From an uncultured Actinomycetota bacterium (GTDB lineage: Bacteria; Actinomycetota; Actinomycetes; JAHEKZ01), in contig CAVSDB010000001.1 in NCBI GenBank assembly GCA_963726755.1, positions 1,341,225 to 1,405,224 of the forward strand: DNA of 64,000 nt. The letters are read 5' to 3'. Both the position numbers and the translations under genes were made by a program. Each line of letters starts with the position of its first letter. The first letter of the stretch is position 1. Below, piece by piece: positions 1 to 64,000 of the stretch. The notes beneath the pieces are model-generated. The model saw only the letters and a program-made list of their open reading frames with translations. It did not search any database and was not told where the DNA came from.

Positions 1-407
1 GCCACTGGAAACGTCCTGCATTTCCGCAGCGATCTTGATCCCGGTATCGGACTTCGCCTGCGCCGCCGCCAATGCGATCAAGTTCACTGCGTCGTATGAC
101 TCAGGGGCGTAGGAGTAGCCAACGTCGGGAAGGCTTGAGTCAATGGCATTCAACTCGTCCTTGAAGTCCGCCGTGGTGGGGGCGCCTGGAAGGCTGCCCT
201 GCACGCCGGTCATGGTTCCTGCAGGAAGCTTGCCGATCGGCCCAGTTCCCACGTTTCCGTCGACTAGGTACAACGGCGTGCCAGTCGATGCTGGCGCAGC
301 GGCGGAACTGGAACTACCGGAGTCATCACTGCCGCCACAGGCAGCCAAAATGAGTCCAGCGACACCAGCCACCGCAACGAGTCGCCATGTGGCGTTCGTA
401 CGGATCA
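1..407 (-). CDS. ABC-transporter-type substrate-binding lipoprotein, N-terminal portion (continues past window start)
   Basis: Reverse-strand frame open to the window edge, so absent from the ORF track. ATG near 405-407 has AAGGAG 7 nt upstream. N-terminus MIRTNATWRLVAVAGVAGLILAACGGSDDSGSSSS is a signal peptide plus lipobox, followed by periplasmic-binding-protein-like sequence. Confidence 0.45.
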
Positions 408-656
408 TTCAGTACTCCTTGCCGATCGGGTCCAACGACCCTCTGTTACCGGTACCGGAGGGATCCGGCACGTATGTTGATCGGAACCTAGTGGGTCTAC
501 CAGCCTCGACGCAGCCCTTGACCCCGTGTCGGAACCGGGTCGTTGTGCCATCGTGACCTTGCTAGTGGGTGATTCGAGTCGGTTCGGGGACTACCCATAG
601 AATCTGGCGCAGATTCAGGCGACCCGTCCGCCTTGGCACGCGGGTCGGCTGATTAC

Positions 657-733
657 GCCCCTGTAGACCAACCGGCAGAGTCGGTGGACTCAAAATCCAT
701 ACAGTGTGGGTTCGACTCCCACCGGGGGCACCG
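657..733 (+). tRNA. tRNA-like gene, 74-nt class-I cloverleaf; anticodon reads CAA, which is atypical for a short variable arm, so possibly a degenerate or pseudo-tRNA
   Basis: Hand-folded. Acceptor stem GCCCCTG/CGGGGGC (one G-U). T arm GTGGG-TTCGACT-CCCAC with canonical TTCGA and G53-C61. D loop has A14, G18G19 and A21. Anticodon stem GTGGA/TCCAT with loop CTCAAAA. No encoded CCA. Confidence 0.45.
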
Positions 734-783
734 CCCGGAACCTTCGAGGTTCGGCAGCTAGAGGTTCGGCGGCTGGAGGTTCA

Positions 784-1437
784 ATGCACGGCTTCACCGA
801 AGTGGCCGTGCGGTTGCGCTCCCCGCGGTCGGCCGCGATAGCCGGCATTGCGTTCGGTTTGATCCTCGGAACCGTCATCGTCTTGCTTCGGACGTCGGTG
901 ACCCACTTCACTGACGATCCGTCGAATTGGCTCAATGCGCCCTCGGGTCGAGGAACCGTGACCTTGGCCATGAACCTCATTCCGTTCGCCGGGATTGCGT
1001 TCTTGTGGTTCATCGGCGTGGTTCGCACCCGGCTCGGTGACTTGGAGGACCGGCTGTTCGCCACGGTGTTCCTCGGGTCAGGACTGCTCTTCGTCGCGAC
1101 GCTGTTCGTCGCCGCCGCCGCCATCGGGAGTTTGTTGGTACTCAGTGCCCATGGTGAGGCCCCCAGCGCCGACACTCAGCGCTTCGTCGGAGCATTCGTC
1201 GGCACCCTCATGGGAGCTTTCGGTGCGCGAATGGCAGCGGTGTTCACGTTGACGGTGACGACTCTCGGCTGGCGCACCCGGTTGATTCCCCCTTGGTTGG
1301 TGACGCTGGGTTACGCCGTCGCGATCGCGCTGCTGTTGACCCCACCCGTCAGCGGATGGTCGCAATTGTTATTTCCCTGGCTGGGTGCTGCTCCTGAGTT
1401 GCCACCTGCTGTACGTCTCGCTGCGGGACGGCGATAA
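784..1437 (+). CDS. hypothetical polytopic membrane protein
   Basis: Track ORF 706..1437, trimmed to the internal Met (MHGFTEV) to clear the tRNA-like element. Several hydrophobic helices. Stop overlaps the next start (TAATG). Confidence 0.45.
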   Translation: MHGFTEVAVRLRSPRSAAIAGIAFGLILGTVIVLLRTSVTHFTDDPSNWLNAPSGRGTVTLAMNLIPFAGIAFLWFIGVVRTRLGDLEDRLFATVFLGSGLLFVATLFVAAAAIGSLLVLSAHGEAPSADTQRFVGAFVGTLMGAFGARMAAVFTLTVTTLGWRTRLIPPWLVTLGYAVAIALLLTPPVSGWSQLLFPWLGAAPELPPAVRLAAGRR

Positions 1438-2124
1438 TGCCAACCCCGTCGGCGGATACTGTGACGTCCGCCGAGAGCATGGTGCGCGGTGAGCGTCGAT
1501 GGCCAATGGCGCTCGCGGTCATCACCGTCGGAGTCCTCCAGCAACTGCTGCCCGAAGACTTCCGAACCGCGCCGTTCTTGTTCTACCTCTACCCGATCGT
1601 GCTGACTGGGTTTCTCATCGTGCTTGATGATCGGTGACCCAGGACGGATCGACCGCGACCGCCGATGGTTACGCATCACATCGGCCTCGCTGGTCGCATT
1701 CCTCACTTTTGGCACGGCCCTAGCCACGGTACGGCTGGTCCTCGGAATCGTCCGGAACGCCTCATTCGCCAGTGCAGGCCAACTGTTGACGATCGGCGCG
1801 ATCGTCTGGGTGACCAACGTCATCGCGTTCGCGCTCTGGTACTGGGACATGGATTCCGGCGGACCTGCTGCTCGGGCGATCGGCAGGACCGACGTGAGGC
1901 CGTCGTTCGTGTTTCCTGAAATGTCGCTGCCAGAACTGGTCGGCCCAGGCTGGTACCCACACTTCGTCGACTATCTGGCGCTGTCGTTCAACACCGGACT
2001 GGCCTTCAGCCCAACGGACGTTTCAGCGATCCGACGTTGGGCCAAGGTCCTCATGATTTTGGAGTCCATGATCTCCCTGACGCTCGCCGCCCTCGTCCTC
2101 GCGCGAGCCATCAACATCCTCTAA
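1437..2124 (+). pseudogene. conserved membrane protein (DUF1345-like), reading frame broken once near 1630
   Basis: Track ORFs 1437..1637 and 1624..2124 are the N- and C-terminal parts of one membrane protein in different frames. Confidence 0.4.
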
Positions 2125-2544
2125 ATCTCGTACGTGTCGTTCGAGTTCTGGCTTCACGTCGATCAACCGTCCGAGCAGGCCGTTGACGAAGCCCGGCGAC
2201 TCATCGGTGGACAAGTCTTTCGCGAGTTCGACTGCCTCATCGACGGCGACCGCATCGGGTACGTCGTCGGACCACAAGATCTCGTAGACCCCGATCCGCA
2301 AGACTGCGCGATCGACCGCAGGCATCCGCTCGAGCGGCCAGTCGACGGAGTGTTCTTGCAGCCAGACGTCGATCTCTGACTGATGCGCGACGACGCCCTC
2401 GACCAGTTCGATCGAGTAGGGGCTGACCACCGCATCACCGCGGCTCTGTCGCTGTTCGAGTACCTCAGTTGGTGTCCGACGGCGTTGGTCTGCCTCGAAG
2501 AGCACGTCCACCGCGCGCTTGCGGGCCTTGCTGCGTGCACCCAC
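2023..2544 (-). CDS. nusB: transcription antitermination factor NusB (with acidic C-terminal extension)
   Basis: Track ORF, 173 aa. N-terminal region KARKRAVDVLFEAD...PYSIELVEGV and position directly downstream of efp are typical for NusB. Confidence 0.8.
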   Translation of the reverse strand: MGARSKARKRAVDVLFEADQRRRTPTEVLEQRQSRGDAVVSPYSIELVEGVVAHQSEIDVWLQEHSVDWPLERMPAVDRAVLRIGVYEILWSDDVPDAVAVDEAVELAKDLSTDESPGFVNGLLGRLIDVKPELERHVRDLEDVDGSREDEGGERQGDHGLQNHEDLGPTSDR

Positions 2545-2546
2545 GG

Positions 2547-3107
2547 TTAGTTGGCGCGCCCGAGGTAACTGCCGTCACGCGTATCGACCCTTACCTTCTC
2601 GTCGGGACCGATGAAGAGCGGAACCGCGATCTCATAACCGGTTTCAAGAGTGGCGGGCTTAGTGCCACCGGTCGAGCGATCCCCCTGCATGCCAGGTTCG
2701 GTGTAGGTGATGGTCAGCTCGACGGACGCGGGAAGCTCAATGTAGAGCGGGTTGCCATCGTTGGTCGCAACGACCGCCATTTGGCTCTCGAGCATGAAGT
2801 TTCGGGCATCGCCCACCGTTGCGGCTGGTACATGCAACTGGTCGTAAGTACCGGTATCCATGAACACGAAGTCGTCGCCATCGGCGTAGAGATACTGCAT
2901 CTCTCGCTTGTCCACGTTGGCGGTTTCGACCTTGACCCCGGCGTTGAACGTCTTTTCAACGACCTTGCCCGACAGCACGTTCTTCAACTTGGTACGAACG
3001 AACGCGCCGCCTTTACCGGGCTTCACGTGCTGGAACTCGACGACGGCCCACAACTGGCCGTCGATCCTGAGCACCAGGCCGTTCTTCAGATCGTTACTTG
3101 TTGCCAC
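2547..3107 (-). CDS. efp: elongation factor P
   Basis: Track ORF, 186 aa. [15 protein letters not shown] motif. GTG start. Confidence 0.95.
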
Positions 3108-3140
3108 GTGCTGTCGTCTCCTGAGGTGTGGTCACGGGCG

Positions 3141-4223
3141 TCAGTCGAGGACCAACAATTCCCGGGAGGTGTTCGTCAATACTTCGACCCGGTCGTGATG
3201 AACGACGACGGTGTCCTCGATTCGCACTCCGCCGCGCCCGGCAAGGTAGATGCCGGGCTCAACCGTCACCGGGACGGCTGCTGCCAGTCTATCGGCTGAG
3301 TTTCGCCCCAAGAATGGCGCCTCGTGGATGCGCAGCCCGACTCCGTGCCCCAAACCGTGACCGAACGCGTCGCCGAAACCTGCTTGTTCGATAACCGAAC
3401 GGGCGGCATGGTCGACATCGGCTGCCGCAGCGGTGGCCGTCAGGGCGGCACGTCCGGCCGCTTGCGCCTCAGCTACCACGGCGTAGATCTCCGATTGCCA
3501 ATCGCTGGGTCCTCGACCGACTAATACCGTGCGCGTCATATCAGCGTGGTACCCGGCGACCCGGCCCCCGAAGTCCATCTTGAGAAGGTCGCCGCGCTCG
3601 ACTTCTCGCTCGGTCGGGCTGTGGTGGGGAATCGCGCTGTTCTCCCCTGTCGCCACGATGGTTTCGAAGGCCGGTTCATCTCCGGTGAGATCACGAAGCG
3701 CATCGTCCAACCAACGAGCGATCTGGCGTTCCGTCACGCCAGGATGTACCTGCGGTAACACCAGCGCCAATGCTTGGTCAGTCGCCGCACACGCTTGGCG
3801 CAGATACGACAACTCGGTTTCGTCTTTCACCATGCGCTGCTCGGTCACGAGACCGCCGACCGGTATCAACTCGCAAGAACTCGTGGCAGCCAACTCGGCG
3901 AACTCACGAACGGAAAGGGCCTCGTCCTCGAATCCCACCGTCGAGTGTCCTTGACCGGCCGCCAGCGCAATCAGGGCTGCCGCACATTCACGAGTGATGA
4001 CGCTCGGTACGTCAGGGCATTGCTCGCTGGCCGGGATCTCGTAGCGAGAATCGGTTGCCAGCGTGCTGCCCCCGTCTGCCAGCAACATGAACGCGCCATT
4101 GGATCCGGTGAAGCCCGTTAAGTGTTGAACATTAACCAGATCGGTGACGAGAACGGCCGACATGTCTCGAGAAACCATTGCTGCGGCCAGCCGCTGTCGT
4201 CGCGCGTTCTCGATGTCAGGCAC
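3141..4223 (-). CDS. pepQ: Xaa-Pro aminopeptidase/dipeptidase, M24 family
   Basis: Track ORF, 360 aa. HGLGHGVGLRIHEAPFLG metal-binding motif. Conserved position between efp and aroQ. Confidence 0.85.
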   Translation of the reverse strand: MPDIENARRQRLAAAMVSRDMSAVLVTDLVNVQHLTGFTGSNGAFMLLADGGSTLATDSRYEIPASEQCPDVPSVITRECAAALIALAAGQGHSTVGFEDEALSVREFAELAATSSCELIPVGGLVTEQRMVKDETELSYLRQACAATDQALALVLPQVHPGVTERQIARWLDDALRDLTGDEPAFETIVATGENSAIPHHSPTEREVERGDLLKMDFGGRVAGYHADMTRTVLVGRGPSDWQSEIYAVVAEAQAAGRAALTATAAAADVDHAARSVIEQAGFGDAFGHGLGHGVGLRIHEAPFLGRNSADRLAAAVPVTVEPGIYLAGRGGVRIEDTVVVHHDRVEVLTNTSRELLVLD

Positions 4224-4253
4224 TAGGCGACGGTAGCAGCGGTCGAGTCAGTC

Positions 4254-6309
<2,056 letters not shown>

Positions 6310-6316
6310 GACGAAG

Positions 6317-7495
6317 TTAGCGGACGCGCAAATGTTGGAGGTACGAGTCGACGTTGCGTCGTGTCTCATCCACCGAGTCGCCGCCGAATTTCTCCATCAC
6401 CGCATCTGCCACGACGAGAGCGACCATCGCTTCGGCGACGATCGCCGCAGCGGGAACAGCGCAAACATCTGATCGTTGGTTGATCGCCTTTGCCGGTTCC
6501 CCCGTAACCACGTCCAAGGTCGACAACGCTCGCGGCACCGTTGAGATGGGTTTCATCGCGGCCCGAGCCCGAAGTACCTCGCCTGTGGTCATACCTCCTT
6601 CGGTGCCGCCCGAGTGGCCAGAGGTGCGCCGGACTTCTTCGATTGTTCCGGTGATCTCGTCCTGCGCCAGCGAGCCAGGAACTCCAGCGAGGGCAAACCC
6701 ATCACCAACCTCAACGCCCTTGATGGCTTGAATACCCATCAACGCCGCCGCGAGTCTCGAGTCGAGCCGACGATCCCAGTGCACATGACTACCTAGCCCT
6801 GGTGGCAGGCCGTAAACGAGTACCTCTACTACGCCGCCGAGCGTGTCGCCAGCCTTCTTGGTGGCATCGATCTCCGCCACCATTGCTGCACTCGCCGTCG
6901 AATCGAAACAACGCACCGGATCTTCATCGACGACACTCAGATCACCGGGACCGGGGATGATCCCATCGGGCGCCGTGACCGTTCCGATCTGCACGACGTG
7001 GCTGACGACGTCGGCGCCAACCGTGAGTCGCAGCAGTGACTTCGCGACACTGCCAAGTGCCACCCTGGCAGCGGTTTCGCGGGCACTCGCCCGCTCAAGT
7101 ACTGGGCGTGCATCGTCAAACCCGTACTTCTGCATACCGACCAAGTCGGCGTGACCGGGCCGAGGTCGGGTCAGTGGGGCGTTGCGTGCTTGTTCGCTGA
7201 GCACAGCTTCGTCGACCGGATCGGCCGACATCACGGTCTCCCACTTGGGCCATTCGGTGTTGCCGACCTCGAGCGCTATCGGTCCGCCCATCGTCAGGCC
7301 GTGTCGGACTCCGCCAAGGATGCGGACCTCGTCCTGCTCGAACGCCATCCGAGCGCCACGCCCGTAACCCAAACGTCGGCGAGCCAACTCACCTTGGATT
7401 TGGGGCGTCGTAACGATGACGCCGGCGGGGACTCCCTCGACGATCGCTGAAAGTGCGGGACCGTGAGACTCACCCGCAGTCAGCCATCGAAGCAT
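6317..7495 (-). CDS. aroC: chorismate synthase
   Basis: Track ORF, 392 aa. [16 protein letters not shown]-terminus. Confidence 0.95.
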
Positions 7496-7514
7496 GCGGC
7501 CAGTCTCCCAGACA

Positions 7515-7563
7515 GAAGGCGTAGAAAAGCGGCCGGGTGCTTCGTGTCGAAGCTCCCGGCCGC
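7515..7563 (-). terminator. rho-independent terminator closing the pilus operon
   Basis: On the minus strand: GGCGGCCGGG-(18 nt loop)-CCCGGCCGC followed by TTTTCT. Sits between the 7580 gene stop and the aroC start. Confidence 0.5.
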
Positions 7564-7579
7564 CTTAGCTAGTTGCGGT

Positions 7580-8260
7580 TTATTGCTGGCCGAACACCAT
7601 TCCGGCTCCCACGTTCAAGATGACCACCATGCCGCTCCCGTACTGGATTCGGGCGGAGTCCGAGTTCACACCGATCAACTGGAGTGGCCCAGTCTTCGAG
7701 TCGGGGAAGTTGTCTCCAGAAGACACGTCCTGGTCAAGTCCATTGACCTTGAACTTGGCCGTGCCTTTATTGGAGTTCACCGAAACCAACAGGACTTGGT
7801 AGGTGGTCGCTGTGCCCGTGCCGGTTGTGGTGCCGGATTGGGTACCCGTCGATGACGTGTCAGTCGACGTGCCGGTTTGGGTACCAGTTGACGTGTCAGT
7901 TGACGAGGCATCGCCCGTTGGGTCGGCTGGTGTGGTCACCAGTGCTTCAGCCGCAAGCGGCTTGAACGGGTCAACGCCTACCTTGAAGTTGTTCTGAACG
8001 TGCTTGGGGACGTGCTGGCCGTTGTTCCCTTGACCGGTCGCTTGGGTGGGCTGGCCAGTGGGCTGAGAACTCGGGACAGCGCCCAGTTGCTCGTCGGTTC
8101 CTCCCCCAGACAGGAAGAGGAAGTAGGCCGCAGCTCCGACGACGAGAACACCAGCCACAGCGGCGATGATCACCAGCAGTCGGCGGTTGCCTCCCTCGGG
8201 GCCATTGGGCGGACCCGCAATAAAGTCCTCAACAGGGGCTCCCTGCAGTGTGTCAGACAT
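7580..8260 (-). CDS. membrane-anchored pilus-assembly-associated protein (PilP-like candidate)
   Basis: Track ORF, 226 aa. One N-terminal transmembrane helix, a Thr/Gly/Ser-rich linker and a C-terminal beta-rich domain. Last gene of the pilM-pilN-pilO operon. Confidence 0.45.
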   Translation of the reverse strand: MSDTLQGAPVEDFIAGPPNGPEGGNRRLLVIIAAVAGVLVVGAAAYFLFLSGGGTDEQLGAVPSSQPTGQPTQATGQGNNGQHVPKHVQNNFKVGVDPFKPLAAEALVTTPADPTGDASSTDTSTGTQTGTSTDTSSTGTQSGTTTGTGTATTYQVLLVSVNSNKGTAKFKVNGLDQDVSSGDNFPDSKTGPLQLIGVNSDSARIQYGSGMVVILNVGAGMVFGQQ

Positions 8261-8294
8261 GACGCTCCTCGTTCCTACTTCGAAACAGTCGTGG

Positions 8295-9008
8295 TCAGGC
8301 CGCGGGAGCGGCAGTCGTTGAACCGTCAGTGGTCGTCGTGCCGGTCGTGGTGGCTGTCGCCTCCGGCATGAAGAACACCCTGATCTTCAGCGTCGCTTCG
8401 AGCGGGTTACGACCACTGGCGCAGACTCGAGCGTCACACTCGGCGACGGTCATGTCAGTGACGAGCACGTAGCGCTGCATCTTCTCCAGCGAGTTCAGAT
8501 ATCGCTGGATCTGGAAGTAGCCACCGTCCACCACAAGTTCGCTATCCACTGCGGACATCCCGGTGCTCGGCACAGTCGGCGCGACTGGCGGAGTTGTCGT
8601 CGTCCCAGTGGCCGAAGTCGGCGCGGTCGTCGTCGGCGCTAACGGTGCACCAGCGGCGAGCGCGACCGGAGCCGTCGGTGTCATCGAAACGATGAGCACG
8701 TCCGAGTCGTAGCTGTTCGTAGTGAGCGAGCGGACCAGCGGAGGCATGTCCACTTCTTGCGGGATCCGGGACTGCAATTCCGCGAGAAGTGCCTGCTGCT
8801 CAGGAAGGTCCTTCTTCTGGTCCTTGAGCACGTCCGTAGTGGTCTGCAGCGCATCGTTCTTTGCCAACTGTGCGTCGGCTTGCGCCTGCACGTCGGCCGC
8901 GTCAGTCCGCTTGGGCGAGATCAGCAGAAACCAACTACCTGCCAGGAGCGCGATTGCGGCGACTAGGGCGCCCGCGACCCACTTCTGTGCGATGGTCATC
9001 TCACTCAC
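8295..9008 (-). CDS. pilO: type IV pilus assembly protein PilO-like
   Basis: Track ORF, 237 aa. N-terminal transmembrane helix then a coiled-coil region. Directly follows the pilN-like gene with overlapping stop/start. Confidence 0.55.
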   Translation of the reverse strand: MSEMTIAQKWVAGALVAAIALLAGSWFLLISPKRTDAADVQAQADAQLAKNDALQTTTDVLKDQKKDLPEQQALLAELQSRIPQEVDMPPLVRSLTTNSYDSDVLIVSMTPTAPVALAAGAPLAPTTTAPTSATGTTTTPPVAPTVPSTGMSAVDSELVVDGGYFQIQRYLNSLEKMQRYVLVTDMTVAECDARVCASGRNPLEATLKIRVFFMPEATATTTGTTTTDGSTTAAPAA

Positions 9009-9699
9009 CTTCCAGAACTTGCTCGTAGCGATTCGATGCCGCTTCGAGCGATAGCGTTTCGCCTGAGTCCACCGTGTAAACGCGTCCGGCGGTCTCGGTG
9101 CCCGTGTCGAGAACAGCCGACGTCAACGTCGAGGTTCCGTACGAGTCTTGTCCGGTCAAGGAGTTAAGCCAGGTGGCAATGTCCTCGAACTTGTGGACCT
9201 TGCCCTCGAAGGTGACAGTCCCCATCGTTTCCACCGTTGTCGTGTCGACGGTGGTTGTTGGCGCGGTTGTCGTCGCAGCGCCAACCTGAGCGCCAGCCGC
9301 CGTGTTGGTCGCCGACCAACTCACCAGCCGCGAGGTACTCGGGATGGCCAAGCTCATGTCGTTCATGAGATAGGAGAAGCGGATTTCCGGGGTCATCGCA
9401 GTGACGAGTGCGTCCTGGGCACTCTTAACCTGCGCCTGTACCTCGGGAACCTTGGCGTAGCTGTCGACTTGCTGTTGTAGCTGAACGCCTTCGGCTTGTG
9501 CGCTGGTCAGCGAGTCGTTCGCGGTTGACACCTGAGCGTTGGCCCAGGTGAAGAGCAGCCCTACCAGGCCGAGAACGGCCAGTAGCAGCACTCCCAGCAC
9601 AACCTGCAGCTTGCGAAGTCGAGCAGCTTGCTCGATCTCCGGAGGCAGCAAGTTGATGCGCGGTAGTTCGGCAACACGTGCCACGGTCAGAGTCGTCAT
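9001..9699 (-). CDS. pilN: type IV pilus assembly protein PilN-like
   Basis: Track ORF, 232 aa. Conserved LLPPE motif (INLLPPEIEQ) followed by a transmembrane helix. Confidence 0.6.
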   Translation of the reverse strand: MTTLTVARVAELPRINLLPPEIEQAARLRKLQVVLGVLLLAVLGLVGLLFTWANAQVSTANDSLTSAQAEGVQLQQQVDSYAKVPEVQAQVKSAQDALVTAMTPEIRFSYLMNDMSLAIPSTSRLVSWSATNTAAGAQVGAATTTAPTTTVDTTTVETMGTVTFEGKVHKFEDIATWLNSLTGQDSYGTSTLTSAVLDTGTETAGRVYTVDSGETLSLEAASNRYEQVLEGE

Positions 9700-10760
9700 G
9701 ACGCAGCTCCCAATGCGAGGCCAACCGGCACGGCGGCCAGGGGTTCAACGAATTCCAACTGATCGGGCGTCAGCCCGGTCTTGCCGACGACCAGGTCACC
9801 GAAAGCGGTGCCGGCCTCGACCTTGATCCGGGTTGCAGCGTGCAGGCGGTCCACCAAGCCAGTGAGACGCGAACCGCCACCGGTGAGCACGATGCGCTCG
9901 ATGGGTCGTGCGCCAGGAGAAGCGACGTAGTAGTCGAGCGAGCCGCGGACCTGATCCACGAATGTTTGACCTGCCGCGTCCATGACGCGTCCGGCGGCGA
10001 GTTGTTCGGTGTCGCTGGACGCGTCCACCATGCCCAGTTCGTGCTTGAGCGCCTCTGCTTCAGTGGCCGTGACCGCGGTGCGCTCTGCGAGAGCGTCCGT
10101 GACGTCAGCACCACCCATGAGCAGGATGCGAACGAAGCGAGGAACGCCGCCCTCGTGCACCACGATGTTCGTGACGCGCGCGCCGACGTCGACCAACGCT
10201 TCCATCTTGCCGCCCATTCCGAGGTCATCGGTCTCGGCGAGGGAACGAAGGACTGCGAAGGCAGTGAGGTCGACCATTGTCGGCGTGAGACCGGCGCCCT
10301 GTACGGCGTCCAGTTGAGCCTGGACCATGTCGCGCGATGCGGCGATGAGCAAGCCGCGCAACATCTGCGAGCCGTTCTCCGCGCTGAACTCCTCGAGCGG
10401 GTAGAAGTCAAGAAGTGCCTGGTCGACCGGCATCGGGATGGTGTCTTGGACCTGGAAGGCCAAGGAGGCACGAAGCTCATCCATGGGCTGCCAGAGCAGA
10501 TCCACCTGACGGACGATGACCTTTTGGTTAGCAACCCCGACGATCACCTTTTTGCTGGTGAACTTTGTGAGGGTCCACAACTCCTTGATGGCCTCGGTAA
10601 CGGCCTGGGCGTTGATGACCTCACCGTCACGGACTGCGCCGTCCGGCAGGGCCACCTGGCCAAATTTCTCCAGCGTGATGCCAGACTTGCCGAACGCCAG
10701 TTCCGCGGCGCGTACGCCCGAGGTACCGATGTCCAGACCGATGGCGGTTCGTGCAGCCAC
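9696..10760 (-). CDS. pilM: type IV pilus assembly ATPase-fold protein PilM
   Basis: Track ORF, 354 aa. IGLDIGTSGVRAAEL actin-like N-terminus. GTG start with GGGAAAGGGAGA ribosome-binding site. Confidence 0.85.
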   Translation of the reverse strand: MAARTAIGLDIGTSGVRAAELAFGKSGITLEKFGQVALPDGAVRDGEVINAQAVTEAIKELWTLTKFTSKKVIVGVANQKVIVRQVDLLWQPMDELRASLAFQVQDTIPMPVDQALLDFYPLEEFSAENGSQMLRGLLIAASRDMVQAQLDAVQGAGLTPTMVDLTAFAVLRSLAETDDLGMGGKMEALVDVGARVTNIVVHEGGVPRFVRILLMGGADVTDALAERTAVTATEAEALKHELGMVDASSDTEQLAAGRVMDAAGQTFVDQVRGSLDYYVASPGARPIERIVLTGGGSRLTGLVDRLHAATRIKVEAGTAFGDLVVGKTGLTPDQLEFVEPLAAVPVGLALGAAS

Positions 10761-10778
10761 GTCGTCTCCCTTTCCCGA

Positions 10779-10794
10779 GTGGCCCTAGGGCCAC
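10779..10794. promoter_or_regulatory. 16-bp perfect palindrome GTGGCCCTAGGGCCAC just upstream of the pilM ribosome-binding site (candidate operator or pilD terminator stem)
   Basis: Read directly. An adjacent GCCCTTTTGGGC mini-hairpin and CACGTG lie in the pilD-pilM intergenic region. Confidence 0.25.
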
Positions 10795-10955
10795 GTGGGT
10801 GAGCCCTTTTGGGCTATGTCTGATGGGGCATCGGCGCAGAATGACCACCGCTTGAGTCATCACACGCAAGTCGTTCGCGCAAAGTCGCGGACGACTTCGT
10901 CGCACTACGTCGAATGGGTGATACGTCGCAGCGTCGAGGCGCTCAGGGTCGCGCT

Positions 10956-11768
10956 TTAGACACCCAAGAGACCGCGATACCAGTCCCAGATTTCGCTGCC
11001 CCACACAATCGCGATGAGGGCGCCGGCCAACATGAAGGGACCAAATGGGATCTTGGTCTTTCGTCCCGCGCGCTTGAACAGCATGAGAGGGATGCTCACC
11101 AATGCACCCAGTGCGAACCCCAGAAAGCCGCCGATCAACACGAAACTCCAGCCCAGCCAACCGAGGTACAGCCCCAGGACAGCGGCAAGTTTTACGTCGC
11201 CGAGTCCCATGCCCTTTGGATAGATAAGGACGAGGACGAAGTAGAAGGCACAGAGGGCTAGACCGCCGAGCAACGCTCGTAGATACGCGTCCCAGGAGCC
11301 GTCTGCTATCGCTGGTAGTAGCAACAACAGCGCACCAACAACCATCGAGGGATACGTCAGTGCATCAGGCAGTTTGTGGGTGTCGAGGTCGATCACCGCA
11401 AGCGCAACGCCTACCGCGCCCAGGTAGAGGTAGGCGGGAAGTTCCCAGGTGATGCCGATCGAAATCGTCAGCACTACGAAGACAACCGCTGTGAGTAGCT
11501 CGACCGCTGGGTACCGAATGGAGATTGGCTCAGAACAATGGCGGCAGCGACCACGCAAGAGCAGCCAACTCAGTACCGGAACGTTGTCCCTTGCGCCGAT
11601 CTCGGTTCCGCAGCCGGGGCAGCGTGACCGTGGTCGAACCACAGACTCGCCACGCGGCACTCGGTACGCGACGACGTTAAGGAACGAACCGACCAGGAGC
11701 CCGAATATCCCTACGAAGAGCAGCGCGAGATACACCGGACCACCGTAGTGGTCGATCTGACCGGACAC
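10956..11768 (-). CDS. pilD: prepilin peptidase (A24 family)
   Basis: Track ORF, 270 aa. N-terminal CxxC...CxxC zinc motif (CPGCGTEI...CRHCSEPI) plus polytopic membrane domain with GLGDVKL. Confidence 0.85.
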   Translation of the reverse strand: MSGQIDHYGGPVYLALLFVGIFGLLVGSFLNVVAYRVPRGESVVRPRSRCPGCGTEIGARDNVPVLSWLLLRGRCRHCSEPISIRYPAVELLTAVVFVVLTISIGITWELPAYLYLGAVGVALAVIDLDTHKLPDALTYPSMVVGALLLLLPAIADGSWDAYLRALLGGLALCAFYFVLVLIYPKGMGLGDVKLAAVLGLYLGWLGWSFVLIGGFLGFALGALVSIPLMLFKRAGRKTKIPFGPFMLAGALIAIVWGSEIWDWYRGLLGV

Positions 11769-11828
11769 CGTAACTACCGTCAGTGCTTTCAGCGTGTCTC
11801 AGGAGTCGTCAGGACTGATCAGTATCTA

Positions 11829-13474
11829 TCAGTACTGCGGCTTGAGCTCTGCCGTCGTCTTGGCGCCCCACACCGCGTTCGTCCACTGCGGGAAGTACGG
11901 CGGTGCGGAGAACTTCAACCGTGAGTCGTAGCCGTAGTCCTTGAGGTACCCGGTACCGCTGCTGGAGCCAGTACCGACGATGCCACGCCAACGCTGAGCG
12001 ATAGAGCCGCGGACTGACAGCGTTCCCATCTTGGCGCCATCGTCGTAGGACTGGACCCAGAAGCTGTGCTGCAGGGTCTGGATCGAGGCGTAGATCCAGA
12101 TGTCCGACGGCGACTTCAGGTTCGTGCCCCGAGCTGTTCACCGGGTGGGCGACGACCACCGAGTTGGCCGCCACCAGTCCAACCATGTCCGAACCGGTGG
12201 GGTTCGAACCCGATCGGCGTGCTGGCCAGTAGGAGGTCGTCGGTCACGATGATGTTGTTCTGCGCGGCCAGCGTGACCCGACCCTTCACAGTTCCCTCGA
12301 CGTAGAGGTTGCCGTTGCCGCAGTAGAACGTCGTCAGGTCGTTGGCGACGTCGCCAGCCATCGGCAGGCCATCACCGATCTGACCAGTCGTGCACTTAGA
12401 GGTCGTCGATGCGTTCTTGACGTAGACGACGCCCTCGTTCGGCACTGCCACTGTCTGCGGCCAGGCCGCGGACGGGTTACCGCAACCGGTGCCAACAACG
12501 GTGCCGGCGCTCTTGGTGCTCCAGACCGTCATGGTGCCGTTGCTGTTGAACTTGATCCGGGTGTCGCCGGTGTACTGGCAACCGGGGAAAGTGGAGAACT
12601 GGGCGCTGTTGTCGGGTAGGTAGAGCAGCGGGGCGTACTTCGCGGTGGTGCCGTTGAGGTTCGGCGTACCGCTTCCGCGCTTGCAGTTGTTGATGTTGTA
12701 CGGAGTGTTGGCGCACGTCGAGGCGGACGTCTCGTAGCCCTTCATGAACTTGACCGAGCCACCCATCAACGGCGTGTCGTTGAAGTGCACAGCTCCATCG
12801 AGTACGTCACCTGTGGCGAACTGGATTTCGACGCAGCCACGCGAAGAGTTCTGCCAGTAGTACTTGGCTTTCGTCGGTCCGCTCTTTCCGCAGGCGTCCG
12901 AAGGCGCACCCGAGGGGTAGGCCTGCTGGTTCGCCGGGTCGGCGTCCTCGAAGTCGGTGTAGTACAGGAAGTCAGTCGATCCACCACGTGACACCAGAAC
13001 CTGAATGGTGCGTGAGTGACCATTGACGCGACCGGTTGAGGTCACCCGGATCACGCCCTGGCTGAAGATGGTGCTGGGGTCGACGTCGTAGTGGAACGCT
13101 CCAGCTGCCGGGTTACCGGGCTGCAGATTCTGCCAGCCAACTGCCGTTGCCGTCGTCCAGCCGCAACTGTTCGTGCCGGCCTTCGGACCCTTAAGCGCGT
13201 TGTTGGTGCAGTCAACGGTCGTCCAGTACGAGTCGTTCTGGTTCAGTCGCGCGATGTAGTCGTCAATACCCGACTGCGCTGCGGCCAACGACGCGTTCCA
13301 GTCTTGGTCGGCGCGTGAACTGGTCTGCGCCTGCTGCGCAACCATGTACGCAGAGGTCATAAGCATGCCGAGAATCAGTGTGGCAGCCATCACCATGATG
13401 AGGGCGATGCCCTCTTCTGGGTGAGATGAACCCAGGCGGCGAGTGAAGAAACGGAACATGGTGACTCCTGTCAC
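11829..13474 (-). pseudogene. large pilus-associated protein (minor pilin/tip adhesin-like, PilX/PilY-type candidate); C-terminus split over 3 frames
   Basis: Track ORF 12116..13474 (452 aa, hydrophobic pseudopilin-like N-terminus GIALIMVMAATLILGML) continues in ORFs 11809..12186 and 11829..12029 in other frames. Confidence 0.45.
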
Positions 13475-14187
13475 GGACTCGACGAGGGCTGCGGGACGGC
13501 ATCTGCGTTCGGGAGGGAAACTCTGGTGGTGTACGAGGTGGGCGGAACTCCGTTGAGGGTGGAGGTCTGGACCGACACGTAGACATCGACACTGTCGACG
13601 GACGCGAGATCAGCAGCTGATAGGGGTCCGCCTGTTCCCAGTTTCACGCCGTCTTTGTTGTAGTACGTAAACAAGTCCGTCGTAGCAAGAACACCGGTCG
13701 CAAGCCTGCGGGTGTTGACTACGCAGCCACCGGTGCCAGGCGTGCAGTACTGGTAGTTGTAGTCCGTGGGTGCGTGAGCATTGGGCGGCTGGATCGTCTC
13801 CCACAACTCGCCATTTGTTCTACGTTCATATGTCACACGGCTCGGTCCAACGCTGTTCGAGTCGTTGTTGACGTTCGCGTAGAACTGCACCTTGCTTGGC
13901 TCAGCCTTCAAGAACGCAGCCAAGTCACACCCGGTGCACGTACCGTTCAACTGCGAAGGCAGCACAGCCGTACGAAGGTTGCGCGAGATCGCCTCCATGG
14001 AGAGGCGTCCTTGCTGGCTCTGGTCGGCGCGCGTGATGTTTGCAGTCGTCGTGCGCTGCGCCATGATCAGCGTTCCCTGAACCGCAGCCATCACGACGCC
14101 CAGGATGAACACCGCCACGAGAATTTCGACCAAGGTGAAGCCGCGGTCTGTCTCGTTGTCCCTCAACCGCTTCTGAATCCATCGCAT
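13471..14187 (-). CDS. minor pilin with prepilin-type N-terminal cleavage/methylation domain (PilV/PilW-like)
   Basis: Track ORF 13471..14292 trimmed to Met of MRWIQKRLRDNETDRGFTLVEILVAVFILGV. The GFTLVE motif marks a class III signal peptide. Start overlaps the upstream stop (TGATG). Confidence 0.7.
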   Translation of the reverse strand: MRWIQKRLRDNETDRGFTLVEILVAVFILGVVMAAVQGTLIMAQRTTTANITRADQSQQGRLSMEAISRNLRTAVLPSQLNGTCTGCDLAAFLKAEPSKVQFYANVNNDSNSVGPSRVTYERRTNGELWETIQPPNAHAPTDYNYQYCTPGTGGCVVNTRRLATGVLATTDLFTYYNKDGVKLGTGGPLSAADLASVDSVDVYVSVQTSTLNGVPPTSYTTRVSLPNADAVPQPSSSP

Positions 14188-15539
14188 CACAGAGTCACCA
14201 CCGAAAGTGCCGTTACGCCGGAGGTCGGGAGCAAGCTCGCCGTGGTTGGCCACGAACCCGACGGGCTCTTGCCGGTGACTTTGATCTGCCATTTACCGGC
14301 CGGAAGTGAGGCATTCAGAACACCCGAGGCGTTCGTCGTACCCACCGTGATCGGGTTTTCTGTCGTGCCACAGGTCGTCGTGGTCACCGGAGTGGCGGTG
14401 ACGACCGCATTCGGCACGGCGACACCGAGTGTGTTCTTCACCGTCAGCGCCATCGGGGCCAGACGAGTAGTCGTTGTCCCGGTTCCCGCTGGGGCGATGA
14501 TGATCGCTGGTGAACGTGTGCCGCCGGCCGTTGCTGGGTCGGACTGTGCGCATGAGCCGGCCCACAGGCTGTAGCCGTCGGTGAATGGCCACAGCGAGTT
14601 CACGGTTGTCGTCGCGCTGCTGGTCGTTACGACGCGAGTTCCGGTCGGCTGTAGCCCGGTGTTGGCAAGGGTCAAGGCTGGCCACGAAGCTGGTAGCGAG
14701 TATCCGCCCTCAGTGATGTACGTGACTGCCAGTGTCGCGGCCTTGTCGTAGTTAATGGTGACCTGCGACAGAGTTCCAGCGGTAACGACCACTGACTTAT
14801 CTGGTGTTTGGTCGCCATAGAAGTCCACGTAGCCCGGTTCGTTCATCGATGCCGTGTACGTACCGGGAGTGGACAGCGCGAACACCGCGCAACCGTCGAC
14901 GGCTGTGGTGTCGCTGAACGTGCCTGCGGGTCCAGTGATCGAGACCGTACGGTTCTTGCTCGGCAGGCCAGCTGCATCCAGGACCTTGACGCCGACGAAT
15001 GACAGCGTTGACGACAGCACACCCTTCGGTGGCGTCAGCACTGTGTTGGACGTCGACGGGAGGAACCGTGCCCATGTTGGGCCACGAAACCTCGACGTTC
15101 ACGGCAAGCGTTGGGTAGGTAATGGCTGCGCCACCGTCGCAACTGCTTTGACCGGTTCCGGCTGGCAGCCACTCGACATTGCGCTTGACCGTGTACGGAA
15201 TCGCCGTCCACCTTCAGGTCGGCACCGGCGCTCTGGCCAGGCAACGGATGTGGGTTCAGCACGAAGTTGGCGGCCGCCAACGCACCGGGCGCCGTCAACG
15301 ACGAGTTGAACTCATTGCGCGTGATTTCCAACTCGCGCGATGCGAGATTGGCCGCAGCTACCCGGTTCTTGTCCAGGCGCGTGGTCTTCATCGCGGCTGC
15401 CAAGCCCCATAACAATGGCGCTGGCGACGATCGAGAAAATCACCATCGCGACTACCAGCTCGATAAGCGTGAGTCCCCCCTCACCATCAAGCTGAGCACG
15501 ACGGCGAAAAGAGAGAAGATTCGGCCATGACCTCTGCAT
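14187..15539 (-). pseudogene. large pilin-like protein (FimT/PilX-like) with prepilin N-terminus; at least 3 frameshifts
   Basis: N-terminus in ORF 15312..15602 (GGLTLIELVVAMVIFSIVAS), middle in ORF 15035..15415, then a third frame (WTAIPYTVKRNVEWLPAGTGQSSCDGG...), and C-terminus in ORF 14187..15041. Traced by hand. Confidence 0.5.
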
Positions 15540-15590
15540 GGGCGTCTTATCGGCATCTGAAATAGCCGACTTGAACGGGGACGAGCAACG

Positions 15591-15624
15591 GCTCGGGGCC
15601 ACACCGTGTGGTGTGCCCCCGAGC
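15591..15624 (-). terminator. hairpin terminator downstream of pilA copy 1
   Basis: GCTCGGGGCCACACC/GGTGTGCCCCCGAGC near-perfect stem. No strong U-tract (an I-shaped terminator, common in actinobacteria). Confidence 0.4.
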
Positions 15625-15663
15625 CAGTTGCATCTGATTCACCCTGGGTAGTACAATGGGTGA

Positions 15664-16077
15664 TCAGTTGTTCACGCAAACGCCGCCGGCAGCCTGGAGG
15701 CCACCGTCGTTGCTGTCGTAGATCCAGTTGGCCTGCGAACCAGGCTGCGCACCGGCGATACGAGTGATGGTCACGCAGTAAGACGAACCGATGGTCGAAA
15801 CGGCCACCGCTGCGTTGTTACCTGGCGAAAGCTTGACTGCAGCAGGAACCGCAGCCGGGTAGGTCTGAGTGTCAGTGAACGCAGTTTCCATCTCGTTGGC
15901 CACCGCGCGAGCGTCAGCCTTCATCGATGCGTCAACAGCCTTCTGACGCTGGTTCAAGAACACCGGGATAGCAATAGCAGCAAGAATACCGATGATGATA
16001 ACGACGACCAGGAGCTCGATGAGGGTGAAGCCTTCCTCATTCTCGTCCATGGCCTTACGGATGCGAGCGAGCATCAT
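15664..16077 (-). CDS. pilA: type IV major pilin PilA, copy 1
   Basis: Track ORF 15664..16128 trimmed to the MM start with GAAGGGA ribosome-binding site. MMLARIRKAMDENEEGFTLIELLVVVIIIGILAAIAIPVF is a canonical type IVa prepilin leader plus N-methyl-Phe helix. Confidence 0.85.
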   Translation of the reverse strand: MMLARIRKAMDENEEGFTLIELLVVVIIIGILAAIAIPVFLNQRQKAVDASMKADARAVANEMETAFTDTQTYPAAVPAAVKLSPGNNAAVAVSTIGSSYCVTITRIAGAQPGSQANWIYDSNDGGLQAAGGVCVNN

Positions 16078-16317
16078 TTGTCCCTTCAGGACGTAACGGT
16101 GAGCCGTACGGCGCTCGCCCTGGACCACCCCTAAGGGCTGACCGAGGTAGCTGGGCTAACCACATGGGTCCCCTGGCTTTGCGAACCCGCCTCACGACGG
16201 GAGTGCCTTGTCTGGCCGGTTGGCTCTTTACAAGTACTGTTTCGACCCCCCACATACCCGTCTTGAGCCACGATGATCACAGACTTCACCGGCGAGTTCC
16301 ACCGCTGACAACAAGCA

Positions 16318-16351
16318 GACTCGGGGCCACACCGTGTGGTGTGACCCCGAG
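16318..16351 (-). terminator. hairpin terminator downstream of pilA copy 2
   Basis: ACTCGGGGCCACACC/GGTGTGACCCCGAGT, paralogous to the copy-1 hairpin. Confidence 0.4.
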
Positions 16352-16395
16352 TCCTGCTAGTGATAATGCGATCAGATGATCTGGTGATCAGCCGA

Positions 16396-16809
16396 TCAGT
16401 TGTTCACGCAGACCCCGCCGGCAGCCTGGAGGCCACCGTCGTTGCTGTCGTAGATCCAGTTGGCCTGCGAACCAGGCTGCGCACCGGCGATACGAGTGAT
16501 GGTCACGCAGTAAGACGAACCGATCGTCGAAACGGCCACCACTGCCTTGTTACCTGGCGAAAGCTTGACCGCAGCAGGAACCGCAGCCGGGTAGGTCTGA
16601 GTGTCAGTGAACGCAGTTTCCATCTCGTTGGCCACCGCGCGAGCGTCAGCCTTCATCGATGCGTCAACAGCCTTCTGACGCTGGTTCAAGAACACCGGGA
16701 TAGCAATAGCAGCAAGAATACCGATGATGATAACGACGACCAGGAGCTCGATGAGGGTGAAGCCTTCCTCATTCTCGTCCATGGCCTTGCGGATGCGAGC
16801 GAGCATCAT
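16396..16809 (-). CDS. pilA: type IV major pilin PilA, copy 2 (one amino-acid difference from copy 1)
   Basis: Track ORF 16396..16860. Identical 154-aa translation except SPGNNAAVAV vs SPGNKAVVAV. Confidence 0.85.
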   Translation of the reverse strand: MMLARIRKAMDENEEGFTLIELLVVVIIIGILAAIAIPVFLNQRQKAVDASMKADARAVANEMETAFTDTQTYPAAVPAAVKLSPGNKAVVAVSTIGSSYCVTITRIAGAQPGSQANWIYDSNDGGLQAAGGVCVNN

Positions 16810-17270
16810 TTGTCCCTTCAGGACGTAACGGTGAGCCGTACGGCGCTCGCCCTGGACCACCCCTAAGGGCTGACCGAGGTAGCTGGGCTAACCACTGGGT
16901 CCCCTGGCTTTGCGAACCCGCCTCACGACGGGAGTGCCTTGTCTGGCCGGTTGGCTCTTTACAAGTACTGTTTCGACCCCCCACATACCCGTCTTGAGCC
17001 ACGATGATCACGACTTGGCATCACACCCAGACGGCCCAACGTCCAGTGGCGCCTTCAAGAGCCGGCGTGCTCTGCGCGCTCCTTGATCCCATGGAACGTC
17101 CCGCGAGCCATGACAGATCGGCGGGGATGATGGCCATGAGCTGCGCAGCGAGTTCGTGTGGGGATCCACCTCACGACGGTGAAGAAGGCAGTCCCGGCCC
17201 AAATGGCTTCGGGGCTGGTGTCGATGGTGATCGCAGGGTTAGTCGCGACCTGCGGACAGGCTTCCCCTGA

Positions 17271-17694
17271 CTAGCTCTCGATCATGCTTGGGCGAAACCT
17301 CCGACCTGACACTGCATCGACCTCGACACGCACAAAGACCGGCTTAGGGCCTCGTTGCCAGGCGATGACCGGCAGACTCAAAACTGTCAAGTATTTCGTG
17401 AACGTTCGTCAGGGAACGAGCTCGTCCCTTGAGCACGACGCTCCACGCCTCGCCGGATTCTTGGTCCACTCCGTCAACCTCGAAGGCGACGCGGTGCCCA
17501 TCTGCCGCGTTGAGTTTGGTCCCGAGCGCTGTTCGGAACATCACCGTGCCGTGGTCGACCAGATGGTTGACCGGGAAGATCTCTGGCTGCTCGTCCAAGA
17601 CCACTGCCAGCCGCCCCACTTGCGCACTTCGGACTAGATCCCAACAGGTGTTATCTCGAAGCACCTCGATCGCATCGGTTCCGTCTTGTTGCAT
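17271..17694 (-). pseudogene. pyridoxamine 5'-phosphate oxidase family / F420-dependent-like small enzyme; C-terminus frameshifted near 17345
   Basis: Track ORF 17344..17694 (116 aa PPOX-like). The expected C-terminus PVFVRVEVDAVSGRRFRPSMIES* is in another frame immediately downstream. Confidence 0.5.
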
Positions 17695-17805
17695 GTCTGA
17701 CCTCCCATCGACCGTTCACCGGTTCCACCTTGGGCCGAGCGGCGGTGCCTTACCCGGGCAAGAAGTCCCGATGTTTTGCTTTCGCCCCTCCCCTAGGGTG
17801 AATTC

Positions 17806-19428
17806 GTGGATCCTGGCTCCGAGCGGATAGCGCGACTACTGGACGCCGTGCTCGCGGTCAGTTCCGATCTCGATCTGTCCCAGGTGCTGTCCCGAATCGT
17901 CCAATCTGCCTGCGATCTGGTCGACGCGAGGTATGGCGCCCTTGGTGTGCTCGCTCCGGAAGGTGAACACCTGGTCGAGTTTGTGACCCAGGGACTCTCC
18001 GACGCGAACGGCGGGCTATTGGCGACCTGCCGCACGGGCGAGGAATTCTCGGATTGCTGATCCGTGACCCTCAACCGCGACGCGTCCGCGACATCGCGAC
18101 GCATCCGGCCTCCTACGGTTTCCCGCCAAACCATCCGCCTATGCACAGCTTCCTGGGGGCGCCCATCGCCATCCGCGGAAGAGGTGTTCGGCAACCTCTA
18201 TCTGGCCAACAAGCAAGACGCACGTGGAGTTCAGCGCAAGACGATCAGGAAGTCGTCGTCGCGTTGGCCGCGGCTGCTGGCGTCGCCATCGACAACGCGC
18301 GCCTGTACGACCGATCGCGCCGGCAACGCGAACTCGCTGACGCGCTTGCCGAGATGACGCAGCATCTTCTGGAAGGCATGGAAACCGACGCGGCCCTTCG
18401 CTTGATGGCCCGGCGCAGCGCTGAGATGGCGGTTGCCGAGCTCGCCGTCGTGGCGCTGTATGACGAAGGTGGTCGACTTACCGTCCGCGCGACCAACGAC
18501 GAACGACCCTCGCATGGTGTTGGCCTTGAACTTGACCCCGACTTTCGATGGAGCGAGTTGGTCGCACGCCGGTTGCCATATCTCATTTCCGAACCCGACC
18601 AAGACTCGAACACCGAGCTGGCTGAAATCCGACAACTGGGTTCACTGGATCCCGACGGTCCCACAGCGATCGTCGCCATCGCAGTCGGTGACGCCGAGCT
18701 CGGGGTGCTTGGCGTCGCATGGAACTCTGACCAAGACGTTGCCGCCCGTCAGTCACTCGACTCTTTACACACCTTTGGGCGAACGGCTGCGCTAGCCCTC
18801 GAGGCAGCAACTGCTCAACGTGAGCGTGGGCGGGTAGCACTTCTTGAGGATCGAGACCGAATCGCTCGAGACATGCATGACCACGTGATTCAACGGCTGT
18901 TCGCCACCGGACTGTCGTTGCAGTCGACCAGGCTGATGACGTCGGATGACGCGGTGTGCCAGCGACTCGACGAGGCCGTGGACGCGATTGACGTGGCGAT
19001 CAAAGACATTCGAGAGGCGATCTTCGCGTTGCATCGTCCGATCGGAGGTCTTGGTGTTCAGGCCGAAGTCGACGAACTTGTCCGCCACGCCGGCCGCACG
19101 CTGGGGTACAACCCAGAGGTCAGCACGAGTGGATCGTGGGGCTCTCTGCCGTTCGGAGATAGAGCCGGAGTTGTTGGCAGTCGTCCGCGAGGCCCTGTCG
19201 AACGTCGTTCGCCACGCTCAGGCGAGCTGGTGTCGAGTGTCGGTCCACGTGACCGATTCGGTTGTGAGAGTCGAGGTGGAAGACGACGGAATGGGGATTC
19301 CCAAGGACGCTGAGTTGAGCGGACTCAGGAATCTCGAGCGACGAGCTGCCCGGCTCGAACGGCAGCCTGCAGTTGGCCGCTCGCCATCCAACGGGAACCG
19401 TCCTCATGTGGCAGGTGCCGGTCAAGTA
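17806..19428 (+). pseudogene. GAF-GAF-HisKA_3-HATPase sensor histidine kinase (DevS/DosT-like); at least 5 frameshifts
   Basis: ORFs 17806..18060, 18054..19313, 18064..18357 (GEEVFGNLYLANKQDARG GAF signature) and 18946..19524 (HATPase: LAVVREALSNVVRHA...VEVEDDGMGIP). HisKA_3 RDRIARDMHDHVIQRLFATGLSL. The true C-terminus LAARHPTGTVLMWQVPVK* is in yet another frame. Confidence 0.7.
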
Positions 19429-19435
19429 GGGCAGG

Positions 19436-20078
19436 TCAAGAGTCAGGTTGCTGTTGGTGGGTTACCGCAAACACCGCAGCCTGCGTTCGACGCTGCATGC
19501 CGAGCTTTCCCAGTATCGACGTGACGTAGTTCTTGACCGTCTTCTCGGCCAGCGACATCGATTCGCCGATTTGCGCGTTCGTCTGTCCGTCGGCAATGTG
19601 TTGCAGAATTCGTCGCTCCTGCGGAGTTAGCGCTGACAGTCGAGGATCTGTTCGAGTGTCGCCCCAGCGGTCGCGGATCTGCGCGCGACGCGCTTCGTCG
19701 ATCAGTGACTCACCGGCCGCCACCTTGCGTATCGAGTCGACCAGAGTGTTTCCCTTGACGTCCTTAAGTACGTACCCGGCAGCACCGGCGCGATCGCGCT
19801 TGACCAGCGCCTGCTCGTCGTCGTACGACGTCACGATGAGCGCTGCGATGCTGGGATCAACGGAACGAATGTCTCGACAGGTATCGATGCCCGACCCATC
19901 GGGCAGCCGCGCATCCAACAGCGCGACATCGGGACGAAGCGCCGGAATCCTGCGAGTTGCTTCGAGAGCCGAACCCGGACTCTCCGACCACTTCGATGTC
20001 GTCCTCGCGCTCGAACAACTCTCGGAGCCCGCGTCGGACGATCTCGTGATCGTCGAGAATGAACACCCGAATCGTCAT
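19436..20078 (-). pseudogene. NarL/LuxR-family response regulator (DevR-like); one frameshift near 19950
   Basis: Receiver N-terminus in ORF 19857..20078 (MTIRVFILDDHEIVRRGLRELFERED). Rest, including the HTH (LTPQERRILQHIADGQTNAQIGESMSLAEKTVKNYVTSILGKLG), in ORF 19436..19918. Confidence 0.75.
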
Positions 20079-20172
20079 CGTCGTCCGTCAACCCCAATCG
20101 TCTTGGCAGTCGAACGATAGTGGCCTCTCAGACTATGACGCGACCGACGGACTATCGGCAATACTCCCGTCA

Positions 20173-21395
20173 CTACTTGATGAGGTCGAAGACCTTGAAG
20201 ATGGGCATGTACAGGGCGATGATCATGCTTCCGACGAGACCACCGAGCACTGCGATCATCAGTGGCTCGATCAGCGCAGTCAGCGACTCCGTGGTCGACT
20301 CGACTTCTTGGTCGTAGAACTCACTGATCTTCTCGAGCATGGCGTCCAGCGCACCGGTGTCTTCACCGACCGCCAGCATCTGCACGACCATGGGCGGGAA
20401 GATCGCGTGGTGGGTGAGTGGTTCGGTGAGCGACTCACCATTGCGGACGCTGTCCTGGACGTCGCGAACAGCTCGTGCCACCACGACGTTGCCCGACGTG
20501 TCGGCAACGATGTCGAGGCTCTGCAGGATCGGGACACCGGCGTGGAGCATGGTGCCGAAGTTGCGAGTGAAGCGGCTGAGCGCAATCTTCTGGAACAGCG
20601 GGCCGAAGACCGGGATCTTCAACTTGATGGGGTCAAGGACGTTACGTACTTGCTCCTTGTGCTTGATCTTCTTCCAGATGATCACGAAGGCGATAAGGCC
20701 AATGGCGATAGGGATGAAGCCCATCTTCAACAGATCGCTCAACTTGACCAGCAGCAGCGTGGGAGCAGGCAGTTGCGCGCCAAGACCTTCGAACATCTTG
20801 GCGAAGATCGGCACGATGAACAGCAACATGCCGGTCACCGCGAGAAGCGCCATCACGAACACCACAACCGGGTAAGTCATGGCGCTCTTAATCTTGCCCT
20901 TGAGGCGTACTTCCTCTTCATAGTTCGCCGCAATACGAAGCAGCACACCGTCCAAGAATCCGCCGACCTCACCGGCTCGAACCATGTTCACCATGAGCGG
21001 TGGGAAGACTGCCGGGTGTTCGGCCGAGCGCGCCGGAGAGCGCGTTACCGTTTTCCACGCTGTTGCGGACCTCGCCCAGGACTCCTGCCAAGCGTCTTGT
21101 TGGGAGTCTGCTCCGAGAGAATGTTGAGGGCACGCATGAGCGACAGACCGGCACCGATCATGGTGGCGAACTGTCGCGACATGACCGCGATGTCCTTGAG
21201 CTTGACCGAACCGCCGAATCCGGGGATCTTCAGTTCGGTCTTCATCCCAGCTTTGTGCTCGGTGATGGTGACCGTCGCGTAGCCCAGGCTTGACAGTTTT
21301 TGTGCCACCGCGCCCTGGGACTCGGCCTCGATCGTCCCCGTGACGATCTTGCCCGCCTTGTCCCGGACCTGGTACTGGTACATCGTCGTTCCCAT
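20173..21395 (-). pseudogene. pilC: type IV pilus platform protein PilC (GspF family); 2 frameshifts
   Basis: N-terminus in ORF 21045..21395, a short middle piece in ORF 20969..21154 (LAGVLGEVRNSVENG), C-terminal two-thirds in ORF 20173..20994. Confidence 0.8.
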
Positions 21396-21415
21396 GTCGT
21401 AACTCCCTTGGTGGC

Positions 21416-22472
21416 TCAGCCGCGGCCGGTCAGGCGGTTGAAGTCTTCGATGTGATGAGACTTCTCAGCACCGGTTTCGTACGTGATGCGACCCTTGTTC
21501 ACCAGGTCCGCGAGGTGCTGGTCCATCGTCTGCATGCCGTACTTGGTGCCGGCCTGCATGGAGCTGTAGATCTGGTGAGTCTTGCCTTCACGAATCAGGT
21601 TCCGGATGGCTGGAGTTGCCACCATGACCTCGCAGGCCACAACGCGGCCCTTGCCGTCTGCCGTGCGAGCCAAGGTCTGGCAGACGACACCCTGGATGGC
21701 GGTCGCCAACTGAGCGCGCACCTGCTGCTGCTGGTGCGGGGGGAAGACGTCGATGACACGGTCGATGGTCTGCGCCGCGTCCTGGGTGTGCAGGGTCGCG
21801 TAGACGAGGTGACCAGTTTCAGCCGCAGTTAGCGCAACAGAGATGGTCTCGAGGTCACGCATTTCACCGACCAGGATGATGTCGGGGTCCTGACGCAGCA
21901 CGTGCTTGAGCGCGTTCTGGAAGGACTTGGTGTCCTCCCCCACTTCGCGCTGGTTGACCAGACACGACTGGTGGCGGTGCAAGAACTCAATCGGGTCCTC
22001 ACACGTCATGATGTGGTCTTTGCGGTTTCGGTTCGCCATATCCACCAAGTGAGGCCAGGGTCGTGGACTTGCCCGATCCAGTTGGTCCGGTGACCAGCAC
22101 GAAACCTCGCGGGAGCATCGAGAAGTTGGCAACCGACTTGGGAACCCCCAAGTCCTCGAGCCGCTTGATTTCGAACGGAATGATTCGGAAGGCAGCGCCG
22201 ACCGCGTCCCGCTGCCGATACATGTTGACTCGGAATCGAGCCCGACCTGGGACTGAGTAGGCGAAGTCAAGTTCGAAGACTTCTTCGAAGATCTCTCGTT
22301 GGCGCTGGGTGATCGCCGCGTACATCACGCGCTGGATGACCGGCGGAGTCAGGACCGGGTACTCATCCATCTGGAGTGAGTTCACCGTTGACGCGAATCG
22401 CGGGACGTGCCCCAGCCGTCAGGTGAAGGTCGGACGCGCCTCGCTCGAGCATGGCGAGCAGCAGGTCGACCA
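21416..22472 (-). pseudogene. pilT: twitching-motility retraction ATPase PilT; at least 2 frameshifts
   Basis: N-terminus (..DLLLAMLERGASDLHLTAGARPAIRVNGEL) found by hand at ~22380-22470, then ORF 21999..22385 (Walker A LVTGPTGSGKSTTLASL), then ORF 21416..22270 (IEFLHRHQSCLVNQREVGEDTKSF...). Confidence 0.8.
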
Positions 22473-22542
22473 AGATGATGTCTTCGCCGCCCAGCGCGGC
22501 TCGGTGCTGACTCGAGAGTAGGACTCCTCGTTCGCCTCGGAC

Positions 22543-23266
22543 TCAGCCAGCTCCATCGGCGCGCTCTCGGTGCTGCCTTCGACGACCGACATGGCAACCG
22601 GTCCCAGGCTGGTCTCGACCATGATCATGGTTCTCAGGTTCCGCGGGCTCTTCGACGGGAGGCGGAAGTACGTATTTGCTCTCGGCCGCCTCAGCGAGCT
22701 CTGACAGTGCACTGGTTGCCGGCGTCTCGGAGACCTGCGCTTCGGAGTCGCTGGATGAAGCCTCGTCCGTTGGCTGGTCGCTGTAGAACGCCTCGTACTG
22801 CGAGGTCGGCGCGTTGGGGTCCGGCAGCGAGTCAACGTCCACCGCTGCAGCTTCTTCGGCGGCGATCGCCAACGACATCGGCAGGCCAGCTGCTTCCATC
22901 GTGATCGGTGCCGAGTCATCAAAGTCGGCGAGCGCAAAGGTCGTCGGCTCGGTGTTGTCGGTTTCGGGGCTGTTGGGCTCGGGGCTGTCCGTGACCGGTG
23001 TCCGTACTCGAGTCGAGTCCCGAATCCGAGACCACGTCGCTGAAACTGTCCGTCAACGGGTCCGGCGTCGAGTCCTCCGGGACCGAAGTCGGCTCTGGTG
23101 GCTCGGTCGCGACAAAGCCATAGTCAGTAGTTGGTCGCGGGTCGTCGCCCGCGGGTGCGCCACTGAACTCTGAGGTTTCCACTGACAGGCCTCCCTTAGC
23201 CACCTTGCTGTCACGCGCGCTCGGTAGCGGCGTTCCTCCTGCGTCCCATCGGCGTACCGGGCTCAC
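22543..23266 (-). pseudogene. acidic Pro/Ser/Asp/Glu-rich low-complexity protein of unknown function, split over 2 frames
   Basis: ORFs 22919..23266 and 22543..22899 are both strongly acidic and disordered-looking. The overlapping Arg-rich ORF 22419..22937 is the alternative frame. Sits between pilB and pilT. Confidence 0.35.
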
Positions 23267-23279
23267 CCCTTGAGTCCCC

Positions 23280-24977
23280 TCACGAAGAACTAGTCCGCCA
23301 ATAGCCAGCTAGACCACGACGCGCAGGATCTCGTCGAGTGAGGTGACACCCTGCAGCACCTTGGACAGGCCGTCCTCGCGCAGCGTGACCATGCCTTCTT
23401 CGCGGGCCGCGACGGTGATGGCTGCCGACGAAGCGCGTTCGACCGCCAGCCGCTCGATGTTCTCCGAGACGGCCATCACCTCGTGCAGGGCCAGTCGGCC
23501 CTTGTAGCCGGTCTTGGAGCAGGCCGGACACCCGATGGGCCGATACAGCGTCGGCAGCGGCGTGCCCTTGCTCCCACGGGAACCGCGCGGCAACCATGGC
23601 CTCAGCGGTCGGCTCGTAGGCTTCCTTGCACTTCTTGCAGAGTCGACGGGCCAGGCGCTGGGCGAGCACACCGTCCACCGCCGATCCGACAAGGAACGGC
23701 TCCAGACCCATTTCCGTCAAGCGGGTGATGGCCGAGGGGGCGTCGTTGGTGTGCAACGTGGAGAGCACCAGGTGGCCGGTCAGGGCCGCCTCAACGGCGA
23801 TCTGGGCCGTCTCGTGGTCACGAATCTCACCGATGAGCACGATGTCGGGGTCGCATCGAAGGATCGAGCGAAGTGCCGCGGCGAACGACAGTCCAGCTTT
23901 GACGTTCGTCTGCACCTGGTTGATGCCAGCGAGTCGGTACTCAACCGGGTCCTCGACGGTGATGACGTTGACCTCAGGACGAGCGATCTGGTTCAGCGTG
24001 CCGTACAGCGTCGTGGACTTGCCAGAACCCGTTGGTCCGGTGACCAGGATCATCCCGTAGGGCTTGGTGAAACTCGACGAGTAGATCTCGTAGTTGTGGT
24101 CTGAGAACCCGAGGTCAGTCAGCGCCATCGCGGCCTGCGAGTTGTCCAGGATTCGCATGACGACCTTCTCGCCCCACACCGTTGGAAGGGTGGCGACACG
24201 AAGGTCGATCTTCTTGCCGTTGTAGTTGACCGACAAGCGGCCGTCCTGCGGTACCCGTCGTTCAGCAATGTTGATGTCCGACATGATTTTCAGTCGGCTG
24301 ATAACACCGGACTGGATGTTCTTGGGCGACTTCATCACCTGGTGCAGGACACCATCGATGCGGTACCGGACGACGAGCGAGTGCTCGCCTGGCTCGAGGT
24401 GAATATCCGATGCGCGGTCCTGAATTGCCTGCGTAATAAGCAAGTTCACGTACTTGACGATGGGGGCGTCTTCGACGACCTCTTTGACCGACGAGAGGTC
24501 TTCGTCGTCGGCGTCGTTGTCAAGAACCGCCGTGAGGTCATCGAGGTCGGAGTCAGCGCGGTAGTACCGGTCAATGGCCGAGAGAACATCCGCTCGAGTA
24601 GCGACCACTGGCTTGACGTCATAGCCAGTGATCGATCGAACGTCGTCGATCGCGAAGACGTTCGCTGGGTCAGCCATCGCCAGCAGGAGCTTGCCCTCGT
24701 CGTCGACGCGGAGCGGCATCACGCTGTACTTGCGACAGATCTCGCCCTTGACCCGGCCGACGATGCTGCCGTCAACGGGATAGTCGGCCAGGTCGACAAA
24801 CTCAAGTCGAATCTGCTGCGCCAATGCCGCCACGAGCTGGGACTCGGTGAGGAAGCCTCGATCGACCAGAATGCGGCCGAGTGCCTTGCCTTCGGTCTTG
24901 TGCATCTGGAACGCCTCGGCGAGCTGGTCTGCCGTAACCAGGCCGCTCGAAATCAAGATGTCGCCCAGTTGCGTCAC
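23280..24977 (-). pseudogene. pilB: type IV pilus assembly ATPase PilB (GspE family); C-terminal frameshift near 23600
   Basis: Track ORF 23280..24977 carries the N1 domain, Walker A VTGPTGSGKSTTLY and the CKKC zinc motif. The true C-terminus (YRPIGCPACSKTGYKGRLALHEVM...LDEILRVVV) is in ORF 23309..23692. Confidence 0.85.
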
Positions 24978-25319
24978 AGTCCCCGCCTCCCCGGGTGCGT
25001 CTTAGCGCACCGTCGTCTCAGACCACCCACAACCAAGTCGAGTGGCCTCTACTCCCATTCGGCCATTGCCGGGTTGTGCTGAAGGGAATGGGAGCTACTG
25101 CCGTCGACGAAAGCCCCTGAGAACGGGTCCGTCTGGATGAGCGCGTCCGCCAGCGCTACAAACGGTCGAGCTGGCGCCTCTGCGACGTCCCATAGCAGCG
25201 TGCTCCCGTCGCCAAAGACCAGACCGACGTGGCGCGAAGCCGTCGGGATCGCGACGGAAACTGCGCCACGATTCCGGTGCCGCCCTACTCTGGGGCAGGA
25301 ACCGCCAAGCCATCGGTGC

Positions 25320-25895
25320 CTACACGCTGGCCGGAGTGGCTTCGACCTCGTCGAGGACCGAGTAGAGCAGCGCGAGCAGCACTGACTTCACCGACTCCTT
25401 GTCGGTCGCGTCGCAGGGCACCATAGGCACCGCTGGACTGATCCCAAGGGCCTGCCGGATCCTGGCTTCCTCGACCTCGTCGACGCCTTCAGTGCGGTTC
25501 AGCGCGACAACGAAAGGCACTCGGGCCATCTTTCGGAACGCGGCCAGAATGCCAACCGCCTCCTGCAATGAGTCCGAGCGGGTGACGTCCAGCAACAGGA
25601 TGTACCCGAGCATGCCCTCACCCAGGATTTCCCACATGAAGTCGAAACGTTCCTGACCAGGGGTGCCGAACAGATACAGCACCAGTTCGCGATCAATGGT
25701 GATGCGACCGAAGTCCATCGCCACGGTGGTTTCGTTCTTCCGCGACTTGGTGTGGTCGGTGATCCCTCTCTCAGTTGAGAGCACGGTGATCTCACTGATC
25801 GTGCGAATCAGCGTGGTCTTACCAGCCGAGAACGGTCCGGTGATAACGACCTTGACGGCCTGACCACCGTGACGTCGACGCTTGTTGTTGGCCAT
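25320..25895 (-). CDS. small Ras-like GTPase (MglA/CvnD-type 'ATP/GTP-binding protein')
   Basis: Track ORF, 191 aa. P-loop GPFSAGKTT, TTVAMDFGRI, LYLFGTPGQERF (G3) and ALNRTEG (NKxD-like). Start 4 nt after the upstream stop. Confidence 0.75.
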   Translation of the reverse strand: MANNKRRRHGGQAVKVVITGPFSAGKTTLIRTISEITVLSTERGITDHTKSRKNETTVAMDFGRITIDRELVLYLFGTPGQERFDFMWEILGEGMLGYILLLDVTRSDSLQEAVGILAAFRKMARVPFVVALNRTEGVDEVEEARIRQALGISPAVPMVPCDATDKESVKSVLLALLYSVLDEVEATPASV

Positions 25896-25899
25896 GGCT

Positions 25900-27159
25900 T
25901 CAGAGCCCCCGCACGCCGGCGATGAGTCGCAGCATCAGACTGCGATTGACCGTGGGATCACGCTCGATGGCTGCTTCCCCGACGGGTTGTACCGCCGCGG
26001 CAGCCCCGCCCGATGCGGTGGCAGACACCACCGAAGAGGCCTGGGGAGCGACGGGGGCAGCCGGTGGCGCCGGGGGGGCTGGAGCGGCAGGTGACGCAAA
26101 ACTGCTCCGAGCCGGTTCCGGGTGGTCGATAGCACGTTTGGGCATGAACGGTTCGGGTCGCGGCGGAACCACATTGAGCGGATCGTGGGCTCCACCGAGG
26201 AGACCGGGGGCAGCTTGAGCAGCCGCTGGCGCCACAGCAGGTTGCTCAACGGGCGCTGGCTGAGCCGGCACCGCGGGTGTTGACGGGATCTCGGGGAGCA
26301 TGTGAGATTCGGCCGCCAACCCTGGAACCGGTGGGGCTGAGACTTGCGGTTCGGGGGGTGCGCTGGCTGGCGCCAGTGTTTCAGTGGAAGTGGTCGGGGT
26401 GATTTCAAGCGGACCCAGAAGTTGCTGACGTCGCTGAACCAACTCGATGTGATCAGGTGCTTCCTCGTCACGAATGACGAGCATCCCCCGCTGAACTAAG
26501 GCGGTCAGCGTTGCGACCACAGCGAACTGACTTGCTCCAGAAATTTCAACAATGTCGCCAACTGACCGCTGACCGTCGACCAAGGCCAGCAGCGACCATT
26601 CGTCTCGAGTAAGGCTCTGATCACCGGTAACCACGACGGGCATGGTGAGCAGCACGTCTGGCGAAGGAATGACCTTGGATACCGCATCCCAGTTTTCGCG
26701 GCGGGCAGTGGCCTCAGACACCACGTGCTCTGACGAAACCGCGAGCCCGACATCGTCTGGGTTGTCCTCGCCGACGCCGAAGGCAAAGTCCCCCTCGACC
26801 CATCGCAGCAGGTCGAAGACGGAATCGATTGCCTGCTCGAGGGCAAGCTGCTGGATCAGTTCGCCGTTGACTGCCCCGGATTCGAGGAGGGCACGGGCAA
26901 CACCGACACCCTCAGTTGTCGCTCGCTCAACGGCCCGTCGCAATGCTGCGTCGTCGCAGGCGCCAATGCCGACGAGACGACGTGCCAGGGACTGACGTGC
27001 GGCGTTGGAGCACGCACCGGTGACCACTCCGGCGTTGAAGTAGACGACGCCGGTGGCCTGGCCGTTGGCCAGGTGCAACCCCCCGGACTTCTTCGTCAGG
27101 CTCAGCAGCTGGAAGACATCCGGAAGGCTGAAGGCGTCAAGCGAACCTTCGAGCTTCAC
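25900..27159 (-). CDS. PATAN (DUF4388) domain protein with Pro/Ala-rich C-terminal half
   Basis: Track ORF, 419 aa. N-terminus MKLEGSLDAFSLPDVFQLLSLTKKSGGLHL is the PATAN/DUF4388 signature. Second PATAN-like stretch DEWSLLALVDGQRSVGDIVE. Confidence 0.65.
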   Translation of the reverse strand: MKLEGSLDAFSLPDVFQLLSLTKKSGGLHLANGQATGVVYFNAGVVTGACSNAARQSLARRLVGIGACDDAALRRAVERATTEGVGVARALLESGAVNGELIQQLALEQAIDSVFDLLRWVEGDFAFGVGEDNPDDVGLAVSSEHVVSEATARRENWDAVSKVIPSPDVLLTMPVVVTGDQSLTRDEWSLLALVDGQRSVGDIVEISGASQFAVVATLTALVQRGMLVIRDEEAPDHIELVQRRQQLLGPLEITPTTSTETLAPASAPPEPQVSAPPVPGLAAESHMLPEIPSTPAVPAQPAPVEQPAVAPAAAQAAPGLLGGAHDPLNVVPPRPEPFMPKRAIDHPEPARSSFASPAAPAPPAPPAAPVAPQASSVVSATASGGAAAAVQPVGEAAIERDPTVNRSLMLRLIAGVRGL

Positions 27160-27186
27160 GTGTGTTCTCGTTCCTCGTCGTGGTGG

Positions 27187-28008
27187 TTAGTTCCAGGAGC
27201 CGTTCTCTGGAGCGACTGACGAGCCTGCTGCCGCCACCGTTGTGCCGTTCGAGTTCGATCGATCATCACGCTCGGCACGGCCATTCCAGGCACCCGTCCC
27301 GTTCGCTACTGGCGCCGGGAGGTACGAGGTGTCATCAGGCTCAGCCAACTGCGCGACCGGCTGCACCTGGTGCACCGGCTCGGGCTGTTCCTGCTGTTCC
27401 TGATGTTCTGGCTGCTCTTGCTGGTCGACGAGGCTGTGTTCTGCCAGCAACGGAATGGTCTCCTGGGGGGCTTCCTCGACCGGCTCCAGGGTGGGCATCA
27501 CCGGGGCGATGACCGCCAGTACTGGCTCTGCGACGGTTTCGGGAGCGGCTTCTTCAGGCACTGGAGCCACGGCGACCAGCGGTGGCTGAGTCGACTCGTG
27601 CTCGACGCGAAGGCTATTCGCGACTGCTTCGGCTGCCTGCTTGACCTCGAACAGCATCAGGCCGACCTTGGCGCCGCGGCGTCCGACTGCGACCAGTACG
27701 GCCTCGTCGTCGGCGCTGACCAAGAAGACCGTCCCGTTGTCACCCTCGACGTAGACCTGGGAAAGCTCCCCGCGGCCTAGTCCTTGGGCCGCCCGCTCGC
27801 CCAGTGAGAGCAGCGCCGCCGACATCGCGGCTACCCGGTCTTCGTCCATACCCGCGGGTAGGGCCGAGGCCATGGGTAGGCCGTCGAACGACACCACCGA
27901 TGCGGCCTCAAGATCGGGGGCTTGTCTGAGCAACGTGGCGAGCACGTGGTCGAGCTGGGCCGATCGGTTGCTCGCCCCGGCTGTTGCACCGGCGTATGGG
28001 TCGGACAT
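27187..28008 (-). CDS. Roadblock/LC7 (MglB-like) domain protein with Gln/Glu-rich C-terminal tail
   Basis: Track ORF 27187..28032 trimmed to Met of MSDPYAG with GAGAGG ribosome-binding site. LDHVLATLLRQAPDLEAASVVSFDGLPMAS...GTVFLVSADDEAVLVAV is typical Roadblock/LC7. Confidence 0.65.
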   Translation of the reverse strand: MSDPYAGATAGASNRSAQLDHVLATLLRQAPDLEAASVVSFDGLPMASALPAGMDEDRVAAMSAALLSLGERAAQGLGRGELSQVYVEGDNGTVFLVSADDEAVLVAVGRRGAKVGLMLFEVKQAAEAVANSLRVEHESTQPPLVAVAPVPEEAAPETVAEPVLAVIAPVMPTLEPVEEAPQETIPLLAEHSLVDQQEQPEHQEQQEQPEPVHQVQPVAQLAEPDDTSYLPAPVANGTGAWNGRAERDDRSNSNGTTVAAAGSSVAPENGSWN

Positions 28009-28117
28009 AGTGCACCTCTCGCACGGAACCACTCAACAGAACGCACTCAAGAGAACGTCCCCGTCGACTTCAAAAGGCGTCCGTCCGCGACGGTGCCTGG
28101 GATGTGCTTCGGCGCTG

Positions 28118-28977
28118 TTACTGCTCCCCTTGAGCGATCCCGCGTTCTCGCAATGCCTGTAAACCGGCCAACCGCAGGATGTCCGGGTCCACTTCGAGAC
28201 CGGTCATCAACCGCACCTGTTCGACCGCCTGGAAGACCAGCATCTCAAGTCCCCCAGTCACCAGCCCGCCAGCCTTTTGCCACAGTCGCGCCAACGGAGA
28301 TGGCCAGGGGTCGTAGACCACGTCGACCAAGTGTCCGGGCGAACCTGGGACGTCGTCGAGGGCTAGCGGCTGGGCGTCCACGGGCAGCGTCGAGACGACT
28401 ACGGGGACCGCAATTTCCTGCGCTAACGGTGGCCAGGATCCGGTCGCAGCCGCTAATCCGAATTCTTGGGCCAGCGCCACCAATTCGGCGACGGCTGCGG
28501 AGCTGCGGGCACAGATCGTCACCGGGCCAGAATTGACCTCGGCCAGCGCGGCCACAGCTGACCGGGCCGTGGCACCAGATCCAAGGATCGTCGCTGGCGA
28601 CGCAGCGGTCGAAGCCGATGTGACGAAGCACCTCGGCCAGTCCGTAGACGTCGGTGTTCCAGCCGCGCGACCCCGCCTTACTGAAAATGACGGTGTTGAC
28701 GGATCTGAGCGCTTCGGCTCGTGAGTCGATGGAGCTCAGCAGCGGTATGACCGCTTCCTTGAGCGGCATCGTCAGCGACAGACCTACCCACCCCGCGTTC
28801 GGCGCGTCGACGATGGCCTCTGAAGAAATCGGGTAGTTGTTCGCGCGAAACGTCGACGGCTTCGTAGCTCCAGTTCAGACCGAGGTGCTCGTAGGCGGCG
28901 CGATGCAGTGCCGGTGACAACGAGTGGCTGACCGGGTGACCGAGGACAGCGGCACGTCGAGCTGCGGACGATGCCAT
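28118..28977 (-). pseudogene. aroE: shikimate 5-dehydrogenase; 2 frameshifts
   Basis: ORFs 28678..28977 (N-terminus AAVLGHPVSHSLSPALHRAAY), 28245..28769 (middle SVNTVIFSKAGSRGWNTDVYG) and 28118..28555 (C-terminus), in three frames. Confidence 0.7.
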
Positions 28978-28979
28978 CG

Positions 28980-30044
28980 TTACGGCACCGCGGCGTAGAA
29001 GTCGTTCTTGAATTGCAGGAACTCGTTGTAGTCAGCGGTGAACCTGGTGACGTTGCTGCCGGGCTTGAGCGCGACGAAGTAGAGCCAGTCCCCCGCGGGC
29101 GGTGCGAGCGCTGCCTCCATTGCCGCCTCACCAGGGCTATTGATCGGGCCAGGCGGCAGTCCAGTGTTCTGGTAGGTGTTGTACGGCGAGTCGACACCGA
29201 GTTGATCGTTGGTCAGCGTGAGGTCGTCGGAGTTCAGGGCGTAGTTGACCGTCGAGTCGAACTGCAACGGCATGCCGGCCGCCAACCGGTTCACGATCAC
29301 CCGTGAGGCCTTGCCGAAATCAGCTTCCGAAACTTCTGCCTGTACCAGACTCCCGACAGTCACGACCTCGCCTGGTGTGAGTCCGGCGTCCCCTGAGCGG
29401 GCGACCAGATGCAGATCCGATGCTGCCGTCTTGAACCGGTCGACCATTGTTTTAAGGATTCCTTTTGCCGACTCGTTCGGGTCGAAGGTGTAGGTCGCGG
29501 GGAACAGGTAGCCCTCTGGATTGCCTTCGGCGTAACTGGGGAGCCCCAGTTGCTCGGGATGTCCTAAGACTGTTGTGAAGTCTGTGCGAGGCAAGTCCGT
29601 CTCAGCGACCAGTCGATCAACGGTCTGGTCTAGTCGAAGGCCCTCGGGCACGGTCACGGTCGTCTGGACCCGCGACGCGGGGTCGAGGATCAACTCAAGC
29701 GCCTGCTTGCCCGACATATTCTTTCGCAACTGGTAGAAACCTGGCTGGATACCTAGGGATCTGTCGTCGTTGACGGCCGCGTCCACGAAGGCTGCCTCGC
29801 TCGCGACGACCCCCGTGTCATACAACGTTGTAGCAATATCACTGGCCGTGTCGCCGTCGTGGACCTCGATGGTGACGCTGCCGGTGCCCGCTCCCGCGAA
29901 GTCAGCCGGCCCGCCGGTGAGTTTCTGAAGAGCGGCGATGACGGCGAATCCACCCAAGCCCAGCACGAGAGCGACAATCAGCAGCAGGGCGACCACGCGA
30001 CCCTTGCGCACCCGCCCACGTCGGACTTCGGTCGTCGCCGTCAC
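28980..30044 (-). CDS. mltG: endolytic murein transglycosylase MltG (YceG family)
   Basis: Track ORF, 354 aa. YNTYQNTGLPPGPI motif and N-terminal transmembrane helix. Confidence 0.85.
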   Translation of the reverse strand: MTATTEVRRGRVRKGRVVALLLIVALVLGLGGFAVIAALQKLTGGPADFAGAGTGSVTIEVHDGDTASDIATTLYDTGVVASEAAFVDAAVNDDRSLGIQPGFYQLRKNMSGKQALELILDPASRVQTTVTVPEGLRLDQTVDRLVAETDLPRTDFTTVLGHPEQLGLPSYAEGNPEGYLFPATYTFDPNESAKGILKTMVDRFKTAASDLHLVARSGDAGLTPGEVVTVGSLVQAEVSEADFGKASRVIVNRLAAGMPLQFDSTVNYALNSDDLTLTNDQLGVDSPYNTYQNTGLPPGPINSPGEAAMEAALAPPAGDWLYFVALKPGSNVTRFTADYNEFLQFKNDFYAAVP

Positions 30045-30511
30045 GACTGCCCCTCTGCCTCGGGGGGCACTGATTCCCCAACAGCCGTGCCCTTCGCAGA
30101 ACGTGCATCCAAAGCTGACTGCAAGATCACTACTGCCGCCACCTGGTCAACCACTTGACGACTGCTTCGACTACTTCGACCAGCCTCTTGTAACTGACGC
30201 GTCGCCGACACTGTCGTCATCCGCTCGTCGAGAAGACAAACGGGGATGCTGGTGGCGCTCGCCAGCCGAATGGCGAAACTTCGACTGCGCTGCGCGGCCG
30301 AGCCTTCTTCACCGGAAAGTGATCGGGGTAAGCCGACCACGATGAGCACCACGTCGCGCTCGCTCGCTAGCCCAACGAGCGTCTGGATCGCCGCTTTGTC
30401 AGAGTTGATCGTCTCGACGGGCACCGCCAGCACGCCTTGGGGATCGCTGATGGCGACACCGATCCTGACCTCGCCAGGGTCAACACCCAGCCATACGCCG
30501 GAACCGGTCAC
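30041..30511 (-). CDS. ruvX: Holliday-junction resolvase-like RuvX/YqgF
   Basis: Track ORF, 156 aa. [18 protein letters not shown]-terminus. Conserved position between mltG and alaS. Confidence 0.8.
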
Positions 30512-33189
30512 TGTTGCCCTGACGCCGAGTTGCCCAACGCGGTCTGCGCTGCCGCAAGAGCGGACTCGACACCGGACGGATCGCTACCGCCGCCTTGGGC
30601 AACGTCCGCCTTTCCGCCGCCCCGACCGCTGACTGCGGGGAGCGCTGACGCGAGAACGTCTTTGGCGAGCACACCTTGAGCCTGGCCCTGATCGTTGACC
30701 GCGGCCACCATCGCGACCTTGCCATCACTTACCGCAGCACCGAGTACGACGACCGGTTGCTCGCCGTCGCCGCGTCCTCGAATCTGCAGCACTAGTTCGC
30801 GGAGGTGATCCGCAGCGACGTCGTCAGGTGCTCGGAACCCGAAGTACCGGATGTTGTCGACCAGCACTCCTGGACCGGCGACGTCACCCACCGACGCCGA
30901 CATCTGTTCTTTGCGCGCGCGTTCGATCTCCTTCTCGGCGTCACGCAGTCGCTGCACCAACGACGCTACCCGGTCGGGGAGTTCGTCGGCCGGTGCCTTG
31001 AGTTGTTCGGTGAGCAGATGCACAAGGGTGTGCTCACGAGCGAGGTAGCGGTAGGCGTCGATCCCCACGAGCGCTTCGATGCGTCGCACACCCGCCCCGA
31101 TCGATGATTCGGCAAGCAGTTTGACGACGCCGAGTTGCCCGGTGCGACCTGCGTGAGTGCCACCGCAAAGTTCACGCGTCCAGTCACCGACACTGACGAC
31201 CCGAACCACGTCGCCATACTTCTCACCGAAGAGTGCCATCGCGCCGGACGCACGGGCTTCGTCGATGGGCATCAGTTCAGCCTCGACGCTGAGGTCGTCA
31301 ACCAGGATCTCGTTGACCCGCTGCTCGACGTCGGCAAGCACTGTCTTGGGGACGGCTCCCGCGTTGGGGAAGTCGAAGCGGAACCGACCAGGCGCATTCT
31401 CAGAACCTGCCTGCGTAGCCGTGTCGCCGAGCAACTCTCGCATCGCCTTATGAACCATGTGAGTCGCAGTGTGCGCGCGAGAAATGGCACGACGGCGTTC
31501 TACGTCAACCTCGCCGATCGCGGCCAGCCCGGTGTTGATCTCACCGTCAATAACTCGAGCACGGTGGACGTAGAGTCCCTCGACAGGTTGCTGCACGTCG
31601 TCAACCTCAAGGGTGGCGCCGTTGCTTAGGGTGACGAGGCCGGCGTCTGCGAGCTGACCGCCACCCTCAGCGTAGAACGGTGTGCGGTCGAGAACGAGTT
31701 CGACCTCGTCGCCAGCTGTAGCTGCGGGAACCACTCCGCCGTCGCGAAGGATGCCTTTGACGATGCCCTCGGAACGCAATTCGGTGTAGCCGGTGAAGTC
31801 GGTGCGGCCAGCGACGTCCGCGAGTTCGCGATACGCGGCAACGTCGACGTGCCCAGACTTCTTCGCGCGGGAATCGGCCTTTGCGCGCTCGCGCTGCTCA
31901 GCCATCAGCCGACGGAAACCGTCTTGGTCGACCTCGAGTCCTTGCTCAGCGGCCATCTCGAGCGTGAGATCAATCGGGAATCCGTAGGTGTCGTGCAGTT
32001 TGAACGCTGCGTCGCCGCCAAGGCGGGTTTCTCCGGACTGCTTGGCGCCAACCGCCGCGAGATCGAAGATCTGTGTGCCGGCCTTGAGGGTCTGCAGGAA
32101 CGAGGCTTCCTCGGCTTCGGCGACTGTGTGAATGCGCGCACGTTCAAGTTCTAGTTCGGGGTACTGAGGTCCCATTGCCTCGATCGACGCCGACACCAGT
32201 TCGCGCATCGTCTCGTCGGGACCGCCGATGAGACGCATGGATCGGATGACTCGTCGCATGATGCGGCGCAGCACGTAGCCGCGACCCTCGTTGCCCGGGA
32301 CGACCTGATCGCCGATCAACATGACGGCAGTGCGAGCGTGATCAGCGACGACTCGGTAGCGCACGTCGTTGTCATGGTCGACGCCGTATGGCTTGCCAGT
32401 CAGGGCGACCGCGCGATCGAGAATGTGGCGCGTCGTGTCGATCTCGTAGAGGTTGTCGACGCCCTGCAACACCGTGGCCACTCGTTCCAAGCCCATGCCG
32501 GTATCGATGTTCTTAGCAGGAAGTTCGCCAACGACGTCGAAGTCCTCCTTGGTGCGGACCTCTCCTAGTGATTCCTGCATGAAGACTAAGTTCCAGATCT
32601 CCATGTAACGCTCTTCGTCGGCGATCGGGCCACCTTCGGCACCGTACTTGGGACCGCGGTCGTAATAGATCTCCGAGCAAGGTCCGCCTGGGCCAGCAAC
32701 GCCCATGTGCCAATAGTTATCGCTGTAACCGCGACGCTGAATGCGTTCCAGGGGAACGCCCACGTCGCGGTGCCAGATGTCGACGGCCTCGTCATCGGTA
32801 TCGAAGACCGTCACCCAAAGCCGGTCAGGGTCAAGCCCATAGCCGCCGTCTGTTGTCGGCATCGTTACCAGTTCCCACGCGAAGGGGATGGCGCCCTCTT
32901 TGAAGTAGTCGCCGAACGAGAAGTTGCCTGCCATTTGGAAGAACGACGCGTGCCGCGCTGTCTTGCCGACCTCTTCGATGTCAAGAGTCCGGACACACTT
33001 TTGGACGCTGACCGCGCGCGGGAACGGAGGCGTTTGCTCACCGAGAAAGTACGGCTTGAAGGGCACCATTCCGGCGTTCACAAGCAGCAACGTGGGATCA
33101 GGCAGCGGGAGGGGCGCCGATGGCACGACCGAGTGCCCACGCTCCTCGAAGAAGCGCAAGAATCTGCTACGAATCTCGGCCGACTGCAT
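30508..33189 (-). CDS. alaS: alanine--tRNA ligase
   Basis: Track ORF 30508..33240 trimmed to [19 protein letters not shown]. Length and [13 protein letters not shown] motifs. Confidence 0.95.
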
Positions 33190-33294
33190 GGGTGATGACT
33201 CCTCGTTGGGTGCCTCTGGCAGTGGCCAGGGCGGTCCCATCAGCCTATCGAAGGACCGTGGCTGTCCTCGGTACCTACGTCGCGCCGTCGAAGG

Positions 33295-34644
33295 TCAGGA
33301 GTCTTCGTCGGCCGTCAGATGCTGTCGAAGTCGAGCCACTCGCTCGGTGAGTTCGCGCTCGTAGCCATGATTCGACGGCTCGTAGTAGTGACGTCCGACG
33401 AGCTGATCCGGCGCGTACTGCTGGGCCACGACCCCCAGCTCGTCGTCGTGGGGATATCGATACGTCGTGCCATGACCCAGGGACTCGGCGCCGCGGTAGT
33501 GCGCGTCGCGCAGGTGCGCCGGGACAGGTCCAGCGCGACCGGCACGCACATCTGCCAACGCCGAATCAATCGCCACGATGATCGCGTTGGACTTCGGCGC
33601 CGTCGCGAGGTGGACGACTGCCTGTGCCAACGGGATCCGCGCCTCGGGCAGTCCAACGAACTGCGAGGCATGAAGCGCCGCGACGGCCGACTGCAGCGCG
33701 GTTGGGTCGGCCATCCCGATGTCCTCGCTGGCGTGGATGACCAACCGTCTCGCGATGAATCGTGGGTCCTCGCCGGCTTCGACCATGCGCGCGAGGTAGT
33801 GCAATGCAGCGTCCACGTCGCTGCCGCGGATGCTCTTGATGAACGCGCTGGCAACGTCGTAGTGCTGGTCACCTTGCCGGTCGTAGCGCACCGACGCCCG
33901 ATCGACGGCCTCGGCGACCATCTCAACGTCGATGACCGCGCCGTCGACGTCCCGGCCGGCGGCGACGGCTTCGATCGCGGTTAGTGCGCGTCGGGCGTCC
34001 CCGCCAGAGAATCGCACGATGGCCGCACGCGCCTCGTCGTCGAGGGTGACGCGTCCACCGAGGCCGCGTTCGTCGGTGATCGCACGGTCGATCAGCTGTT
34101 CGATCGCGGCGTCGTCGAGCGTGCGTAGGGTGAGGAGCAACGAACGCGATAGCAGCGGCGACACGATCGCGAAGTGCGGATTCTCGGTTGTGGCTGCGAT
34201 GAGAGTGACCCAGCCATTTTCGACCGCGGGCAGCAGCGCGTCCTGCTGGGTCTTAGAGAACCTGTGGACCTCGTCCACGAACAGGACAGTCTCTGAGTCG
34301 CCGGTCGCCAGTCGTCGCCGGGCAGAGTCGATCACCTGTCGGACGTCCTTGACACCAGCCGTCACCGCGGAGAGTTCGACGAAACGTCGACCACCGGCGT
34401 AGCTGACGAGGTGAGCCAGCGTCGTCTTTCCGGTACCAGGTGGTCCCCAGAGGATGACTGAGACAGCTCCCCCGCTCTGGCCGTCCGCGCTGGCGTCGAC
34501 CAGCCTGCGTAACGGACCGCCGGGGCCGAGCAGGTGGTCCTGGCCGACCACCTCGTCCAGCGTGCGAGGTCTCATCCGTACCGCGAGCGGTCCGCCGACG
34601 ACGTCTTCAGCAGCCGCATCGAACAGGTCCGGTTCGTTCACCAC
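33295..34644 (-). CDS. rarA: replication-associated recombination protein A (AAA+ ATPase RarA/MgsA)
   Basis: Track ORF, 449 aa. Walker [12 protein letters not shown] and sensor motifs. Confidence 0.85.
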
Positions 34645-34717
34645 GCCCTCACCCTAGGTCCGCCCTTCCCAACGCCCCCAACGCAACCTCCAACCCCCAA
34701 GAGCCAGAACCAGAATC

Positions 34718-35057
34718 CTAAGAACGACGCGTTCTCCCACACTGGTGCAACAAACTCCGCATTCATCCTGTGGATCCCGCGGCATCCACAGGAACCGTGA
34801 GGTGTGGATGTAGGACGTTCGCACCACGATGCGCTGACTTGGCCAGGGCGCACTGTCGCTTCCGGCCAGGTTCGCAGCCGCCCACCGCGTCAATGGTGTC
34901 CGCTCACTGTCACTGCCTCGAACACGACGCCTCCTCGCGCTGAGGCGGCAAGTCGTCCGCGCCCGAGCGGAGCCTGACTGACCTTGTGGATCCCGCGGGA
35001 TCCACAGGATGAATACGGAGTTTGTTGCACCAGTGTGGGAGAACGCGTCGTTCTTAG
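34718..35057. mobile_element. MITE-like element: two ~75-bp terminal inverted repeats flanking a ~190-bp core
   Basis: Arm A 34718..34792 and arm B 34983..35057 are reverse complements with ~3 mismatches. Each arm carries an internal palindrome GTGGATCCCGCGGGATCCAC. Possible TA flanks. Lies in the rarA-aspS intergenic region. Confidence 0.4.
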
Positions 35058-35088
35058 AATTTTGTTCTCAGGCTTCTGGGTGTTGGGT

Positions 35089-36849
35089 TCAGGTTTTGCG
35101 GGTTTCGGGTTTTGGTGGTGTGGGGTCGATGCCGGCTTCGGCTCGTTGGGCCGCAGTGATCGGCGTCGGGGCTCCGGTCAAGGGGTCGCCGCCCGAGGCG
35201 GTCTTGGGGAACGCGATGACCTCACGAATCGACTCCGCTCCACCGAGCAACGCGACGAGTCGGTCAAGCCCGAAGGCGATCCCACCATGTGGCGGGGGGC
35301 CGTACTTGAACGCTTCGAGCAGGAATCCGAACTTGCTCTCGGCTTCTTCTTCAGAGAAACCGATCACATCGAATACTCGACGCTGTACGTCTGACCGGTG
35401 GATACGAATCGAGCCGCCACCGATCTCGTTCCCGTTCAGCACCATGTCGTACGCAAACCCGAGGGCCTCCGCCGGTGACTTATCGAACGACTCGAGCCAG
35501 TCAGTGTGCGGTGACGTGAACATGTGGTGGACAGCAGTCCAGCCACCCTCACCGTCGGCCTCGAACAACGGCGCGTCAACGATCCATAGAAACGCCCACT
35601 GCGACTCGTCGATCAAATCGCAGCGTTGACCGATCTCGAGTCGAGCAGCACCCAATAGAGGCAGCGCTTCGGACCGCTCCCCGGCAGCAAAGAACACCGC
35701 ATCCCCAGGGGTGGCGCCAACCGCGGAAGCTAACCCATCGCGCTCCGCATCGGACAGGTTCTTCGCCACCGGACCACTCAGTGAGCCGTCTGGCTGCAGC
35801 AGGACGTACGCCAACCCACGTGCACCCCGAGCCTTCGCCCAGTCCTGCCAACCATCGAGTTCCTTGCGGGACTGGCTGGCTCCCCCTGGCATGACCACCG
35901 CGCCGACGTGCCACGAGTCTGACTGCCGCTGAAACACCCGGAACGTCGTCTCGGCGAAGTAGTCGGTCAACTCAACCAGTTCGCAGTCGAACCGGACGTC
36001 GGGCTTGTCCGAGCCGTAACGCTTCATCGCCTCCGCGTACGTCAACTGCGGCAGCGGCAGAGGGACCTCGTACGCATGGATGTCGCGCCACAACGCGGCG
36101 ACGATCTCTTCACCAAGCGTCAGTACGTCAGCCTGCTCGACGAACGACATCTCGATGTCTAGCTGTGTGAACTCCGGCTGCCGATCCGCACGAAAGTCCT
36201 CGTCACGAAAACAGCGCGCGATCTGGTAATAGCGCTCCATGCCCGCGACCATCAGCAGTTGCTTGAACAACTGCGGCGACTGCGGCAGCGCGTACCAAGA
36301 ACCTGGCTGCAGGCGTACTGGGACCAGAAAGTCGCGCGCACCCTCGGGCGTTGACCGCGTCAGGTACGGAGTCTCGATCTCTAGGAAGTCGTGCTCGTCC
36401 ATGACGTCGCGAATCACCTTGGTCGCCCGTGCCCGCAATCGGATCAAGCGACCAGGCTCTTCACGACGCAGATCGAGGTAGCGATGCCGCAACCGCGCGT
36501 CTTCGCCAACGGTTAGATGCTCGTCGATCGGGAACGGGAGTGGCGCGGCCTCTGACAGCACTTCGACCTCAGAGACGATGACCTCGACGCCGCCACTCGG
36601 CAACTCCGGATTCTCGTTACCCGCCGGGCGTTCGACAACTTCTCCGACGACTTTCAGGCAGTACTCACTACGCAGGTCGCCAGCAACCGCCGAGTCGCGG
36701 ATCACCACCTGCGCCACACCTGAGGAGTCGCGCAGATCCAAGAACGCCACCCCACCGTGGTCGCGACGACGCGCAATCCACCCAGCCAGGACCACCTGCT
36801 CGCCCGCATCTGCGGTGCGCAGCGTCCCAGCCCCTCGGGTGCGGATCAC
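35089..36849 (-). CDS. aspS: aspartate--tRNA ligase
   Basis: Track ORF, 586 aa. Class II aaRS motifs ([26 protein letters not shown]). Confidence 0.95.
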
Positions 36850-38107
36850 GACAGTCGTCCCTTCAACGTGGCAACTAACTCGGTCAACTTCACCGGCTGC
36901 TGGTCACCAGACTCCATCTCTTTGACTCCGGCGACGCCGTCAGCCATGTCACGCTCCCCCAGTACGACGGTGTACCGCGCGCCAGAGCGGTCCGCCGACT
37001 TCATTGCGCCCTTGAGTCCCTTGCCTCCGTACTCGAGGTCGGCGCGCACTCCAGCTTGACGCAACTCCGCGAGCAGTTTGACCAAGTACGTCTTCGCTTC
37101 GTCACCCAGCGGCACCAAGAACACCTCGACGCGCGCCGCCGACCCCGGCTCGACTTCCTCCGCGACACACGCCAGCAACGTGCGATCGACTCCCAGACCA
37201 AAGCCAATGCCAGGAAGTGATTGACCGCCCAACATTTCAAGCAACCCGTCGTACCGACCGCCGCCACCGATCGCGGACTGCGCCCCGAGCCCGTCGTGCG
37301 CGAACTCGAAGAGCGTGCGCGTGTAGTAGTCGAGGCCCCGGACCAAGCGCGGTTCGTCTTCCCAGGTGACGCCAAGCAGTCGCAGGTACTCCTTGAGCGA
37401 ATCGTGATGTGCCTGGCACGCCTCACATAAGTGGTCTGAGATAAGCGGTGCGTCGACGAGTTGCGCCTGCACCTCAGGACGCTTGTCGTCAAGCACACGC
37501 AACGGGTTCACGGCCGCGCGCTCGCGCGTTGGCTCGTCCAGGTCCAACGTCGCCAGGAACTCCTGCAGCACGCGCACGATACGCGGGACGGCACTCAGCG
37601 CAGCCCAGCGAGTTAAGCAGTAACCGAACGCGACTCAATCCGAGCGCCCGATACGACGTCCACGCCAGCCAGATGACCTCGGCATCGATGGCCGGGTCTG
37701 ACGATCCGACGGTCTCGACACCGACCTGCGTGTGCTGTCGGTAGCGACCAGACTGTGGCCGTTCGTACCGGAAGTTGGGGCCGGTGTACCAGACCTTGAC
37801 CGGCAGTTGGCCCGCGGTCGAGCCCGTTCTCCGCGATGGCCCGCAACACTCCAGCCGTGCCTTCGGGACGAAGGGTCAACGATCGCCCACCGCGATCCTC
37901 GAAGGTGTACATCTCTTTGGTGACGACGTCCGTGGACTCTCCGACGCCTCGGACGAAGAGCGCGGTGTCCTCGAACATCGGGGTGTCGATGAATCCGTAG
38001 CCAGCCGAACGAGGGGGCGCAGACAGTGCCTCACGCACGGCAAGCCAGGAAGCAGACTGCGGCGGGACGACGTCGTACGTTCCCTTAGGCGCGCGAAATA
38101 CCGTCAC
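36846..38107 (-). pseudogene. hisS: histidine--tRNA ligase; 2 frameshifts near 37825 and 37580
   Basis: N-terminus in ORF 37613..38107 ([13 protein letters not shown]...[11 protein letters not shown]). Middle ([34 protein letters not shown]) in another frame. C-terminus in ORF 36846..37577. Confidence 0.8.
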
Positions 38108-38112
38108 GGCAC

Positions 38113-38844
38113 CTACAACCCCCGCCCGCGAGCTTGACTGGGAGTCGGCTCGGCGAGGAATGGGTTGCTCGCTCGCTCACGTCCGATCGTCGTCGCTTCT
38201 CCATGCCCCGGAAGCACCAACGTGTCGTCGGACAGTGGGAGCACCTTGCTCGCTAGTGACTGCAGCATCTGCTCGTGCGATCCACCGGGCAGATCGGTTC
38301 GCCCGATCGATCCCGCAAACAGCACATCACCGGACAACAAGGTCTGCGTCGGCTGCTGGTCCAGACCATTCGCACCGTCTGGCGCCCCGGGTAGCCGGAA
38401 CATCACCGACCCAGGGGTGTGTCCGGGCGCGTGGTCGACTTCGATCCGCAGACCGGCCATCTCTAATGGCTCTTCACCGATCAGGCGGACGTCGTCAGGC
38501 TCAACCCAGGTCAGTCGCCCGCCGAACATTGCCGCCGTCTCGGGGCTGATCCCCTTCATCGGGTCGGCGAGCAACTCGCGGTCCCCCGGGTGGATGTAGG
38601 CGGGCAAACCTCGGGCCGTCCCGACCGGGCACCACCGAGAACGTGTGATCAATGTGCCCGTGCGTCAACAACACCGCCACGGGCTCAAGGCGGTGCTCTC
38701 GAAGCAGGGCAGTCCACACCGTCGGCCACTTCGATACCGGGGTCGACCACGATGCACTGTTCCCCAGCAGCTGGGGCCACGACGTAGACGTTGGTCCCGA
38801 ACGCCACCGAGGGGAAGCCAGCGATCAGCACGTGGATCAGCCTC
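38113..38844 (-). pseudogene. MBL-fold metallo-hydrolase (hydroxyacylglutathione hydrolase-like); 2 frameshifts
   Basis: C-terminus in ORF 38113..38652, middle (LLTHGHIDHTFS) in ORF 38501..38719, N-terminus (GTG with AGGAGG; LIAGFPSVAFGTNVYVVAP) at ~38720-38844. Confidence 0.6.
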
Positions 38845-39021
38845 CTGTTGACTCGATGGACCGGTTGAGCCTACCTGGGATGCCAGGGCGACTACCTGGG
38901 CGTCAGCGCCTGGGTAGGGACGTTTCTGGCCACCACGGTCTGGACCGCTCCAGAACGTTCCTACACTGGTGCGGCCGACTTCGCCCTGGAGTCTCGGCGC
39001 TGGGTATGACGAGGAGAGTTC

Positions 39022-39801
39022 GTGGCGACCAAGAAGAAGCAGCGCAAGGCAGCGGCCCGTGCGAACTACGAGGCCTATCTCACACGCAAGGCAGAGCAGG
39101 CGCGCCGTCGTAAGCGCAGGGACATCATCATCGGCGTGGTTGTCGCGGTGGCGATCGTCGTTGGGTTCGGAGTCTGGACCTCGGTCCAGGGTGACGACAC
39201 CCCAGCGCCCGCGGCCGAGCCGGCTGCCAGCCCTTCCGCAACTCCGTCCGCATCCACGTCGCCCAAGAGCTATGACAAACCCGAACAAGTGCTCAACGAC
39301 AAGACTCCTGCCACGGCCACCCTCAAAACCAACCAGGGCACCATCACGATCGACCTTGATGTGAAGAACGCCCCGAAGAACAGCAACTCCATCGCGTTCC
39401 TGGCCGGAGAGGGCTACTTCGACAACACGTCGTGCCACCGCCTCACGACCAGTGATTCACTGTCGGTCCTGCAGTGCGGTGACCCAACGGGTACCGGTAG
39501 CGGCGGCCCCGGCTACACCGTCGCTGACGAAAACCTGCCGAAGGCGGGCAAGAACAACTACCCAGCCGGGACGGTCGCGATGGCCGAGCCGCAGGGCGGC
39601 CAAGCTGGTAGCCAGTTCTTCTTGGTCTACGAGGACTCGACGCTTCCGCCTGACTACACGATCGTTGGTCACATCGATTCGGGACTCGACATCTTGCGGC
39701 AAGTCGCCCAAGGTGGAGTCGCTGCTGGGAGCCCCAACGTCGACGACGGTGCCCCCGCGACGCCAGTCACAATCAAGTCCGTCACGATTAACCAGAGTTG
39801 A
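39022..39801 (+). CDS. ppiB: membrane-anchored cyclophilin-type peptidyl-prolyl cis-trans isomerase
   Basis: Track ORF, 259 aa. N-terminal transmembrane helix then cyclophilin domain (HRLTTSDSLSVLQCGDPTGTGSGGPGYT...FFLVYED). Confidence 0.8.
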   Translation: MATKKKQRKAAARANYEAYLTRKAEQARRRKRRDIIIGVVVAVAIVVGFGVWTSVQGDDTPAPAAEPAASPSATPSASTSPKSYDKPEQVLNDKTPATATLKTNQGTITIDLDVKNAPKNSNSIAFLAGEGYFDNTSCHRLTTSDSLSVLQCGDPTGTGSGGPGYTVADENLPKAGKNNYPAGTVAMAEPQGGQAGSQFFLVYEDSTLPPDYTIVGHIDSGLDILRQVAQGGVAAGSPNVDDGAPATPVTIKSVTINQS

Positions 39802-41099
39802 TGAACACCATGAGCCAGACCCCGCATCCCACCCCGCCGCGCCCGACACCACCGAGTGGCCCGGCGGTGCCATCGACACAGTCGTGGGGTCGGGTTGACG
39901 ACCAGGGGGCAGTCTTCGTTCGTACTGCGGACGGCGAATGAAGGTTGGCGAATGGCTCGCCGGCGATCCAGCGGCAGGACTGGCGTACTACCAGCGTCGC
40001 TACGCCGCACTCGCGGTCGATGTCGACCTCCTTGAGCATCGACTCACCGACGCAGGATTGGCGCCTGACGACGCCATGGTCAAAATCGGGAAGATCCGCT
40101 CGCAGGTCGACGAACCCCACTGCGTCGGCGATCTACAAGCACTGCGGACGCGGCTGGACGCCTTGGTCGTCATTGTCGATCAACGTCGGGCCGATCTCGA
40201 CGCCGAGAGGGTAGCCAGTCGAGAGCGGGCGAAAGCGTCGCGATACGCCCTCGTCGATGAGGCCGAAAAGCTTGGCTGATTCGACGCAGTGGAAGTCCGG
40301 CGGCGAACGCTTCCGCGCGATCGTCGAGGAGTGGAAGCACCTCCCCCACGTCGAGCGATCAGTTGAGCAAGACCTGTGGAAGCGACTGAGCCACAGTCGC
40401 GGAATCTTTGAGAAGCGTCGCCGGGCATGGTTCGCCGAGCGCGACAGCAAACGTCACGAGGCCGAAGCCAGTAAAGAAAAGCTCATCAAAGAGGCTGAGG
40501 CATTGGCCGACAGCAAAGACTGGGGTCCGACGACAACCGCCTTCCGCTCTCTGATGACCAAGTGGAAAGCCGCCGGTCATGCCCCCCGAGGCGTCGATGA
40601 CGAGTTGTGGACTCGGTTCAAAGCCGCACAAGACAAGTTCTTCGCAGCGCGCACGGAGGCGTTCACCGAACGCGACGCTCACCTCGATGAGAACCTCAAA
40701 GCCAAACAGGCACTGCTAACCGAAGCCGAGGCGTTGCTTCCGGTCACTGACCCCAAAGCTGCTCGTTCATCGCTACGGACGATTCAAGATAAGTGGGCTG
40801 CGATCGGACACGTCCCGCGCAACGACCGCGATCGGATCGAAAAGCGACTGCAAAAGGTTGAGCAGGAAGTCCGCAACTTCGAGGAGAGCCGCTGGCGTCG
40901 CAGCAACCCCGAAGCGCGAGCACGAGCTACTGCAACGGTCGAACAGCTGACCAAATCGATCGCCAAACTGGAAAAGGAACTGGCGGCCGCCGAACAATCC
41001 GGCAACCGCGACGCAGCTACGAAAGCACGCGAGGCCATCACGGCCCGGCAGGAGTGGCTGGCGCAGGCTCAGCAGTCGCTAGAAGAGTTCAGCGTCTGA
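39801..41099 (+). pseudogene. DUF349 repeat protein; 2 frameshifts near 39940 and 40270
   Basis: Three consecutive frames: MNTMSQ...WGRVDDQGAVFVRTADGE, then ORF 39938..40279, then ORF 40257..41099 with repeated DUF349-like W/K motifs. ATG overlaps the ppiB stop. Confidence 0.55.
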
Positions 41100-41102
41100 G
41101 GA

Positions 41103-43388
41103 TTAGCCGTTTGTGATGCGGTAGACGTCGAAGACTCCCTCGACGTTGCGAACCGCAGAAAGTACGTGCCCGAGGTGACGCGTGTCGCCCATCTCGAAGG
41201 TAAAGCGCGAAACTGCAACCCGATCCCGCGTTGTCGTCACCGACGCATTGAGGATGTTGACGTGCTGATCGGACAGGACCCGAGTCACGTCCGATAGCAG
41301 CCGGGCGCGGTCAAGCGCCTCAACCTGGATCGACACCAAGAAGACACTGGACGCTGTTGGCGCCCACTCGACGTCAACGAAACGATCGGGCTCCATGGTC
41401 TTGACGTTCGTGCAGTCTGCACGGTGCACCGATACTCCGCTCCCCCGCGTGACGAACCCAACGACCTCGTCGCGAGGCACCGGCGTGCAACAACGAGCCA
41501 ACTTAACCCAAACGTCGTCGACTCCCTTGACTGTTACGCCAGGGTCGCCGTGCGTACGTACCCGCGCCGGCCGGGTCGCCGTGGTCGCTTCAGCCAGATC
41601 CTCGGTCGCGCCTTCTTCTCCGCCAAGTGAGTCGACGATGCGCCGGACAACGGTGTGCGCGCTGACATGGCCCTCGCCTACAGCTCCGTACAACGCGGTG
41701 ATGTCCTTAAGGCGGAGGTCTGAGGCGACCGACATGAGCACCGGCCCGCTCATCACACGCTGGATCGGCAACCCCTGCTTGCGCATGGCGCGCGCGATGC
41801 GGTCTTTGCCAATCTCAACGGCACCCTCACGACGTTCCTTGGAGAACCAGGCACGAATCTTGTTGCGCGCCCTCGCGGACTTGACGAAGTTGATCCAGTC
41901 CTGACTCGGACCTGCGCCTTCGGCCTTACTGGTGATGACCTCGATGACGTCACCGTTCTCGAGCAACGAGTCCAGCGGCACCAATCGGCCGTTGACGCGC
42001 GCGCCGACGGTCCGGTGACCAACTTCGGTGTGAACGGCATAAGCGAAGTCGACGGGAGTGGCGCCGGCGGTCAGCGCAATTACGTCGCCTTTGGGTGTGA
42101 AGACGAAGACTTCGGCGGCATTGATCTCAAAGCGCAGCGAGTCGAGGAACTCACCTGGATCTGACGTCTCTTGCTGCCAGTCGAGGAGTTGACGAAGCCA
42201 CGTCATGTCGTCCTCGCCCGACGAACTCGAGCCATCTTCCTTGTACTTCCAGTGCGCGGCTACGCCGTACTCCGCTCGACGGTGCATGGCGTGAGTGCGG
42301 ATCTGCATCTCGACGGGTTTGCCCTCGGGACCGATCACGGTGGTGTGTAGCGACTGGTAGAGGTTGAACTTGGGCATCGCGATGTAATCCTTGAACCGCC
42401 CTGGCACCGGGTTCCACCGCGAGTGGATGATGCCGAGTGCGGCGTAGCAGTCGCGGACCGAGTCGACCAGAATGCGGATCCCGACAAGGTCGTAGATGTC
42501 GGTGAAGTCACGACCGCGGACGATCATCTTTTGGTAGACGCTGTAGTAGTGCTTCGGTCGACCTGTGACGACGCCATCGATGCGTGACTGGTGCAGCGAC
42601 TCGCTGACTTGTGCTGACACGTCTTGCAAGTACTGCTCGCGGCTCGGTGCACGACGCTCGACCAAGTCGACGATCTCGTCGTACATCTTCGGGTAAAGCG
42701 TGCCGAACGACAGATCCTCAAGTTCCCACTTGATGGCGTTCATACCGAGTCGGTGCGCCAGAGGTGCGTAGATCTCTAACGTTTCTCGCGCCTTTGACTG
42801 TTGCTTTTCTTCGGGCAGAAAGCTCAGAGTGCGCATGTTGTGCAGCCGGTCACACAACTTGATGACCAGTACCCGAATGTCGCGGGCCATCGCGACGACC
42901 ATCTTGCGCGTGGTTTCGGCTTGCGCCGCCTGCCCGTACTTGACCTTGTCGAGTTTGGTAACGCCGTCGACGAGCAGCGCGATCTCATCGCCGAAGTCTG
43001 CCGTCAGTTCTTGCAGGCTGTAGTCGGTGTCTTCGACCGTGTCGTGCAACAACGCCGCACACAACGTCGCGGCCGTCATTCCCAATTCGGCGAGGATCTG
43101 CGCCACTGCCAGGGGATGAGTGATGTACGGATCCCCGCTGCGTCGCAACTGTCCCCGATGGGCCTCTTCGGCGACCTCATAGGCGTGTTCGATCTGCCGC
43201 AGATCAGTCTTGGGATGCGAGGACTTGACGATTCGAAACAGCGGCTCGAGTTCGGGATAACTCGATCGGTGCGCTCCGCTCAGTCGCGCGAAGGCGGCGC
43301 GCATTCGAGTCGGCGGCTCAGGCGTGCTCGGTGGACGTGGCGTCGTGCGGTCAGGCTTGACCGCTCCGATGGCACCATCGTCGGGCAC
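41103..43388 (-). CDS. relA: bifunctional (p)ppGpp synthetase/hydrolase RelA/SpoT
   Basis: Track ORF, 761 aa. HD domain [13 protein letters not shown], synthetase, TGS and ACT regions. Confidence 0.9.
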
Positions 43389-43463
43389 ATTGGCTCCTGA
43401 AGGACGCAGACATTCCCCCGGTCCATCGACCGCGAGACAGTTCCAGTCTACGCAATCGGGTGT

Positions 43464-44591
43464 CTAACGCCGTTTACGCTTCTTGTTGCGCTTTGGCTGG
43501 TTGCGTGGACCTGCCTTCGCGGGTGCCCCAGAAGCAACTGTCACCGCCTCGTCGGTTTCGTCAGGCGCAGCCACAACCGGTGCCTTGGTTCCGGTGGGTG
43601 CGCTCTCCCCACGACTCTCGCGTCGGGCGGCCACCCGCTTGGACAGCGCCTGCATCGCTGGCTCCCGCTCCTTCAACTGAGCGACGACCGGAGTCGCGAC
43701 GAAGATCGACGAGTAGGTGCCAACAGCGATACCGACGAAGAGCGCCAACGCCAGGTCCTTGAGCGTCCCTGCCCCCAGGATGTACGCCCCAACGAACAGC
43801 AGCGCCGCCACCGGGAGCAGTCCCACGATCGAGGTGTTGATCGACCTGACAAGAGTCTGGTTGATCGCGAGGTTGGCGGCCTCGCTGTAGGTCATGCGAC
43901 TGCCGCCAGCCAATCCCTTGGTGTTCTCTTTCACCTTGTCGAACACCACGACGGTGTCGTACAGCGAATATCCCAAGATCGTGAGCACACCGATCACGGT
44001 CGCGGGTGTGACCTCGAAGCCGACCAGCGCGTAGACACCCACCGTGATGATGACGTCGTGCGCCAAGGCGATCAGCGCGGCGATAGCCATCCGCCATTCA
44101 AAGATGATCGACAAGTACACAACAACCGCGACCAGGAAGACGATCAGCCCGGTCAATGCCTTCTTGGTGATCTGTTCGCCCCATGTCGGGCCGATGATCT
44201 GATTAGAAACGTCAGTCTCTGATACGCCACAGGCCTTCGCGAGCGCGTTCGAAACCTCGGTGGTCTGTTTGGGGTCAAGCGCCTCAGTCTGGATCCGCAA
44301 CCCTCGGCCACTTGAACTGTTGACCTCGGTGACTGTCGGCTCGACCGGGGACTGCAGCACTGCGGACGTCGCGTCACGCGCCGTCTCGATGGAACAGGTT
44401 TCGCTCGGGACGGCGAAGATCGAGCCACCGTCGAACTCCACACCGAACTTCAGCCCGTTGACCGCCAAGGCACCAATCGAGACGAACAACAAGACCGCCG
44501 AGACGATGTACCAAAGGCGCCGGCGACCGACAAAGTCAAACGAGACGTCTCCGCGATAAAGACCAGCGGCCATCTCGGGGATGCGCGCCAT
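43464..44591 (-). CDS. secF: protein translocase subunit SecF
   Basis: Track ORF, 375 aa. Typical SecF topology with Lys/Arg-rich C-terminus. Confidence 0.9.
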   Translation of the reverse strand: MARIPEMAAGLYRGDVSFDFVGRRRLWYIVSAVLLFVSIGALAVNGLKFGVEFDGGSIFAVPSETCSIETARDATSAVLQSPVEPTVTEVNSSSGRGLRIQTEALDPKQTTEVSNALAKACGVSETDVSNQIIGPTWGEQITKKALTGLIVFLVAVVVYLSIIFEWRMAIAALIALAHDVIITVGVYALVGFEVTPATVIGVLTILGYSLYDTVVVFDKVKENTKGLAGGSRMTYSEAANLAINQTLVRSINTSIVGLLPVAALLFVGAYILGAGTLKDLALALFVGIAVGTYSSIFVATPVVAQLKEREPAMQALSKRVAARRESRGESAPTGTKAPVVAAPDETDEAVTVASGAPAKAGPRNQPKRNKKRKRR

Positions 44592-44592
44592 G

Positions 44593-46355
44593 TCATGCCT
44601 CCTTTGCCGAGGCGCGACGTCTGCTCGCGACGGTTGTCTGTTCGGTGCGTGGTCGCGCTCCGAGCCGTTCAGGCGACAACCCCGACCAGGGGCTTCCGCT
44701 GTTGAAGAACTTGGTGCGCGACAGCAGGCTGATCACCGGCTTGGTGAAGAAGAACACCACTACCAAGTCGATCGCGGTCGTCAATCCCAAAGTGAACGCG
44801 AAGCCTCGGACGCTACCCACCGACAAGAAGTACAAGACGGCAGATGCGATCAGCGAGATGGCGTCCGCGGTGACGATCGTTCGCCTGGCTCGTACCCAGC
44901 CAGACTCCAAGGCCACGCGCAGCGTTCTTCCCTCGCGCACTTCGTCACGGATTCGCTCGAAGTAGACGATGAAGGAGTCGGCCGTAATACCGATCGCGAC
45001 AATCAAACCGGCGACACCGGCGAGCGTCAGCGTGAATCCCATCGTCTGACCGAGCAGGATTACCGTGCCGTAGACCAATGCACCGGCGACCACCAGGCTG
45101 AGGATCGCGACGAAGGCCAGCGCGCGATAGTAGACCAGCAGGTAGATCACCACGAGGATCAGCCCCAATGCGCCGGCGATTAGGCCAGCTTGAAGTTGAT
45201 CGGCCCCCAGCGTCGGCGAGATGGTTTGCCGTTCGACGATGGTGAAGTTCAGTGGCAGTGCACCGAACTTCAAGACGTTGGCTAGGTCAGTGGCCTGCTG
45301 CTGCGTAAACGACCCGGTAATTTGCGCTTGCCCACCGAGGATTGGTCCGTTGTTCAGACCGGGCGCCGAGACCACCAACCCGTCCAGCACGATGGCGAAT
45401 CGGTTCAGTGGATCCTGCAGACTCGCCAGCCTGGTGGTGGTGTCCGCGAACGCCTTTGTTCCGTCGGCGTCAAAGTTGAGGTTAACTGCCCAGCTCGCGC
45501 CGTTCTGCGGAATGCCCGCAGTGGCGCTGTCGATGTTCGCGCCATCAACCTCGACCGGAGCCAGCAGGTACTTCTCGGCGCCATCGTCGCTGCACGCGAT
45601 CGCCGGTTCGGTCTTCTTGAACGTCTGTCCGATGTTCTTCTGCTTGGGATCAGAACAGTCGAGTTGAGCGAACTGCTGCTGCAGCGCTGGGCTGACGTCG
45701 GACGGTGAAGTCGGCGTCGTCGTCGGTGCAGTGGACGTCGCGGTAGGTGTCGGGGTTGCCGAAGGAGTTGGCGTCTGCGAGCCACCCTGACCGTTGCCAC
45801 CCTGGCCATTGCCACTCGTTGCACTGACTCGAGGCAGCACACCACCGTTGTTCTGACCGTTGCCGATTCTGCTCATGAACCGTTGCCCCCGCCGTTGCCT
45901 TGCCCACCGTTGTTGCCGGTCTTCGATGGAGTAGGTGACGGGCTCGGAGTGGGAGTCGCGGTTCCTGGCGCTGCGGCGAGGACCGGTCGGAACGTCAGGC
46001 TGGCGGTCTGGCCAAGTTGTGAAACCAACTCGTCCTGTCCGACATCTGGTACCGAAACCACGATCACGGCCTGCGATCCGCTGCCCTGAGAAGTGACGGA
46101 CGCTTCGGCCACACCACTGCCGTTCACGCGCTGCTCGATGATCGAGACGGCCTGGTTGATCGCCTCAGTAGTGATCTGGCCTTCTTCGCCGGGAGCCGGA
46201 CTGGGCTGCAAGGTGACCGTGGTGCCGCCCTTGAGGTCCAGGCCGAGTTTCGGCGTGGTGTTGCCAGTGATCACGATCCACGCGCCAAGCGCCACCATGA
46301 CGATCAACAGCACCAGTAACGACCTGCCGGGTCGTCCTGAAGTCGATGAAGCCAC
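44593..46355 (-). pseudogene. secD: protein translocase subunit SecD; one frameshift in the Gly/Asn-rich linker near 45875
   Basis: N-terminus in ORF 45873..46355 (LGLDLKGGTTVTLQP). Rest in ORF 44593..45876. Confidence 0.85.
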
Positions 46356-46456
46356 TCGTTGTCCCTTCGATGAACAGTGCTGGCAGGCGCTCGGCTGCGG
46401 TCACTGGATGCCGCAGGCAGTATCCCCGACGCAGGTCCAGGTTCAGACCACCAGGG

Positions 46457-46762
46457 TCAGGTGTCGCTGGTCGATTCGCCGGCCGAGTCAGCCGGTGGGG
46501 GGTCGTCCGCCAGTACCTGTCCGATCGCTCGTCGAGCGAATCGCACGACAACACCGTCGCTGACCTGCAGTTCAACCGTGTCGCCCTCGACTCCGACCAC
46601 AGTCCCGAACAGGCCGCTGGTGGTGATCACCCGCTGCCCTGGTTGCAGCGAATCGACCACCTGCTGGGTGCGCCGGTTTCGCGCTTGGGCCGGCCGAAGC
46701 ACCAGGAAGTACAGCGCTATGAACGGCACGAGCAAAACGAAGATCAACACTCCGTTGTCCAC
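46457..46762 (-). CDS. yajC: preprotein translocase subunit YajC
   Basis: Track ORF, 101 aa. Single transmembrane helix plus QPGQRVITTSGLFGTVV. Confidence 0.8.
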   Translation of the reverse strand: MDNGVLIFVLLVPFIALYFLVLRPAQARNRRTQQVVDSLQPGQRVITTSGLFGTVVGVEGDTVELQVSDGVVVRFARRAIGQVLADDPPPADSAGESTSDT

Positions 46763-46785
46763 GTCTACTCCGTTCCGCCGTTCGC

Positions 46786-47832
46786 CTACTCAGTTGAGTC
46801 GGGGTCGAACAGCGTACCTGGCATACCGGGGACGGCCGGTGGCGTGAGACCAAGGTGAGCCCAGGCGGCCGGGGTGGCCACCCTTCCCCGCGGGGTTCGC
46901 GCTAAGAGTCCACGGCGAACCAGAAACGGTTCGGCAACTTCCTCGACGGTCTCGCGCTCTTCACCCACCGAGACCGCAAGGGTGCTTACACCAACCGGGC
47001 CACCACCGAACCGTCGAACCAGTGCTTCGAGTACCCCCCGGTCAAGGCGGTCCAACCCGATCGCGTCGACCTCGTATACCTCAAGGGCTGCGCAGGCCGT
47101 TTCGTAGTCGACCGCACCGGTGCCACGCACCTCGGCGAAGTCCCGCACTCGACGCAACAACCGGTTGGCCACTCGCGGTGTACCGCGCGACCGCCCGGCA
47201 ATCTCGGTCGCCCCCTCAGGACGCAGATCGACCCCGAGCAACGCAGCCGACCGAGTGAGCACCTGCTCGAGTTCGTCGGGTTCGTAGAAGTCGAGGTGGC
47301 CAGTAAAACCGAACCGGTCACGCAACGGTCCTGGTAGTAGTCCGGCACGCGTCGTTGCTCCCACCAAGGTGAACGGTGGTAATTCCAACGGGATCGCAGC
47401 AGCGCCGGGACCTTTGCCCACCACGACGTCGACACGAAAGTCTTCCATCGCGAGGTACAGCATCTCTTCGGCTGGTCGAGCCATGCGATGGATCTCGTCG
47501 AGGAACAGCACCTCGCCTTCGACCAGCGATGACAACAAGGCCGCGAGATCACCTGCGTGCTGAATGGCCGGACCACTGGTGATTCGAATCGGCTGCTCAA
47601 GCTCAGCAGCGATGATCATGGCCAACGTCGTCTTGCCGAGGCCAGGCGGCCCTGACATCAGAACGTGGTCGGGGGCTCCCCCGCGGGCCTTGGCAGCTTG
47701 CAATACGAGCGCGATTTGCTCGCGGACCCTTGCCTGTCCCACGAACTCGGACAGTCGCTTCGGACGCAGCGCTGCCTCGATCGCGCGGTCGTCACCGGTC
47801 TGCGTGGGGTCGAGCAGATGGTCCTCGGTCAT
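46786..47832 (-). CDS. ruvB: Holliday junction ATP-dependent DNA helicase RuvB
   Basis: Track ORF, 348 aa. [11 protein letters not shown] Walker A. Confidence 0.95.
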
Positions 47833-48447
47833 CGCGGACCCAGCAGTCGCAACGCGGCTCGAAGCAGCGATCCGGTGTCGTCGACGTTGATCCCCGCTTC
47901 ACCACGGGCGACCTCCGACGACACTTGAGACACCGCGTCGTCGGCTTCGCGCACGTTCCAACCCAACCCAATGAGTGCGGCGTGGACATCGGCCTGCCAC
48001 GAACCGGTCGGGGCCGCAGCGGAGGAACCAGTCGGACCGGCAGCGATGCCGGTGAGCCGATCCTTGAGCTCTAGGACGATGCGCTGCGCGCCCTTACGTC
48101 CGATCCCCGGCACCTTGGTCAGCGCGGCAAGATCCTCAGTGGCCACGATCGTGCGCAATGCGTCCGGCGAATGGACCGCCAACATTTGTTGCGCCAACCT
48201 CGGACCAATGCCGCTGACGGTTTGCACGAGGTCGAACACCTGACGCTCGTCGTCATCGGCGAAGCCGTAGAGGGTCAGCGAGTCTTCGCGAACCACCAGG
48301 GACGTGGCCAGCATCGCCGCCTGCCCCACGCGCAACCCGGCGCTGGTCGTTGGGCGTGCACTGCACGGTCAGACCTACGCCACCAACCTCGATCACCGCC
48401 GAGTCCCCGCTGACTGACGCCACTCTGCCGTGGACCGACGAGATCAC
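47829..48447 (-). pseudogene. ruvA: Holliday junction DNA helicase RuvA; one frameshift near 48330
   Basis: N-terminus ([33 protein letters not shown]) lies in the frame of ORF 48253..48960. Rest in ORF 47829..48335. GTG start overlaps the ruvC stop (GTGA). Confidence 0.8.
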
Positions 48448-48960
48448 CGCCGAGCTCCCGCTGCTGCGGCAGCCAATCGATCCATCGCGGCACCACGCCA
48501 GACGTGACAAATGGCCAACGCCAGCGCGTCTGCTGCGTCGGCCGGTTTCGGCACCTCCGATAACCGGAGCAGCCTGGCAACCATCGCCCCAACCTGTGCC
48601 TTGTCGGCCCTGACCGTGTCCGGTCACAGCGGCCTTGACTTCGCTCGGCGTGTGAAGCGCCACCGGCAAGCCTCGACGGGTGGCAGCAGCGATCACCACG
48701 CCACTGACCTGCGCAACCCCCATCACCGTGCGGACGTTGTGCTGACTGAAGACTCGCTCCACGGCCACCGCGTCGGGGCGATGCTCCTCGAGCCACCGAT
48801 CGACCTCGACTTCGATCGCCACCAGCCGTTCACCCAGCGGGGCATCGGTGGCAGTGCGGACGACCGAGACCGCGACTAGCTGGAGGGAACGACCGGGAGC
48901 GCCATCCACGATGCCCAACCCACAGCGAGTCAGCCCGGGATCGATCCCGAGTACGCGCAC
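48444..48960 (-). pseudogene. ruvC: crossover junction endodeoxyribonuclease RuvC; one frameshift near 48590
   Basis: ORF 48253..48960 begins [18 protein letters not shown]...[10 protein letters not shown]. The C-terminus [38 protein letters not shown] is in another frame. Confidence 0.8.
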
Positions 48961-49057
48961 GTCGCCTCCGGTCGTTTTCCGAACAAGTGTTCGGGTCCGA
49001 CACTAACTTAGCCAAAGCGGCGGCTGTGAGACCGCCACGCCGGGCATCGACCGGCCG

Positions 49058-51728
49058 CTAGTCCTCGAGCAGGGAGCGCAAGACGAACGGCAAGATCCCA
49101 CCGTGGCGGTAGTAGTCGGCTTCCCCGGGAGTATCGATTCGGACGACCCCGTCGAACTGAATCGAAGTCCCGTCGGGGCGCGTTGCAATTACCGACACGG
49201 CGCGTGGAGTGACGTCATCGTTGAGTTCAGTGATGCCGCTGACGTCGAACACCTCGTCCCCGGTTAGTCCCAACGTCGCAGCGCTCTGGCCTTGCGGGAA
49301 CTGAAGGGGCAACACCCCCATGCCAATCAGGTTGCTGCGGTGAATGCGCTCATACGACTCAGCGATGACCACGCGCACGCCGAGTAGCGCCGTCCCCTTT
49401 GCGGCCCAGTCTCGAGACGAACCTGATCCGTACTCCTTGCCGACCAGGACGACGAGGGGCACTTCCTGCGATCGGTAGTGCTCGGCGGCATCGAAGATCG
49501 GGACAACCGGTTGCGCGGGGTCAAGCAAGTCCTTGGTAAAGCCGCCCTCGACACCCGGCACCATCGCGTTGCGAAGCCGGATGTTCGCGAAGGTGCCGCG
49601 AATCATCACCTCGTGGTTGCCGCGTCGAGACCCGTATGAGTTGAAGTCTGAACGTGCGACCCCGTGATCTGTCAGGAACTTCCCAGCCGGGCTGTCCGTC
49701 TTGATCGCTCCGGCCGGCGAGATGTGGTCGGTCGTGACGGAGTCGCCAAGCACTGCCAGTACGCGTGCACCTTGCACATCGGTCACTGGGGACGGTTGTT
49801 GTTGCATGCCGTCGAAGTACGGGGGCTTACGAACGTACGTCGACGCGTCATCCCACGCGAAGATGTCACCGGTCGGCGTCGACAATTCCTGCCAACGTTG
49901 GTCACCAGCAAACACGTCTGCGTACTCGCGCGTGAACGTCTCGCTAGCGATGGTTTGCGATACGACGTCCTGGATCTCTTGAGCTGTCGGCCAGATATCG
50001 GAGAGCATCACCGGAGTTCCATCTCCGTCGACGCCCAGTGGCTCGGTGAGCAGATCCAGATCCATCGTCCCCGCAAGGGCGTACGCCACAACAAGCGGCG
50101 GGGAGGCGAGGTAGTTCATCTTGACCTCGGGGTTGATCCGACCCTCGAAGTTTCGGTTACCCGACAGCACCGAAACCACGGTCACGTCGTGCTCGTTCAC
50201 GGCGGCCGAAACCTCGGGCAGCAGCGGCCCGGAGTTTCCGATGCACGTCGTACAGCCATACCCGACGAGGTTGAAGCCCAGCTTGTCGAGGTACGGGGTC
50301 AGACCGGCTCGGTCGTAGTAGTCCATAACGACCTTCGAGCCGGGCGCAAGGGTGGTCTTGACCCACGGCTTGCGAGTCAGTCCCTTCTCGACGGCATTCT
50401 TCGCAACCAACGCAGCGCCGATCATGACCGAGGGGTTCGACGTGTTCGTGCACGAGGTGATGGCCGCGATCGCCACCGCCCCGTGCTCGAGTTGAACGTC
50501 TTGACCGCCGACGTTGACCGCGACCGCCGCTCGATCGGCGCCCGGTCCTGCGAAGTCGGGAAGCGCCTGCTCAAACATGGTCTTGGCCTGACGCAGCGGA
50601 ACCCTGTCCTGCGGTCGCTTCGGCCCGGCCAACGACGCCTCGATCGATCCGAGGTCCAGTTCGAGGCGCTCTGAGTAGTCAGGCTCTGCGTCCGGGTCGA
50701 GCCACAGCCCCTGGGTTTTGGCATAGGCCTCGACGAGCGCAACCTGCTCGACCGAACGTCCGGTCAGCGACAGGTAGTCCAACGTTCCCTGATCGACCGG
50801 GAAGATCGCCACCGTCGAGCCGTATTCCGGGCTCATATTTCCGATCGTTGCACGGTTCGCGAGCGGCACCGCTGAAACGCCGCTGCCGTAGAACTCCACA
50901 AACTTTCCGACGACCCCGTGGTGGCGCAACATCTCGGTGATGGTCAGAACCAGGTCGGTGGCGGTCGTGCCCTCGGGCAACTCCCCCGTCAACTTCACAC
51001 CGACGACGCGAGGCACCAGCATGCTCACGGGTTGACCGAGCATCGCGGCCTCTGCCTCGATCCCTCCGACACCCCAGCCGAGCACTCCCAAGCCGTTGAC
51101 CATCGTGGTGTGGGAGTCAGTGCCGACGACAGTGTCGGGGTACGCCTGCCCGCCTCGATCCATCACGACGCGTGCCAAGTGCTCGATGTTTACCTGATGC
51201 ACGATGCCGGTACCGGGAGGCACCACCCGGAACTCCGCAAACGCGGTCTGCCCCCAGCGCAGCAACTGATAGCGCTCAATGTTTCGCTGGTACTCCAACT
51301 CAACATTGCGTTCGAAGGAATCTGGCGCACCGAAGAAATCCGCGATCACTGAATGATCGATAACAAGCTCTGCAGGAGCCAGTGGGTTGATCCGCGAAGG
51401 ATCACCGCCGAGATCGCGTACCGCCTCGCGCATTGTCGCCAGGTCGACCACAGCAGGTACTCCGGTGAAGTCCTGCATGATGACGCGGGCGGGCGTGAAT
51501 TGAATCTCGGTGTTTGGCTCAGCCTGCGACTGCCATTGCCCAAGCGCGTGGACGTGGTCGCCGGTGACGTTGGCGCCGTCTTCGGTCCGTAAGTTGGTTC
51601 TCGAGCAGCACCTTCAAACTCATCGGGAGTCGATCGGAGCCGGGCACGGCGTCAATCCGGAAGATCTCGTAGGTGCTACCGCCAACCGACAGGTCCGCAC
51701 GAGCACCAAAACTGTTCGCCTGTGCCAT
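49058..51728 (-). pseudogene. acnA: aconitate hydratase A; frameshift(s) between ~51480 and 51600 near the N-terminus
   Basis: N-terminus in ORF 51519..51728 ([28 protein letters not shown]...LKVLLENQL). Remaining ~806 aa in ORF 49058..51478. Confidence 0.9.
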
Positions 51729-51771
51729 CAGAGCCTCCTACCGACCGGCGTGAGCCTACTCAAAGGATGAT

Positions 51772-51791
51772 TTATCTTGATATCAAGATAA
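51772..51791. promoter_or_regulatory. 20-bp AT-rich perfect palindrome TTATCTTGATATCAAGATAA, ~45-65 nt upstream of the acn start (candidate operator)
   Basis: Read directly. Stands out in a GC-rich genome. Followed by AGGAGG and the acn ATG. Confidence 0.35.
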
Positions 51792-51807
51792 CACGAGGGA
51801 ATGGAAT

Positions 51808-53001
51808 TCACCCAGGACCCTGCTCGCCCATCGGCGACAGCAGCGCCACGCATTCGACGTGGTGGGTCATCGGGAACAGATCGAACGCCCGCAACTGCTG
51901 GAGTCCATACCCGAGGTCGGCGGCAGTTGCGACGTCGCGAGCCAGCGCGGCCGGGTCACACGCGACATAACTGATCGCGCGCGGTTTCATCCGAGCAAGA
52001 GCGGTCAGCACGCGACGACCCGCGCCGGCTCGCGGAGGGTCGAGCACCACCAGGTCGCAGTGACGCAGCGGCGTCCGCTGCAAGAACCGCTCGACCGAGA
52101 CGCCTTGGATGCGCACCGTGACGTCGTCGGCCAAGTTGACCTCGGCATCGTCGACGGCCACTCGGTGCGCTTCGACGACGTCGACGCGTCCGCCGACACC
52201 GAGTCGCTCGCGCGAGCGGTCCCGCGAACAGTCCAACACCGGCATACAGATCCAACGCATGCTCGCCCGCGCGCGGCTGCAGTTGATCCATGACGGCGCC
52301 GACCAGAGCGTCTGCGGCCGCCGGATGCACCTGCCAAAAGCCCCCGCCGCTCACTCGCCAGTCGCGACCGGCTGCCCGCTCCACGGTGCCAGGCGTGGCG
52401 GAACCGTCGACCGACACCTGCACGTCGCCATTGGTGGTTGCAGCCGTGACGTCGACCGTTGACGCTCCGGGGAATTGTTCGGTGGTGACTTCGGACTGCT
52501 GAATCAGCGGATGGGAGATGACGCAGCGATCGATCGCAACGACGTCGTGCGAGCGATGACGTCGCAATCCGGGGTGACCAGACTCGTCAACCGCGAACGA
52601 CATCCGGGTGCGCCAACCGAGCCCAGATTCGTCAGCGGTGAGTGGTTCGACGACGACGTCACGATCAACGCCAGCCAGTCGACGAAGTTGCTCAGCAACA
52701 ACGCTGGCCTTTAGCTCACGCTGAAACGCCAGGTCGACATGCTGGAAGTCGCAACCGCCACATTCGCCGGCGTATTGGCACGGAGCAGTGACACGCTCGG
52801 GTGCGGCCTTCTCCACCGAACGAACGTCGGCGCGCAGGTAGCGGCCCTTCGGACCGATGTCGGTGACCTACCGCGAGCTACGTCCTCGCCCGGTAGCCCG
52901 TGGCGGACGAACACCACTTGACCCTCGAGGCGACCGACGAAGTGCCCGCCGTGTGCAACTGGACCGACCGTGAGCCTGATGACATCGCCGACATCGGGCA
53001 C
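51808..53001 (-). pseudogene. TRAM-domain class I SAM-dependent RNA (uracil-5-)-methyltransferase (RlmD/TrmA family); 2 frameshifts
   Basis: TRAM N-terminus in ORF 52711..53220 (GDVIRLTVGPVAHGGHFVGRLEGQVVFVRHGLPGEDV), middle in ORF 51956..52816, C-terminus in ORF 51808..52260 (VLDPPRAG...YVACDPAALARD). Confidence 0.7.
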
Positions 53002-53003
53002 GG

Positions 53004-55025
53004 TTAGTTTTCCATCTCCTCGGCGACCGTACGCTCGGCTTCTTCTGGCGTCGGCTCCCCTCGGCGCACTGCACCAGGAGCGAAGTTCTCCGGCCGTGAC
53101 TCCAGTCCCTGGCTCGACCGCAACTGGTACGGCACCGAAACGACGACGACGCCGGGCGTGAGCCGCAGTCGAGTCTTCAACCGGAGCGCGCTTTGGTTGT
53201 GCAGCAGCGTCTCCCACCAACGGCCAACCACATACTCGGGTACGTAGACGTCGACGATGTCGCGCGGGCTGTTCTCCCGCTTGGTCTTTACGTAGTCGAC
53301 GATCGGTCGCGTGACTTCACGGAACGGCGAGTCCAAGACCTTCAGCGGAACCGGAACCTTTGCCGCTTCCCACTCGGCCAGCAGCGCATCGGTCTCTACG
53401 GGATCGACGCGAACGGTCAGTGCCTCAAGCGACGCAGGGCGAGACGCTCTCGCATACGCCAGGGCACGCAGTGCTGGCTTGTGCAGTTTGGAGACCAACA
53501 CGACGGCGTGAATCCTCGACGGCAACATCTCGACGGAGGTGTCTGCCAGCAGTTCGGCTGACACCGACGCATAGTGACGTCTGATCGCCTTCATCAACAC
53601 GAAAAGTGCAGCCATCGCCAAGATCGCCAAGTAGGCACCGTGCGTGAACTTCGTCAGCAGCACGATGATGAGCACAGTTCCCGTGAGCACCAGGCCAATG
53701 GAGTTGATGACACGGGAGCGCCTCATCTGCCGACGGACTGCCGGGTCTTGCTCAGTCGACAGCAGCCGGGTCCAGTGGCGCACCATTCCGGTCTGACTCA
53801 TCGTGAACGACACAAAGACGCCGACGATGTACAACTGAATCAACTTGGAGACGTCGGCATCGAAGATGTAGATGAGGAAGATCGCCGTCGAAGCCAGCGC
53901 GATGATGCCGTTGCTGAAGGCCAGTCGATCCCCGCGGGTGTGCAACTGGCGCGGCAAGTAGCCGTCCCTTGCCAGGATCGAACCGAGTACCGGGAAACCG
54001 TTGAACGCCGTGTTAGCTGCCAGCACCAAGATGAGCGCAGTCACCGTCGCGACGATGACCGCCAAGACCGGCACAGTTGCTGAACACCGTTTCGGCGATC
54101 TGCGAGATGACCGTCTTCTGCTCCTCGCCGGGCGGCAATCCGATCAGGTCCGAGTTCTTCTCGGCCACCTTCACGCCCGTGTACATGGCCAGCCAGGTGA
54201 TCGAGGCGAACATCGCCATCGAGATCACACCGAGCAGCAACAGGGTCGTCGCCGCGTTACGTGATTTTGGCTTCTGGAACGCGGGTACGCCGTTGCTGAT
54301 CGCCTCGACACCGGTGAGCGCGGTAGTACCAGATGAGAAGGCCCGCGCAATCAGGTAGAGCACTGCGAACCCAGCGACCGAGTTCTCCGCGACCAGATGC
54401 CAGTTCGCACTCTCGGCGACTAGTTGATCGCCCATCGCGATCCGCACTAGCGCCCAACCGACCATGAAGAAGATGGAGAACATGAAGGCATACGTTGGGA
54501 TCGCGAAGCGCAGTTCCAGACTCGCGCACGCCGCGCAGATTCATCAGCGTGATGATGACGATCAGCGCGATCGCCACGGCGACGCTGTGGTCGATCACCG
54601 GAGCGAAACGCGGAGCCGATGTTGTCGACGGCTGCTGCGATGGACACCGCCACCGTCATCACGTAGTCGACGAGAAGCGCGCTAGCGACGACGACCCCAG
54701 CGTTGGGACCAAGGTTGACGGTTGCGACCTCGTAGTCGCCACCACCACTGGGGTACGCGTGCACATTTTGCCGGTAAGAAGCGACGACGACGAAGAACAC
54801 GAGCACGACGCCAGCCGCGACCCACGGCGTATAACTCAAGAAGGCAGCGCCACCGATGGAGAGGACGACCAGGATCTCCTGTGTCGCATACGCGTTGGAC
54901 GATAGAGCGTCGCTGGCGAAGACCGGCAACGCAATTCTCTTGGGCAGCAGAGTCTCGCCAAGCTTGGCGCTCGACTGTGGACGCCCTACCAGTGCACGCT
55001 TGAATAAGGACGTCACATTGGCCAC
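53004..55025 (-). pseudogene. APC-family amino acid permease with large C-terminal cytoplasmic domain; 2 frameshifts
   Basis: N-terminus in ORF 54447..55025, middle in ORF 54013..54483, C-terminus in ORF 53004..54074. Consecutive transmembrane segments throughout. Confidence 0.65.
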
Positions 55026-55068
55026 GGCCGCCGATAGTACGCGCCCCCTGGACCGCTACCGTTACCCC

Positions 55069-55731
55069 GTGCACATCGTGATCATGGGATGCGGCCGGGT
55101 TGGGTCAGCCCTGGCGCACCAACTTGACGACTGGGGTCACACCGTAATCGTCGTCGACCAAGACCCCGACTCATTTCGACGACTCGGCGGCACCTTCTCC
55201 GGCAAGACGGTCACCGGTGTGGGCTTCGACAAGGACACTCTGCTTGAGGCCGAGATCGAGCAAGCTGATGCATTTGCTGCCGTGAGTAGCGGAGACAACT
55301 CCAACATCGTCGCCGCTCGAGTTGCTCGCGAGAACTTCGGCGTCGACAACGTGGTCGCCCGGATCTACGACCCGCGCCGAGCCGAGATCTACCAGCGCCT
55401 GGGTATCCCGACGGTTGCCACCGTTCGGTGGACCACCGACCAAATGTTGCGTCACCTGGTCCCGGGGGAACTGAACGAGGACTATCGCGACCCCAGCGGC
55501 AAGGTGCTGTTGGCTCAGGTTCATCTGAACCCGGGCTGGATCGGTCACACCCACCGGAAGATCGAGGACGACTGCTCGGTGCGCGTTGCATTCGTCACCC
55601 GGTTCGGTGAGGGCATGCTGGCGACTTCACAGTCGGTCCATCAAGAGGGTGACCTCGTGCACATCCTGCTGACTGAGTCCGACTCAGATCGAGTTCAGGT
55701 GGCGCTGAACTCCGCCCCCGAGGTTTCCTGA
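55069..55731 (+). CDS. trkA: TrkA-family K+ transport NAD-binding protein (CeoB-like)
   Basis: Track ORF 54856..55731 trimmed to GTG (VHIVIMGCGRVGSALAHQL). Rossmann GxGxxG plus TrkA-C. Confidence 0.8.
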   Translation: MHIVIMGCGRVGSALAHQLDDWGHTVIVVDQDPDSFRRLGGTFSGKTVTGVGFDKDTLLEAEIEQADAFAAVSSGDNSNIVAARVARENFGVDNVVARIYDPRRAEIYQRLGIPTVATVRWTTDQMLRHLVPGELNEDYRDPSGKVLLAQVHLNPGWIGHTHRKIEDDCSVRVAFVTRFGEGMLATSQSVHQEGDLVHILLTESDSDRVQVALNSAPEVS

Positions 55732-56408
55732 TGCGCATCGCAATCGCGGGTGCCGGCAAGGTCGGCCGGTCCATCGCCGCCGAGTTGCTCGACCACGACC
55801 ACCAGATCCTGCTGATCGACCAAGACCCCAGCAACTTTCGCGCGGACCTCGGAGCGGTCTGGCTGCAGGGCGATGCCTGCGAGATCTCGACGCTTGAAGA
55901 AGCCCAACTTCAGACGTGCCAAGTGGTCATCGCAGCGACGGGTGACGACAAGGTCAACCTCGTCATCTCGTTGCTGGCGAAAACTGAGTACGGCGTCCCC
56001 CGAGTGGTCGCACGCGTGAATCACCCGAAGAACGAATGGCTGTTCAACGAGGCTTGGGGCGTTGACGTCGCGGTATCGACGCCGCGAATGCTGTCGGCCC
56101 TCGTCGAAGAAGCCGTCAGCGTCGGCGACATCGTCCGGCTCATGGAGTTCGAACAGGGTGCGGCAAACCTGGTCGAGATCACCCTGCCACCGCAGTCTCC
56201 GGTAGTGGGGGATCGAGTGGGGAACGTGAGTTTGCCCGACGACACCGCGTTGGTGACGATCGTTCGTGACGGACGCGTCATCGTCCCGTCGAGCGACGAT
56301 CCACTCGAGGCCGGCGACGAGCTGCTCTTTGTGACGACAGTGTCAGGTGAGGATCAACTGCAAGAGATCCTTAGCCCCTACGTCGAAGACGACGGCCAAC
56401 ACAACTAG
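55731..56408 (+). CDS. trkA: TrkA-family K+ transport NAD-binding protein (CeoC-like)
   Basis: Track ORF, 225 aa. MRIAIAGAGKVGRSIAAEL. Start overlaps the previous stop. Confidence 0.8.
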   Translation: MRIAIAGAGKVGRSIAAELLDHDHQILLIDQDPSNFRADLGAVWLQGDACEISTLEEAQLQTCQVVIAATGDDKVNLVISLLAKTEYGVPRVVARVNHPKNEWLFNEAWGVDVAVSTPRMLSALVEEAVSVGDIVRLMEFEQGAANLVEITLPPQSPVVGDRVGNVSLPDDTALVTIVRDGRVIVPSSDDPLEAGDELLFVTTVSGEDQLQEILSPYVEDDGQHN

Positions 56409-57130
56409 TCGTCGGGCACTTCGGCTTCGTCGGCTGGTTCGTCATCATCGTCGGAGGCGACCACCTCCGGAGGCGGCGCGGCTCGCAGGACCAGGTACGA
56501 CAACCAGGCGGCCAGCGCCACCAGCGGCCACCCCATCGCCAGCTTCACGTAGCCGAGCGCTACCGGTTTGTCGAGCAGGTACAGCGGTAGTTGGACAGCA
56601 AGGCGCACCGCGAACATTGCGCACCAGATCAACGTCATGGTCGCGTACGCCCTGCGTCGGCCCGGATTGCTGCGCCACGTCATGCCCTCGCCGATCAGCG
56701 GTCCAACGATGACCCCGATGATGGGCCAGCCGACCACGACCGACACCAGGTAGAGCGTGGCGTACCCAGCCTGCAAGAACAGGCCGGGCAGGAAGAAGTT
56801 CTTCGCACTGCCCGTCCGCGACGCGATGAACGCGGATATCGCCACGCCAACCAGACCAGCGATCGCAAACTGCAACTGTTGACGTCGGACCAGTCGAATC
56901 CCAGTCAGTACTCCAGCGACGGCCAGAGCTGACCACAGTGCTGGTGACAAGTTCTGACCAGTGACCGTGTAGACGGTCACGAAGACTGCGCCAGGCAATC
57001 CACCGTCGGCCATACCTTGCTTGCCGCCCATGGCCTGCATCAGGTTGACGCCTGCACTGCTCGCAGCTAAGTCTGGCGCTGACTCGACGTCGTCGGGGTC
57101 TAGCCGATCCTCGTCTTGGTGCTCGGTCAC
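56405..57130 (-). CDS. conserved actinobacterial integral membrane protein (DUF3159-like)
   Basis: Track ORF, 241 aa. Multiple transmembrane helices and acidic C-terminal tail. Confidence 0.55.
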   Translation of the reverse strand: MTEHQDEDRLDPDDVESAPDLAASSAGVNLMQAMGGKQGMADGGLPGAVFVTVYTVTGQNLSPALWSALAVAGVLTGIRLVRRQQLQFAIAGLVGVAISAFIASRTGSAKNFFLPGLFLQAGYATLYLVSVVVGWPIIGVIVGPLIGEGMTWRSNPGRRRAYATMTLIWCAMFAVRLAVQLPLYLLDKPVALGYVKLAMGWPLVALAAWLSYLVLRAAPPPEVVASDDDDEPADEAEVPDD

Positions 57131-57134
57131 GGCG

Positions 57135-57527
57135 TCAGGAGCGATCGGGCAACAACTCGTACAGCGGGTTGAACATGACCCGTCGATCGCCGCGTTTGGT
57201 GATTCGGCCAGTACCCGTCAACGTGCGACCTGGGTTGATCCCCCTAATAGAACGTCGGCCGAGCCAGATCAGCGTCAACGCGCCAGAGCCGTCGTAGATG
57301 TCAGCTTCGAGCGCTGGAATTTGACCGTGTGGGCGCAGTGTCACGGCCCGAACCGTTCCGCAGACCGTCACCGGAACCGCGAGCGGAGCATCGCAGACCG
57401 GGGTCGCCGCTTGATCCTTCGACTGCTCGCGAAGTTCGTCAGCCTCGACGGTGCCTGCGGAGGGGAGAAACCGATCCACAAAGCGGTTCCAACGCCGATC
57501 CGGCCGCTGGTCGTCGATCGAACTCAT
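57135..57527 (-). CDS. small OB-fold domain protein
   Basis: Track ORF, 130 aa. Conserved partner of the flanking hypothetical genes in actinobacterial dut neighbourhoods. Confidence 0.5.
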   Translation of the reverse strand: MSSIDDQRPDRRWNRFVDRFLPSAGTVEADELREQSKDQAATPVCDAPLAVPVTVCGTVRAVTLRPHGQIPALEADIYDGSGALTLIWLGRRSIRGINPGRTLTGTGRITKRGDRRVMFNPLYELLPDRS

Positions 57528-57561
57528 GAGGGCAGGTTACTCAACGCCGGGCACTGGAACG

Positions 57562-58236
57562 TCACCCCGGCTGGTCGTCATCGGAGTCACGTACCAGGTT
57601 CGGCGACTCGGGCACCGTCAGGGCAAGTGGCTGTCGCGGCGCGGCAGCTTCGGTCCCACGGTCGACGGCCACTTCGGCGAAAAGCGCCTCGGCCATCTTT
57701 GCGCTCGAATCGTCTGTGGCACCGGCGCCACTGATCAAGCCGCGTAGGAACCAGCGTGGTCCGTCTGCGCCCAAGAAGCGGACCCGTTGCACATTGGTGT
57801 TCCCGTCAGGACCGGTGATCGAGACGTCGGCGCGCACCTCGCGACCGAACGGTCCTTCGGCCTCTGTTGCTCTCCCCCGGTCGCTGCGAATGCCTTCGGC
57901 GATTTCTTGACGCACTTCGTCCCAGATGCCCTCGGACCGAGGGGCCGCGAACGCCTGAAGTTGGAGCGCAGTGTCGCCCAGCAGCACGGTGATGGCGGTG
58001 ATTTGCTCGGCTTCATCCAACTCGACCCGGACCTGCATACCTTCCACCGCCGGCACCAGGACGGAACCGAAATTCACCCGCTCTTGTCCTTCGGGGATTT
58101 CGCTGACGTCCCACGGACCGGATGTCTTCGGACCCTTCGGAAGGGTGATCGTGACAGGGGCTTCGGCATCGTCGCCGTCTTGCGTCACGTTCTCGCCATC
58201 GACGTCTTCACCCTTGTTGCGCTTGAACAATGCCAT
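57562..58236 (-). CDS. conserved hypothetical protein (DUF3710-like)
   Basis: Track ORF 57562..58362 trimmed to the internal Met (MALFKRNKGED) that overlaps the dut stop. Confidence 0.5.
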   Translation of the reverse strand: MALFKRNKGEDVDGENVTQDGDDAEAPVTITLPKGPKTSGPWDVSEIPEGQERVNFGSVLVPAVEGMQVRVELDEAEQITAITVLLGDTALQLQAFAAPRSEGIWDEVRQEIAEGIRSDRGRATEAEGPFGREVRADVSITGPDGNTNVQRVRFLGADGPRWFLRGLISGAGATDDSSAKMAEALFAEVAVDRGTEAAAPRQPLALTVPESPNLVRDSDDDQPG

Positions 58237-58240
58237 GACG

Positions 58241-58747
58241 TCATCCACCTGATTCGTTGTTCGTGGCAGCCTCGCTCGTTGCGCCCTCACTTGTTGCAAG
58301 GGCTGTGCGACCGCTTGATCCAAAGCCACCCGTTGATCTCGCTGAGCCGGGAAGTCGTTCAACCGTATGCAGTCGGACGCTTTCCACTCGCTGCACCACG
58401 AGTTGCGCGATGCGATCGCCTCGTTCGATGGTCACGCTCGACTCAGTATCGAGATTCACCAGGCCAACCTTGATCTCCCCCCTGTAACCCGCGTCGATTG
58501 TGCCCGGCGCGTTCACGACCGTCACACCGTCGCGAATCGCCAGCCCGCTTCTTGGGTGTACGAACGCGGCGTACCCGTTGGGCAACGCAATCGCCAAGCC
58601 CGTGGGTACAAGTCCGCGAGCACCCGGCACTAGAACGCACTGCTCCGATGCGTACAAGTCGACTCCGGCATCACCAGGGTGGGCCTGTGCGGGAAGCGGG
58701 AGGTCCGGGTCGAGCCGAACCACTAGTACGTCTACTGGTTCGGTCAT
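58241..58747 (-). CDS. dut: dUTP diphosphatase
   Basis: Track ORF, 168 aa. [22 protein letters not shown] motifs. Confidence 0.9.
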
Positions 58748-59349
58748 GGGTTCACCTCGAAGGCGTGGTGCACATCCTCTTCAGTGCTGTCGGCAACGAA
58801 CTCGGCTATGTCCTCACTTCGACCATGCGCTCGGAAGTGCTCGAGTGGTACTTGGACGAAGACTGCACGTGCCTCGACAGCGATCGGATTCGGATCGTCA
58901 GGAGTTCCGCCCACCTGTGCACCCAACAGTCGACCAGTGGCACGTGAGTAGATCTTGCGGCCAGCAACCGCGAAGCACTCGGCGTCGATGCTCAACACGG
59001 ACCCAACAGGCACCGGGAGTCGGTAGTCGGTCTCGAGGTGAACAGTCACCACCGGCTGTCGCAGTAGCCAGGTCACGGTGCCAAGCGCCTCGTCGAATGC
59101 GGCAGCCAACAAGCCTCCGTGTGCCAGCCCTGGAGCCCCTTGATGGTGCTCAGTGACCCGAAGCTCAGCGTGAATCGTGCAGCCTTCGCCAGCGGTCAAA
59201 CTCAAGTGCAAACCGGTGGGATGTTCAGGCCCGCAACCGAAGCAACGGCGGTAGTGCGAGCCCAGTTGAGATCCGGGCGGTGGGGCATCGAGATGACGGA
59301 CCGGGGGGGTCGCATGATCCGGCGGATCAGTACGTCTGCGCGCTGTCAC
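58744..59349 (-). CDS. hotdog-fold thioesterase-like protein (PaaI/4HBT superfamily)
   Basis: Track ORF, 201 aa. CxxC then [14 protein letters not shown] hotdog signature. Confidence 0.5.
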
Positions 59350-59915
59350 GATCGGACCCTACCCACCACGCCGTCTCCCATGGGTGCGAGGCTGATCCCG
59401 TGGTCGAGTTTCGCGAACGAATTCGCGCCCCCTGGTGGGCTTGGCTGTTGATCTGGTCATGGACCGCCATGCTGGGAATCGCCTACGGCTACGCGACTGT
59501 CCCCCTCGTCGGCCTTGCGATCACCCTGGTCTTCGGTGGCTTGGCAACGGTGGCGCTGGCTCGAAACGCTCCCCTGGTCACCGTCGATGCCTCCGGAATC
59601 CACGCAGGACGGGCATTTCTTGAGTCCGCCTACCTGGGCCAAGCCGAAGCTCTCGACCGCGAGGCTGCCCGCCGACTTCGTGGCGTCGACGCCGACTCCC
59701 GGGCATATGTTCTGCTTCGCGGCTGGATCGCAACCGCCGTCCGACTCGAAGTAAGCGACGAGCGTGACCCGACGCCGTACTGGTACGTCTCCACTCGTCA
59801 TCCCAACGCGCTGGCGATGGCGCTGACGCAGGCCAGAGATGGGGCCGGATCAGGCGTGACAAGATCCAGCGTGGAAGGATCGTCCAGTGACGCCTCAGCG
59901 GCGCACGATCTGTGA
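59280..59915 (+). CDS. Ala-rich membrane protein (DUF3093-like); true start probably downstream of the track start
   Basis: Track ORF, 211 aa. Two transmembrane helices (WWAWLLIWSWTAMLGIAYGY...). 5' end overlaps the convergent thioesterase gene, so an internal GTG start is likely. Confidence 0.4.
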   Translation: MGHRDDGPGGSHDPADQYVCALSRSDPTHHAVSHGCEADPVVEFRERIRAPWWAWLLIWSWTAMLGIAYGYATVPLVGLAITLVFGGLATVALARNAPLVTVDASGIHAGRAFLESAYLGQAEALDREAARRLRGVDADSRAYVLLRGWIATAVRLEVSDERDPTPYWYVSTRHPNALAMALTQARDGAGSGVTRSSVEGSSSDASAAHDL

Positions 59916-59942
59916 GTACCCACCGCAAGGCCAGGAGGATTC

Positions 59943-60200
59943 ATGGCTACTGATGACAACGAAGGCCCGAACAAGGCGGTCGTTACCGCAGCAGCGCTAC
60001 TGGCCGGGCTGATCGCGTCCAAGGCTTTCGGTGCCGTCTGGCATATGGTTCGCGGACAGACACCAGACGATGAGGACGACAACTCACTCTTGGAAACCAT
60101 CATTTTCGCCGCGGCTAGTGCTGCGGCCATGGCGGCCGCCCGCAACCTGGTGACCTACCGCGCAGAACAGCACGCCAAGAGTCGGACGTCGGAGTCCTGA
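59943..60200 (+). CDS. small membrane-associated protein (DUF4235-like)
   Basis: Track ORF, 85 aa. Ala-rich amphipathic segments. Confidence 0.45.
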   Translation: MATDDNEGPNKAVVTAAALLAGLIASKAFGAVWHMVRGQTPDDEDDNSLLETIIFAAASAAAMAAARNLVTYRAEQHAKSRTSES

Positions 60201-60219
60201 CCGCAGTTATTTCTTCGGA

Positions 60220-60265
60220 GTTGCTAGACGGGGCGGGCGCTATAGCGCCCGCCCCGTCTAGCAAC
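60220..60265. terminator. bidirectional hairpin terminator, 21-bp perfect stem with TATA loop
   Basis: GTTGCTAGACGGGGCGGGCGC-TATA-GCGCCCGCCCCGTCTAGCAAC. Lies between convergent genes ending at 60200 (+) and 60303 (-). Confidence 0.6.
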
Positions 60266-60302
60266 TGCTCTAGTTAATGGAATGTGTGGGTGTTGAACGA
60301 CC

Positions 60303-60599
60303 TTAGGCGCAGTCTTTGCACACTGGCTGGTTCTTAACCTGCTTAGCCAATTGGCTGCGGTGGTGGACCAAGAAGCAGCGTGAGCAGGTGAATTCGTCCT
60401 CCTGCTTGGGAACCACGCGGAAGGTCAGTTCTTCGTTGGACAGATCTGCCCCGGGCAGCTCGTGCGACTCGGCCAGCTCGGTCTCATCAACGTCAATCGT
60501 CGACGCTGCCAGATCGGCACGTCGAGCCTTCAACTCCTCGAGGCTGTCCTCGTTGAGTTCGTCGTCGGTCTTGCGTGGGGTGTCATAGTCGGTCGCCAT
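60303..60599 (-). CDS. DUF4193-family small zinc-ribbon protein
   Basis: Track ORF 60303..60668 trimmed to MATDYDTPRKTDDELNEDSLEELKARR. C-terminal CSRC...CKDC. Confidence 0.6.
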   Translation of the reverse strand: MATDYDTPRKTDDELNEDSLEELKARRADLAASTIDVDETELAESHELPGADLSNEELTFRVVPKQEDEFTCSRCFLVHHRSQLAKQVKNQPVCKDCA

Positions 60600-60869
60600 A
60601 GGTGCAGGACCCCTCCCTGAGGCCCGAACATCGGGTGGCTGGGAACGCCGGTTCGCCGGTACTAACACTCACCGGGCCTAGTTTGTGCCCGTCCCGGTGG
60701 GACTCCGAGTGGCAGATTGTGCCTTAGCCACCCCGATATGGCACATCGAGGACGTTTCCCCAGGTCAGCGCGTTGCTGCCGCACCATACAGACTGGCCCT
60801 GACGCCTGGGCCTTACGCTAGGCGCCGGCTGGCCAAGATCGGCCCAGCGACCGCCGGAAAGGCCCGATC

Positions 60870-61388
60870 ATGACCTTGTACGCCCTGGGCGAACACGTCC
60901 CCTCGGTGCATCCCGACGCCTTCGTCCACCCAGATGCGGTCGTCATCGGCGACGTCACCATCGGTGCTGAGAGCACCATCTGGCCCGCTGCGGTGCTACG
61001 CGGCGACTACGGCAGCATCCGAATCGGCGCGAGAACCTCGATCCAGGACGGTTCGGTGATTCACGCGACCGCCGAGCTGCCAACCCACATCGGCGACGAC
61101 TGCGTCGTTGGCCATCTGGCCCATCTCGAAGGCTGCGTCGTCGAGGACAACTGCCTGATCGGAAGCGGCTCGGTCGTGCTGCATCGAGCAGTCGTACGGT
61201 CAGGCGCTCTGGTTGGGGCGGGTGCAGTCGTTGCCAACGACCAGGAGGTACCGGGCTTCGCGATGGCCCTTGGCGTGCCGGCGAAGATCCGACCAGACGC
61301 AATGGCGGCTGGGGCGTTCGACGACTCTGTGGCCGCGTACGTCGCAAATGGCCACCGCTACCGCGCTGAACTTCGACGGCTGGATTAG
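60870..61388 (+). CDS. gamma-class carbonic anhydrase / hexapeptide-repeat family protein
   Basis: Track ORF, 172 aa. Left-handed beta-helix hexapeptide repeats with His ligands (HATAELPTHIGDDCVVGHLAHLEGC). Confidence 0.8.
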   Translation: MTLYALGEHVPSVHPDAFVHPDAVVIGDVTIGAESTIWPAAVLRGDYGSIRIGARTSIQDGSVIHATAELPTHIGDDCVVGHLAHLEGCVVEDNCLIGSGSVVLHRAVVRSGALVGAGAVVANDQEVPGFAMALGVPAKIRPDAMAAGAFDDSVAAYVANGHRYRAELRRLD

Positions 61389-62188
61389 ACGGAACGGCGA
61401 TCGACGGCAGCCGCCAAGGCTGACCAAAGATCGGAGTTCGCGGCTATCACCGACCCATCAGAGGCGACATCAACTCGGGCGCCCGCCTCCCGCGCAATCA
61501 GGACGCCCGCTGCTCGGTCCCACGGTTGGAGCCCTGCCTCGTAGAAAGCATCCACGCGTCCGGCTGCTAATGCGCAGAAGTCGGAAGCCGCTGAACCGAA
61601 GCGACGGATGTCGCGGACCTGCGGAAGCAAAGCCCCCACGATCTCTCCCTGCCGTTGGCGCACCTCGGGGTCATACGAGAAGCCGGTAGCCACCAGGGCT
61701 TGCGACAACTCGTCACACGATCCGACCGAGATCGAGCGACCGTTGCAGGTGGCACCACCACCCCGCGTCGCCCCAAAGGTCTCACCCGCCTTCGCGATAA
61801 TCACGCACCCGGCCACAACTTCGCCGTTCTGCTCACTGGCGACACTCACCGCCCAGCCGGGCAGGTCGTAGAGGTAGTTCACCGTGCCGTCCAGCGGATC
61901 CACGATCCACCGGATGGAATCAGCGTCCAACGCTTGTCCACCTGCGTCGGTGCCTGACTCTTCCCCTAGCCAGCTGTCACCGCGTTCGCGGTTGAACAAC
62001 CGAGACTTCAGCAGGTCCTCTGCGGCGGCATCAGCGTTGGTCACGATGTCGGTCGGCGAAGACTTCGTGGCTGTCACATCAACGTCGCCGGATCGTCGAA
62101 GGTCCAGTAGCAACTCCGCTGCTTCGCCGGCCGCATCGACGCATGCAGTCAGCAACTCGGTACGACTCGGAGTCGGTTGCGCGGCCAC
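61385..62188 (-). CDS. suhB: inositol monophosphatase family protein
   Basis: Track ORF, 267 aa. WIVDPLDGTVNY and motif B. Confidence 0.85.
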   Translation of the reverse strand: MAAQPTPSRTELLTACVDAAGEAAELLLDLRRSGDVDVTATKSSPTDIVTNADAAAEDLLKSRLFNRERGDSWLGEESGTDAGGQALDADSIRWIVDPLDGTVNYLYDLPGWAVSVASEQNGEVVAGCVIIAKAGETFGATRGGGATCNGRSISVGSCDELSQALVATGFSYDPEVRQRQGEIVGALLPQVRDIRRFGSAASDFCALAAGRVDAFYEAGLQPWDRAAGVLIAREAGARVDVASDGSVIAANSDLWSALAAAVDRRSV

Positions 62189-62197
62189 GTGCCGACG

Positions 62198-63268
62198 CTA
62201 GTCCTCGCCGCCGATAGCGGGCAGCGCCTTGCGGGGGTTCGGACAGCATCCAGCCAAACAGCGGTCCGGGCTCGCCCCCGCCGAACCAACGCGAGGTCTG
62301 TCACTGCGCGGAACGCCGGAGAGTCGCTCCACCACCAAATCGGCGAGCATGGACACGAAACGCGAGTCGGTGCCGGGAGTTGCCGCTCGCGCCCACACCA
62401 GCCCCAGTTCATTCGCTCGAGCTGCCGCTTGCGTGTCCAAGTCCCAAACCACTTCCAGGTGGTCTGAGACGAAGCCGATCGGAACCACGACGACCGCCGC
62501 GGCTCCGTCGAGCGCGAGCGACTCTAGGTGATCCTCGATGTCTGGTTCGAGCCACGGGATGCCCGGTCGTCCGCTGCGCGATTGGTAGACCAAGTCCCAG
62601 TGATAGGTGTGGCCGGTTGATTCCTCGACGCCAGAGGTGACCAGTGCGGCGACCTCTGCGTGCTGGCGGACGTAAGCGCCTCCCGGTACGCCGCTGGAGT
62701 CCGCCATCGACTCGGGGATCGAGTGCGTGGTGAACACCAATCGGGCACTGGCTCGTAGCGGTTCAGGAATCTCACCTAACGCCGAGATGGTCGAATCCAC
62801 GAACGGCGCGATAAATCCCGCATGGTTGAAAAACGGACCGATCCGCTCGATCGCTGGAGCCGAATCACCCACGACCGATCGTGCGGCCGCGACGTTTTCG
62901 CGGTACTGCCGGCACCCGCTGTACGAGCTGTACGCCGACGTGAAGATGGCTAGCGCCGACTCGATGCCGTCGTTCGTCATCTCCTGCACGGTGTCGGGCA
63001 GCAACGGTGCCCAGTTGCGGTTCCCCCAGTAGACCGGCAGGTCCAACTCCCGCCTCGAAAGCTCTTCGCGCAATGCCGCAACCAGCGCTCGGTTCTGACC
63101 GTTGATTGGGCTGACACCACCGAACTTCAGGTAGTGCTGAGCGACCTCCCGCAACCTTTCCGGTGGCACGCCACGCCCCTTCGTCACGTTCTCGAGGAAG
63201 GGCAGCACATCGTCTGGACCTTCGGGACCGCCGAACGAGACGAGCAGCAGTGCGTCGAATGCGGTCAC
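62198..63268 (-). CDS. hemH: ferrochelatase
   Basis: Track ORF 62198..63328 trimmed to VTAFDALLLVSFGGPE. YQSRSGRPGIPWLEPD and VVVVPIGFVSDHLE motifs. Confidence 0.85.
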   Translation of the reverse strand: MTAFDALLLVSFGGPEGPDDVLPFLENVTKGRGVPPERLREVAQHYLKFGGVSPINGQNRALVAALREELSRRELDLPVYWGNRNWAPLLPDTVQEMTNDGIESALAIFTSAYSSYSGCRQYRENVAAARSVVGDSAPAIERIGPFFNHAGFIAPFVDSTISALGEIPEPLRASARLVFTTHSIPESMADSSGVPGGAYVRQHAEVAALVTSGVEESTGHTYHWDLVYQSRSGRPGIPWLEPDIEDHLESLALDGAAAVVVVPIGFVSDHLEVVWDLDTQAAARANELGLVWARAATPGTDSRFVSMLADLVVERLSGVPRSDRPRVGSAGASPDRCLAGCCPNPRKALPAIGGED

Positions 63269-63363
63269 TGACGTTCCCTCCTGATCCTGTCGGACTGATC
63301 CTGACAGCCCCTCACTTGTCGCGCACACCAGGCACTAGCGTCTGTTCGGTGACCAGCCCGTAC

Positions 63364-64000
63364 ATGCAGCTCCTGCGTGTGCGTGGTGGTTGGCAGTTCT
63401 CCGCCGCCGGATTCGTCGCTCGACTGCCGCTCTCGATGGCCGCCGTCGCGCTGATTCTGCTGATGGTCGAGCTCACTGACTCGTACTTCACTGCTGGAGC
63501 CGTCGTGGCCACGCTCACGTTGGCCGGTGCGGTCGTCGCGCCAACGATCGGAGCGCTTACCGACCGGTTCGGCCAAACCCGGGTCATCGGGCCACAGATC
63601 TTCGTCAACATCCTGGGCTACCTCGCAATTCTCATTCTGGCTGCAGCGGACGCCCCGACTTGGACGTTCTTCGTCGCTGCAGTTGTGACCGGTGCCGCCA
63701 CCCCCGTCATCGGATCAGTGGTCCGTGCGCGATGGAGTTACCTGCTGCCGAAGTCACCGTTGCTGCGGACCGCCTTTAGTTGGGAATCGGTCGTCGACGA
63801 GTTCGTGTTCATCGTCGGACCGCCGTTGGCTGCGATCGCGGCGGCAACGTGGAGCGGCTCGGTTGCCGTGGGACTGACGGCGTTCATCGCCGCCGTGGGA
63901 ACGGTCGGACTGCTCGCCCAGCGCCGGACAGAGCCTCCGGCCTCAGGAGCTGCGGCACACACTGGCTCAGGCGTGCTGCGCTACCCGGGGATGCCCGCCC
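63364..64000 (+). CDS. MFS-type transporter, N-terminal part (runs past window end)
   Basis: Forward-strand frame open from ATG ~63364 to the end of the window, so not in the track. Consecutive transmembrane helices (LPLSMAAVALILLMVELTDS...). Confidence 0.55.
   Translation, partial: MQLLRVRGGWQFSAAGFVARLPLSMAAVALILLMVELTDSYFTAGAVVATLTLAGAVVAPTIGALTDRFGQTRVIGPQIFVNILGYLAILILAAADAPTWTFFVAAVVTGAATPVIGSVVRARWSYLLPKSPLLRTAFSWESVVDEFVFIVGPPLAAIAAATWSGSVAVGLTAFIAAVGTVGLLAQRRTEPPASGAAAHTGSGVLRYPGMPA

Follow-up and report, generated by a model that had tools for sequence, protein, structure and literature searches.

Between aspS and rarA in the genome of an uncultured actinomycete lies a long inverted repeat with a noncoding center. 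Is it a mobile element that landed in the spacer, or a structure that formed from DNA already resident there? An earlier note on this DNA leaned toward the former, reading the inverted arms as a MITE-like element and the TA at their ends as compatible with a target duplication of the IS630/Tc1 type. We addressed the question in the window (the whole 64-kb stretch of DNA that was analysed), in public sequence collections and at the orthologous locus of related contigs.

A long inverted repeat separates aspS from rarA

The genes around the repeat run on the minus strand in the order hisS, aspS, the element, rarA/mgsA and alaS (30508-33240), and both immediate neighbors are intact and collinear with those of relatives (Table 1). 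The aspS stop codon occupies 35089-35091, and rarA probably starts at the second GVG (34641), given that the matching protein (P0001) is one residue shorter than the open reading frame; a purine-rich sequence (GGGTGAGGG) lies just upstream of this start. The two genes are 444 nt apart in this genome, with ~45 nt, the ribosome-binding region of rarA included, between the left end of the repeat and the rarA start. The closest relatives in the databases are only ~86% identical in RarA or AspS. Upstream of aspS, hisS is called as two minus-strand open reading frames within 36846-38107, one with the N-terminal part of the tRNA-synt_His domain (37613-38107) and the other with its C-terminal part and the anticodon-binding domain (36846-37577); relatives have one gene of ~420-454 amino acids. 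The split is probably an indel error of the long-read assembly, or else a frameshift. The Lactamase_B gene beside it (38113-38652) looks truncated. ARAGORN called a tRNA-Phe (GAA) on the minus strand at 35311-35383, inside the aspS coding region; the Rfam tRNA model was silent there at its gathering threshold, and the call is probably a false positive.

The spacer holds a single inverted repeat of ~397 bp (34690-35086), the only long one in the window, with an inner element of 340 bp (34718-35057). Repeat finding across the window delimited arms of 92 nt (34711-34802 and 34973-35064) that are 90% complementary and 170 nt apart. By BLAST and direct comparison, the inner blocks of these arms are complementary at 71 of 73 positions, with mismatches at 34760/35015 and 34783/34992, and include a stretch of 39 nt identical in both (AGAACGACGCGTTCTCCCACACTGGTGCAACAAACTCCG) for which shuffled sequences give an expectation of 0 matches. 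The near-complementary arms around a noncoding core described in the earlier note are thus real and were correctly placed between the two genes. A gapped alignment lengthens the repeat by 28 nt at both ends (to 34690 and 35086), with ~75% complementarity and two indels, a score reached by only 2 of 500 dinucleotide shuffles. Continuation beyond these points, into the coding tail of aspS, was not significant and was discarded; the AspS tail (KPET...) is like the tails of relatives. No direct repeat flanks the outer ends.

Each arm contains two palindromes. The inner one, of 20-24 nt, reads (C/T)TGTGGATCCCGCGG(C/G)ATCCACAG and is laid out over 22-24 nt as TGTGGATCC-CGCG-GGATCCACA; it had been noted before as a 20-mer, to which the left copy has one mismatch. 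The other is small, AGAACG-NNN-CGTTCT, and sits at the outer end of the arm, where the sequence reads, as previously reported, cTA/AGAACG... on one side and ...CGTTCT/TAg on the other. The terminal sequence of the element is AGAACGACGCGTTCTCCC. The core measures 170-194 nt depending on the arm boundaries chosen and is not palindromic: its score against its own reverse complement was no better than that of shuffles, and a degenerate continuation of the palindrome was rejected. The codon-position G+C of the core (0.58/0.72/0.73) departs by only ~2 SD from a flat profile in a rough estimate over 57 codons, and we did not count it as a sign of coding origin. Overall G+C is 60.5% in the element and 55-56% in the arms, against 62.7% in the window.

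The half-site of the inner palindrome, ATCCACA/TGTGGAT, occurs at 34769, 34784, 34803, 34985 and 35000, and once elsewhere in the window. It is identical to the final 7 bases of the DnaA box in its classical form (TTATCCACA), a likeness at the level of sequence; the counterpart in one related contig (L004, ~664-672), TTATCCCCA, matches the box at 8 of 9 positions. The copies carry little statistical weight because they arise from the repeat itself. The arm motif GAAC-N5-GTTC was rejected as a LexA/SOS box for its spacing, the Gram-positive and actinobacterial box being GAAC-N4-GTTC. Past the aspS stop and a second TGA seven codons on (35070-35068), the aspS frame stays open on the minus strand for ~137 codons (35067-34657), across the whole element. 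By a rough base-composition estimate this has a probability of ~10% by chance for one of six frames; the translation is arginine-rich and without a protein homolog.

Two other repeats of the window deserve mention. A perfect 48-nt palindrome with the halves AGTTGCTAGACGGGGCGGGCGCTA and TAGCGCCCGCCCCGTCTAGCAACT lies at 60219-60266 in an AT-richer stretch, with a TGA ~20 nt upstream, and is a possible bidirectional terminator. A tandem duplication at 15592-17011 (period ~732 nt, 98-100% identity) holds two minus-strand genes (15664-16128 and 16396-16860). Each unit encodes a protein of 154 aa whose N-terminus (FTLIELLVVVIIIGILAAIAIP) is type IV pilin-like, and each gene is preceded by a c-di-GMP-I riboswitch (16143-16217 and 16875-16948) that passes the Rfam gathering score.

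Table 1. Coordinates of the inverted repeat, its parts and the two flanking genes in the window.
Feature	Position	Strand or place	Remarks
rarA/mgsA, downstream gene	33295-34644	minus	Pfam MgsA_C, AAA_assoc_2, AAA; 100% identical to P0001 (448 aa)
Left outer repeat part	34690-34717	no strand	C/A-rich TTCTGG-type short repeat, ~75% complementary to 35058-35086 with indels
Left inner arm, rarA-proximal	34718-34790	no strand	Homologous to the single-copy aspS-rarA spacer of L004 and L012
Left small palindrome, AGAACG-ACG-CGTTCT	34721-34735	outer end of left arm	Motif GAACGNNNCGTTC twice in the window, in the arms only
Left inner palindrome, CTGTGGATCCCGCGGCATCCACAG	34768-34791	no strand	
Unique core, 170 nt, 67.6% G+C	34803-34972	no strand	No homolog (nhmmer, BLAST, Rfam, protein searches)
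Right inner palindrome, TTGTGGATCCCGCGGGATCCACAG	34984-35007	no strand	
Right inner arm, aspS-proximal	34985-35057	no strand	Inverted copy of the left arm
Right small palindrome, AGAACG-CGT-CGTTCT	35040-35054	outer end of right arm	TAGAATTTTGT next on the plus strand, terminator-like per scan
Right outer repeat part	35058-35086	no strand	Ends two bases from the aspS stop codon (3' of the stop in the minus-strand sense)
aspS, aspartate-tRNA ligase, upstream gene	35089-36849	minus	Pfam tRNA-synt_2, OB-fold anticodon-binding domain, GAD; 100% identical to P0121

One copy in the sequences searched

Neither the arm nor the core has another copy in the 64-kb window by BLAST (word size 7) or nhmmer (--max). 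The arm 20-mer TTCTCCCACACTGGTGCAAC had 0 exact matches in the genomes of 185,579 species (one each) and 0 in viral contigs, where the palindrome GTGGATCCCGCGGGATCCAC had 0 exact matches as well. A second arm 20-mer, ATGAATRCGGAGTTTGTTGC, taken from the block conserved between the window and L004, matched exactly in one genome (an Alloprevotella MAG of 43% G+C) and four times in JGI metagenomes; all of these matches lie in unrelated sequence of 39-45% G+C, and we took them as chance rather than true copies. The GTDB species genomes and the metagenomes scanned do not include the source genome, and L004 was likewise not recovered from the metagenomes. The element had no blastn match in PLSDB plasmids or INPHARED phages, and three of its sequence strings had no occurrence in the literature searched. 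On both strands of 33500-36500 Rfam returned nothing at E <= 1, and over the element nothing at the gathering thresholds of Rfam 15. The small open reading frames that cross the element had been dismissed earlier as artefacts, and we agree: the concatenated six-frame translation of the element matched nothing among 5.8 billion protein clusters at E <= 10. This result also means that no gene caller has called open reading frames over related copies. Within the source genome, single-copy status refers to the window, which is ~4% of ~1.5 Mb; a randomly spread family of ~25 copies would show no second copy in it roughly a third of the time.

Relatives carry a single arm or no spacer

We examined ten related contigs with the orthologous locus, eight of which show the whole aspS-rarA junction. 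In L001, L002, L011 and L014 the aspS stop codon overlaps the rarA start codon. A gap separates the two genes in L003 (5 nt), L013 (31 nt), L015 (64 nt), L004 (75 nt) and L012 (84 nt); L016 has the same sequence upstream of rarA as L015. Because the genes of relatives overlap or lie 5-84 nt apart, the 444-nt spacer is derived. Overlap in four of the eight readable junctions suggests translational coupling of aspS and rarA. The palindrome and the core are absent from the orthologous site in all ten contigs. One of the closest relatives, L010 (RarA 86% identical), is represented by a contig that ends 41 nt upstream of rarA (L010 1-41); a repeat or hairpin at that place too would lead one to expect such an assembly break.

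Two of the relatives carry a single copy of the arm in this spacer. The L004 copy is oriented like the rarA-proximal arm and agrees with it at 47 of 56 positions, 21 of them in one identical block, and the L012 copy matches the same arm, ungapped and in the same orientation and position, at 35 of 48; neither score was reached by any of 2000 shuffles. The ancestral-type spacer of both contigs starts at or next to the aspS stop and extends to rarA, and in L012 the homology begins at the stop codon itself (the TGA of GGATGA). The RarA tree makes L004 sister to L003 (100% bootstrap), which has no spacer, joins the window to both and puts L012 in the other of its two clades. Because L004 and L012 belong to different clades and carry their single arm copy in the same place and orientation, the rarA-proximal arm is most likely native spacer. 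Its inverted copy, 97% identical, adjoins aspS. Between the two window arms there are 2 differences in 73 positions, against 9 in 56 between the window arm and its L004 ortholog; the second arm, or else the most recent homogenisation of the pair, is therefore much younger than the split from L004.

The search for an empty site in orthologous spacers, a check proposed in the earlier note, has a divided outcome: the full element is missing, and part of it is most likely resident sequence, to judge from the single arms of L004 and L012. The same note reasoned that an arm unique in the genome within a region conserved among relatives would argue for a regulatory palindrome instead of a mobile element. 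About half of that pattern was found, in that the arm is unique in the searched data and kept as a single copy in some relatives, and the whole palindrome is not conserved. An ATG in the rarA-proximal arm opens a small open reading frame (MNAEFVA..., 34767-34642, minus strand) of ~41 aa in the window and 23 aa in L004 (685-756); in both, its TGA overlaps the start of rarA. A conserved upstream open reading frame or leader peptide is improbable, since the L012 version stops after three codons.

Local duplication or insertion?

The foldback is real and confined to this lineage, belongs to a common general kind of structure and probably has a local origin. The specific reading we favor, to which we give an even chance, is a lineage-specific foldback of ~397 bp that arose when an inverted second copy of the native spacer formed around a unique core. 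A native aspS-rarA spacer of 50-60 nt would be the ancestral state, lost repeatedly where the genes came to overlap. The window lineage would then have gained the inverted second copy beyond the 170-nt core, now next to aspS, through intramolecular template switching at an older and weaker inverted repeat (the outer 28 nt, ~75%) that copied the spacer inward. Identity between the arms steps down exactly at the TA, from 97% inside to ~75% outside (2 mismatches in 73 positions versus 7 in 28; Fisher p = 0.0016), and this difference suggests two layers. The two tiers would exist because template switching extended an older weak repeat; the outer TTCTGG-type repeat is slippage-prone, and faster evolution alone may account for its lower identity. 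Removal of the inner element leaves CTAG at the center of a 28+28-nt imperfect palindrome, a pattern expected of a TA-targeting element that entered a pre-existing hairpin and equally of inward extension by template switching. The locus resembles quasi-palindromes made by template switching in its older imperfect 28-nt outer repeat, which flanks a younger near-perfect one of 73 nt with one arm native, and in a product that is lineage-specific and, as far as seen, single-copy. Classical events of this kind involve a few to tens of bases, whereas here 73 nt or more would have been copied, and template switching does not explain the origin of the 170-nt core. This unexplained core is missing from L004 and L012, in both of which aspS is followed directly by the arm, and it counts against the favored origin, as does the argument that the single arms of those two contigs are conceivably what remains of an old full element. 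Bolder still, and quite improbable in our judgement, is the notion that the locus captures the birth of a foldback element from native spacer, a 'proto-MITE' at copy number one with TA ends and no parent IS that already works as an RNA-level insulator of two housekeeping genes once coupled to each other.

A genuine MITE with 73-nt inverted repeats that entered the loop of an earlier intergenic hairpin, at the TA of a CTAG, and has more copies elsewhere in the source genome is in our view unlikely, though it is the alternative that we take most seriously. It would account for a small noncoding element (340 bp for the inner part and 397 bp in full, below the ~500 bp usual for MITEs) with terminal inverted repeats, for the lack of the full element at every orthologous site examined, and for arms that are poorer in G+C than the window. 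The step in identity at the TA boundary and the reconstructed CTAG target recall MITEs of the IS630/Tc1-mariner type, and with ~4% of the genome visible up to a few dozen copies would often leave no second one in the window. Prokaryotic MITEs typically give transcripts that fold as very stable hairpins, as this element would, but their inverted repeats are typically ~4-30 bp (PMC10969869), several times shorter than the 73-101 nt found here. AT-richness relative to the host is confined to the arms. No transposase gene lies next to the element, no parent IS is linked to it, and the window and the public collections searched yielded neither a second copy nor a protein-database trace of open reading frames over other copies. 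The TA target duplication proposed earlier is indistinguishable from the inverted repeat itself: the dinucleotide reads the same on both strands and the repeat extends 28 nt past it, so that it is not evidence of duplication. Moreover, the arm is homologous to a native single-copy spacer in two clades, a homology that a fresh foreign insertion would not show. What survives of the MITE reading is thus its anatomy and the absence of the full structure from relatives; mobility is unsupported, no second copy having appeared in anything searched. PATEs (IS200/IS605-derived) have subterminal hairpins at both ends without terminal inverted repeats or target duplication, whereas the 22-24 nt palindromes of this locus are embedded in inverted repeats of 73-101 nt. 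A retron or group II intron was rejected, there being no reverse transcriptase or other enzyme gene adjacent.

We consider it improbable that the repeat is an old selected palindrome, a structured RNA or protein-binding regulatory site of ancestral age that selection or gene conversion has maintained in this genome and of which L004 and L012 kept half and the other relatives nothing. This reading would explain why the arm can be aligned across lineages with RarA proteins 77-86% identical, with the blocks GATGA, AGTTT and GCGTCGTTCT invariant; why the window arms are 97% identical to each other when orthologous arms are 73-84% identical; and why the hairpin GAACG-CGU-CGUUC is largely kept in L012, where a C-to-U change gives a G-U pair. 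Such a history requires, however, at least two independent partial deletions that left the same arm, plus several full losses, and is less parsimonious than one gain. Most relatives have no spacer at all, no Rfam family matches at E <= 1, and the core is without a homolog, so that no covariation test is possible. Very improbable is an inverton, in which the 170-nt core would flip between the ~100-nt repeats through a trans-acting invertase or homologous recombination and so switch a promoter between rarA and the antisense strand of aspS. A short unique core enclosed by inverted repeats, immediately upstream of a gene, would suit such a switch, as would the outward -10-like hexamers at the arm edges (TAGGAT toward rarA, TAGAAT antisense to aspS), and Correia elements are reported to invert (PMC10969869). 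Yet the neighbors (hisS, aspS, rarA and alaS) include no recombinase gene, a scan of 34300-35400 returned no sigma-70-type promoter, a housekeeping operon is an unusual setting for phase variation, and only one orientation was available for inspection. Least probable of all is an assembly artefact such as a foldback chimera of long reads. The split hisS (36846-37577 and 37613-38107) and the split genes of the related long-read contigs L001 and L013 suggest indel errors in these assemblies. Foldback artefacts, however, normally duplicate long adjacent stretches, mostly at contig ends, and this repeat has imperfect arms around a unique core of 170 nt, which is not a duplicate of any neighboring sequence, and lies between flanking genes that are both intact and collinear with those of relatives.

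Predicted consequences for the transcript

Folding of either strand gave ~-245 kcal/mol, with z-scores of -15.5 (minus) and -21.4 (plus) relative to dinucleotide shuffles. A transcript that runs from aspS to rarA would form a stem of ~100 bp that, on the sense (minus) strand, is paired over a long stretch without a break. Long, perfectly paired RNA duplexes are classical substrates of RNase III, and such stems block 3' exonucleases and possibly RNA polymerase; stable hairpins at the 3' end protect the mRNA upstream. From its structure, and by analogy with Correia and ERIC elements, the stem would break the coupling of rarA, and of alaS downstream of it, to aspS and would stabilise the 3' end of aspS; rarA retains its own ribosome-binding region. 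The model predicts RNase III cleavage, termination and possibly a promoter at the element. The scan detected one small terminator-like hairpin only, on the plus strand at 35039-35055. Speculatively, a promoter could come from the -10-like TAGGAT that lies at the edge of the arm (34720-34715, minus strand); neither this hexamer nor TAGAAT is conserved in L004 or L012.

A parallel is offered by the Correia hairpin of Neisseria, which RNase III binds and cleaves at the inverted repeats and whose ends can create outward promoters (PMC2649163, PMC10969869). Correia elements (CREE) are MITEs that are transcribed together with adjacent genes. Like them, the structure is short and noncoding, has inverted repeats that end at TA, lies between or upstream of genes and would give a long-hairpin transcript; by this analogy it is expected to act on the aspS-rarA transcript as Correia does. 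The two have no sequence relationship and occur in different phyla. Correia repeats are ~26 bp and exist in tens to hundreds of copies per genome, whereas the arms here measure 73-101 nt, one copy is known and one arm is most likely native spacer DNA. The ERIC and REP-BIME sequences of enterobacteria are imperfect palindromes in transcribed operon spacers that change the stability of flanking mRNA (PMC10969869). The repeat described here is likewise an imperfect palindrome in an operon intergenic region, but ERIC and REP-BIME form many dispersed copies with a shared consensus, and no second copy of this one was found in the collections searched.

Conclusions

If the spacer is transcribed, the locus would be a natural experiment in which a very long double-stranded RNA stem stands between genes that in most relatives overlap or almost abut, in a small actinobacterial genome of ~1.5 Mb. 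Otherwise it would count as an ordinary rearrangement confined to this lineage. More generally, an anatomy like that of MITEs (inverted repeats, TA ends, a noncoding core and absence from relatives) can come from native spacer DNA, so that MITE calls made by sequence shape alone can be wrong.
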